From: Hyphochytrium catenoides
Lineage: Eukaryota; Protista; Hyphochytriomycota
Assembly (NCBI GenBank): GCA_900088475.1
Contig: FLMG01000529.1
Location: 1-64,000, forward strand
Length of the DNA: 64,000 nt
Reading direction: 5' to 3'
In this document: piece after piece, positions 1 to 64,000 of the stretch
Numbering within the stretch: the first letter of the stretch is position 1
Layout of the letters: every line of letters begins with the position of its first letter
Position numbers and translations under genes: made by a program
Notes under the pieces: model-generated
What the model was told of the DNA's origin: nothing
Database searches by the model: none
The model's input: only the letters and a program-made list of their open reading frames with translations

Positions 1-1216
1 GGCGGCGGCTGATGAAGACAAAGACTTTTCTCTTCCAGCAGCAGATGATGACAGAGATGATTGATGATCATTGTCGTCCGTCATCATCGCAAGATTGGCG
101 AGCAGGACTTGCACTTGACCTTCTTCTTTGGAGCGGGCGAAGGATACGCTTTGAGTCCAACCTCCTTGTACCTTTACCAAGGGAAGGGTTTCAGTCAACC
201 ATGCTGTTGTGTGCCTGCTGGCTACTACTAGCTGGCAGCTCCAGCACCTTGGTTGCTCCGCACACGAGGCATTTTAAACGTCGGTAAGCAGACACAATGA
301 TGGTGAAGCTGCGACAGGGGAAATCACTGGCGGACTTTGGGTAGAGGAAAACTGTCATTAGTCTGGCTCCTCGCTTGTTATTATCAAGTTTGTTATTATT
401 AGCCCCAGATGCTGCAAGACCTCGCCACCATCATGGAACCACCAGTTGAGCAATAATATTGCCCAAAGAGCTTGCAATAATAGCCGCCCCTCTAGTAAAC
501 GCAACGCATCTGATCAGTGTGCTGTGACTTGGCTCCAAGGATGGCTTCTCTTAGAAATATTGTCCAAACCTTGCAATATTACGTGACTCTTCTTCTTCTG
601 TGTTCATTCTTCATATAGCGGACGGCCGGGATCTACGGCGCAGAGTAATAGATTGTCGCGAACACAGTAGAGAAAGCTTGACCCATCATTGGCATTCTTA
701 TCTTCCTCAAATCTGCTGCTACCCATCAACTTCTCGTTCGGCTGTGTAAAGTCTTTGCATTCTAATCTACCTACTTATCCCTGCTGAACCACGGCAAGGA
801 ACTGCGGCGCAAGGCCGTTTTTGAGCGATGCCAAGAGGAACGACGAACTTACAATCAGGATCGCCGCACGATGACCTCACCGGCTATCATGGCCGGGCTG
901 GGTGACATAGATCTCTCTCAACCGCCTGAAGGTCCCACCCGCTCTACCAGAATCGGTGAGAACGCTTAACATTTAAGTGTCGCCATAGAATTTATATGTG
1001 GAACTGATAAGAGCAAGGCCAGCTAACGCGTTGCAGCAATAATATAAAGCACATAGACCAGAAATACATCTATTTAGCAATAAATAGAATAAATAGAATC
1101 ATCACAAGCCAGGAACGATGCGGAATCAGTCAACTGACTGCCGGCAGTTGGAGGGCACCGATGCCATCCCAAAGCAGGGAAGGGACACCAGTTCCATGAA
1201 GTTATGTGACACATGC

Positions 1217-4200
1217 TTATCTCCAGGAAGTGCGCCGGATTTCAGGAGATGTGCCTTTAGAGATAGGGCTCTGTGAGATGGTTCTGGGACTAGGCCGCTG
1301 ACGAAAGGGGCTAATGTCAGCCGCTAGTGGCTTCACGCGTGGCTTTCTAATGAAGCCGGTATTTGTGGCGCACTGGGTTGACTGAGGTGTGGGACTACTT
1401 GCACGCCGAGATCCCAGAAGTTTTTCTGCTGAAGATTTGCGCATTGGAATTCTGGTCGGACTCTCTGCAGGACGATACAGTCGAGGAGCCACCTTAGGCT
1501 CTTGCCTCGGACTGAAGCCTCCGGCGTCTGAGATACAATATTCGACCTCAATCGCAGGGCTGCGGGTCTTCTGGCTCTCCTTCTCGATTTCGGCGCCTTT
1601 ATTTCCATTGTCCATGCTGGTAAGCTCGTACTCAACGTGCGCTTTGAGCTGTGGAGCTGGAGATGTGAACACCTTCGCCGGAGAAGAGTCCTTCTTCGGT
1701 AAATCATCTATAATGATGACATCAGGAATAGAACTGCTGGAAGCAGAACGTGAGAAGGGTATGTTAGTCCTAATTTGTTAATAGGCTAGAAATGGATACC
1801 AACCTTTTCTCAGCGTCCCTCTCCTGCTTCTGCGTCTCGAAATAATCGGCCAACTCCCGGACCTGTTGCCGCTTGCGCAGCAGTGCAGAGACTGGAGTCT
1901 CTCGGTGTGGGGGTGGAGAGCCAAGGACAACTTCTACCTCCTCAGTTGATCCTTTTACAAGGGACTGTGCCATAAGAGTCTGCAGCTCCAGAACCTGTCT
2001 GCGAGTCTCCTCGGAAACGATAACGCTCCCCATGGAGCTCTCTGATCCCACTGAGTGCGCTCTACTGCGTGTCCCTTGCGTATCGTCATCCTCTTCGGAG
2101 TCTGGTGTATCGCCTTGATAACCCCTTTCGCTCTCCATAAAACTGCACAGGCTCCCGACCTCGCTTAGAGTTTCTGCCTCTCTTCGCTGATTCTGGCGGG
2201 TACTGGAAGGCCTCGAAGAATTATTCTCGGGAGAGAGTAGTAACGGAGGTCCGAATGCGTCGTCTCCCTCTACCGATCCTAGCTCGTCGTCAGGGTTGAA
2301 AGCCTGAGGAATACTCTCTGGCTTCCTTCCGTGCTGCGCATTTTCCTGTGGACATGTGCTTTCGAGTTCATCCATCGCCTCTGTGATCGTGATAACACCA
2401 TCTTGTGCTTCGCGAGAGTTTACTTCTTCTCCCGACGAATCAGCTTCTGAGGGTAGAATTTTCTCAACGCTGTCAATAGTTTCGGGGACTTCTGGTATCA
2501 GGGTCCTTTCCTTGATGTCTGTGCCTACCTCCTCAGGTCCAGGAGACGGTATCTTCACAGGCGACAATGGAGGTATCTTTTCACAGCTTGGAGACTGAGA
2601 ACGGGAAGGCATTACCTCTTGCTCCTGGCTGATAATTTCGGCTTTTTGATTGCTTTCCTCTATGCTATCTGAAAGGTCCTCCAGGTTCTGCTCAGTGCTA
2701 GATGACGATAAGCTTTCTACGTTTTCTTTGGCCAACTCATTCTCAGTATATATGGCAGGAGCCTCCACCGGCATGGACAGCTCCTGCTGCTTAGGGCTGT
2801 TGACAGTTGCCTCTAGTGAGGTCTGAGCTAGTGCGAGGTCCGTCTGCATGCTTTGATTAGTTGGGAAAAGCTGAAGCGCTCTGGTACATGTGGCAACAGC
2901 TTCAATGTATTTCTGCAAACGCGGGAACTTAGGCGGTCTGTTCGTCTATTTGAATGCCCTCTCAGTCAGTATTTACCTTGCGACGAACTAGAATAGTGCA
3001 GAGCCTCATCCAGGCTTTCTCGTATGTAGGATCAATGCCAATGGCTGTCTCGCAATCCTCCGTAGCATACTTTAGGTCTCCCAGCTGCAGAATTTCGATA
3101 GGGTCAGTATGACTGGGGCCGCGTATGTGTGCTATATTGTTCCACCTACCTGCATATAGCACGCACCACGATTGGCATACGCAACATGATCTGTAAATGG
3201 AAAAAAGGAGGTTTAGTCGATGGGGGTTCAAGATATGCAAACGCTAAAAGTGGATCGCGTTCTAGGTCCACGGTTGCTGGCACCGTCATAGACGAAGGTA
3301 AGAGAGGAACGGAGAGTGAGAAAGAGCACATCGCAATCAGGGTCCCTACCTCGGGGCCAGCTGTTTGGGCGGCTTGCATGAAGGGCAGCGTTAATGCGGA
3401 CAGCACTGGTATAACAAAGCAATGAGTCTTGATAGTTGCCTGGTACGATGGGTCACGTGAGTTTACTGTGGACGGTTGACACGTAACCATAGAGTATTTT
3501 GTAACTACCTTCTTGGTAAAACTCCTTGCCCGTGGACTTTAGCAGCTCGTATTCCTCCACTATCGCCTCCCTGACACGCAAAACGCTACTATGAGATTGC
3601 CGAACTCTTCCTCATGCCGGAACAAATTACTACTTTGGCAGCAAAGGCTCATGGCAGGATGAAGTTATGACGAAACCGGAGCTCTCTTACCGCGCTTCGC
3701 TTTTGAAGGGCTCAGTACTTATCATCGATAGCTGGTTGATAGCCTCCTCATAGCGGTGAAGGCGCAACAAGGCCTAACATGGAAAAAGAGCCACAAACAT
3801 TGAGACGATGGCTGGAGGCGTCGGCCCAGCGAGCTACCAACCTCGATGTATCCAGCGTAAAGCTCGTCCATGCCCTCCGTGCCTAGTTTCAACGACTCCT
3901 CCTGTCTCCCCATGGCAATTGCAAGGCCAATGGCAGCTCTATAAAGGAGTATATATATACACGAGTCAGTGACAGGTTCTGGTCAAAGGGCAACGGTAAA
4001 CGATAGAAGAGAGAATATCTGCCATGGGATGGAGATGGCAAATCGGGACACCTAAAGCTAGGTTTAAGGGCAAGCGAATAGACGCAAGACCCGAACGAAG
4101 GGGGTCTTACTCGAAGTCATCTGCAGCATTCTTGTGGTCTTTAAGCAGGCAGTTAACTGCCGCCCTCCTTGCCAGTAGGTCAAGGTGCAGCATACAACCG

Positions 4201-6174
4201 CGAACAGTCTTGTCGTCCTTGATTGCAGTCAAGGCTTCCGAGTATAGGCGCTATAACGGAAAGCGGAAGTGGAGAGCAGCGTGGTGAACAATGGACTCAT
4301 GGCAGCAAGGGCCGGGAAGGGAAACTTCACAAGAAAAGACTGTACCGCATCACTATGGTGTGTACACAAGATCAGTAAGCCGTTTACCTGGACTAAGACA
4401 AACTCCTGAGCCATCAGCTTGACATCAGCCTCAGTGACATATTCCATGGCTTTCTTAATGTGGCTGGGCGGAGGTGTCTGAACTGGCAAGGAGATACGAG
4501 GGTCCTCCCCAAGGTCCAACGGCTCAGCATCTGGAAAGTCGTCGAATGGTCGAGCCAAGGGGGAACCTGGAGTCAATTTAAACAAGCGAGACATTGAAGT
4601 GGGCAGAGCAGGTCAGTCAAAGGTGATCAGGGAAACCATTATTCAAGACCTACCGAGGGGCTCATCGCTAATCTCCGCAACTTCTCCGTCAGGAAATGTC
4701 ACTGTCCTCTTTTCAGTGTTGACCTCGTAAGAATCATTCACTTCCAAAACCGAAGTATCAGCCGCTGACTCTGGAGAAGTTTGGCCACGGATCGTGTTTC
4801 TGATAGCGTTAGCGAGAATAGCGAACACCGATCTCTCGTTCTGAACGACGAAATAAAGTTCATGAGAGGGTGTCCCTTGATAGTTATAGTCAGTCCCTGT
4901 ACCTTGTGGTTCCTAGACTCCTCAATCGCAACGTGGCAAAGCGGCAAGACGTCCAAGACTCCAATAGGAACTCTGGACCCTAGCCCCACCACTGGCAGAT
5001 GGCGGCAACTAAGCAGAAATGTAAGCGCCACACCTCCTTTGGTGAATCGGAAGTAGGGCTTACCCTGTGTTAAGCATGATACTAAGTGCAGCAGCAGCTG
5101 GGCACACAGGAGGAACTGTGATAGGGCTCTGCGTCATCACGTCCATGACAACTGTCGATTCAGCCCTGACATTCCGGGCAAACACCTTCTCTAGCCTGCA
5201 GATGAGAGGGGCTTAGTATGTGGGTCTGACAGAACAAAGACCGGCAGACAGTCATATAGGTGGTATAGCTGTGGCACTTACGCATCTCTTTCAGTGAAGA
5301 GGCCAATAATCTCACCGTCCACGTTGGTCACATTAACTGCTGTTATGCGCCATCGCGCCATATGATCCACTACTTCCTTAACCGACAGAGTGCCAAGCAG
5401 ACAGTAGACTGCTGGATCCTTATGGGTTGACTCAATGACTGTAAACCGGAGGGATACGAGTTGACATAGTGCATTTTGGACTTGTCCTGAAGCGTCCTTA
5501 CCTCCGGCAAGAACCGACAGGGCGGTCTGTCTTTGTCTTTTCCCTGCGCCTGCCCTAGAAAATGCGAGATTCACGATTCTTGCCATCGATCGCAGAATGG
5601 CTGGAGTCGACGTGCCGCTGGCTGCCTACATGATAGGAAGCTATATCAGGGCCGTGCCACAACATCTTAAACAAGCAAGGCGTTCTTACAATATCATGAC
5701 ACGTTGCCGCTAGGGCGGTTGCAATCTTGACGATATCAATGATCCTCTCAACCCTTCCTGCTTCGTCAATGATTGGTAGATGTCTGATCTTGTGCTTTAC
5801 CATGAGCCCTACAGCATACTCGATGCTGCTACTCACATGCACCAGATGTGTGTCTCGGGTCATGATCTCACTTACCGGCGTTGGCGTCGGCAGTGACTTC
5901 GCCATAGCCTGAGGTTATTCCAGGCGTTATTTTGCTTACTTCTAGACATATAGAAAGGGCATGTATTCACCTTGCGAACGATGTCGGCCTCTGTAACGAT
6001 GCCTTCAACATTGGTACACCGAGGATTATGCTCTGGTCCTACCACGAAGGCGGAGACATCTTCTCTGACCATCATCCGGGCAGCATCAAGAATAGATATC
6101 TCTCGGCTGATGTAAACCGGCGTCTGCATACTTGCAATCTTAATCTGGCACTCCTTGGTCTGTGCGGCGTCCAT
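1217..6174 (-). CDS. Multi-exon protein: four CBS domains, TPR repeats and a long acidic/Ser-Pro-rich disordered tail
   Basis: CBS motifs ILDAARMM..EGIVTEADIVRK, VSEIMTR..KHKIRHLPIID, IIGLFTERD, VMDVMTQSP..RHLPVVG. TPR motifs LKSTGKEFYQEGNYQDSLLCYTSAV, AYANRGACYMQLGDLKYATEDCETAIGIDPTYEKAWMR, KYIEAVATCTRALQLFPTN. The junctions I checked join in frame via GT-AG introns. The start codon is uncertain; the frame is open about 60 nt upstream. Confidence 0.75.
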
Positions 6175-7540
6175 CTTGTCTAGCTCTTCTCTAAAATGGC
6201 ACTCTGCGACAGTCTTTCGGTCTACTGCTGGGGCTCAGGCAGTCTAGATTGCCTCAACGAGGCAAAGCTATGTGAGGGTGGCAGCTATCAGGCCCCAGAC
6301 GCCATGGAGCTGATCTAGAGCGCGCAATCTCACTTATGGTAGCGAAAGGCTAAAAGAAGGAGCGACCGAAGTCTCGTCGGAAGAGAACGAGAACGAAGGA
6401 GAGCCATACCAACACAGAGGAAGTGTGGGCGCGAGATGGGGCTACGGAGCAGAAGACACCCAAGAAAGGCGAAGAGCTAGGAAAGAAACGGAGAGACAGA
6501 GTAGCGAAGACAGAGGGCGGAGGCCGAAGACAGAGACTCAGGCAGTGGCCCACGGAGATCAGAGAGAATTGAGAACGTACCGTTGGCGCTATAAGCGCTA
6601 CTATTATGTATGGCCTATTGATGACGCCTTCCTTGTGTCGGTTCGGTGGCGAGCTCGGGCTAACGGCTTCTGATCCAGTATTACCACGCCAACCTTCTCG
6701 CTTTTATCCTAGGATGAATGGCACGTCCCGCCATATTACTACGGCAAGGTGCAACGGTTCTTCCTTCAACGTAGGAACATTAACTATGGGGTTTAGGACT
6801 TTCTAACTCTCTAACAATATCTATGAGGTCTTGTCACACGGGAGGGAACATCATTAGCAAGAAGGCGGTCATTGAACTGTTGATGCTCAAGAGCGCTGCT
6901 GGGGGCAGTTACATCCTACGAAGGAGATCGCGGTCGTATCTTTCTCGGCCTTGCTTGCACTCGACACAGAGGCTTTCATACGAGGAGGGGCGAGGGAGAG
7001 GAAGGAGAGTTAATAATGAAGGGACGGAGCAATAGCCCCCAGGTGATTGAGGAGAGCGCGCTAGGGCTAGACGGAGGGGAGGCATCGATCCCACTTATTT
7101 GTAGACAAATGAAGATCTCGGCTGTTTGAACAGGATGGTCTCCTCGCCGTTTGCATACAGCCTTCTAGCACCACCAAGCCAAGCAGAGGTTCCAAGAAAG
7201 AATCAGCTTTTAATTGCGGGTCCTTTGTACAATGTAAGCTCAACGTGCAGGGAGCGCCAACGTGGACATGAGGCTGGACTGATGGCCTCAACTACACGAC
7301 TGAAGACCTAAAGCTTCGCTGCAAGTCTTTCGCTGAGCTTTTTTTAGAGGGTGTAGCAGCATTCTCCAAGAACAGGGATCCTTACCCCACACATGCATTT
7401 AGTCAAGCCAGGTACATTTAGCATGTTAATGTAGAAACTGCAGCTGACTCGGATCTCCGGCAGTCCCCTTTAAGTCACTTAAGACTGAATGCAGTGCCGA
7501 CTGCCAATAGATAAATCCTTCAACGTTTGGTGAAGCTAGA

Positions 7541-10500
7541 CTATTCGAACCTCGCTGTGACTTCGCTGAGCTCGTGAAGGAGCGCATCCAGCGTCTTTCC
7601 TCCATGTACCTTATTGTCTCTAGTTCGCACGTTTACGGTGCCTTCCGCCTCTTCCCTCTCTCCTACTACTAATATGTAGTTGTATCCTGCAAGCTGTGAC
7701 TCGCGAATGCGCTTCTGCAGCGTACTTCTGGGATGCATGAGATCTGCATAGAAGCCGTTGGCTTTCAGCTTCTCTACACATTCGCTCGCATACTTATCCT
7801 GCTCATCTGAGATTGGTAGGACCGCAACTTGGCGAGGGCTGAGCCAGAGCGGCCAGGCTCCGGCGGTATGTTCAATCAGAATAGCCATAAAGCGTTCAAG
7901 CGAACCATAAATAGCTCTGTTGAAAGGTAGTATGGAGGCAGATTAGCTATACTACGAGAGATTCGAAAGAGAGCCTGAAGCAGTACCTGTGTATAATGAT
8001 GGGCGCATGATTTTCACCGTCAGCCCCCTTATATCCCAATCCAAAACGTTGTGGGAGCTGGAAGTCCAACTGGATAGTTGCGCATTGGAACTCTCGATTC
8101 AGAGCATCTAAGACGGTAATATCAATCTTTGGTCCGTAAAAAGCCCCATCCTTGGGATTGAGCTTCCACTCCAAGCCAGAGTTGTTCAAGGCAAGTCTCA
8201 GTTGTTCCTCAGCGTCGTCCCAGGTCTCTATTGATCCAACAAACTTGTCTGGTCGAGTAGAGAGGAAAATCTAGAGAGCCACCATGATGAAAAGGCTACT
8301 CTGTCACGTATTAAGAGCTTTTCAAGAGAAAAGTCCTACCTTGAAGCGGAACTTGAATTTTGAGTAAACGCTGTTTATAAAATCAAGGCATCCTTTGATC
8401 TCTTCCTGGATCTGGTCAGCTCGGCAGAAGATATGTGCGTCATCTTGATGGAAACGCCTGACCCTTGTTAGACCAGACAAGGCGCCAGACGCTTCATTCC
8501 TATGGTACCACACAAAGAATGGTTCATTTTTAGAGCATGGTACCAAGTAGATCATTACCGGTCAATACCGGTGCAATGCCGAGAAGTCTGCAAGTCGGAC
8601 AGGAAGGTCTCGGTAGGAGTACAAGCGAGAGTTCTTGAAGATTAGGCAGTGTCCCGGGCAATTCATAGGTTTCAGTCCAAAGACTTCGTGTTCCTGTTCA
8701 GAGTTGTTTAGAACTTGGCTAACAACAGAAAATATAGGCGTGAACAGCTCCTGTCTTACATGTTCACTGTCTTCACAGTTGGAGCCATGCTCCTTTATAG
8801 CAGGGGTTACCATGTACATATCCTCTTGATAATTCTCAAGGTGTCCAGAAATCTGCCAGAGCTCCTGCAGCAACCATTTTCAGCAACCCTTTTTCGAAGT
8901 TGATCTTGGCAGATCATTCACCTTTTTGAAAATGTTCGGGGTTAAGACCTCCTCATAACCGCGTTTCTTATACTCTTCTCTCAGGAACGCGCAAAGCTTA
9001 TTGTAAATACGTGTCCCATGAGGCAACATAAAGGTACTGCCTGGGCTATATTGATGGAACATGAACAAACCCTGCGACTGCCCAATGACCCTTCAGGCGA
9101 AAAAGATTGGTATCTTTTGGCGTTTTTCGTTCACAGTGCTCCAAGGCTACCTACCGGTGGTCTCTCCGCTTAGCTTCTTCCATGTTTGTCTCCCACTCCT
9201 GGAGGTGTGATCTTTTGGGAAAGGCAATGCCATACACGCGTTGCAGCCTCTCGTTATCCTTTGAAGACTGTGCGGCGGAGCAGCGGATCAGCTTAGCCGC
9301 TCCAATAAATCCTGATAAGGGAAAAGCGTACTTTAGAGTAAGAGATTAGGAGCTGGAAAGAAGGGATGTCTGCTCCATGGTAGCAATGGGTCTCAGTGCG
9401 AGAGATCAAAGTTGTTCATGGAGATCTGAAATGCTGTAGGAAGCGGCATCGAGGCGTGCAGCAGGGGACTTTTCGCATGCAGCCCAAAGTCTATCACTTC
9501 CATAACCCAGTCATTAAGAGAGCTTACCACTATTGATGACATGTGGCCCTCGGCAGAGGTCAATGAAAGGACCACACCGATACACAGAAAGTTCCTGGTC
9601 TGATGGGATACTCTCAATCATCTGGTGGGAAGGCAAGTGAGAAAGGACCATATGAAGAGTTGAAGAGAGCGATCGAACCTCAATCTTGAAAGGATTGGCA
9701 GCAAATAGTTCCCTGGCTTCCTCTCTTGTTACCTTTGGAAAAAAATTTCTGTTTACATCTGCTGTACGCAAAGACAAAGGGTAGTACTCACTTAGGCATC
9801 AATACTGACCTGAAGCCTTTCAAACTTTTGCTTGGCCTTTACAAAGCCCTTGATTGCCTCATTGAGGGGGTCGAGATCACGCTCATGAACTGTTAGGTCA
9901 TCCAGCAGCTTCATCTCATAAAAGAACCCAGCTACTTTGTCGCGGAGAGCAGGACCATCGCACAGCTGTACTTTGTCCTTGAAGTACAGCTCCAGAGCCT
10001 ACAATGTCAGTTAGATAGATGCAAACAAAGATGTCCCGAGATCTAGCAAACCTGGCCAAGAAGATGTGCTGTCGAATGCCATAGCACTTCCTGGCCTTCC
10101 TTGGTATTGAAGCTATAGAATAGGCAACAAAACGAAAACCTTTTAGTCGTGACAACACTACGCCGAGGCAAAGGAGGTACTCACTCAAAAAACTCTAAGC
10201 TACAGTCAGCTTCTAAGGCCCGTGTTAGGTCCCAGAGCTCCGTGCCGTTAACTTTCGCTACAATGGGTTGCTGGAAGAGCCCTAAGGTACATGCAAACTT
10301 CGGCTAAGCAGTCTGCAAGGGAAAGCACAAGACGGAAGGTTCTGCACCTTTCCCCACAGTGATTGGGCTATCCTTAGATGCGACTGCCTTGACTTCCTTC
10401 CCGCCAAGCTGTGGGAAACATACTTTGATATCTTTCGCATCGTCTTCTGTTTTCTTTTCCTTAAGTTGGTCCCACAACTGCACTCTATCCTTGACGTATT

Positions 10501-10702
10501 GAGGAAGGCCTTCCGAGAAGGAGTTTGCTAGAGCACTTGCAAGTCGATGGGGGGCAGCAGTTGTCTGAATTGCAATCGAGTGTAGCGGTCCCTATCAGAA
10601 GCTGTCAGACCAATATCCCTTCGTTCTAGGGGCAAAGCTTATCAGAAATACCTGGCGTACCTGGTGAAACCAGCGACTTCGCCCTAGGTATTGCATCTTC
10701 AT
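7541..10702 (-). CDS. TARS2: Threonyl-tRNA synthetase, eukaryote type, with a probable mitochondrial presequence (multi-exon)
   Basis: [97 protein letters not shown]-terminus [17 protein letters not shown] is Arg-rich and lacks acidic residues. Confidence 0.95.
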
Positions 10703-11329
10703 ACAAAAGAGCCGATTTTTACGTCCACATACCTGCCTTCGGCTATGTCCCAGGTGTCGCCTCGCTGATGCCCAAGCAAACCCAACCCTATCGAGACTAC
10801 GAAGGCCTCAACGCGACTGGGCGCTGCAAGACAACCTAGCTCCTTCACCCTCAGCTCCCGGCAAGACCTACCGCTGTAGAGTGCCTGAGGATCAGAAGCT
10901 GACGGTCACTCGACAGCTTCGTGCATGATTCAAGCTACAGATCTATAGGTACTTGTAGATACGGCGACAGGTGGAAAACGCCACGGGTCATAAGGAGACA
11001 GTAGTTCGACCGGTTATAATAAGTCTGTGTGCTGCCTTGCCTTCCTCTGTTGGCTCTGCTGTGTTGATGATGTGATGATGCGAACCACAATCTCAAACCC
11101 AATGCAACCTGGGTCGCCCACCCAGCCTCTACCTCTACCCTATCTAGGATAAGAAGTTCTCAATCTCTAATACAAGAATAGTACTCCTGTCCTATCACTA
11201 TAGATCAAACTGAATTCTTAAAGGTCTTATGATTAACCTTACTACGTTGGGGGGTATTTAGAACGGCTGTCTAGGGTTTCAAGGTAGCCAGAGAGCGGGG
11301 CTAACAGCGACACAGAGGGCGACATAATA

Positions 11330-11645
11330 GGATGTGAGAGGAAGAGTGAAAAAGAGATATGGTGAGAGATGGGATCACAAACCACACAACAAAACATTAA
11401 GTACTACACGGGTTACAAAGGCTCAGGAACAAGAGAGTGACAGAGCAGAGAGAGAGAGAGAGAAAAAGACTAAGTGAGGAAGACTGAGATAGCGAGTTAG
11501 AACGATACAGTAAATCAGAGAGAAAGAGTGAGTGAGATACAGTTAACCAGAGGAGACAGAGAAACGCGGACAATGGAAGATGAGAATAAAGCGTATCAAA
11601 GAAACAATAGCTAGGAGAGACAGAGCCCGCGCGAGAGAGGACGGA
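11330..11645. repeat. AG-rich low-complexity tract between divergent genes
   Basis: Runs such as agagagagagagaaaaag and gagagaaagagtgagtgaga. Confidence 0.6.
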
Positions 11646-11940
11646 GTACGATCAGTCCAGATCAGCTGGTTGACCCAGGAACTACTAACGCAAGTTCGCA
11701 CCCAAGCTCGCCAAGTTCTTGGAGTAGTGCTTGAGCCTTGCTGTTGATGGTGCTTCCAAGCTCAACTCTGAGATCATTGAGAGTGAGAACTGGAAAGCTG
11801 GTTCCAAACTCAAGCGGGAGGCCATGCGCCCAGAGTTCTACACGTCCTAAAGATCTAAGAGCATCTCCAGCGTAGGGTTGTAGGCTTGGAATGGCGACAA
11901 TGTCCGTATAGCTGCCTTCTCCTTCAGGCATTTGAGTGCC

Positions 11941-12006
11941 TGCTCCTGTGCGAAGTACTTGGAGTTGACTCTGTGCTCCTGTGCGAAGCACTTGGAGTTG
12001 ACTCTG
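11941..12006. repeat. 33-bp tandem duplication (2 copies)
   Basis: tgctcctgtgcgaagYacttggagttgactctg x2 with one mismatch. Confidence 0.9.
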
Positions 12007-12213
12007 TTTGGCTGGCCATACCCTACATCTGGGCCTCTGCTAGGTTTGGCGCCAAGCATAAGAGGAGAAGAGGTTGAGGCTAATGGACATTGTTCACGGG
12101 CAGGAGGACAATGAATAGTGACCGAACGAGTTCCTCAGAGGAGAACACGCTTAATAGTACGCTATTTGAGTTCCTTCATGCTTCTGTTGCCTATATTGAC
12201 TTCTCTCGCAGGT

Positions 12214-15200
12214 ATGGCAGAGTCAGAGGAGGTCAGGCTGGATGAGAAGACTAAGGAGAACCTAAAAGTCCTTAGGACTATGTTAGGGCCAGATGTCGAT
12301 AATGCGACCCTTCTCTACTTCCTAGATGGTGCAGGTACTCTTTCTGATCTCGTTGTTACAGGGAGCCCTGCAAGGCCGGTCTAGATATTGACTCTTGTTT
12401 GTCAATGACCAATAGGGGGCAACATAGAAACAGCTATCAATCACTTCTTTGCCTCAGATGGCAAGATTGAGAAGCATAACCTCCGCAACAAGGGTGCGGC
12501 TGGCTCTCACGCCTTAGCTGGAGCAGTCGCCGAGCCCACTAGTGGGACTTCAAGGAAGGAGGAGGTAGACAAAAGGAAGGCGGCTTTGCCTCGGCTTCAG
12601 ATGCACAATGCTACCCATGGGCCTTCTACTCAGGTGGCTGCCAGCAGAGGTCCGGGCTTGGTTGCACCACCTCCTCCGTCAGCGACTGCAAACACCGCGA
12701 CGGCAGCACCAGCAGAGCCACTCGCAGCAACATCGGACAGGTCGCCAGCAGCAGATTCTCAGGCTACCACCGTCCGTCTAGGCAAAGAAGAAGCCAGGGC
12801 TGCGGACAGTGAAGAAAAACAAGCTTTCGAAGGAGAGGAGTTTGAGGTCATCTTACAGGACAGCCATCCCAAATGGACATTGCTTAGTATCTTTGGGAGA
12901 GCAGTTGTGCAATCGGTAGATGTCCTTGGGCCAGCAGCCAACCTTGGCATACAGGTACTGAGTCCCCTCTTAGGGAGGCTGCATCTGATTGTCTGGTGCT
13001 AATCTTGCCCTTGCCTGTGCGTAGCGATCCGATGTATTAGTGCGGTGTGGCTCGACGCCCGTAGGGATGAATAACGCGTCCTCAGTAGTGGACTACCTAA
13101 CCTCTGGAGAGATTGAAACTCCTATTGCCTTGTGCTTCAGAAGAGCTGCGAATCAAGGCCAGCGCTCCCCCCACCCAAGGAGTCCTAAGATCGAGCCGAG
13201 CGAGTCTTCAGCCCGGAGAGTGGCTACTCCTACGGCTTCTATGCGCCAGACGGGTCCGGATGGACTGCAGAAAACTCTTAGCAAGATGAAGGAGGCGGTA
13301 GGCAGGGATGCCCCAGAAGAGGTCATGATGTTCTTCTTAGCGAACGCAGGAGGAGACCCTGACCGTGCCGTAGACTTATACTTCACGGCAGATGGAATGA
13401 TGCCCGACTTCAGAGGTATTGTTGGCGCTTCAGGGTCCAGTGGAGCCGCTGACAAAGATCCAAGCGGAGTGTTTGATACGTGGGAGACCTACAGTGTAGA
13501 GCTTCCTCCTGGGCCATTTGGAATGACGGTAGAGAATGTTTTGGAGCGGACGGTAGTAGTAGCTATCAAGAATGGAGGTAGTGCCAGCCAAGCTGGGGTG
13601 GTTGAGAACTCTTTGTTGGTCTCTGTCAATGGAAAATCTGTTACAGATCTGACACATAAGGAAACTCTCCAAGAGATCGAGACTGCCAAACGGCCTTTGA
13701 AGCTTGAATTCCGCAAAATTCCCGAAGAGCAGATGAACAGGTTAAGAGCTCAGTTGGCGCTATCAGTTCGACAGATTAACAACCCGGCCTACAGCAAGCG
13801 AATGCAGCTTCAGCATGTCACGTTCAGAGACATTGTGCCGAAAGTCTCTCAGATTCTGCTAGCGATGCCACGATCAGCACGTCGGCGTCTTTGTCAACAA
13901 CTAGACCTTATCCAGGTAGTTGAAGCTGATGTCCTTCATGGTGGGGCATCACCTTCACCAGTCAGCCCTGTCTTTGACTCCGCTAATGACTTTGATGACT
14001 TTGACGAAACATATGACGATGCTTACATCGGTATGGTAAGGCGCAGAGCGGAAGATGCCAAGGCTGTTGCAGATAGCCGGTTGAATAGGACCGGGAGCTT
14101 CAACTTCGAGGAAAATGATCCTGGAGCAGCCGCAGAGTTGGACACCCTGCTGTCCTTTTACAAGCAGATACACAACGTCCCAGAAGACGAACAGGAAGCT
14201 ATAATTGCACTGGTAGAAGTTCTAGGCACATTGGGAGAGGCATGGGAAGGTGCAAAGCCCGAGCATCGGGGTCGAGCAGACTCGGACGTTAACCAAGATG
14301 AGCCTTCTCGCTATCGGTCTATCTCTTTTACACGAGATCTCGACACTCGACTCCTGGCTCTGGTACTTTCGGTGTTGGAGTCCCTACTGACGATCGAGAA
14401 CCATGTGGTTTGGGACACCACGATCAAGGCGCTCCAGACGCTGGCCAGCCGAGTGCCTAACTACGAGGTTTCCAGACAGTTTGTCCCTCTTCTAGCAAGA
14501 CTGAATGTTGCCAACAACTTTACTTGCAGAGTAGCTACGGCTGCGCTATTTCCTTACGTGTATCCTGAGGTTACCAGTGACGTCAAGGTTCAGCTCCGTG
14601 GCCTCTATGACCGCATCTGTAACGATGACTCTGCCATAGTGCGCCGGGGGGCTGCTGACACCCTGGCCAAGGCTGCGGAAGCTGTTGGTGTTGACAGTGT
14701 GCAATGGGTTATGCTGATGTTCGAAAAACTAGCAGCGGATCAGCACGACGTCGTCCGTGGGTTCTGCGTTGATAATTGCGTAAAGCTGTCAGACCTTATT
14801 CCTCGGATGATCCAAGCCCACGCGGAAAGGCATCCAGATCTCTTGCAGGAGATGCTGCAGACCAGCCGATTGGTTAAGATGAGAGTGGTTCCTGTGATCA
14901 GCAATTGCGCAGTAGATAGCTCCTGGCAGGTGCGTTTTAAAATCGTATCGAGGATGCCAGAGCTGATCGCTAATTTGGGCACGGACTACGTGGATGTCCT
15001 GGTAGATTACTTCATGCCTCTATTGAACGATCAGCAACCTGAAATTCGTGCTGAGGCAGCGGGCAAGGTCGGAGAAGTATGTCTGGCCCTGCAGAATCTG
15101 ACGCAGATGCAACAGCCAGAAAGCACAGTATCAGTCGAGGCAGTTGCAAAGGTTCGGGATGTCTTCCGGCAACAGCCACAGAAGTTGACTCTCACAGCTG

Positions 15201-16156
15201 TCAGAGAGAAGATTGTGGGGTCCATCTTGCCTGCTATCGCCTATCTGGCGGCAGATCACGCTGTAGAGGTCAGAAAGGAACTTGCTGTTTCAACGGCTGA
15301 GCTAGTACCAGTCCTAGGACCGGACTTCACCGCTGAGCACCTCGTACCTATTATCTTCCAGCTGTTTGAGGACCCGTCACCCATGGTACAAGCCACATTA
15401 GCCTCATCATTGGCGGGTCATGGGTCACATCTGGATTCACTAATATTGACGGATTATTTGCTACCAGTGGTGGAGCAGTTAGCCTCGCACAAGTCCTGGC
15501 GGATACGCTACTCAGCTTTAGAGTGCATAGCAAAGCTGGCCGCGGCACTGTCCTGTTCGCGCCTGCCTTCAGGATTTGCCACCATCTGCCTCCAGGCTAT
15601 GGGTGACGCAGTCTGTGATGTCCGGAAAGGGGCAGTTCAAAACCTCATACCACTGATAACAAGCTGTGGGAAGGAATGGCTCCAGTCGCATGTGGTTCCG
15701 TTCGTACTGTCCTACTTCAAGCAGGACCATCAAAAGCGGTTGATAGCACTTGAAGCGGTTGAGACTCTCTCTAATTCTGAACATGCAGACACTGTCTGCA
15801 ACGTCTTAGGGGAGGCGGTGTTAGAAGCGATGGGCGACAAGGTCCCAAACGTTAGGCTCAAAGCTTGCGAAGTGGCTGCAAACATCGCGCCCAAGATCTC
15901 CAAAGATTTGAAAGCAAGAGTGGAGGGGTCACTAAAGAAACTACTTGAAGACAGCGACATGGACGTACGGTGGTTTGCGATGACTGCTCTTGAGGCCTAC
16001 GGTGTGCATGTGGATGCGAGAGGAGGCATTGTCAAGGGGCCTGAAGAAGCAGTAGATAATGATATGGATGGTGAAGCGTCGGATTCAGAGTATCTGAGTC
16101 CTGACAGTACCTCACCTGTCATGAAGCCTGTCAAGGAAACATTAGCTTCTGTCTAG
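12214..16156 (+). CDS. PP2A scaffold (A/PR65)-like HEAT-repeat protein with an N-terminal UBA/CUE-like-PDZ-UBA-like-PDZ extension (3 exons)
   Basis: HEAT motifs FVPLLARL..NFTCRVATAALF, CNDDSAIVRRGAA, DQHDVVR, DSSWQVR, LLNDQQPEIR, HKSWRIR, DAVCDVR, DKVPNVR, DSDMDVRWFA. UBA-like FLDGAGGNIETAINHFF and FLANAGGDPDRAVDLYF. PDZ GPFGMTV..SASQAGV..LVSVNGKSV..THKE. Introns at about 12335-12415 and 12954-13024. Confidence 0.85.
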
Positions 16157-16163
16157 AGGATCA

Positions 16164-16230
16164 AAGCTCCTCTAAATACATTATACTTTCTGAAACCTCA
16201 AGCTCCTCTGAATACACTATACTTTTGAAA
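16164..16230. repeat. About 36-bp imperfect tandem duplication in the 3' UTR
   Basis: aagctcctctaaatacattatactttctgaaa and aagctcctctgaatacactatacttttgaaa. Confidence 0.75.
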
Positions 16231-16695
16231 GCTGCTGAGACAATGATAGTGCCCCTCTCCACGAGTATAGGGGAGAGTTGCTTCAAGTTCTGACAATGGT
16301 CATCCATCAGAACTTTACCCTCATGATGTACCCGACTAATAACTCAAACAAGCTCCGCAGGTAGGGTGAGGCGAAGACGATAGACTTTGTCCACTATGTG
16401 CCAGCCCATGACGATATATGCTTCAACGCCCTGACACCGCCCATGCAATCCCTGGAAAGTAGAACATTTACACCCGTCCGTCCCTCCGGACCTACATAGA
16501 AATTTTTGCGTCTGCGACCCGCCAGCAGGTATCACCCTACACTCTGACCCCTCAGACCACAGGCATGGACACGCTAGCGGCCCCTAGAATATTAAGTCAC
16601 CTTTGGACTCCATCTCCCACCTCAATCCGTCAATGTTTAGCGCCAGCATTAATGTATTGAACAAGGCCTGATTAAGGAGAAAACTTAAATGGTGT

Positions 16696-17320
16696 CTAGG
16701 CCTTGAGGGCAAACCGTCTCATGGGGAAGTACGCATCCCTCTTTGCCTGTCTCACAGTCTTGAGAGAAGCCTCGTGCTTGGTCAGAGCGCGGCGCTTAGC
16801 GCGGGTGGTCTTCTTCCGGAGATCCTTAGGAAGGTACTTGCTGTTCGCCAGGAAGTTGCGAAGCTGCACAGAAGGAAAAGTCTTGAATTAACCACAGCAA
16901 GGAATTAACAAACATGGTATGTATGTAAACTTACGCGCTCCTTCTGAGTCTGGTTGTACACGGTAAGTACGCGCGCAATAGACTTTCTTACGACGGAGAT
17001 CTTAGAAAGTCTAGATGCTGCGCCACCGGTGACCTTAGCTACACGGAGCTACAGGAACAGTCAGCAAATCCGTACCGCCTCACGTCCGGTAGAAGTCGTA
17101 CCTGTGCAAGCTCATTCTTGAGCTCCTCCAACTGCTTGAGGAGCTCGGCCTTGTTCTTAGACCTTAGCTCGTGAGCCTTGACCTTTGCCACTACAAGCAA
17201 CCAAAGAACGGTTAGCTACGCCATTCCCCTGTGCTTTTGTAAGCCTTTACAGAGCACTTCTCATCACTCTACTTTCCTATCACTAGAACACTCCTTTGCC
17301 CTGTCACTTTACTTACCCAT
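16696..17320 (-). CDS. RPL35: 60S ribosomal protein L35 (uL29); exons 17320-17317, 17190-17102, 17048-16935, 16863-16696
   Basis: Spliced product [105 protein letters not shown]...RRFALKA. Absent from the ORF track. Confidence 0.97.
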
Positions 17321-17938
17321 GATGCCTTATATAACCGATGATGCCGGCTGCCAACAGAATGAGATTTGCGAGCTTCGAGCTTCAGCTGTCATCGCCAGCA
17401 CAATCCAATACCATTTCTCCTCTCATGCCGCGCCGCCGCCACCACTCGCTAGCGGGTCCAGACCTACTACAGCCTAAGCCCCTCTTAGCCTAGGCTGAAC
17501 GCTATATTACTACTACGTCTATAGCATACACCATTGTTAGAGCCAAGCTAACGTCCAGCTATCCTCCAGTACTACTATCATAGTTACTATCTACATCAGG
17601 CCACCCGTGATTTGAAGAATCTGATCTCTGCTTGGGTTGAGATGTGACCTTATTATTGGGTCTTTGGCTTACGTGGATACATTCAGTATACGGAGGTTCC
17701 GCTATGAGAAGTAGTAATACCATTGGAGTCAAATAAGTCTTCCACAGTTTGTTTGAGAGCCACGTGGGGCCGACGAAGGCCCAGCAGATTCCCTCATGGC
17801 TTCACAGATCTGCTTCTTAGAGATCAATGCAGCATCTGCAAGCCCATCAGTTGACTATCCTGGTCTCGCACAAGCATCTCCCGACCCCCAGAGAACAGCT
17901 CTAGAGAAGGTTACAGTGAACTGATTGAACAAATAGCC

Positions 17939-18203
17939 ATGTCGGACGTCAACGCGCTCGTTATACAACCTCTTAGACAGTTCGCCAAGAACAGCGCTCA
18001 CCTCGTAAAGAAATGCACCAAGCCTGACAGAAAAGGTAAGTATCTCCCTTAACTTTTTGAGACACATTTCACGTCTAACGTCATGGACAGAGTTCTCAAG
18101 AATTGCAGCTGCCACGGGCATTGGATTCCTGATGATGGGCTTCATCGGGTTCTTTGTGAAGCTCATTCACATCCCAATCAACAACATTCTTCTGGGGGCT
18201 TAG
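17939..18203 (+). CDS. SEC61G: Sec61 translocon gamma subunit (2 exons, intron 18036-18090)
   Basis: [69 protein letters not shown]. Confidence 0.97.
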
Positions 18204-18508
18204 GTGGGCAGTACCCGTCATTAAACTAGAAAGTTAGGGGTGCTATAGAGCTGTGGGGTAAGGCGATGGCTTCGGTTCAGTCGCTTCGTCGTGGCAGGGC
18301 ATCCTGTTTCAGAACGCAGCCTGAACCAAGTCGGACCTTTTGGCATTGACGTTTCCTTCTCCTAGTAGCCGATACGCCGCATTGGCGCCACGTCTCTACT
18401 TCGTCGTCCCCAGGCGCCATATAGGACAGCAGAGACTTTCAAATTAAATATATATTTGCTACTCGAGACGACACGGACAAGTGCACAAGAGGCCCTCTCG
18501 TCATAGCC

Positions 18509-20170
18509 TTAGAACCGTGACATCAGCCAAGGCGCTTGTTTGTTCAGCTCCAAACTATCGACCCGGTCGAAGTAACTCGCGACCTCATGGCTTTTTATCT
18601 CCGACAGAGCTTGGTGCCATCTAGGTGCTTGATCTTTGTCCACCAGGACCGCTCTTACGCCCTCGTAGAAGTCTGAGCCTGGAGTCATAAATTGCTGCAG
18701 CATCGATTAAAAACTGGTGCAGAAAAGCGGTTGCCCGCTGAAGAACGTACCAGAGCGACTTTATACTCCATGTCCAGACACTGGTTGATGGATAGATGTC
18801 TACCTCTGCGTAAGCACTCTAGCGACACCTGGATAACAAGAAGTAAGATACCGCATCTAGCTCTCAAGGATTAGTTCGTGGTTCTTTGATTTCCGCATAC
18901 CTACCTTTAGACTAGTGGGCGATAGCCTCATCATATCTTCCAGAACTTTCCTGGTCCAAGCTGTGCCTAGTACATGCATGATCTTGCGATTATGTAAAGG
19001 CATTCTTATGTCTAGCCATAGACACCTTTACCTTGGGCTTGTAGTGCTTGTAATATCTTCTCAATCGTGTCGTGTTTAAAGCAGTTTTCAATCTCTGAGG
19101 CATGCTGCGCTAGCTCGGATGCACCGATGGTGGCGATGTCCGAAACAGTGTATTGGCGAAGCACAGCTTCCACACTGTCCTCATCGACAGAAGTTAAAGC
19201 TTTGAGTTCAGCTTCTAGTGAAGGAATGTCATCTGATTTAACGAAATGCGTGGCTAGCCCACTAATGACGGTGTCGGGAGCGCTGAGCCTACAAAAGGTA
19301 TAAATTTAGTAGTCTTATACGTGGACCCTTCTGCTTGAAATATATTCTTACCGTCTTGCAGTCAAGGATATATACGTCCCATAGCATCGTGGCAGTCTGG
19401 ATAGTACATACGATGCTAGAGCAAGATTTTAGACCAAGTGTTCCGTCTTCGAAATGGCCATCATAAGAACATACCTCCTACGTCAGGAAAGAACCCGATG
19501 TGTCCTTCGGGAAAAGAAAAGACTGTCTTCTCTGTAGCCAACCTATACCTTCCCAGCAGCGAAATGCCGGCCCCGCCACCCATGACAAAGCCATCCCATA
19601 AGGAAACCTCGTGAACATCTTATTGTGAATGCCACGGATCAGGAGAAGTATTCCTCCTTCCTCCAAACAGCTGTACTTATTCAATAGGTGACAGGTTATT
19701 ACCTGTACTACTGGGGCCTCGGCAGCCGTACGTGCTACAAAGGCATATTCTTTATAGAAGAAGTTGCGGCACCATGCAAAATCACCCGCAAGACCAGCTT
19801 CCCGCAAGCGAGCCACATCTCCACCTGCACAGAATGCCCTTCCCCCGGCACCTAGACGCATCTCAGACTGTGCATCTCTCATCAGGGCATCAGAATAAGC
19901 CTTATCAGTCCTTCCTACCTTTCAGCAGGACGACACGTCTTTCACCACTCGCAGCCCACGTATCCCACAGCTCACTGAGGGTTGCAATCATTCTCAAGTT
20001 CCTATAATTGAGGAGAAGAGATCGTAGGATGGGTTCAGCCTAAAGTATTGTCATCGAGCAGGGGCTGCAACAAAGACATACAAGCAATTCAGCTTCTTAG
20101 GCCTGTTAAGGATGATGGTACTTGTGACACCACACTCTAGATGCTGAACTTCTTCTGGCACTTCCTCCAT
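18509..20170 (-). CDS. HIBCH: 3-hydroxyisobutyryl-CoA hydrolase (crotonase family), multi-exon
   Basis: IILNRPKKLNCL, GAGGRAFCAGGDV, FFYKEY, FSFPEGHIGFFPDVG, LSPTSLK, DFYEGVRAVLVDKDQAPRW. Confidence 0.92.
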
Positions 20171-21856
20171 TATGCCAGGTCTAACAGGTATGATTGATTG
20201 GGTCCTGACCTAGCTGTAACAAATTTTCAGCCTTTGTCTGCGAGTGTACGACTAGAAAGCGCCACTGTAAAAAGAGAGATCGAGACTTCGTGCGGAAGAA
20301 CGCAAGTTAACAAAATCATCGTCTTCTCCCCATTCCCCTACTGGGAACACATCGTCATAGGTCATAGAATAAGGTGACAGCTTCCTAAGGAGGCAAGCTG
20401 TGTGCTGCTCAATGAGACCTGAACACGTCTGCACCTTGGGAATGGAGATGTTGGGGTGTGATGCTGATGAGCTTCGTGATGAGAGTCACAGTGATGGAAA
20501 TCGGATGATCGGTTGCGTACGTGCTGTACCTTATTTGAGAGGCTGTTTCTGGCTCCTACTACTTCCTACTACTTACTTGTACTACTGAGGACCGACGATG
20601 TACACAGGCCATAGTTGTACACTGGCCAGATGGCTGATTGATAGCCGGTAACGCTCGGTAATCAGCCCCGACCTGGAACATACAGAGTTGAGTTTACAAG
20701 GCCGTTACATTGCCAATAAAAGTTCTCTTGGTCTCAGTAATGCTCAAGATACGCCATCATCGAAGGTTGACTATCAACTGAGGGGCAGAACGAGGAAAAC
20801 GGGATGAGCTATTATTAAAGAGAGTCGGGATGAGCTATTTGCAAGGAGTGTGCTGGTAGCAGAATGCCGTTAGTGCTTGTCCTCAGTACTAAGGCTACCT
20901 ATACTTCTCGAGAAGTCGCTCTCTTCAGTGGCCGGTAGGTGGTTCACTCACCTTGCACGATGTGGCAAAGAGCAAATTCCTGGAGAAGGAAACAGTGAGC
21001 GTTCCCGGTCCTACGTAGCCTACCGCTTTAGTCAGTCAAATCTTCTCATATCCATGAAGGACAGACGTTAGACCGTGCAGGAGGACAGGAATCCTTCAAT
21101 CTGGTCTCTGGAACTTTTGCTGTGTCGGATAGTGTCTGATTATCCCGTGGCTCAACATACGTCGAGATTAGTATTACGGTGGAGACTCAGCAGCAACCAA
21201 ATCAGCATTGTTGCGGTCAACAGGAAGTACCACCATTATCTTTCGCTGGTTCCATAATGGAGACCTCGACCTACGGTCTATCAGCTCGTCTCCGTCTATT
21301 GGATCATTTAACATCCACAGGAGCCCATCACATCTACTACTGCAGTTTTATCTTATCAAGGCTACCAGATTACCTTCTCTGCTGCAGGGCAACACGGACA
21401 TTGCTGGCCTTCGTTTAAACCCTATATAAGCCTAACGAAGCCTTACTCTAGCTGGTGGGACGAGGATAGATGAGGCTATTAAGGTAAAACCTTTCAGGAG
21501 TAAGTGACTGGCGGCTTCATGGGCAACCGCTCCTTTTTGCCAGATCGACTAGCCCGTCATTAGCTATCGCGTATTGTGTCCTACTCTTGTGTGATCAGTG
21601 TCACTCATAGAGGTCACAGAGGCGGTACTTGCCACAGACATCTGTCAGACGCTCCTTTTAGGTTCTCTGTGCCTTCTCTCTATACTTTGAATGTTAGCGT
21701 ACCTATAGAACTGCCCTTATCGTCAATACTTGTAGCTATGTTAGTTTACCTAGAAGTCTGCCCAAGACCACCGCTACTGACATGCCCAAAAGAATTAGAC
21801 GCCACAGCAGGTACAAAAAGCAACGCGTATGTACAGCCAAGACTAGCGTTATCCTG

Positions 21857-22297
21857 TCACTTCACGTCTCTACGTTTTTCATACTCTTCCCTTAGCTTGC
21901 TGTGATCCTCTCGACTTTTTTCTGCGATCTTGTCGTACCGAAGTTTCTCCTTGTTGGGCAGATCACGCCACATTTCACCGGTTAGAACCATAATATCTCT
22001 CATGCTCAGGCTGGGATGCTTGAGGCGAAGCTTTTCTCGATGCTCGTTGGCAAAGATCATGTACGAGCTAAGCGGCCCTTTAGGAGCATCTGGGTCCTTC
22101 ACTTTCTTTCTTTTTCTCTTGCGTCCATCTAAGTCGTCTCTCAAGCGTTCCGTTAAAGCCGCTGCTTTCTTCCTCTTGCTATCGAGTTTCTCTAAGTGTT
22201 CGACATAGCTCCCAAAAATTTCTGAAAGCTCCTTGAAGGCTGCTGCAACCGTAGCTTCAACTGTGACCAGCCCCTTTAGCTTCTTCTTTGGGGGCAT
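21857..22297 (-). CDS. HMG-box protein (HMGB/NHP6-like)
   Basis: RKKVKDPDAPKGPLSSYMIFANEHREKLRLKHPSLSMRDIMVLTGEMWRDLPNKEKLRY. The ATG of MPPKKK follows a probable 5' UTR intron. Confidence 0.9.
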   Translation of the reverse strand: MPPKKKLKGLVTVEATVAAAFKELSEIFGSYVEHLEKLDSKRKKAAALTERLRDDLDGRKRKRKKVKDPDAPKGPLSSYMIFANEHREKLRLKHPSLSMRDIMVLTGEMWRDLPNKEKLRYDKIAEKSREDHSKLREEYEKRRDVK

Positions 22298-23149
22298 CCT
22301 ATGGATGGAATTGGCTAATGAATGATAATGCAGCAGGGAGCAGAACGGTGACCTTAGGATAGTGATTTGCATACCTTCTTCTGTGTTGTTGTTATAGATT
22401 CTTTGTGCTTTGAGTTATCAGGCATGTACGCACTAGAATGCTAGCCTCCTCAAAAGATCCATAACCCGTGAAGCGGTTGCCTCTCTTTAGTTGAGCCAAT
22501 AATGCGAAAGAGATCGCACGGTAACGTCCCGACCGGTCCGTATGGATTGGGCTAAGGCACCGACACAGAGAGGAGGAGGTTCAGGATGTGGGTACAATGT
22601 GTTTCTTGACACAATTTACCGAGTAGCCCGTGCAGTCACGAAATGACTCTTCACGGAGGGCAACTACCCCGGGGATCTCTGACCGAGCAGATTATCCACA
22701 GGATGCTTTGAATTCGCCTTCCGAAATATATACTGGGGCGGGCGCTGATGGTAGAACCTGACGTCTGAGTGCCTGAAGCTGTACTGGGACGCTGATAAGC
22801 ATGAACAACGGAAAGACTACTAGGATAGCTACGATATAAATGAATCCCACCAAACGGCACTGCCTGCAGCCTCTGAAATATTGATTCTTACTTGTATGCA
22901 GAGACCTCCGCGAAGACCCACTTTTGAAGTTCTTGCACATGCTGTCAAGCATCGCATTCGTACCGCCGACCTGCATCCTAGTCGTTAGCCTCCTAGTGAT
23001 GGACAAGTTAATCATCGTTTTATTACCGTCGTTAACAGCTCTCCGTCTAGAACCTTCATGTAGGGACGAGATACTGTACTCGTACAACGTTCCTGAGGGC
23101 TCAAGAGAGATCCGATGATCTCTCTTTGGCAATACCAGCACTGCTATTC

Positions 23150-24950
23150 CAAGTTCTATGTTTCAAGTTCCCAGTTGATAGTGAATAGAAAGAAGATGAC
23201 CCGTGCAGATATCCTGAAAGATGAGACGGTTTGTTAAACCAGTCATCTGCTAAGGACTATTGCTCCTCCCTTGTTCCTCTCCGGGCCAGTCAGACTATAG
23301 CTCACAAAGGGACTACTACTGCTACAATGTCCTGCTCGTAGATTTGCCCTTACACCTACCAAGGACTCACAAGGTTGCCGCAGTTGTTCCTAAGACAGCA
23401 TCCTTGGATAGGGCACAGGACAACAACTACTCCAGTTACTCCAGTACACTTACTTTTGTCCTGAGGCACTGTGTCCAGGACTGGGCATGCTCAACACATG
23501 AGCTCCTTTCCAAGGGCATTCGAGACTGCTGCTGCATGTGCCAAGGAGCATACGAGTCCATCACGGCGCTTGATAAAGGCACGGCGTGGCAAGCCCTTTG
23601 TCAAGGTGTCAGCAACCATGTTATCTGTCCGACGGCCCCTCAGTGAGGTTGTACCTTTGGCCACTTTCTGCTGAGTGAGGTGGTATGTATAGAGAAGTAC
23701 CTTGTCGATTGTGGCTTCCAGCACCCTCCTCAGATGTCATGCATAGATCTGATTGGTTGTCTCCGTAAATGAGTTGTGGGTTTGCCTTTGAAGGTGCCAG
23801 TTGTAGACTGGATAGCCTGGGGGAGTCCCCTGAGCACTGCCTCTCTGGCAGCTTCACAAAGCGCTACGGCTCGGCTTCTGTGCTGGATAATGCCACCAAC
23901 CTCTGCTTCCTATGTTGCCAACTCACACACCCTCCTGCAGTGATGATGACATGCCACATGGTGGACTTGAAGTTTCCATAGATTTGTCCGAGTCCACATC
24001 TGCGTAGCCAGAGACATGAGGCTAGTTAAAGCCCTTGGATTGGTACCTCGTCCAAACAAAATGCCAAGGTCGGAGGTCCCTTCAAGTATCGTCGGACTCT
24101 TCTCGCTGTAGTGGGGGCTTGATCCGGGTACCCTGCAAGCCTTGCAACCATCCCCTCTGCATATGCTATATCGGCTTGGACTCCAACACTGCATACATTA
24201 GACGAGGCCCTGATACATTGCTTGTAGGTCCTGCCGTTGGTTCGATTCCTTACCACTCGGCTGAGGGGGGCCTTCGACAGTCGGAGCTTGGCCCCCATTG
24301 CGGTGTGCACTCCCATCCAATTCGTCACCTGGTAGCGTTCGAGGATCCCTCTAGTACGCGCGGTCCAATCCAGACCTACCTGGAGCTGGTGTACGATGAC
24401 GCAGCGGGAAGGGCTGGTTGCGTTTGGAAAGATAGGCAAGGTGTGCAGGGTTAAAAGGTCCCTCTACAGACTGGAACAAGCCCCAAGAGTAATTAACGAG
24501 AGCCTTGTGGATGACAGTCTGTACTACCTTAAGTGTGGCGAAGCCCTGACACTGGTCATCTCCTACCAGTAGTCATTAGCGCATGCTGAAATTGTCATTA
24601 GGCTAGGGAACAAAGACTGCGTGCGGAGTTCAAAGTGAGTGGGAGAGATTGGCTTCTTTCTGGGCATGGCGATCGTTTGAGGATCTGCATGCCTAGGAGG
24701 AAGCTAACCTCTCCTTGCTTGGTCATTTAACCTCTCCAGCATAATAGCCGATGACTAGGAGGTCATCAACGTACTCTATGACCAGTGTCAGATCTTGTCC
24801 ACCCTTGAGGTAGTGTAGACAGTCATCCCCTAGCTATGGCGATACCCCTCAGCGACTAAAAGCCTAGATAGCCTTTCCTGCATACTCTGGAGGCTTGTTT
24901 GAGTCCATAGAGGACCTTTTAAGCTTGCACACCTCCCGTTGCCATGCGCT
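23150..24950 (-). mobile_element. Degenerate Ty1/copia LTR retrotransposon relic: RT, RNase H and a probable 3' LTR at about 23150-23496
   Basis: Minus strand reads VCKLKRS-LYGLKQASR, LVIEYVDDLLVIG, ILERY..DIAYA..RVRRYLKG, IYGDNQS and DNMVADTLTKGL, with stops and frameshifts. A purine-rich tract followed by TGTTGAG at 23496 resembles a PPT/LTR junction. The LTR extent is a guess. Confidence 0.85.
24375..24700 (+). mobile_element. Inverted copia RT fragment within the relic
   Basis: Plus strand reads VY-MTQREG...GKVCRVKRSLYRLEQAPRV...DDSLYYLKCGEALTLVI...FFLGMAI. Confidence 0.7.
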
Positions 24951-27606
24951 GCAGCAGTAGTCAGTTCTTTGTCCTACAGCCCTACTTCACAGAGGTGGAT
25001 AAGGCGCAAGATACCAACAGCTGCTACAGCGCACTATACTCGTAGGCCTGTACTTCTCTGCTAACGCCTTGGAAGAGACCGCTGTTCTGCTGACGACATG
25101 AATAATGAGGTGCTCTAGCTCAACACCGCAAGGTAAAAATGTCAGAATCTCTAGGTAACCGTCCGTCTTCAACAGGTTCTTTATTTGTTGATGAGACCAG
25201 GACATTATGACGAGGAAATAGCAGAAGAGATGGCGTTCGCCATCTAGGAGGCACTCGCTCTGTTAGTATAACCGTGGATCTTTTCTCGATTTCCAGCATT
25301 TTCAGCTTCTCTTCATTTATGGACCTATAAGCCAATACCGGTCATGGCTCTGTGTGCGGCGAGAACTCTTGAGCCGATTCTGCTTAAGCAGGTTGGCAGT
25401 AATAAATGAAGTTATTATGCTAAGAATCAGAGAAGAGGCTACAAAGAGATAAACTGAGGGAAGATGAACAGAGGAGAAACTAGACCTTATAAATAGATAA
25501 TGAAGAAAGACAAACATTGTAATCAGGGTTCAGCAGAGGAGGAGAAAAGGAAGAGGAGACTGATATTGTCTCCGTCAACGGTGAGACCATAAGCTGTTGT
25601 CCACTTTGCCGCACGAAGAATTATTGTCCATGACCAAGCATCAGCATAATCGTGTCTTATCAATTAGAAGTGCCTTCTTCTTCTCTCTATCCTATCATCC
25701 GCCGTTCAATGAAACATTATTATTAAAAATACATAGTACATGTAGCAACAGCGCTTGTACGAGGACGAAAAGAGAGAGAAGGCAGGGATGCTTTTGAAGC
25801 CAGTGTTGAGTCTCCGTCTTCACTTTGCTAGCTCCTAGCCAGAAAGCGGTACAATGCTTGGCAAGACACAACGTCTAGTAATAACGCTTTGGAATAGAAC
25901 TACAGAGGTTCCGATCTTAGAGGGTTTGAGATAGTTCTAGACCCCTCGTTGCTATTTTTCTGTCTGTAGTCAGAACTTCAAAGGCAAAGGCAAGACAAAT
26001 TTATCTTTTGAGTCCAAAAACCGTGTAGGATGCGTTGGCTACAGATGAATAATGACACGGACCCGCCCATCTGGCTCTCTCGGTGAACAGTCAATGCTTG
26101 CTAATGAACAGCAAAAGCGGTGGTCCTCGGTCGTCTTTTGCAGTCTTTAGTTCTACATGCCACCACAATGATTATGCTATTGTAGCGTCTACGTACTGAA
26201 CACTCAACACTCAACCAATCGCAGAAAGTCGGTGAGGTGGGAAGTAGGAAGCAGGGCAGTCCAGCTGATGGCCTGGATGTACCTGTACAGCACTGTGTCA
26301 AGCTGCATACAGAAAGAGACAGTGAGCGGTAGAGGTACTGCTGGTACTATTAGACTGGTGTAGCAACATCGAGTCAGAGAGTAGAGAGATATCAAGAGAA
26401 CTCGTGCTTTTCGACTTCCCTGCCAATTTTCCAGTTTGACCAACTGGCTACCTACTTGCAACCATTTTGGCTGTGCTCACAAGTACTGTCCACAGTAGTA
26501 GCCAAGCTTGTTTGTGTGCCAAGTCATTTGTATCCACGAGGAAGAGCCAGAAGGAAGAGGATCGGCATCTTCTGGCTCGTTTTCTCTCTTCTTTTCCTGT
26601 GTTCTTGTGCAACTCTGTAAAAATCCCTAAGATCACCTAAGAAATCCTATTTGACCACCACCCAAAGCAAACAAAGACTTAAACCTAAGAAAGGGCCATG
26701 ACTACGACTCACTCTGTATGCACCAAACCTCGCAAAAGTATCATCAGACGGATGGCGGGACGCGAAACCTTCCGTTTGAGAGAGGCGGAAACAAGGGCGA
26801 TGCTGTGGTTGAGAGGAGGAGGGAAGTTCTTTGAGTTACTGAGCGCCTTGGGCCAGCTCTCTCTCTCCATCGCCTTATGGATGACCGCTAACCAGGGTTT
26901 ACCAAAACCGAACTTGGTTGAAACATTCCCTGCAAGCTATAGTGCTGAAAGTTACCTGAGGTGAAATGATATTAGGAAGATGGAAATATTCGTACCATAT
27001 TAAGCTTTCATCGCTTTTTTGCCTTGAGCGTTTCTTTGTGTGCTGACTGTGCTACAAAGTGCTTAGTAAACTTTCTGGTGCAGTCCGCGCTCCTCTTCCG
27101 CTGTCTCTCTCTTAGAGAACCCACCGCATACCTTCCCTACTATTTTTCCCTTCCCCGTCTCTCAAGGGTTCTTCTCTAAGTAAACCAAGCAGCCAAAAGG
27201 GAAAACATTCAGTACGCTCTTTCAACCGAAGAACCTCGCTCTTTTACCTTTCAGACCAAGAAAGAACCAACCAAGCCGTCAACTTCCCTTCTCTCTTTTG
27301 TCTCTCTTTTTCCCTCTCTTCGTGCCCCTCTTCCCTTCTTCGCTTTTATTGCTGCTGTTGCTGCTTCATGAGGAGTGTACAGTATGATTGAAAGTGACGA
27401 AACTCTTGGGGCGGACAGATCGGTCCTTCCAGGTGTGCTTCTTGAGCAGTCACTATACAATTTGTTGTGTCCAGGCTACCACAACTGCTCCAAGGACTTT
27501 TTGTCCTGTCCGCCAAGGCGTGCTTACTGCTAGCCGTCGCTTAGCGCCAACATTCTTGCCGCCACTTAGCAACTTGCCCACACCTGGCCTCAATCCTTCT
27601 AGCACA

Positions 27607-28218
27607 ATGGCGCAGCTTGCTATGGTGAAGCCCATCGATTCCACGGCGCTGGATAACAGCTCGAGGATTCTCAAGAGACGAAGCTACAGCGGTGACAGCA
27701 AAATGAGCTACCCTCTACCTAAGAGATCCAAGGCCTTTCTGGATGACATCATGTACCTCGATCCGTACCACCGCTTCTTGGAGGTTCAACTCCAGGAGAA
27801 AAAGCTTCGCAATCTGGATAGGATCGTAGCTGAGAAAAGAGTAGAAGCCCACTCGTTGTGGAGCCAAGGTCTACTAGAAGAATCCCTTGCAGAGATGGCA
27901 AAGTCAGAGACCATCCTGGCTAAGCTTGTAAAGGAGATTCGGTCCCTTGTGCTCGTCAAGTGCCACATGATGCGGGAGTACGAGCTGGAGGAACAAGACC
28001 CTGTTCTCGACGATGACCAGGAGGATGACGACACCAAACCCAGAAAGTCAAGAAAGAGAGTGCAGTTTAGCGAAGTTGCTGAAGTCATGGGAAGTGCAGA
28101 CCCACAGGTGGATAGAGAGCCGATCAACGTAGACCCAGCTCCTCTAGCTGAGAGACTGCTGATCAGGTGTGCGAGAGAGCTTCCAATGGGCCCTAACATG
28201 ATGGGAAAGCACTTATGA
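27607..28218 (+). CDS. Intronless uncharacterised protein (203 aa) with a helical core, an acidic patch and a PP1-docking-like RVxF motif
   Basis: Clean ORF from MAQLAMVKP; contains KSRKRVQFSE. A CT-rich leader and a long non-coding region lie upstream. Confidence 0.7.
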   Translation: MAQLAMVKPIDSTALDNSSRILKRRSYSGDSKMSYPLPKRSKAFLDDIMYLDPYHRFLEVQLQEKKLRNLDRIVAEKRVEAHSLWSQGLLEESLAEMAKSETILAKLVKEIRSLVLVKCHMMREYELEEQDPVLDDDQEDDDTKPRKSRKRVQFSEVAEVMGSADPQVDREPINVDPAPLAERLLIRCARELPMGPNMMGKHL

Positions 28219-29232
28219 GCTCAACTCCCGGATGTTACCATTTATTTATTATGCCATAGAACTATTTATTTTCTAGACGCTAGATCCTTCCTCGGGCCAG
28301 AGTTCGTGCTAGATAACCCGCGATGACCCTCATTACTAGCCAAATATAAAGATTGAGCTCAGCATGCAGCGTTACCTTCGAGACGTCTGGTTCTGTTCTC
28401 TCTCACTCCTAAAGTTTATTTCCTCAAATAATCAATGCGGCTCTGCCAGGCAATGGATTGTCCAACAGAGGCATCTTCTCTAGTCATTACTATCTTACGT
28501 CTCCTTCGGCACTCGTCGTCACTTTTAGGCGGCCGCTCGTGCCTCCTTTGTGTTACATCCTTCCTGTCTGGCTTATTACAGAGAGACGTTGTAAACAGGC
28601 TGGCTTATGAAAAAAGACATTGTTCATTTTATTCTTGCTGATGATAACGAGGTGCATTATCTTAGTGTTAGCGTATCTCAACCTTCAGCTCACACATTGC
28701 ATTAACCGAATGCGATTCGCCGGAGTGCTGTGGCAAAAGTATTGGCCCCAGCAATACTTTGACACCAAACTTGCGCTACTGCTCATGAGATGCTAAGATT
28801 ACGTGCTTAATACCTCATGGATTCTCATCCTGGGCCCCTAAATTTTTTTGTTCTCTTATCAGTGTGGAAGGATAGCTGTGTAGCACAGCAAGAAGCTCAT
28901 TCATCACATCAGGTGTATCATCACCTTTCGCCCACAGTGCCCCACACCGCGGTTCTACCTCTCTCAGAGCAGTCCACTATCCAGTTCAGGGACCTCTGTT
29001 TCCTGGGTGGTGCCCGCATACCAAGCTCTTAGTCCATTTCTTAGATAATCTGAGGTCTCACTGAGCTTAGGCTCAAGGAGACGATAGCTGAACCTGCAAG
29101 AAGCAGCGCCTGTCTCAAACTATTTGTAGGAGACGGAGTGGGTTATTGCGAAAGGACCCACGCATCTGGTATATACCGCCCCGGTGTCATCTCGTCTTTT
29201 TGGAAGAGTAACACAAAGAGTAAAGAGCCGGA

Positions 29233-30400
29233 ATGGTATCTACCATGGCGTTACAGAATAATACACAGAGCCTGAAGTTCTTTGTTAGAGGCGAGGTTGG
29301 TTCTGAATGATGTCGGCCGTCGTAGGGCCCAGAACAGTGCAGGCTCGAGGAAGAAAGAGTAGAAGCCAAAGAAGAGCAAGCTCTTAGGCGGATATAGAAG
29401 CGCTTCGTATCTTCCTCTCTGCTCCTTTCTCCTTAATAAGCTCCACGAGCGCAGGAGATTATCGCAGAGGAAGGTCTGACCCTGGACGCTAGGCGAGGGG
29501 CTATGAGAGAGAATGACCGTATCTTGGTAGAGAGTGGGACCAAGAACCATGTAAAGGCCACTCTTCCAAGGAAGGCAGGCTTACTTGAAGGCGCTCTGGG
29601 GTGTTTCCGGTTGAAACGTCGCCTTGTAGTTTAAGAAGCATTCGCCAACAAGCAAAAGCTATGGGCCGGCCGGCTGCTGCCACAGGCCCAAGAAGATTGG
29701 AGGACGTGACAGTCAAGGAGGCTGCTCTCCTCTCCCTTTCCAAGACAATCTCCCTCACTGGCAAGCTCAGGGTAAGCTGTCTCTCTCTTTCTTTGTCTCT
29801 TGGGGTAGTGCTACTTTCCTGGACTCACTGCTTCCCTTACTAGCTTGTCCGGTATGTCCGGGAGGTACCTACAAAGCGCTCTACGATCTTATCTTCGGAT
29901 GATGGCGGCAGCCAGCTGGAGACTCGCTGGAGATATTCATTCACTGACATCAAACTTCTCAACAATAACCGGGTTCCGCTCTATTTGTACTTCACTAAGA
30001 GCCAACCGTCCTCTTCAGATGCTTTTCGAGAACATCTCCATAATTATGGCAAGGAGATGCTGCTCGATAATGGGGTCGACGGCCAGGTCGGTCATCGAGA
30101 TGGTCGTCGCCGAAGCATAGTGAATTGACCAGTGTTTCTCTTCTCATTTAGTTCTCGGGTTACCGGGTGCAAGACGACTTCATTCAAGACTGCCCTTTCA
30201 ACGACCCGCTGGTCTATAAAGGTTTCTGGCATCTCAACCGTCCTCTTGCCCTCTTTGTATGCGGCCTTCTCAGCCATGCTGCTCCTTTTTTATCCTTGTT
30301 CGCATGGTTGTTCAGCCGTGGTCCTTTGCAAGCCAGCCCGGGTGCCACCGAAAACGGCACTTCCGGTCATATACGGAATGGGCGTCTTCCAGAACTATGA
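29233..30400 (+). CDS. Probable multi-exon coding region of unknown function; may be 5' exons of the downstream EF-hand/LRR gene
   Basis: Plus-strand GT-AG intron candidates (about 29772-29843 and 30087-30151) flank open frames. The reading phase could not be resolved. Confidence 0.3.
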
Positions 30401-33400
30401 CGCAAGCAAGACCAAAGCGGTATTTCTTCGCTGATGACAGGTGCAATCATAGACTGTAAACGCCTCTAACGTCAATTCAGCTAAAAGTAGGGCTTCAACG
30501 GCGACGGGAGCTAGTGAAGAAGCAGCTAGCAAAGCTTGAGGCGGCGAATGCGAAGAAGAGGTTTACGTTTTGGAGTCAGAAGAGTACGTTAATCAGGCCC
30601 TGTGAGTTAATTAAAATCGTTAGGTTAGGCTTACTTACTGTTTGTTCTTCAAGCCGAGGTCGAGGAAAACCAACAGAAGCTCTTGGATGAGATGATTGAA
30701 GCAGCGCAGGCAACTTTCAAGAAGTACGATGAGGATGGATCGGGCACTGTCGATTTCGAAGGTAAGGGGCTGCCTTTAAATTGTAGGCGCTATCGTCGCC
30801 TTGCCTCAGAATCTTTGCAGAGTTCCTCAACATGTTGGAGCACATGGACTGCAACATTATTATGCCGGTAAGAAAGGAACGATGCATAGTACTGATCACC
30901 TATGTTAATGAGCCGTAATCATTCTCAAAAGCATGCTTACGAGGTCTTTCGAGCTTGTGATGATGAGAAGAGGTAAGGGCGTATGCGCCGCTGCGACCTG
31001 TCGCTTGGCTCTAACACTTACAGATTTCATCAATCCACGGCGGACTATGACTCCCAACCATCACTTCAATCTTGTGTCTGACGGCGATTGAAGCGGAGTT
31101 CTGGATGAAGAATATCCTTTCCAGCGACCCTAGCTCGCCCTGTATCCCACGTTTCTGCTCTAGTTCAATCGTTCTATCCTTGACTCCCCGAATCTACCCA
31201 GTTCAGTACTGTGCTTTATATGATCAACAAACTGCAGCAGTCCAGCATCTGGAACAAAGACAAGAAAATCTTCTCGAAACTCCTTCCAAATGACGCTCTC
31301 GTCCTTTTTGATGGTATGGAACTATTTTTGGATACTCAGTCTGTTTATGTTGCAAGGTCTCACCTCGTCTTCTCTTTTCTCCCTGCTCGGGCCACTTTTA
31401 GATGATGGAGACTTTCGACTCAGCAAAAGTGAGTATGTTGAAGCCATGCGGACGTTAGGTATCACTCTCAGCCTACAATACACTCTGGAGAAGGTGTTTG
31501 ACGAAGTGGATCAGACCGGTACTGGTCGGATTGGATCTACGGAGTTCAAGGTACGGTCCTATATCCTAGGTAATTTGCGCATGCTATTGCGCAGGGCTGA
31601 CTCTTCTTAACGCCATCAGAAAGCTTTTGCACTTTTAGTTAACCCTTACAAAGAACTGGAAAGCTTGAGGAAAAGATTACCCAGCACCAAGGGTACAGTC
31701 CTATTCCTCGATATGCCCATGACCGTTAGACATTTCATCAGCGTTCTGTCTCTGCTGTCCTCCTTCCCACCAGAGTTCCCCAAGTATGAAAAGGACGAGG
31801 ATGATGAGATCTTGCGAGGTTGCCTCCAGCAAGCTCTAGATTTGGAGGAGTCTTCCCGATCTCGTAGACTGTTAGAGGTTAAGAAGGAAGCGGAAGCAAT
31901 GAAAAGGTTATGCAAAATCCTACCGCGTGCGAGTCGCTTCTAAGGATTTGTTCGGTCCTCCTGAGACGGTCATCTCTTATTACTTGTACAGGAAAGCTCG
32001 TATGGAACGAGATAGAGTACAAAGACAGCGGAACTCAGTTTATGACCGTGAGCGCCTGCAGATCAAAACCGAAAAGGTCTTTAGCCATGAGAGTAGATTC
32101 ATGTCGAACCTGCACCACGCCTCTCACACTGTGACCAGGCTTTGAAGGCGAAAGAGTCTCAGTTGAGGAAGAAAGCTGAGAAGGAGAGGCGGCACCAGCT
32201 CAAAGTAGAAGAAGCGCAGCTTCAGAAGCAATGCCAGGTTACTTGCCATTTCTCCGTTGGAAACACTCCTAAAGAGCGCTGATTCGTATCGCTTGTATGT
32301 AGGAAGACGCTGAATTTCGAGAGCAAATGGTTACCTCAGCAACGCAAAACAAGCTAGAAACCATCCGAAAGATTCGTGAGAACGAGATGGCGCGAGTGGA
32401 CGGTGACCGCCTGGATCTCCACGGATCGTCAGTATCCCTCCCTTCTCTACTGGCACTCTTCTCCTCATTCCCCTTCTCCTTCCATGTTATTCTCTAGTGT
32501 CCATGTACGCCTTCTTGAGCCTATTCTATCCGCAAGCCACATGTTGTATAGTGACATCCGCAGGCTTCTTCGAGCTAAGGGTTGATCCTCTCTTATACTA
32601 TCCCAATACTATCCCAAACACTCGTAGGTCGTTGGAAGAGGTGCCTCAATGGCTGTACAAGTCCAAGGACGCACTTCAGTGGCTGCGAAGTCTGTACGTC
32701 CTGGATCTTAGCTCCAATGCGCTACGAACCCTTCCTGGGCCATTTCTCTACCAGTGTGGCTGGCTGAAGAAGTTGGATCTTGGTCATAACCATCTTACCT
32801 CTCTTCCGGTAAGCTATCGACCTTTGATGCTATGAAATACCCCTTACAGGTCATTGTTCGTCGTCGTCAACTCGTCTCCTCTTACAGCCAGAGATTGGAG
32901 ATATGACGGAGCTCCAGATCCTTCTTCTACAGGACAATAGGCTTACCAGCATTCCTGATAGCATGGGACGTCTGTCAAATCTCGAATATTTAAACCTTTC
33001 GGCGAATCATATTAGGGAGCTCCCCCGCTTTGACGCGCTTACCGCGCTGAAGAAGCTCGACCTTCAGGTAGGAAAGCCTCAATTTCCATTTAGGAGAGGG
33101 AAGATTGTTTTACCATTCTCTTCTCTTGTTTCTCTTTTCCTGCGTCGTCTCCCGTATCTAATTGTGTGCAATTAGGGCAACGAGCTGAGGCTAATCGATA
33201 AGGACACCTTTCCTTCAATGAAATCTCTATCTTCCCTCTTGTTGCAACGAAACTTGTTGGAGAAGCTTCCGGATGAGCTTTTCCACCTGCGGACACTGTC
33301 ACAATTAGGTGTGCCAATGACAATAATGCTAACTAAGTCAAAAGCGACGAAAAAAGTGTGGAGAAAAAGTAGTGAGATGAAGGGACCTGTGCCCAGCCGC

Positions 33401-35401
33401 ATAGGGACTTACTAAAGCCTCTTGGGTCCCTTTTTATTATAGACTTCTCGCACAATCGTGTGCGAGTGCTCCAAGCTCCACAGACCGAAATGCCAGCCTT
33501 AACTACCTTGAATGGCTCTCATAACGGCATGCTCTCCATTAATGGTGATCTCTTTGCTGGAACTCCCAAACTTCAGGTACGTTATCGCTTCCCATCTCCT
33601 CTTTTCAAGGTCTGTTTCTGATGAGTTCCTTCGATGGTAGGATCTGGTGCTGGCGCACAACCAGTTAGAGTCTCTGCCTGAATCGCTTGCCTCTTGCTTC
33701 TCTTTAGTCCGAATTGGGCTTCGGGGTAACAGGTACTTCTGGCCCTCGACTTTCACGTGCATTGGTGTTTCACCCATTGCAATGTACTTCATAATCTACC
33801 GGCGTGACACTTCCAACCGGATGTTTTAGGATCTCGCGGATAGAATCAGAACTTCTGCGCCACATGGAGCGAATAGAGATGCTTGATCTTCGCCAGAACC
33901 TGTTGACATTCCTTCCTCCGGAGCTGGGTCTAGCCACCTCCCTTCGGAGCCTAGAGCTAGATAATAATCCCCAGCTAGGAATGCTTCCTTCAGAAGTAAG
34001 GCGAGAAATTTCCAAGACAGTAGCTATGGCGTAGACGTTTTGGTCTCCAACAGTGAGCTAATTTGACATGCTGATCATTAGGTCGGAGCTCTTAAAGTTC
34101 TGGATAGAATGGACTGTTCTGACTGCGCCCTTCTCGAGCTCCCACATGACCTCTGCTTCATCACTTGTCTAAGGTCACTCACGGTGAAGGTTTGAACCTC
34201 TATGGCTATACTCAACGCTCTTTTACGCTATTCACGTCATTCTTGTTTACAGGGCAATAGACTTTCATTTCTGCCGCCGTCCTTCGTGTCTCTTATCGGA
34301 CTGCAGGAGTTGAATCTATCGCGCAATGCGTTCATAGAACTTCCAGAAACAAGCTCAATGTGGTGCTTGAAAGGACTACGGGTATTGAACCTTTCCGAGA
34401 ACAAGCTCCGAAGGCTTCCACAGCGAGGACCAGACAAACTCGAGCAGCTTAGAGAACTTATCCTAACTGCTAACTGTCTAGTTGATCTGCCTCTATGTCT
34501 AACACGCTTACGAAACCTTAGGAAGCTCAGTAAGTCCAATGTCCTCACAGAAGAGGCTTTGCAGCTTGATTATCCTATATTCTGGCTTTCGACAGGAGTC
34601 AGTGCTCCTCTCTAAGCAATTCTTCTCAGGCATCCGAAACAATCGTCTGCGTGCGGTTCCTCCGCAAATGGGGCAAGTATTGCTAGGGCTTGAGGAATTT
34701 GACGCGGAAGGCAATCCCTTTGAAGATCTGCCGTCCGAGTGCATGCGTGGATATCGGTACAAAGCTCGTGAGGTTTATAACGGCGCCACCGTAGACACAG
34801 TAACGAGGTATCGAGTCATGGATTCCTTGTCTAGTGTTCCTAGCTGGAGGCTCTGTACGTCGCTTGTCTGACTTTTGCATGGCCAGGAGGATAAGTCCGG
34901 CTGTTCTCGACTGGGCTGTGAAGTTTGGATTCTTCTACGAGACGGCAGAGCAAGTCTGGAACGAAAAGAGCGAGTTATACCTCAACCTGGCGGAGGACAG
35001 TAACGACTTCCTGGAGCGGGTAGGATACCCGACGAAATGACATTGCAAGATAGCTGACTTGTACACTGAGACCTTTATATTAACTCGTTCCTTTATCCAA
35101 CTAGGTGAAGAGAAGTCTGCAAGGTACTGAGCCACAAAACCCAGATACCGATACTGCAGCGCTGAATCGAGCCATCTTGGACGTGTTCTACAATGCAATG
35201 GCCCAGGGATCAATCTTTGCCTATCATACGATATCTGGAAGAGAAGATAAGCGGCGACGAGAGAAACAAACAGATGTCATAGAATATCGAAGGAGAAGCA
35301 TTGCAGAGGTCGTAAAGGGAGATGCTAAGGCTCTCACTGAACTATACCTCATGATGGGCGAAGAATACCTCTCGAGACTGGCTTTTCGAGAGGATCACTA
35401 G
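30378..35401 (+). CDS. Multi-exon EF-hand plus leucine-rich-repeat protein
   Basis: EF loops FKKYDEDGSGTVDFEEF and VFDEVDQTGTGRIGSTEF. Many LxxLxLxxN repeats: LYVLDLSSNALRTLP, LKKLDLGHNHLTSLP, LEYLNLSANHIRELP, LQELNLSRNAFIELP, LRVLNLSENKLRRLP. Both ends are approximate. Confidence 0.8.
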
Positions 35402-35890
35402 ACAGGAGGTAGAGCCAAGCCCTCCGGAACCTGTGATCCTTAGCAGAAGTAGCAGCCTGTTTAGCAGTTCAAGCTGCTTTTTGCTGGTTGGCAAATGCTG
35501 TATTCAGGTCCTCAGTTGAACGATATGGTAATATTGCAACGGTCAGCAATGCTGGGGTTCGCGCAAGAAAGACTAAAGGCCTTTCGACAGCGGTGGGATT
35601 CACATCAAGTCGTGTCGCACCCATTCGCTTTCCCTGGGTGCTTGATAAATGGTGTGGCCCTCGCAAGAGCATTATCGCGCAGGAATAAGAGAGACTCTTT
35701 ATGGTGTGGAGTGTAACCCCAATTCAGAAGGCAAGATCCCTCTGACTGGAGTCTCTAGACCTCTTGTAGGCTCTCTGTCTGCCCTTATATTTATAGAGTT
35801 ACCTCATTTTATACCTTTGATGTAGGTCCGACAATCTCCTTAGTTGGCGAGGCCAGCTCGCGGTCCTAAAATCATTCAATGAGGTAGCAC

Positions 35891-35998
35891 GCATAGTTTT
35901 TCTAACCGTTTGGAAAAGAGCAGGACCTCTTTCTTTAGGCAGCAGCATAGTTTTTCTAGCCGTTTGGAAAGGAGCAGGGCCTCTTTCTCTAGGCAGGA
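35891..35998. repeat. 54-bp tandem duplication (2 copies) between convergent genes
   Basis: gcatagtttttctaRccgtttggaaaRgagcaggRcctctttctYtaggcag x2. Confidence 0.9.
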
Positions 35999-36148
35999 AC
36001 AGAGAGTTCCCCAACTACAAGATAAAGTAGATATCTCGGCTCAACAGAGTCCAAGATTAGGCCTGACGCGTTTATTATCATACAAGCTATGTTGGCTTAC
36101 TAGGTCACAAACGTAGTAGTGCCATACCTCTCTATCTTCCACAGACCG

Positions 36149-38821
36149 TCAGTCCAACTCGAACATAATCTGGTTGCTAAAGGACACCTTAGTGACGGTG
36201 GGTGGTACTTCAAGAGCAGCAAACAGTTTGCTGCCAGTCTTTGATATGTGCTCGGACGGGTGTCCGTTCTCTTTCTCCCTCCCAGGCTCACCCTTTAGAG
36301 AGGACCATCGGCCTGGCGTTTCCTTTTCCAGCACTATCACCATATTTAGCGTTGCTACATCATACTTGCACTTGGATGGTACTATTTCTCCATGCAGACT
36401 TATCTCTAATCTATAGCCTGTACGCTCCGACGTCTTCTCATTTACGGCAAAAAACGATATCTTGATCTAGAAAGAATGACGAAAGTTAGCTGATAAGGAG
36501 GCATGCGTAAAAAGTGACCCTGCCTCGCCCAGTGACTGACCTGCTTTGAGTGCCACTCCGACATCACGGAGCTGGGCTCTATGTTGGGAACTTTGACAAG
36601 TAGTGTCACTACTTTCTCGGTCTGTCGGAAGACGTAACTTGGCTCCTTCAGGTCTCCTGGTTCGGCATCTCTTAGACCGTGGTCTGACCTCTCAGGCACT
36701 GGCGCGGCGTGGGAATTGGTCTCTTCTTGGAGGGATGTACCGCCTAGGGAAGGCACTGTACTCAGCTTGTCCTCAGCAGTAAGGACAGCCACTCTATCGC
36801 TCCCATCCTCATCATTGTTGGAAGGCACCAGAATTCCCTCTTTGGCCTCGGTGTTCCTGCTTGTGGTTGTGAACAGAGGCGTTGGCGCCGGGACTACATC
36901 CTTCCTAGCATTATCAAGCAACAATTTGATATCTTCATCCTGCTGCTGTTGCTTTTGCGCCGGATCAATCCACCTATCATGCCTAATGTGGCTAGAATCC
37001 TTCGCTAGACCCTCCAGGTCCCGTTGCGTTTCCATGTCCTCGGGATCTGGGTCCTCCGACTGTGCTGGTGCTTGTGGCTCGACAACGTCAGAAGCTTCAT
37101 CACCAGCGCCTTCAGGAGCGGCACGTGGCCGCACAGACAATGTGATCACAAGCAGCCCCTTCTTTTTGTCAAAGGACGCCTTTGCCGTCTCTTCTCTGAT
37201 GGGATACGGCAGTCTTACATCCAGAGCAGCATACTGATTCTCGTCAAACCTAAGGCAGAGCATCCTCTCGGAAATATCGAGTCCAACGCCAGCTGCGCTT
37301 CTCTATAGGACAACGTAACGAATCGTTAGACCCGACGTTACGATTTACCAGTCTCGAATAACCACGCATCACCGAGGAGAGCGAATAGTACGCGAAACGC
37401 AGAAGTCCCGCTACTTACAAGAAGGGGCAAATTGACCCGGACAACAAGCTCTGCGGGCCTTTCACTTCGCACTCTCCTGTCTTCGGTGAATTGAGAAAGG
37501 TCTATCTTGCCTCTTTCTGTGATATTGTAGGTTGGGGGCTGCCGAGGCTGGGGTTCACATCTCAACTGTTCTGGCGCTTTATCACTAGTATGAACATCAG
37601 ATGATAACTCAGAAACTAGCGCCGGATTCTGATGCTCCTCTCGAGGATCTTTAACTTGCACATCGGTGGTCGTTAAGACCGAAGTGCTTCCCCCTTCTGC
37701 AGGAGAAGCATTTTCTTGCCTAGTTCTCTCCTTTGACGCGGTGCTGATGGGCTTGGAAGGGTCCACATGGGGCTTCGCTTTCGAGAGTAGCATGACTGCC
37801 GGTGTCCCACTCTTATACTGGACACCCTTGAGTATGTGGAATTCTGGTTCGTATGAAGTATGTTAGAACGATTACAGGGTCGGCGAGTACAGCTACCTTG
37901 ACTGCTCACCTTTCTTCAGTGACTCATCAGAGCCAGAATAAGTATCTCGCCTCACTTTCTCTACGTTCTCCATTGCTGTTTGGACTATGAGGCCCCTAAG
38001 ACGGGGATTGTTTGAGGCCATCAGCACTATCTCCTTATGAAAGCAGATGTCATAAGTTGGTACCGTGCTTCCAGCTGCAGATTTCAAAGAGCCAAAAATG
38101 TCAGAGACTCAGAGAAAACACTCCCAATATTGAGCTTTCTGGCCTTACTCTTATCTCTCTCCATCCTCACAGGCCCTAGACTGAATGGTAGTTTCCATTG
38201 AGCCCCCTGTTCCTTACGCTGAACTTCTGCCTTAGCAACTTTATCCGAGTAGCAAACGTTTATGAATATCTTGCTACGTGAGAGAAGGGAGACTCGTGAA
38301 CAAAACCTACCACCTTGCGTCAGATGATCAATCGAGAGCCACAACTCATGTCTTACGAGTCATCCTGCTTCCGTCTGCATTTGAACACAAAAGCTGGCTC
38401 CGGATGCAGTAGTTCACGATCAGCTGGTACTCTGTTATCCAGCTCTAGCTGCTTGATGTACTCCTCTTGCTCCTGTCAAATAAATGGCCTCCGTTAGTCC
38501 CTAATACGGACCCACCATTGCCCTTCGGCTTTCGGCTGTCAGATGAACCCACTGCCATGTGGCTACGTACTTTGCGATGCTCGGGGTTACTTATCTCTTC
38601 GACATATTCTGATAGAAGCTTCCGAAACTCTGGGTCATTCATCGCTTTTTCAAACTTTTGCTCCTCCTAGTCATTTGTGGAAGTGTCTGTGAGTGTTACT
38701 TCATTCATGTACACCTGCTGAGGCTTACCTCTCGTGTTAACTTAAGAGTGTCCTTTGAGCTTTCCATGGCCTTGCGGAAGGCATAGTTCATCTCTGCTTC
38801 TGTCCTGGGCAAGCCAGCCAT
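36149..38821 (-). CDS. DNAAF2: Kintoun/PF13 axonemal dynein assembly factor (PIH1 and CS domains), multi-exon
   Basis: AMNDPEFRKLLSEYVEEISNPEHRK, LLHPEPAFVFK, KIFINVC, WKLPFSLG, RPAELVVRVNLPLL, LDVRLPYPI..AKASFDKKKGLLVITLSV, and C-terminal FSNQIMFELD. Confidence 0.9.
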
Positions 38822-39359
38822 GGTGAGTTTGACTTTGAATGCCGTGAAGTGCTTCGCTATGCGTGCTGTGGCACAGGTTTCGCACTGTTATCGTCTCTGG
38901 TCTGCTCCTGGCACGTCGCTATGCACTGCTCTCCATAACGGCCGGCAAACAAGAAGACTGAGCTCGTTGTTCTCAGATGACTGTGTGAAAGTGCGACGGC
39001 CTTTCAGCTTGATGACCTTTTCCTGCGTGTGGGCGGTCTCTTCTTCTTCCAAAAACCAACATCATCCTCCAACTTGTAGCCCCAGTCCAGGGGTAGTTCT
39101 GATGCGAAGAGGCCGAGTGCAGGGGGAGCACTGACAGTTTTCTCCTGGAGTATTACTGCAGTCACAGCAATGGAAATGTAGGGGGAAGTGGGAAGGTTGG
39201 ATGGGCCCTGGGCTGATGTGAAGTGATGTTCTCTCTCCTCCGTCGAGGGTGGTAGGGCGTACTACTGTGTGAGGGATTGCAAAAGCTCTGTCTGGTCGTG
39301 GGCTTGTGGCATTACTACTTTAGCCCTCGCATAATGTATCTGCTTTGACTGATTCTTTT

Positions 39360-42217
39360 AGGAGATGAAGTGGCTTCTTACCCCCTACCGCTCACCGGGA
39401 TGGAGCCTCGAGATCACAACTTGAAGCCATTTCTGGGGGATCGTCCGCTGAGGTGAGGATGATTCTGAACTCTTCGATGAGATGTTCCTCGGCACCTTTT
39501 CCCCCTCAGTTCTGACCCACACCAAAGTTCTCGAAAAAAGAATAACGTCAATGAGTCCATCATCAATGCGGAATACGATCAGAATTTGCAGGGGCAGGGC
39601 GCTTTCCGATGCATAACTAAAGAGGAACCATGCGGAATTAGTCGAGGATGGAGTCTGGGTCAAATTGTCGTGTCCCATTGTCTATGTGAGTGGAGGTATA
39701 TATGCTAAATCATAGAGTTATTTAGTAGAGTACCAAGTGCGAGTGCGGGAACATGGGGAGGGGGGGAAGAATAACGCCAGCCCGCCAAAGGCCGTCTTTT
39801 GTTACTGCGGCAGGGTGGTGATGAACCTTCTCCGATTCCCGTGCCTCTCACATGCTTTGTGAGGGCAAGAAGGAACCTGAACCTTCACCTATCAGTGCGC
39901 CACCTAGGCGCTCCTCTGCTCCCTCTTCTCCCGCTCCTGTCACTCGTTCTCCTCCTTGCTGTTCCTCTTCACGGTCACGGACAGCATCATGATGCCCCAG
40001 TCTTTCTTACTGTTCTGATTCAGTCAGCACAGCTTTACCTTGCTGCTACCTCCAGGCCGAGTCTGCAGCACCTTCATGAGCTGGGCGATCAGCCTTGACG
40101 TGCCCCAGAAATTTGGCACTTGAAGCTCTCTTTCTGTGAGCAAGGTTGCTGGTTGAGCTTAAGCGCGCAAGCGGTTCGCTTTGCAACGAGTTCACAGCGC
40201 AGCATCACTTTGGTTGTCAGCTTTTGATGCTTGGGCGATGGTCTGGTAGTGGAGGGCCCTAGGCTAGAGCTTTCCACCGGGGCGTAAACTGTGCCATCCT
40301 CTATCCTGCACACTTGGCTCCTTCCGAGGGTTTCGTTTCCTCCCCATCTTCCTTAGAATATGAAGGCAGATGAGAGCAGCAGTGCATTGCAGCTTGCCGA
40401 TGGCGGTAATTCTGATCTTTCCTCACCTAAATGCTTCAAACCCTTATCGGAGGAAGCCTTTGGAGCTTATCTAAACTCACAACAGCATCTGGACTGGCTT
40501 CCACCAAGGCCCACTGTAGCTGGCCGCGATTTGCTTGAAATTCTTGTTTTCGGCCAAGCAGAGGCAGTGCTGGCGTCATTGGACGTTCTGGATGCTGAAG
40601 TCACACACAATGACCACAAGTACCGAAGCTTAAAGGTCTTAGTGGACCCTCTCGAAACTACCTTGCAAGTAGGTCTTACTGTTTCTTGTTTGAAAGGTTG
40701 GTGCATTGTTTGCTGATGCCATATGTCAACTGTCCGCTTTTTAAAGGTTATGATGCGGGCGGAGGAGCTCATTCGCATTCCCCACGAAGCCTGGGATTTA
40801 TTTGTGTACCAGCGTGTTGCTACGGGTGAACTGAAATTGTATGCTCTCCACGGTGGAGAGCTTGTCAAGGAGCTGTACGGAAGTGATCAGAAGAACTACC
40901 TAACAAAAGATACCAAGCTCTTTCTTGTGGTGAGTCATGCGACAGCCCCATTCTTTGTCTCGGAGTAATAACCAGGAGTGGTTTTAACAGGCCCGAGATG
41001 ACGGCGACCACTTTAGGGACCGCTTCCACACCGAAGTCATGAATAGCAGACCGAAACAGTTGATTGCGTTTCCTAAGCCGCAGTTGGACTTCTTGGCGCA
41101 GATGAGCTGGTACGAGTATGCCATGAAAACGTTCCACCTCTTAGGAGGGCCCTCAAGCGGCCCAAGCAATCGTTCGTTGGAGCTGGAAGAAAGGCGCTGG
41201 TTTCAGTACTGCAAGAGCCGCGCTGAGGAATATGAGGCGTTCATGCGCAGTGGGCTTTCCTCTCAAGAAGATGGTCTTAGCCCAGCAGAAAAGCTCTATA
41301 TCAATACAGGATCCCTCTTGCAGCAGACTGGCTTTTCTCCTTTCGAGCGGAAGCTCCTTCAGGCGAATGTACTATACAAGGAGATAAGTGAAGNNNNNNN
41401 NNNNNNNNNNNNNNNNNNNNNNNNNNNNNTGCTGCGCATAGTTGATGGCGGAACAACATGGGGCGATGATGATAACTTCTCCGAGGAAATCGAGGAGGAC
41501 AATCGACGCAAGCGGTTCGCATCTGACCCTTTCCTCTACGAGAACAATGCGGATGGCAAGTGGGTCACGGTCTTTGGTGTAGAGCGTGAAGCTGACGGCG
41601 GCGATTCCTTTGAAGATACTGCATTTATCCGGGTCTTTGACCTGTCAGCGCTCATGCTCAGCACTCTTCGTTACGTGGTCCTAGGTGATGATGATAATCG
41701 GCATCTGGCGATCGACAACCGGCACTTTCTCTTATTTCTTCTTACTTTGTGCGGTGTCCCCTTGCATTCGATGGAATGGTGCCATCGGAAATGGCTTTTG
41801 GAGGAGGTTGCGAAGGTGGCGAGCGAAAACGATGTGGTGGACTTTCAGAGGAAATGTCGCTCGCCAACGTACGTCTACAGAGACTGTCGACGCTCGTTTG
41901 GTACCATGTTTGATTTCTTCTCAGCTCCATCACCAAAAAGCAAGGCTGCGTGGGTGTCTCCAAACCTTGGAGCACAATTTTGCAAGACCTTTAATGGTTC
42001 TTTTTCTCTCTCAACCAATTCCCGCGAGCTTGTACCAGAACACCGCGCCATAAACGCATCGCTTCCAGAAGTGGAGTCTTGGGCTGCTTCATCGTCAAAT
42101 TTGAAAGACGAATTCTCAGTGGCGAATCATCCAGAGCGCTCAGGGGCAGCCGCTGCGGTAGATCGGACGGGTACAGAGGAATGGAGAAGGCAATTGTATA
42201 CTCCAGCTCTGGCCTGA
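39360..42217 (+). CDS. Uncharacterised multi-exon protein spanning an assembly gap
   Basis: Consecutive plus-strand ORFs 40360-40716, 40723-40968 and 41039-42217 with intron-like linkers and protein-like composition. No domain recognised; 5' end uncertain. Confidence 0.5.
41394..41429. other. Assembly gap (36 N)
   Basis: Run of N. Confidence 1.
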
Positions 42218-42261
42218 ACTGCTCGTCGTTTAAAGGACCTACCATTATCAGAGAGGGACTA

Positions 42262-42337
42262 CCAAATGTCCATTTAGGTTCATATGCCAAATGTCCATTT
42301 AGGTTCATATGCCAAATCCCATTTAGGTTCATATGCC
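42262..42337. repeat. 25-bp minisatellite, 3 copies
   Basis: ccaaatgtccatttaggttcatatg x2 plus ccaaatcccatttaggttcatatg. Confidence 0.95.
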
Positions 42338-42615
42338 TGGGTTCGGAGGACTGGGTAGAGGGACATACAGACAAACAGATTTAAAGAGGCGTGGGCGCCA
42401 GGCACCCGCCCTAACAAGGCGTTGTATTCACAAAATTAACAAGGTTTCCGGCTGCTTGCTCTACGTCCAACTTAGCCCTCTTTCCGTACAGGTTGTTTCC
42501 GTGGTCTAGTCGACCTTCTTGGGTCAGCGCGAAGCTCTGTCCTATAGAATGTTTTTCCTCCGAAGGGGTTGCTACCTGCTGATGAAACTTTCTGTTGCTG
42601 GAATTGCTCCTAAAG

Positions 42616-43734
42616 TCAATGCTTGTTAGGACTACGGGGGTCAACATGGTCTGCAAAAATATAATGTACCAGTGTCAAGCCTTTGTTCAATAAGGCATCC
42701 ACAGTTTGACGGTCATGGAAGTTGCCTCTGGCATCGAGGAGATGAAAACTCCTTTGTCCTCGAATCAAGAGGCTAATGTAGCTCCGCTTGCTTCCCGCTG
42801 GAGCCCAGACATCGGCGAGCGGAAGATATTTCGGCGCTGATAAGTCCTGACAGTACTTCTAAGTTAGTAGTTGCGGACCATCCATAGTTGTAAGAGACCT
42901 TTGTTAGACTTACCCCGAAAAATGTGTGACAAACGAGCTTAATGGTCTTCTTGTCAGGCAACAACGTGAGTCGCGCGACGGAGCGCTGAAAGATGCCACT
43001 TCTAGGTCAATATGTAACTGAAACTAGCCTTTGACAAATAACCCACACCTTAGCGAAGAAGTTCGCGATGCCTATTAAAAGCACGGACGCCCCGAAACCA
43101 AGCACTGGCCACGCAGGAGAAGCGACAAAGTTTGGAACGTAGCTGGGTAGCTCTATGTTTGCAACTGCAAGTGGCCCAAAGTATGCATGAGTACGAGAGG
43201 GTCCACACCTGCAAGCTCTATTTCGCACCTGGAAAGTAGTCATCAAGTCCGATCACCACGAAAAAGAACCCACTCTATTATGGGTGAACGTCTGAGTGAT
43301 AAGCTCCTAGTCGTATATGAGGACCATATTTCCTTACCTGAATCATTGCTAGCATGGCCAGTCTTGTGAAGTATTTCTGTCATGCAAGGAGCTCTCAGAA
43401 AGAGCCCTGTTCGACGGCAAAGTAGAAGCATTATTACCTTGCGATGGTAATCATATAGGACTGTTCCTTCTCTAGGGTCCGGGCTAGCGAAGCTATTGAC
43501 CGCCTTTGACGTAGGCGATGCAAAGTTTCTTGACGGTATCAGGACAACTTGCCCTCTTGTGGCAGCTGGCCCCCACAGGTACGCTGGTCTAGCAGCCATG
43601 ACTAAAGGTCTAAAAGATGAAGGGAGTGCTACCCGGCATACCAAGGAATGGGCCACTGGGCCGCTTTTCCTGGCAATAGCAGGCCCCAAGACCTTGTTTC
43701 GCGCTCGAGAGTATCCTTGTACAAATGCTCTCAT
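42616..43734 (-). CDS. TMEM223: TMEM223-like mitochondrial inner-membrane protein (multi-exon)
   Basis: Arg/Ala-rich presequence ending ..SRNFAS; TM segment WPVLGFGASVLLIGIANFFA; RSVARLTLL..CHTFFG. C-terminal YISLLIRGQRSFHLLDARGNF resembles the TMEM223 LKVKGRRFYFLLDKTGHF motif. The 3' end is approximate. Confidence 0.65.
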
Positions 43735-44609
43735 CTTTCTTACCTAAGATACTTCCGGAATCTTTATGCTCCTGGTAAACAATATAGTTCTGTCAAGGTA
43801 GCGGCCAACCGTGTGCCGCTCCCAACAGTCTGTTCTATAGAATGTCCAATAGCTTTTTTGTCAACAGCAGTGAAGATTATTGGGGTTGTTGGTTGCCAAC
43901 CGCGTTCGCAGTAGGACCTCGAGGCAGTGCCATCTCCCCTCCTACCCTCCTCTTCTGGCTTCTGGCTGCAGCAGCTTGGGCTTGGGAGTTCATCAGAAGG
44001 GCCGAGGATCAGAAGCTCACACACTCCCTCTATTAACCAGTAACCGAGAGACAACATGCTCTGATTCAAGCACTTGTGATCTTTTAGGGAAGTAGCAGAC
44101 GTACAGCATGTCATCGTACAACGCACAACCATCATGACATACGTATAACATAAGTCTGACCAGCGCAGTACAGCGATGCCATCATCAAATTTTTATAGAA
44201 TTCTAACTTTTTATTTTCTATGGGCAAACGAAGATCAAACAGTGTACACTTAAGAGTACAGTAGTGTAACATCAAACGAGCTCTGCCTTGCATAACAGGG
44301 CTTCTTTTGTCGTCAAGCTGTAGAATGGCCTTATCAGTCAGAGCTCGTTAGTCTTCCTCTTCGCAGCGATCATTGGATTCAGTTCCTCTATCTGCGTCAT
44401 CCCATCGACCTGACAGCACTGCAGCTGCTGGCGATGGTGTGTAGGGAGCCTTGCGACAGAGCTAAGAGGTAGAAGACATGCGCCACGACAAAGACGACGT
44501 AAGGAGTCAGAGTAGTGATCCTTCTGGCCATAAGACTGCAACAGGATCACGCTCACAGACTAACCGCTCAGAAGCTCAGTCTACTTGAGTTACCCATTCG
44601 GAGGGGGGA

Positions 44610-47600
44610 ATGAGAGAAGAAAGGAGAACGGGCAGCGAAGGAAGAGGAACAAGGCCGAAATCCAACAACTCGCAGTCACGACTACAAAGGAGCGATTCTG
44701 GAACATGGAGGTGGGCGGCAGCGTTCTAGACATAAGTCTTATATAGATATATATGTGTACGGTTCTGATATGGCGACTATGAAGGCAAGTCTGGGCCAAG
44801 TACCACTACCTACCAACATCACCAGACAAATGGATCTTCCTTGTCACCCTAGGCATTATCGCTGCCTTACTAGCGTGAGTATTGGCTGTGATCTGGCCGA
44901 CCAGTCCGTGATCTTACTCATCTCACATGGTAGGGAGGTTGTAAACAGCGTGATCAAAGAGCTTGAACGGGCGCGTGAAGCAATATATGAGGCTGAGGTA
45001 AAGTTAGCTCCAGCTCTTGTCGAAACACCGTAGTACTGATGATTGTTTGCTGTGCATAACAGTCCATCTATGTCGCGTTCTTTGGGTCGTTGCTCTGGTG
45101 CGTTATCCTTAGCTTGACGGCCTCGTTAGTAAGCCAAGCACTAAGCCCGGTGGCTGATGGATCAGGTAAGATTTAAAGATATAAAGAACCGAGAACGACA
45201 CTAAATAGGTGGGCAGGCATCCCTGAAATGAAGGTCATCATGAGCGGTAGTAGCACGCGGAGTCACACTCTCAGTAGGAATGTCCTTACGCTGTCAACTT
45301 TATGCGCTAAAGCCACTGGGGCCATCATGGCCATAGGAGGTGGACTCTCTGTGGGCAAAATGGTAAGTAGAAGCGGTGGTATTCAGATCCGGTGCTCGTT
45401 AGCTTGACATCGCTAATAATTCCGTTCATTGGAAGGGTCCCTTTGTGCATATCTCTTGTATCATAGCCCACCAATTAGGAAAGTTACCATTGTTCCGGCA
45501 CCCTGACAGCCCTCCGATCAATCGACAGTTCATTGCCGCAGGTAAGCTACTTATGGCTTTTTTCTTCCAAGTGCCTGCGTTCCTAGAAGAAGTCACCCTC
45601 ACACTAACTGCCTCCTCACGTGCTTCTCTCTTATCCCTATGATCACGTCCTGCGATGCCAAAGGAGTGGCAGCAGGTGTTACGTCAGTCTTCGGTGCACC
45701 CATCGGCGGGGTCCTCTTTAGTATCGAGGTTACCAGCACCTATTACTCGGTCAGGTGGGAAGTCTATACACTCATAAAACAACGAGTATGCGCTTATTCG
45801 CCTCGCAGTAACCTTTGGCGGGCTTTCATCTGTGCTGTGAGCTGCGTACTAACTTTTATGTACATCAATGCCTACAAGGTATGACAGTTGATCACTGCAT
45901 CTAAAGTCTATGGCACGGCTTCAGTTAAAATACATATACGACAGGAAAGTGAGCTTTTTGTCAAAACCTCTTTCCCGAAGTTTGATGTCAGAAGCGCCGA
46001 GATATTCTCCTTCACTGTCTTGGGTATGCTCTCCGGGGTAGGTCTCTCGACGCCCACGTCACTGCTCCAGCGCACTTGTTGAAGGCTCCTTTAAGTCGTT
46101 TTCTCCAAATTCTTGCCATACTCTATATCTTCTTTGGCTTTTTTCTCTCTTTTAGTTCAGTTTCACGGTTGCTTTTCCTCAGTCGCTGTATAGAGCTTCT
46201 ATTTGAGGGCGTTCAGCTGATATTCTGGGCTGTTACAGCTAGTAAGCGCAAGCTTTGTCTACTCCGTGAAGGCTTATCATCAGTGGCGTTGTTCGCCCAA
46301 ATATGTACGTGCGCCTTCTCAGCATATTCTCTCAGACCCCTAACAAGAGCACTCATTTGCATAGATGCCCCGTACAAGAGCGGGTGTGGTCAGCTTGTTG
46401 GCTGTATTCACGTCAATTCTCACATTTCCCCTCATAGTCCTGCGCAAATCTGACAGAGAGATTCTCAACGAGATGTTCACTGATTTAGAGTTAGCATCTA
46501 CCGACAGGCAGACTTGGAGCTCTATCTCATCGAGCGCTCTTCTCTTCCTCTTTACGGTACGCAGTTTGACCATCTCTTTCCTGTCACCCAGCCTCATATA
46601 CGCATGCGCTCATACGTACGGAAAAGGTTGTAAAGTTCGTTCTTACGGTGGCGCCATGTGGTGTGCCTCTGCCTTGCGGCCTTTTCACTCCAGTCTTTGT
46701 TGTGGGAGCTGCCTTTGGCCGGCTCTATGGAGAGTTACTTAATCTCGTTTTTCCAAGGGAATCCATCTCAGCAGCATGTACGTAGAAGGCTTTATTTACT
46801 ACCTCACTTCCAACCCTTACAATCGGAATATGTAGCTTATGCGGTGGTCGGGGCTGCAGCAGTAGCTTCAGGAGCTACTCACACCGTTTCGACAGCGGTC
46901 ATCGTCTTTGAACTGACAGGCCAACTTTCTCACATGATCCCCGTCATGCTCGCTGTGCTCCTAGCGTATTCAGTAGCTGGCTTCTTCACCAGTTCGGTCT
47001 ATGACTTGTTGCTGGAGATGAAGGGCTTGCCCTATCTTCCCGCTTTGAAAAATGACAGTACACGTGAGGTCCCTGTGCATGTGAGTGTGAAACATCTGAA
47101 CTAATAAAATGACTCACTCCTGTCTTTTCATCCCGTAAACCTCTACGTTCCGCAACTCTGTTAACCTAAGCCTCCTTATATTAACATTTTTAGGCTGTGA
47201 TGAGAAAGCAGTTTGAGTTCCTCACTATACGAAGCACGTACCAGGAAGTGCTAGACTTGGTACGTTACGTAATTGGGAAGCGACGGGTCAAGGGTAGAGC
47301 TACGACTAATTCTTTCGCCAATGGTCTAGCACACATGAAAGACTATTTCTCATTCTTCCTATCGCTTATCATGCTAACTTGAGGTGGAACTCACTGACGC
47401 AGCTGCAATCAAGTTCATTATCCCCCTATTTGGACAACTTTCCCCTGGTCAAGGACGCGAAGGGTATGATCCTAATGGTAGGTATATACCCTCGACTTTA
47501 ATTCTGGGATGGATCCTGATCTCTACGTCTACGGTTCTTGACCTATAAAACCAACTTCCTGAATTGGGCCCTTGTGAGCTAACTCAGTTTCAAACTCAAT

Positions 47601-48587
47601 ACCTCGCGGTTCCGCCTTCTTGAGGCACACACCAATTCGCCCAACACTCTATTATCGACTGTAAAACACTCTTTGTCTGTTGATGACCCCTACCAGGGAG
47701 CTGTCAAACGCTCTGATTTGGAAGCCGTTGTCAGAGCTAAAGGCAAGCTTTCGAGAAAAATGGTGAGCAATAAAGGATGACATGGTTGCGCCAATATGTC
47801 GTCGCTAACGGTTTTCTAGATGGAAGGAGTGGACCCGGGCACAGGACGAATGGCGAGGCACAACAAGTCCCTTAAGCACCGGCGGAAGGGCCCGAACTCA
47901 CCAAATGACCCTTCTCCAGAAGAGCACCCTCTCATCCGAGACGGTGACGATCAGCTGCCACCAGACGACGCTAAGGAAGCTGCTCTAACCGTATTGTCTC
48001 CGCGAAGAGCTCAAAAACGAACTCCTCCAATGGATGAGGAGCGAGGTTTGGAAGGTAAATCCTATTCGGGAGTTATGCGTTCGATAGGTTATAACAGCCA
48101 CCTACTATTAGAGGAGGGATCCCGCCACAGTGCTGCCGAGTCGAACGACAATGCTTTCTTCTCTTCCGTGGTAAGAGTGTGCAACATAGCCTCTGAGTTT
48201 ATTTCTATAATTCTCACCCTCCCTTCGCATCTATCTGCTACTCAGGTGCACTTTGGGAAACCTCTAAACAGTGGATCAACCGCATACACTGCTATCACTA
48301 TCGATCCTTCTCCTCCTCAGGTGCCCTCCCTGATGCCTCTAGGCCAGTTACACAGTATGCTGGCAGCTTGTCTCTGGACTGGAGTGTATGTGCTTGAGGC
48401 AGGAAAGCTGGTTGGGGTGTTGGATGTCGACGATCTCTGCCGGCGGAGAAGCCGATGGAGTGGGAGTGACAACTATGGGCCCACGCCTCTGTCTCCTCCT
48501 AGTATGGAGCTTGCCAACAGCTTCGACGAAGAGCAATTGATTGACAGGGCTGACTTGCGATCTCTATCTCAGTCTCCTCGAGTTTAA
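44610..48587 (+). CDS. CLC chloride channel of the ClC-1/ClC-2 type with two C-terminal CBS domains (multi-exon)
   Basis: [92 protein letters not shown], and CBS2 [15 protein letters not shown]. The start is uncertain. Confidence 0.93.
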
Positions 48588-48616
48588 GGAGCCTGGAAGC
48601 GTTAGGCTGAGCGGCA

Positions 48617-50831
48617 CTACTTTTTCCGCAAACCGTACTTCCTGGGCGACTTCGCAGCTCCCCGCTGAAAGTGCTTAGCCTGCACTTTGTGGCCTCTTGA
48701 GGAGGCAGCTTTCTTTCCTCTTGGGCCACGACCAGAAGCACCCCCAGTAAAGCCTTTACTTTTAGCTGATCTGAACCTGAGTGCAGCCTCTTGCCGGCGG
48801 CCTCCAGAATCGCGGACTGGTTGGGCCATTGATGCAGCGGGCCTCGCACCCCTTGCCTGTCCTTTTACCGCCATTTTTCCTTTACCCCTCGTCTTGCGCG
48901 GCAGGGTACCTTGCCTACTCGCCTTTTTGTTGCTCTTGAGCTTTGCAGGATGAGAACTGGCGGGACTCGTCCGTCTCCCCTCTGTCAATCCAGCAGAAGC
49001 GACCTTATTAGGCAGCTTTGGAATAGGAGCAGTGTATCTTTCTTCTTCTTGTGAATCTTTCTGATTATAACGGCTTGACAGCCGCCGAGTGCGTTTATGT
49101 TCCCCGGGCTCCCCCTTCGCCGCCCTCACGCTGCGGCCAGGGCGGGCAATATCACCTCCTCGGATTCTGGTACCAGAAGATTCACCCTCAACTAGTGAGG
49201 ACTTAATCATGGCTCCTTGCTCCTCTAGGGCCCTCTTTATTGTACCGATAAGCTGCTGGTCTTTTGATGTGTAAAGGACCGTCACGTGGCCCTTCCTGCC
49301 AAACCTGGCGGTTCGCCTACAGGGTTCAAAATAAGACAAGAACATTATCAGTGGGCATATTGCCACAATGGCGGAGCTAATGGAACAGTAAGAGGCTTAC
49401 TGACCCTGCGCGGTGCAAGTAGTCTGTGATGGTCTTTGGCGCTTCCAACATAACGACATGATCAATATCGGAAATATCGAGTCCTCTGGCAGCCACGTCC
49501 GTTGATAGAAGGATGTCGACAGAACCATCCAAGAACTTCTGGAAGTTCAGATCACGGAAGTAGGCGGGCATGTCACTGTGAAGATTTACAGCCGGGAGGC
49601 CATTCTCTGATAAATAATGAGCAGCGGCTTGCGCCACAGGCCCTGAGTTGCAAAATACTAGTGTCTTGCGAGACTGCTTCCCCGTAAGAACAGTAGCCAG
49701 TGTACGAAACCGTTGCGCTGGAGCCTAAGAACGTTAGTCAGTTTCAACGCACATTTGGAAGCAGTGTTAGCCACTAGTAAGGGTATTCTTAGGTCTCTTG
49801 GGGCAGTACCGTCTTGACAAAGTCTTGCTGAAGACGTTTGGGCGCCTGATGAACAGTTGTGCCTGTGACCTACGTATGTTACGTGAGTTACCTCCAGCTA
49901 CCAGCCTTTGAGTGAATAATCTTACCACTTCAATCCCCGCGAAGGACTTCTCTATGACCTTGTCAAGCGGGGATTGTACAGTCGCGGCGGCCAGAATGAA
50001 CTGTGGCTTCCGTCCACGGTACTCTGCTCCTTTTCTAACGTTATCAACTATGGTCTCCACGTCCTGCTTGAAACCAAGAGCTTTGCTAAACATAGTGTCG
50101 GCCTCATCGATGGCAACCCAAGAGCAATACGACAGATGGAGACGCTCAAATTTGCGATGCGTCAGCAGACGTCCTGGGGTCGCAACGAGTAGGTCAAAAG
50201 GCTTTCTTAGGTCTGACTTCTGCCGGCCGATATCGCTGTTCCCTGTTGCAACTACCGCCCGGAACTTCACGTGATGCGCCAGCATACCAGCCACCGATGC
50301 AACCTGCCGGGCGTCTTCAATAGTCTTAAGGGAGATATAGATTTTTGATAGTCTCACCTGCTCAGCGAGCTCCTTGCTTGGGACTAACACCAAACCCAGG
50401 GGCCGACCTGGCTTATCGTGAATGCCATGAAGAGCTTCCCATCGCTTCAACTGGTGAATAATAGGCAAAAGGAAAGCCAGAGTCTTCCCTGTTCCTGTTT
50501 GCGCGACACAGAAGACATCTACGAAGGAGATAGGGGTCAGTTAGGAAATTTTTTCTCATGCTGATGTTAAATCAACAACTGGCTGATGCAAGCAGCTGCA
50601 CTTACCCTTTCCTGATAGAGCTTCCTCTACTGTTCTAGCTTGAATCTCAGTAAGTGAACTGATATTGGCATTCGCAAGTGCCGCCTTGATCTGAGGTAGG
50701 AGCTGGTCAAGCGTCGATGACGGAGTGTGCCCGAACCTCACACCACTGATATCGCTCCAGAACCGTGACCGTTTGACAGGCAGCAGTCCTCTGGAAGCGA
50801 AGCCCCTCCGCAACAAAGCTCCAGGAATCAT
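48617..50831 (-). CDS. DEAD-box RNA helicase, probably organellar (DDX28/RH39/RH50-like), with a basic C-terminal tail
   Basis: TEIQ, AQTGTGKTLAFLLP, LVPSKELA, ATPGRL, IDEAD, STDVAARGLD, YLHRAGRTARFGRKG. N-terminus LLRRGFAS is presequence-like. Confidence 0.9.
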
Positions 50832-51132
50832 TATAGGATGTTGCAAGGGTACTCTTGTCCCTAGCTGGCCCAAGCAGAGCTCCGTCCGCTATTGAAAGAA
50901 TGAGAGATCAGGTGGTGAAGTCTGCAGGTAACGCTTCTGCTGGCTGGTGGAGAGACAAGAAACCAACCAAAAAAGCTGCGGGAGTTCGCATCCACTTCTC
51001 ATAGGTAACCCGGTTACTGACCCTTGTTTGCCGGTTCTCGAGGTACACATAAGTACTTCAACACAAGTCATGATTATGGGCTACCCGGGTTGATTGTGAG
51101 GCCAGGGCGGGACGGTTGTCTGTTCAAAAAGA

Positions 51133-51285
51133 AAAACGAGAAAGAAAGAGAAAACGGAGAGGGAGAGAGGGAGAGAGGCAGAGAGAGAGAGACACACAGA
51201 GAGAGAGACAGAGAGAGAGAGAGAGCGACACACACAGAGTGACAGAGAGAGAGAGAGAGAGAGACGAAGAGAGGAAGAGTAAGAG
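51133..51285. repeat. (GA)n/(CA)n compound microsatellite in a divergent promoter region
   Basis: gagagagagagacacacagagagagacagagagaga... Confidence 0.9.
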
Positions 51286-51576
51286 TTAAAAAGAGTTCCT
51301 GTTCCAGCTCCGTTCCTCATCGGCACATTAGATCAAAGGCGCCAAACTCTATCTGCTGCATATCGCCACCAAGCTTTCGGTCATCTAGCAATAGTATCAG
51401 GGCAACGACTCGACCCTCAAACCCTCTTCCTCCTGCCACCCCAGAGGAACGTTCCAGTGTCTCCATAAGCTTAGCGCTCTTGGAAAATCTCTACAAGGTC
51501 GCGAAAGGCCTCTTCGAGGGTTCGATCGAGCCGTAAGCAGGTTCTGGTTGATCATCAGCACCTATCTACGGTAGCA

Positions 51577-52228
51577 ATGGATCCAGCACAATCGAAAAGA
51601 TATCAAAAATTACTCTTAGTCTTGCGGAAGGCGATTGATGTGTCCGTGGACAATGTTATCAACAAGGAGCTCGGCCCAGCCTTCAAGGATGTGGAGGTGA
51701 ATCACCAGGATCTTCAAGGGAGCGTCAAGGAAACTCTTTCCTCCGTCAAGGTGGACATCAATGTATGTAGAATATTCCTGGCAACGGCATTTACGAAGTA
51801 CGGCCGACTTACATAGTCATCTCAGCGAGAGGTCAGCGCGCTCTGCGACGAGAAAGAGCTCAACAAGAGGCTCCTTGCCTTTGACGAAGTACTAAAATCT
51901 CACCAGGAGAAGAAGAAGACAGACATAAACTTGCAAAGGTACGACGCTCTGTTCCAGGAAAAGGCTCCTTTCCTGTCCACGTTAAAGAGATTATCCATCT
52001 CCCTTCAGCCCTGATATTTACCTAGAAGAGAAGCCCGATGCTTTGATCAGGAAGGTGCGGATTGCGACAAAGCGAAAAGAGAAACTGCTCCTTCAGAAGA
52101 GACTCCAGGAAATCGAGGCAGAGAATGAGGAATTGGAAGGCTCTCTGCAACACTCTCGGATTTCTGCCCAAAGTGGCATTGATGCACTGACAAGCTATGT
52201 GCAGTCTCTTAAGCCAGTTACGTGCTGA
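51577..52228 (+). CDS. Nnf1/PMF1-like kinetochore (MIS12 complex) coiled-coil protein, 3 exons
   Basis: RYQKLLLVLRKAI..REVSALCDEKELNKRLLAFDEVL..EKPDALIR..LQKRLQEIEAENEEL matches the Nnf1 layout and size. Assignment is by pattern recall only. Confidence 0.55.
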
Positions 52229-53399
52229 GAGGTTGGCTAAAGCCCAGCCCTCTCTTCTTCTTTTCTCTAGTGAATTGTATTCGCTAGTGATGACTTAGGA
52301 GTCAGTGCCACGAGGCGGGGAGTCATGAATGTACATGCAGCCGAATCGATCAGCGAAGCTTGAGGAGCATAGCATTCCATTCAGCTTGTCCCAGGCAGCC
52401 CCGTACACGTTGACGATGTGTGATATAGTCACAAATCTTTTCTTACACCGCTCTCTAGATCTCTTGCCATTCATCACTCTCATGGTCTTGCTCCGTATCG
52501 ATTGAAGTCTCCATCTAGTGCCACCGCTTACGTCTTATGCTAGGATCAGAGAGAAGTAACGAATAATCTTCGGGTTGCTATTGAGACACTGAGGCATCCG
52601 ACTGATACTGAACTGAGGAAGCTGACTGCTCGTGACCTTAGCTCTTCCTTGAGATGGAACAAGGCAAAAGATACTTCCTAGGGGCTGAGGAGTGAAAGAT
52701 GCAAGAGAGTATCCCCATGGCCTTTTGCGTTATTCACTGATTGATTGCTTGATCAGGCTGCGACTCACAGCGATGCCTCAGTCCAACCACTGTAACCGTG
52801 AGCCCTTGAGCGGTCGCTAGACACTACGTTAATGATGCCGTCCTACTTTCCTTAGTTCCCCTCCTGCATCGAAACCTTCGTTACCCTTCCTAATCAGGAA
52901 TGACTATACCCCTATATTAGTACAGCTGTAGAGCTCCCTAGCTTCCTCCTGAGAGAAGGGCTGATGAGCAAAAGGAGCACGCAGCACATTGTTGGCAGAA
53001 GTCACGGATGGCCCCCTGCCTTTTGGAGATCCACTGGGGCGAGATGATAGGGGTTACCGGCTCTATACCCTCAACCGTCGCGTTCTTATACTCCCATCAA
53101 CTGTCCTCAGAAGTTCAGGACATCCTGTCGGCTAATATTATAGGTGTCTCCTCCCTTCCTGCTGCGGCTGTGATGGCTGCTTGTGCGCTTGATCCAAGCG
53201 AGCCTGTCATGGACAGCTTTATCTGAATCTTAATGGAAGGAGCTTCCTGACATCTAGTTGACGATGTTCCTTCTATTATCTGACATGTGATTGATGATGT
53301 TCTCTCATTTAAGCTTCCAACTGTTCCAGGGCAGTCTCTATCGCCCTAACAAGGTCTGCCATGTACTTCCGCCACTTTAAGAATAGTACCCAACTTAAG

Positions 53400-56300
53400 T
53401 GTTAGATTAAGTGGAGATAGAGATGAAGTCAGGTCCTTAGGCGGAAGTTTGAAGTTATGCTGAGCGCACCAAATGGTAGGATGTAGCCCGCATGGCTGTG
53501 GGCATCCACCACTGCTGATATTCCTTTGCTTTTGCGACTAGGATCACATATGTGCCTGAGGGCATCCTCTCCTGCACCTCATGAAGACCTCAATGAAGCT
53601 CCAGGAGAGTTACAAGCCACGATTAATGACAGCGTTCAGAGTGTTGAGTCTAAGTGTGGTGGTGTGGATGGACCAAAGGAAAGAGGTCTTAGTAAGGCGG
53701 AGTCGACGGTGCAGCTTGTTGTCAAGGCTCTTATAACGCATTTGCCTATCACGCTCCAAGAAGCAACCGGCTTCATTAAGGACGAGGACTCCTTTAAGGC
53801 ATTTCTTATGATTGCCAACAATGTAAGGCTAACTCTCTCCTCCCATCCGGCAGTTCGTCATCTCTTACATTGATTGGGTACTCCTTAACCTGTCCTGCAG
53901 GAGACAGCTTCCCAAGTAACGAGTTTCCTTCAGAGCCTGCACGAGTGCGGAGCCTCAATTGGCTCTTCTCTCCAGCGGGAGAAGTATCAGATCAAACTTG
54001 TGTATGCCATCCTGGACTTCATTATGGTGGCAGGGCAGAGTCCTTTCCCGGTAAGGATCAGTCGCTACGTGACTTCGAATTCACATCATAGATAGTTGAT
54101 GACAAAAGGAAGAGGAGGCTGGGCTAGCTGAAAACTGAACGGAGGCGAGACAGCGGTATTAATATTCTTTGTGATACCTGTTGGCTAGGTTCATGTCCGA
54201 TGGACTTATAGGATCTTGGCAAAAGTGTTCGCCGGCTTGCATGATCAAGAGTTTCTTACACTAAGCTGGGACTGGTTCTGCAATAGGAGACCTATGGGTA
54301 AGAGGATGGCGAAAGGTGTCTTTTCTCCATTGTCTTTGTTTATATTGAGCTAGTCCTCTAACCCCTTATCGAACCGCAGGACGACAGAGTCCACTAGTGA
54401 AATCCATCACCACACTCGAGGGTGATCCGTCTGCTGAGGTGGAGGTCGTCTCTGTTATCTGGCAGGTATCGAAGGGGCGCTTATTGCAGCTTCTGTTCTC
54501 TGTCCTTCCGGATAAAATCCGAGAGCCGGAGCGGTACATCACGGTATTATGGAAATGCCTGGAGATACTTTGCGCAAACCTGGAGTCAAGAAACGAGCTA
54601 GTAGAGAAGAAAATGATCCCTATCGCAACCGGTATGTAGGGACGACATAGAACGAAAGAGGAAACATGGGAGAGGAATGTAACTGCGGGTTATGCTCAAG
54701 GCACATGTCATGGCCACAGGCCCAATTATAGGGGTTAAAAGAGTTTGCACCTCCTAGTGAGCAAGAGAGGACCTAAGGACGTCGCATGAGTGGCAAAAGC
54801 CAACCGTTGGTAAAGCTTTGGTGAAAAGGCTTAGCAGGCCCAATCATCACCATTCTGACTAGATTTGCAGAGGTTGGACTTCGGCTTACGCAGCACGGAA
54901 ACTCTATGGCTGTCAGATGTAGCGCCTTATTCTTGCTGAAAGGGCTCTGGGAGACGTTCTACGCAGATGGAATTCTACCACATGACTTTGAGATGCACAT
55001 TGTGGCAGTAGTTAGAGATCTAATGTACGTTTCCTAGAACTAGTTTAGCTCTTTGAGCAAACTCTGAGAAGCTTGTCATTTCATGGGGCTTTCCTCGTCT
55101 CGCCCTTAGAACTGAGGGAGAGGAGCTCGAAGCACAGATCGTTGTGGCTTCAGTGATGATGGACTGGCTGGCCTTCTTCACACTACGCCGCTCGCCTCAT
55201 GGCAGCTTGCTGTTCAAGGAAGCTATTGCACTTGGTTTCAAACAGACGTTACCAGAGGTGAAGACTGATGAGGATCGCGTCCGTTGTTTCTTTTCTACAG
55301 GCCCCTGACGGTTTTCCAGTCCACTCCTTGAGCATATAGCGTGGTTTACTCACCAACGGTCTTCTCTCCTCCACAGCCCCTTTTTCAATACTTTTTGCAC
55401 TGCTTCGTTCGCCTGGTCGATGACCTCGGTCCAGCCTTACCGGTCGAAGTGCTGATAGAGCCTTTAAGCGTCTTCCTCTCTAGAGCGGGAGCGTTTCAGA
55501 AGCTCCAACTATACCCTCTTCTCAACGCCATCTCACGTAGCGAGCGGCTCACTGCAACCACAAGTCTCCGACTAGTAGACATTGTGGCCCCGTGGGCCCT
55601 GGAAGTCTCGTCCTTCGCACCTTGTGTACGGAATGTGCTGACGACCCTTCTGTTGAGGTGGCCAACAAACGATCTCGTAAAGCAACGAGCTTTAGACTTG
55701 GCTAGGGTACGGTTATGTCATAGTGAAGGGTCTCTGCATCTGACACTCTCTAGCTTTTTTGANNNNNNNNNNNNNNNNNNNNNNNNNNNNNNNNNNNNNN
55801 NNNNNNNNNNNNNNNNNNNNGCTTGAGGCCTGAGACCGAAAGGTCAATCCTCATCTTGTGGTAGGGCTAACTTTTCTCTTAGACTATGCTACTCTTCCAC
55901 ATCCGAGCTGAAGCAGTATTGAAGTCGTTCGAGCCAATGGACCAACAGGATGAACGGCGAAAAGAAGAGCTGCGACTGCAGCAATGGCTGGCCATTAGTC
56001 TGCTTCAGGTACTGAGTTGTGTGGATTGCCGGAGCTTTCGTGACTACATGAAGATGAAGTTGGACGAGACTATTGTAAAGTCACGAGGTACGCAATTTGC
56101 TATTGCCATCTAGGGGCGGCCCATCTTCTCCTTTAGTTTAGTTCCTGGGCAATATATGCCCGAGTTGAGACGGCTGAGCTACACGCTGGTCATGCTGTAG
56201 GAAGATGGGACACTCCTTTGAGCACGCAGTTTGTGGCGTTCTACTTCATCAGTAGTGCAAACCCACCTGTAAAGGTTGCATGCAATGCGCTGATCCTAAC

Positions 56301-59300
56301 CTTATTATACTTCGCGTCTAATGGTATATGCCGAACTCCCCCGCGCTGCACCAGAGACCTTAGGAGGCAAGGCAGATGCTCGTCTGATAGAGCTGCGAGA
56401 CCTGTTGTGCAGAAAAGATTCTCCAGGGACAGTTGGAGATAGTGGCAACTGGTGGCTCCCAAATCCGCACTACGTCATGTCAGGAAAGTCAACTGGGGTT
56501 GACAGCAGAGGTAGGGGTTCCTCATTTGCTATCCAGTTGCTCTTTTCCAACTATATGCAATCGACTATATAGTCCACCCTTAAGCTTGTCCCTATTCCTG
56601 TTTGCTGTCAATTTGAGTGCCGACGTACCCAATTCTTATGCACTTCCACTGTAAGGTCAACTGGTGGGCAAGCAGATGAAGGGTGTGATCAACTCCAGTA
56701 GAGAGCTTGTACATCTCGATGACACGCAGGTGAGGCGCAGCTACGCGTTATTGGACTGCCATTATCTCAATGACGCACAACCGAGCTACCTAGTTGACAA
56801 TCTTCAAACTTCAGAGGATCTGCCATGGTGTCCAGCGCAATGACATCCAAAGAAGGCGCGTTATAGGCCCCGAGAAAAGCTTTCCAGCACTTTCCTCGAA
56901 GCCTTCTGCTTCATTTTTTCTCCACATACCGTCATCTGCCACTCCTACTACCCTCCCCATCGCCCCTAGCGCTTTCAATTCACCCCAGATGGGGACGCAG
57001 AGAGTACAGCACGATCAGCTGGAAGACGGCATCGTGAGACTTTCACCAAGCTTCTCGGACCCAATCTCTGTACCGCTCCAGGAAAGGCACGGGCCAATAA
57101 CTGGCATGGCTAAGAAGAGGAGTAACCAGTAAGGACCCAGTACTCCTGCCTGAATGTAACATTTCTTCAGATGCTTAATCCTGTCATTGCTCTGTGCAAT
57201 TCACACTCCCCAACAGCTGTACATTCTTCCAGAGGTCTGTTTCCTGCGCGGGAACTAACCTGTTCACCCCTCTTACACATTGCTGCCACATTTCTGACCA
57301 TATGTTGCGGTCTAGGGAAGGACTTTTTCAGCCTTGGCTTTCAGTTCTGAAGAAGTTGTTCGATCTCTACAGCGGAGATCTCCACTCAGCCGGTAAACAG
57401 TCCCTTCTGAAGGTTCCAGTTCTCTTCTAAATTTCCGTCAGCGGATCTCTGCGTGTAGCCTCCTTCATATCACTAAGGCATTGCACGCACGCTTGGTCCT
57501 TAACGTTGCCTGGATCCTCTAATTAGGGCTACCACTGCTATCACTGCCTTCTTGGTTGGAGCTATGCTGCGACTATCAGATTGTACCTCGCCTCATGACT
57601 TCAAAGCAATCCGTCAGACTATTCTGGGTCCAGGCAAACCGGAAGTTAGAGAAAAGGAGACGAGACGCCATGCGATTTGGCTCGTTCCTCTCCCTCTTGG
57701 GAGAAGTATCACAATCGTTTGGGTTTGGGTCGGCCCAGTACCTTCTTCCCTACGATCGTGCCGCCTGTCTTGTGTACCACTTTTGGTACTTCAGCGACAC
57801 AACCATGCAGACGGAGGAACCTGACGGAACAGCCCCGGAGATGGAGAAAGCAAGAGACTTGTTGGAAGATGGCACCAAAGTTGCTCTTCTGACGAGGAAA
57901 GAATGGGAAGATACCTCCCTATGGATCCCAAAGTTCGAGATTCCTCGATCAACTCAACTCTCTCTTCCATGGGCTACAGCTTTGGAGTGCGTGAGCCAGC
58001 TCCTTTTTGAAGCTTTGGGATTCCATATCCTTCCCATACTGCATCCGAGGTGAGCAGGGTCATAGGATATCAAAATTGGAATATTGGGCCACCATGAAAA
58101 ATTCCAACAGTACCTCACTTGGCTTTGTGATGCTTCATCTTCGACTCTAACCGAGCGCAGTGGCCGCAGACTTGTCAATCCCTCTAAAATCTCATTCCCT
58201 GGATTCAGCTTGCATTAAAACCCACCTAAACCGATTCGTGCTGAGATGTCCGCCGGGTTTGATTGCGTTACTTCTGAACTTTCCTCATTATGCCCTTCAG
58301 AGTCGAAGATTCCAGTGGTTTCGGCTTTATCGAGATAGATCGCGGGAATCAAGATGACACAGTCGTGGCTTCAAAGTGGCAGAAGACATTTCAAGACGAG
58401 CAGGGGAGTGGGGATGAAGGCGAGGTTCCAGAATCTCAAGACAATGCTATTAGGAAAGAGCCTCCTAGACAGGAGCACTCCACTAACGTGTTTCAAATCT
58501 CAATAGTGGCGGGAGAGGTCTTAGACGAGGCCCAGCGAACAGTGCCCTGCGTTTATTATTGCCAATTTTGGGTTAATGGCAAGCGCCTGTGGAAGACCAA
58601 GGTAGTTAGTCGATTGAGTTTCGACTCTGCTGTGCTTCCTACTGTTCTGCCGTTGTCCTTGCTCTTCGTTTGTGTTAGCAGTTCAAAGTACCCCTCCCTA
58701 GCCGTCTATCTCGCCTTCCTAGACCCTTCCACATCACAGGGGTTTCTAACTGACAGCGCACCTGCTATGCTTTTCTCTCTTTGTCAACGTTCAACCTGTC
58801 GCAGCACGCGGCGGCTAAAAACATGACCCAGCCGGAATGGCATGAACACTTTGACATTTGCACCGCTCCTGGGCATGACGAAGTGAAGATTGCGATGTAC
58901 AGATATGAGGAGGACAAACCCATTCATCCGAGCCTACTGGGCTTAGTGACGGTATGTACATTATTTATGCAAGTCAAGTGTGTTGAAGGAGAAGGATTTG
59001 AAGTTTACGAGTCAGAGTGGATAAGGACCAATTTGTTCGAGTAGGTCATAGTTGACGGAAGTGGCAACTGTCATAAGGGAGCTTGTTTTACCACAGCGTT
59101 GCTGATAGAAGCGTGCATAGTTCTCTGTTAGGGACTGGTTGATCAGGATGAAGGGTGAGACATACGCACTGTTGCGTTCTCAGGATGTGATCACAGCGAA
59201 ACTACTTCTCAAGTTCCGCCTGAGGGACATTACATACAGCAGTACGTTGGGAGGCTTCACCATTAAATCGACGTGACTTCAGCTGAATCTCGCAACCTTA

Positions 59301-60503
59301 ATCTTCCTCTGAGAGTTTCCTTCCAAACATATGGTTGTGCTGACAAGCACTGTTTTCAAGGCTTTGGGTCGTAGTATTCATCCCATCCACTGCATTACCG
59401 GTTCGTCACTATACAAGCTCAACTTCAATCCTAACTGGGTGTAATCATTTCAGGCCTCAAAAGGAAAATGGTGTCGAAAGGCCGCGGTCGGTCACCTGAA
59501 CCCATCCAACAAGTACCTGCCCTGCGCAGTCCGGGGAAGAAGATGAATAGAAGACCCAAAGTGGAAGTTGTTCGGGCACTTGAAGCAGCAAAGATGAAGG
59601 AGGAAGAGAAGAGGAAAGAGGAGAAACGCAGGCTCAGAGCGCAAGCCCTGCATAACAAGTTAGCTACTAGGGTGACAGATTCGGCTCCGCATTACGCAGA
59701 GAGAGAAGCAGAGCGAAGACAGGCCGCTTGGCAGTCATCGGAAGTAAAGGAGGGGATCACGTCTTCGAGCCCTGACGCTTTGATAATACCGACAGGAGAA
59801 GTGAAAGGAAAAGTGACGGTGACGAGTGGACAGGATGACAGGTAAAACATCACATGCCAAGACGCGAACAGATGGTCATCATTTTTTCTCTCTACTTGAC
59901 AGACACGGAGTGGAGAAGCAGGAGAAGATGTTGCCACCTAAACAGCCCGTCTCCAAGCACCGAAATGTGGGGGCCGGGCACTGGAAAGATGTATGGAGCC
60001 TTTCTTAGGAAGACTGCACTTACTCCTTGTAGCTAAACCACATTTTTTTTGCCGTGTTTCGCTAGGACCATGTACCTGCTAAGAAAACCGCACCTACTAA
60101 GGTTCTAGGGGAGAGCGACTCTAACCATAGCCCGATGTCGACCAACTCGCACTTGCTTGAGTCGACCAAGTCGCACTTGCTTGAGAGTCAGCCACCACCA
60201 CCTCAGACTGAGCAAGGGGGAACTTTACGAGATGAGAGCAATGCCAAGCCTTTAACGGACAAACCAGTCCACAATTTCAGGGAGGTTGAATTCGTGCGTC
60301 AGCTAGTAAGTTACTGGTTACAGCAAGCGCTGTCAGCAGCTGTAGCAACGATAAGTGCGAGGCAGGCACCTGTACTACCCACATCCCCGGCGAGGCCTAT
60401 AAAGGTTAACGCACCCATTGAAATGGATGTAAGGCTTGACGTGGTGAGGGAGCTAGCTCGGACGCTGGTGAGCCAAATGTTAGCTCCACGGACAACGCCT
60501 TAG
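53400..60503 (+). CDS. Large multi-exon uncharacterised protein (or proteins): helical-repeat-like N-half, C2 domain and basic/coiled tail
   Basis: Chain of plus-strand exons with Leu-rich amphipathic helices. C2-like FQISIVAGEVL..YYCQFWVNGKRLWKTK..NMTQPEWHEHFDI..EVKIAMY..LLGLVT at about 58490-58950. Confidence 0.5.
55763..55820. other. Assembly gap (58 N)
   Basis: Run of N. Confidence 1.
60137..60184 (+). repeat. 24-bp in-frame tandem duplication (STNSHLLE/STKSHLLE)
   Basis: gtcgaccaaStcgcacttgcttga x2. Confidence 0.9.
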
Positions 60504-60777
60504 ACACTTGTAGAAATGTTCAAATGCGTGTATGTTTTGTGACATATCAGGTATGCTAATGTACATCATGCAACTGCTTTAGTTAACCGTACAGACAACA
60601 GCATCGTGGAATCTCGGCCTACTCTTATATCGATGGCTGTTGACTCAATAATGGTGAAGTCAAACGTCTAGAGAGCTCGATTCACTCTTCTGGGGGCGGG
60701 GTAGGGGGCAAGCTTGAACTCAAGGCATCGGCCGCCTCTGCAATTTAAGGGAATTTCCGGGTTCAGCAAGGTCCTAA

Positions 60778-61656
60778 TTATAACAGAATCTTTGATGTCT
60801 CCTTACCTTTCTCCTTCGCTAGTATGGTTGGGTTGACCCAAGTCTTATTTCTTGAATGAGCCAAACTGCGAGCTGATTGTGGGCGCTGGCTAGGAAGTGC
60901 GCTCTCTATACCCTTCTTGGCATCTCCTGTCGCTGACCCCTCGTCTCTAACCCAGGTTCTATGGCGGAAGGATGCCTTGGGCCGAGGGTGATGGGAAGCT
61001 ATAGGTTCATGATATAGGTGTGGGTACTGTCCGCCTGAGCTATACACAGCTGGCGTTCCATAGTATGGACCATACATCCAGCCGTAGTTGACATCCTGTG
61101 GAATCAGACGCTGCCTCTTGAAACCTTCACCCCATTGATACATGTTGGCTTCTTCCTCTTCTTCCAACCGCCTCTGTTCTTCGTTCACAGGAGGTCCGAC
61201 TCTTGAAGTTATTGGAGCTCTCTGGGGACAACGAAAGCTGTGTGGTGAGACAGTGGCTGACTGCACCTCTAAAACATGACGTTACCTCTTCGGGTGCCTG
61301 CCGTTTGTAACCTTTGAGTAGAGATTCTTCGTCCACGATCCCATCATTTTCTGCGATTATCTCGTCCTCGCCTTGTGTTCGTTTAGATTCTGCAAGTAGA
61401 TAATCTGCAAGCTCGTGAGAGTGTTCCTGGCCAACAACCTCGACCAGATCGTCTGCAAGTCGGCTCGCGGTACTACTGGACTCCAACAGTTCCGCAACCT
61501 TGGTCTGTATGCAAAATTAGCCCGAACTGTCAAGGATACGCAGACAGGATGTTCACATACCACCTTAGCATCGCTCGCTTCTCCCGTCAGCTCCTGGAGC
61601 CTCGTCTTGATGACGCGGGAGAGTCCAGATTCGCACTTGTGATCGTCCTTGGTCAT
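60778..61656 (-). CDS. Small protein with a PWI/Nab2-N-like helical N-terminus and a low-complexity tail (3 exons)
   Basis: LSRVIKTRLQELTGE..VAELLES..LADDLVEVVGQEHSHELADYL. The tail is Tyr/Pro-rich and contains RHRTWVR and RNKTWVNP. Confidence 0.5.
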
Positions 61657-62467
61657 GTCGATAGCTAGAGAGATTCGCTACCCTCTAACGAGAGCAGTAT
61701 GAGAGCACAGTGTTCTTGGCCCTTCCCAAGTTCGCCGCGACTTCCTTCGTCCCGCATTCCTGGCAGGCCCGGGTCCTAACTTTCTTATCTATGGGTCTTG
61801 CTGATCGACAACTCCGCCATGCAGGCTGCTATGTCCCCTCATCAAGCGCTCAACAACCATCTCGCTCTTCTGAGGATGCTCATCAATGCAGGACACTCTC
61901 CCTCCTTCGTTGATGTCAACTCGAGTTCTTCTGCGCTTGACTGTTCGCATTTGCACCCAACCACAGCCAAGATATGGGGTGTTCGCACTTCACACCTTCC
62001 AACCATAGGGACACCCAGACGTCGTCCAGGTTTGTCGGAGACTGAAGAGGGACTAGGCTCGGATTAATCTCTCGCTGATTCTATGACTTTGATCTCTAGT
62101 GTTAAGTTATGAAAAGGTGTGTGTTATGTCTGACAGCACTTGTGGATCCTTTACAAATAGGACCGTGATGGAAACCGAGAGCTCTCTCATCAACATTGTG
62201 AAGAACGATGGGAGTTGAGTTGATTGTTGACGGTTGGGACGATCTCCCAATTGTACTGACCCGATAGCAGATCTCTACAGAAGCAAGCCACGTCGTCGGC
62301 TGCTGCCTGGCTTCTTTTGGCTCGGCAGCGTCTAGGGGCCCAGCAGCACCTCGCCAAGTCCGGTAGTGTTTGAGGCCCTTTCCATCCGTGTCGTTCTGAC
62401 ATACGGATCACCATTCTGTCTACCTCTACAAAAAGACGTGGTGGCACTGCCAGAGTAGCGAAGCACC

Positions 62468-64000
62468 ATGACTTGGAGAAGCTATTGCAGGGCTGTCGGG
62501 TTCTTGGGACTCTGCCTTCTACTGAACCTTGTCATGGTGTCTGTCATGGCTGACGACCCGGTGTCTTACAAGAAGGGAGATGAAGTAGCTGTTTTCGCTA
62601 ACATCGTAAGTCCTCTTCACCCTATCAGGCAACACGGTACTCATGTTAGAATGTACACTCCAGGTCGGTCCCATGTACAATCCGACGGAAACCTATCGGT
62701 ACTACGATCTACCCTTTTGTCCACCTGAGGAGATGATTAGTGATGAGCATGCCCTTGGAGAGCTTCTCACTGGATCTCGAAAGGTTTGGGTCCAACAAAG
62801 CTTCTCAGATCTTGGGCAATAGGCCGGCAGGGTGCCTTCCTTTCACCAACGGCCGAACTGCTGCCGTTTTCTTGACTCTGCGGTTCTTTACATCCTTACA
62901 CGCCCTTTTGCTGCCCTCCAGGTGAAGTCAAGGTATCATCTTCGTTACCTCATACCCAAGGAATTGGACTCCCTTTGTCAGAAGCAGCTTTCCGAAGAGG
63001 AGTTAGAAAAGTTCGCTGACGCACTGCGCCGCCAGTTTTACTTTGAACTCTTCGTCGATGAGCTCCCTTTGAGGGCGCCTCTTGGGGTTGCCGACAGGAA
63101 TTTAATCCAGTTCTTGGGCAAGAAGAAGAAGAATGAAAAGCTTGAAATCTATACACATCTGAACTTCCATATCGGGTATAACCAGGATAAGGTCGTTTTC
63201 GCAAACGTCAGCAGTGACCCTGGGCGCACCTACTTGCTAAGTAAGGAGAACTTGAAGAACTCTATTGACTTCACATACTCGGTAATGTGGAGCCCAAGTG
63301 AGCTTCAATGGGAGGATAGGATGGTTGCATACAACCAGGTAACAACAAACGTCCCACCTAGCAGTCGATCCTAGGGCTTGGCTCTCAGCGTTTCCCTCTG
63401 CCATCGGGACTCTGCGTCTTTCCGATCCCATCCTCGTACAGGGTCGGCTGATCGCCTCGAATTCAGAGATTCGGTGGCTGTCGGTAGTGAATGCCTTTAT
63501 TCTCGTCATGCTACTCACCCTGTTCCTAGCAGTTATTATGGTCAGGATTCTCAAGAACGACTTTGCTCGGTAAGTCCAGGGTCGCTTTAGCTTAAGCTGC
63601 CACCTTGAGCACCTTAGTTTATTTTTTTGACCTTTCTCCTCCCTTCTCACCTGCTTCTTCCAACGTCACACAGATTGGTTTCCTTTCTTTTTAGAATCGT
63701 CTCGTTTGCTCCTGTCCGTGCCATTCTGTCATTCCACCGTCGCCTTCTACATCTACTTATAGCTTCACCTTTCTTCGTTTGGTAGTAGTCACCCGGTCCC
63801 AGAAATCTCGTTTGCATCTTGGTTACGCAATCTCATGAACCTAAGATCCATCCCGCGTAACTCTTTACTTTTAGGTATATGGATCGCACAGATGACGATC
63901 TGGATAAAGACGAGTCTGGGTGGAAGTTGGTCCACGGTGACGTCTTCAGAATGCCTCCGAATCTCAACCTCTTTGCGGCTATGATTGGCACAGGAGCTCA
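62468..64000 (+). CDS. Transmembrane 9 superfamily (EMP70/nonaspanin) protein, truncated by the window end
   Basis: Signal peptide, YKKGDEVAVFAN, GPMYNPTETYRYYDLPFC, FYFELFVDELP, IYTHLNFHIGYN, IRWLSVVN, ILKNDFA, DESGWKLVHGDVFR. Confidence 0.95.

Follow-up and report, generated by a model that had tools for sequence, protein, structure and literature searches.

A CLC gene of Hyphochytrium catenoides with a predicted methionine in place of the gating glutamate

A CLC gene and its gating motif

The window analyzed here, the whole 64,000-nucleotide stretch of Hyphochytrium catenoides DNA, is eukaryotic in character, with a GC content of ~49% and short introns. A CLC gene occupies positions 44610–48587 of its plus strand. 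Built manually by tracing open frames and splice signals and then checked by script, the gene model comprises 18 exons and 805 codons plus a stop. Its 17 introns, all GT-AG, measure 51–219 nt, and the single stop lies at the end of a frame that remains unbroken across all 805 codons. The least certain parts of the model are the start codon with the first exon and intron, and the call of an in-frame intron 17. This putative intron (48171–48245, 75 nt) is free of stops and was called from splice signals alone; the frame stays open either way, giving 805 aa if the intron is removed and 830 aa if it is kept. Database and family searches were run exon by exon, and the joined translation was used only in the frame check, the alignments and the trees. 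Downstream of the gene, a DEAD-box helicase-like gene on the minus strand (49767–50468), recognized by an ATPGRL-type stretch and a DEAD motif, is seemingly unrelated to it.

Judged by its translation, the gene belongs to the CLC family by its profile matches, its anion-site motifs and its central tyrosine, and departs from the family at the gating glutamate. Three exons clear the Pfam Voltage_CLC (PF00654) cut-off of 24.8 bits, scoring 37.4, 45.1 and 34.7, and the exons are colinear with a profile of relatives over positions 89–566 and through the second CBS domain. Among solved structures, the best relatives of the exon encoding helices Q and R are ClC-2 (81 bits), cmCLC (75 bits) and ClC-1. 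Exon 5 (45217–45362), which ends in G-G-G-L-S-V-G-K-M, aligns with residues 82–123 of cmCLC and 77–117 of ClC-2, the alignment running to the lysine just before the gating glutamate, and exon 6 (45436–45541) aligns with cmCLC residues 126–147.

The hallmarks of the anion pathway are likewise in place. GSGIPE, with its central serine, lies at 45159–45227 (residue 118), the codon of its second glycine being split by intron 4 (45166–45216). The motif FSIEV (45717–45731, residue 222) places a valine (codon 45729–45731) at the proton-glutamate (Glu-in) site. The GxFxP anion-site motif reads GLFTP (46678–46692, residue 392), and the central tyrosine, a TAT codon at 47000–47002 within S-V-Y-D (residue 478), aligns with Tyr578 of human ClC-1 and its ClC-2 equivalent. 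The serine, the valine and the tyrosine had each been named in an initial annotation of this DNA, and all three stand. The cytoplasmic C terminus, encoded by exons 14–18 (47194–48584), has two CBS-like domains. The Pfam CBS match is weak (14.5 bits, under the cut-off of 24); the second domain scores 39 bits against the relatives' profile at 48139–48453 and is 38% identical in tblastn to residues 827–882 of one relative, P0028, and the first domain was recognized by eye.

Against the family motif G-K/R-E-G-P, the gene keeps the frame of the motif and replaces its glutamate with methionine, giving GKMGP (residues 166–170). This departure is compatible with membership in the family because ClC-K likewise deviates at the gating glutamate. 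Read directly on the plus strand, GGC (45354–45356), AAA (45357–45359) and ATG (45360–45362) are followed by a donor, gtaagt, from position 45363; the intron ends in tggaag, with the acceptor ag at 45434–45435, and GGT CCC TTT GTG CAT begins at 45436. Removal of this phase-0, 73-nt intron 5 (45363–45435), which hits a TGA if read through, yields G-K-M-G-P-F-V-H across the junction, as initially annotated. The ATG codon thereby specifies Met168 at the gating-glutamate (Glu-ex) position, a column occupied by glutamate in 29 of 29 diverse reference relatives.

Could another splice pattern restore GKEGP in the mRNA? The intron does end in GAAG immediately before GGTCCC, a superficial likeness to a glutamate codon, but this GAA does not share the reading frame of GGT CCC, and no acceptor precedes it. 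We enumerated all GT-AG, GC-AG and AT-AC pairs near the junction that keep the frame and are free of stops. None of the 11 choices produces [KR]EGP, in keeping with the initial claim that no GT-AG choice yields glutamate, and 45363–45435 alone among them restores the G-K-x-G-P spacing of the family. Alternative splicing to glutamate is thus rejected on sequence, and we regard it as vanishingly improbable. At least two bases would have to change to turn ATG into GAA or GAG, which excludes a single-base sequencing error as the cause of the methionine. We conclude with considerable confidence that the gene truly encodes methionine at the gating position.

Intactness of the locus

Of 51 near-invariant columns defined from 29 diverse Glu-bearing relatives, 48 are kept. 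The three changes are D68N, which is common to the paralogue C74, L128M and E168M; all other near-invariant positions of the pore are conserved. Met128, an ATG codon at 45240–45242 in helix D, stands in a column that is leucine in 28 of 29 reference relatives. In maximum-likelihood trees the terminal branch of the gene measures 0.64–0.76 changes per column against medians of 0.40–0.55, and several paralogues have longer branches. A dN/dS analysis is unsuitable here, since silent sites are saturated in comparisons with the nearest relatives (~40% identity).

The assembly (4759 records, 61 Mb) contains one copy of this locus and seven CLC loci in all; each of the remaining six has G-[KR]-E-G-P. 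Two of these paralogues, C74 and C2091, have coding regions broken by runs of N (assembly gaps), and C74 also carries a long in-frame stretch between helices that resembles an unspliced in-frame intron. A word search of a protein collection with the open frame around exon 5 (45177–45404) returned no matching fragment, and an exhaustive comparison of the helix Q-R exon with representative proteins yielded nothing identical; neither collection thus includes the product of this gene.

The intact frame, the single copy, the retained columns and the ordinary branch length together argue against decay. The initial annotation had held that an unexpressed pseudogene would undo its reading, and on the side of the DNA the 17 canonical introns, the 805 open codons and the 48 of 51 retained columns speak for an intact gene. 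The best explanation of these features would be a functional, single-copy CLC gene that carries methionine in an intact, constrained-looking frame and is presumably expressed. One alternative holds that the gene was recently disabled or is unexpressed, or that methionine represents one allele or a local assembly fault and the working form has glutamate. Expression is a prediction, and the published H. catenoides genome, if it is the one analyzed here, is diploid (~2.75% SNPs), and its short-read assembly, at 312–610x coverage, merged the haplotypes (PMC5795050); that work describes 4758 scaffolds plus a mitochondrial record and also reports a transcriptome (PMC5795050). Against this alternative stand the canonical introns and open frame, the near-invariant residues and branch length already described, the presence of one copy only, and the two changes within one codon that separate ATG from GAR. 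We consider it unlikely.

Relatives and the recurrent loss of glutamate

The helix Q-R exon, searched exhaustively, and a profile search together gathered 279 related proteins. In 171 homologue motifs the gating position is glutamate in 152, alanine in 10, glycine in four, serine in three, and valine and methionine in one each. None of the 279 relatives is a close orthologue (more than ~47% identical), the best reaching ~38–47% over matched exons. The alignment of orthologues proposed in the initial annotation thus found relatives, but none close enough to judge whether the methionine is conserved.

Maximum-likelihood trees place the gene as sister to a fully supported clade of oomycete CLCs, with support of 99, a position expected for a hyphochytrid and in keeping with the protist host proposed at the outset. 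In the CLC phylogeny the gene groups with these oomycete proteins, outside the group that unites Capsaspora with animal ClC-2 and ClC-K-like channels; it neither descends from the animal channel clade nor is an orthologue of ClC-K. The tree is best explained if the gene is an orthologue of one oomycete CLC clade, within the eukaryotic branch that also holds ClC-0, ClC-1, ClC-2, ClC-K and cmCLC.

Within the sister clade, the seven sequences from Saprolegniales (Aphanomyces, Saprolegnia, Achlya and Thraustotheca) read GKEGP, and 11 sequences from Phytophthora, Globisporangium, Albugo and Logan-derived data read GRAGP, GRGGP or GRSGP. The Glu-less proteins of Phytophthora, Globisporangium and Albugo are P0014, P0017, P0018, P0020, P0021, P0183, P0219, P0233, P0234, P0256, P0266, P0271, P0272 and P0273, and such orthologues with alanine, glycine or serine are maintained across many species of these three genera. 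One of them, P0183 from Phytophthora ramorum (1007 aa), consists of two tandem CLC units, one with GRAGP and one with GRGGP, that belong to different subclades; it probably represents two adjacent genes fused by annotation. Glutamate is kept in neighboring protist clades and in the animal ClC-2 group with Capsaspora.

A single loss shared with Peronosporales is rejected, as an AU test disallows uniting the Glu-less groups (p = 4e-6). Parsimony leaves a tie at two steps each, between two losses of glutamate and one loss followed by a regain in Saprolegniales. We favor two separate losses, one to methionine in this gene and the other to a small residue along the peronosporalean line: the replacement residues are not the same, and a regain would need exactly glutamate. 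Taken together, the sister oomycete clade, the AU rejection and the placement in the tree indicate that loss of the glutamate is recurrent in the hyphochytrid-oomycete lineage and separate from that of vertebrate ClC-K. The initial suggestion of convergence with ClC-K is accordingly upheld to this extent: the loss appears independent, in a stramenopile clade far from animal ClC-2 and ClC-K.

Other Glu-less proteins in the sample are P0208 and P0231 (GKAGP), P0162 (GKVGP, in the animal group) and P0026 (GKMGP). P0208 and P0231 are near-identical protist CLCs that mark another independent loss in a different clade. No GKMGP protein was found besides this one and P0026 (UniParc UPI0006077CEC, 906 aa), which was rejected as an orthologue: it is an animal-type, ClC-2-like protein with phenylalanine at the position of the central tyrosine (S-F-F-D). 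Segments of P0026 are repeated two or three times, and it is likely in part an artefact of assembly or of the gene model.

A second position deserves attention beside the gate. Ten residues past the first glycine of GSGIP, in helix D, leucine occurs in 90 of 93 Glu-bearing relatives. The Glu-less lineages differ: the residue is methionine in the present gene (Met128) and in P0162, phenylalanine in the oomycete clade and isoleucine in P0026, and leucine is kept in P0208 and P0231 alone among the five lineages. The leucine is thus changed in four of five Glu-less lineages versus three of 93 Glu-bearing proteins, and may co-vary with loss of the gate over five independent events. That recurrent loss of glutamate (to methionine here and to alanine, glycine or serine in Peronosporales, Pythiales and Albugo) came with a linked change in helix D is a combined proposal that we find doubtful. 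If the link were true, it would point to an unrecognized coupling of helix D to the outer gate, and the natural series of gated and ungated orthologues would permit a comparison of mechanisms in a poorly resolved zone between exchangers and channels. The methionine form might in addition be a hydrophobic or oxidation-sensitive gate.

Predicted transport and comparison with known CLCs

In studied CLCs the gating glutamate and Cl- compete for the outer site, and the pore opens when the glutamate is protonated (PMC5362633). Once the glutamate is neutralized, channels lose voltage- and Cl-dependent gating, and the exchangers ClC-ec1, ClC-5 and ClC-7 become passive Cl- conductors (PMC5362633). Replacement of glutamate with methionine would remove the residue that serves both gating and proton coupling in the pore, as the neutral side chain of methionine could be neither protonated nor compete with Cl- in the manner of an anion. 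The predicted outcome is a passive anion conductance, uncoupled from H+ and without the glutamate fast gate, with residual regulation through the common gate and the CBS domains. The same outcome would be expected on a channel-like or an exchanger-like scaffold, because neutralization of the glutamate gives passive conductance in channels and exchangers alike.

The scaffold itself is harder to classify. The initial annotation had described the rest of the protein as channel-like; the residues it named are present, but they do not establish that the protein is a channel. No motif predicts whether a CLC is a channel or a transporter, and cmCLC is an exchanger despite the threonine at its Glu-in site (PMC12639529). 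The non-acidic valine of FSIEV is accordingly non-diagnostic of mechanism (PMC12639529). The same work leaves protist sequences intermediate between cmCLC and the animal channels in an unresolved 'transition group' (PMC12639529), and the protist members of the branch to which this gene belongs fall in or near it.

Our main explanation is that of a functional gene whose methionine-for-glutamate replacement yields a passive, H+-uncoupled conductance without the fast gate, because methionine can neither carry the charge nor shuttle the proton. We hold this reading to be somewhat better than an even prospect; the term 'ungated' in particular would carry over to this protein what mutants of other CLCs show. 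A serious rival, to which we give a modest chance, is a pore that is gated in another way or partly occluded. Methionine is long and hydrophobic, unlike valine, alanine or glycine, and Met168, in or near the outer anion site, could partly occlude that site. It might act there as a hydrophobic plug, leave gating to the common gate alone, or make gating responsive to methionine oxidation; alternatively, the protein might conduct poorly and have another role. The other natural replacements are all small (alanine, glycine, serine and valine), which makes methionine an outlier, and the otherwise near-invariant leucine of helix D is also methionine in this gene. Yet electrostatics gives a neutral side chain no cause to sit in an anion site, several neutral replacements open the gate in studied CLCs (PMC5362633), and the remainder of the pore is fully conserved. 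If the passive, uncoupled conductance is the correct reading, the protein likely serves physiologically as a constitutive shunt for anions, osmoregulation being one example.

The same gate thus appears to have been lost several times in a protist lineage, with varied replacements and on a scaffold that may be that of a channel or of an exchanger. Such recurrent loss is of more interest than a single gene, and the methionine gene is not a lone oddity. To our knowledge, ClC-K is the only natural Glu-less case among the CLCs that have been studied. Among mammalian CLCs, ClC-K is described as the sole natural case (PMC5362633). The literature we searched, with incomplete coverage, held no report of Glu-less oomycete or protist CLCs and no description of a natural methionine at a CLC gating site. 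It likewise held no glutamate-to-methionine gating mutant and no functional data for methionine at this site in any CLC, and the string GKMGP returned unrelated peptides only. Saprolegniales with glutamate, Peronosporales with alanine, glycine or serine, and H. catenoides with methionine would constitute a natural set of orthologues that differ at one residue. This set addresses what the glutamate contributes outside the animal channels and whether 'transition' CLCs are channels or uncoupled exchangers.

Among the closest known systems are mutants in which the same position is neutralized: ClC-0 E166A/Q, ClC-ec1 E148A/Q, ClC-5 E211A and ClC-7 E245A, which yield either open channels or passive Cl- conduction without coupling (PMC5362633). 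Unlike the present gene, these are laboratory-made, and no methionine version was found in the literature. cmCLC (3ORG), like the product of this gene, comes from a protist, has a non-acidic residue at the Glu-in site and falls in the same major branch of eukaryotic CLCs. Among solved structures it matches exons 5 and 6 best, and it scores 75 bits with the helix Q-R exon, but it retains the gating glutamate and is a Cl-/H+ exchanger. The oomycete orthologues are the nearest relatives, at ~38–47% identity in a sister clade with support of 99–100. FSIEV or FGIEV and the tyrosine of S-x-Y-D occur in them as well, part of their clade is Glu-less, and our literature searches turned up no functional study of any of them; in contrast, their Glu-less members carry alanine, glycine or serine at the gate and arginine rather than lysine before it.

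ClC-Ka and ClC-Kb (bovine ClC-K, 5TQQ) share with the gene the serine of GSGIP, the central tyrosine, a non-acidic Glu-in residue and a neutral gating residue. With its natural valine (Val166), ClC-K is open over a wide voltage range, shows weak voltage dependence and has a near-linear current-voltage relation (PMC5362633). The two are nonetheless non-orthologous, with methionine here and valine in ClC-K, and in the comparison with the helix Q-R exon ClC-K reaches 58 bits versus 81 for ClC-2. By its residues and its place in the tree, the H. catenoides gene resembles ClC-K in its missing gate, yet is assigned outside the ClC-K group.
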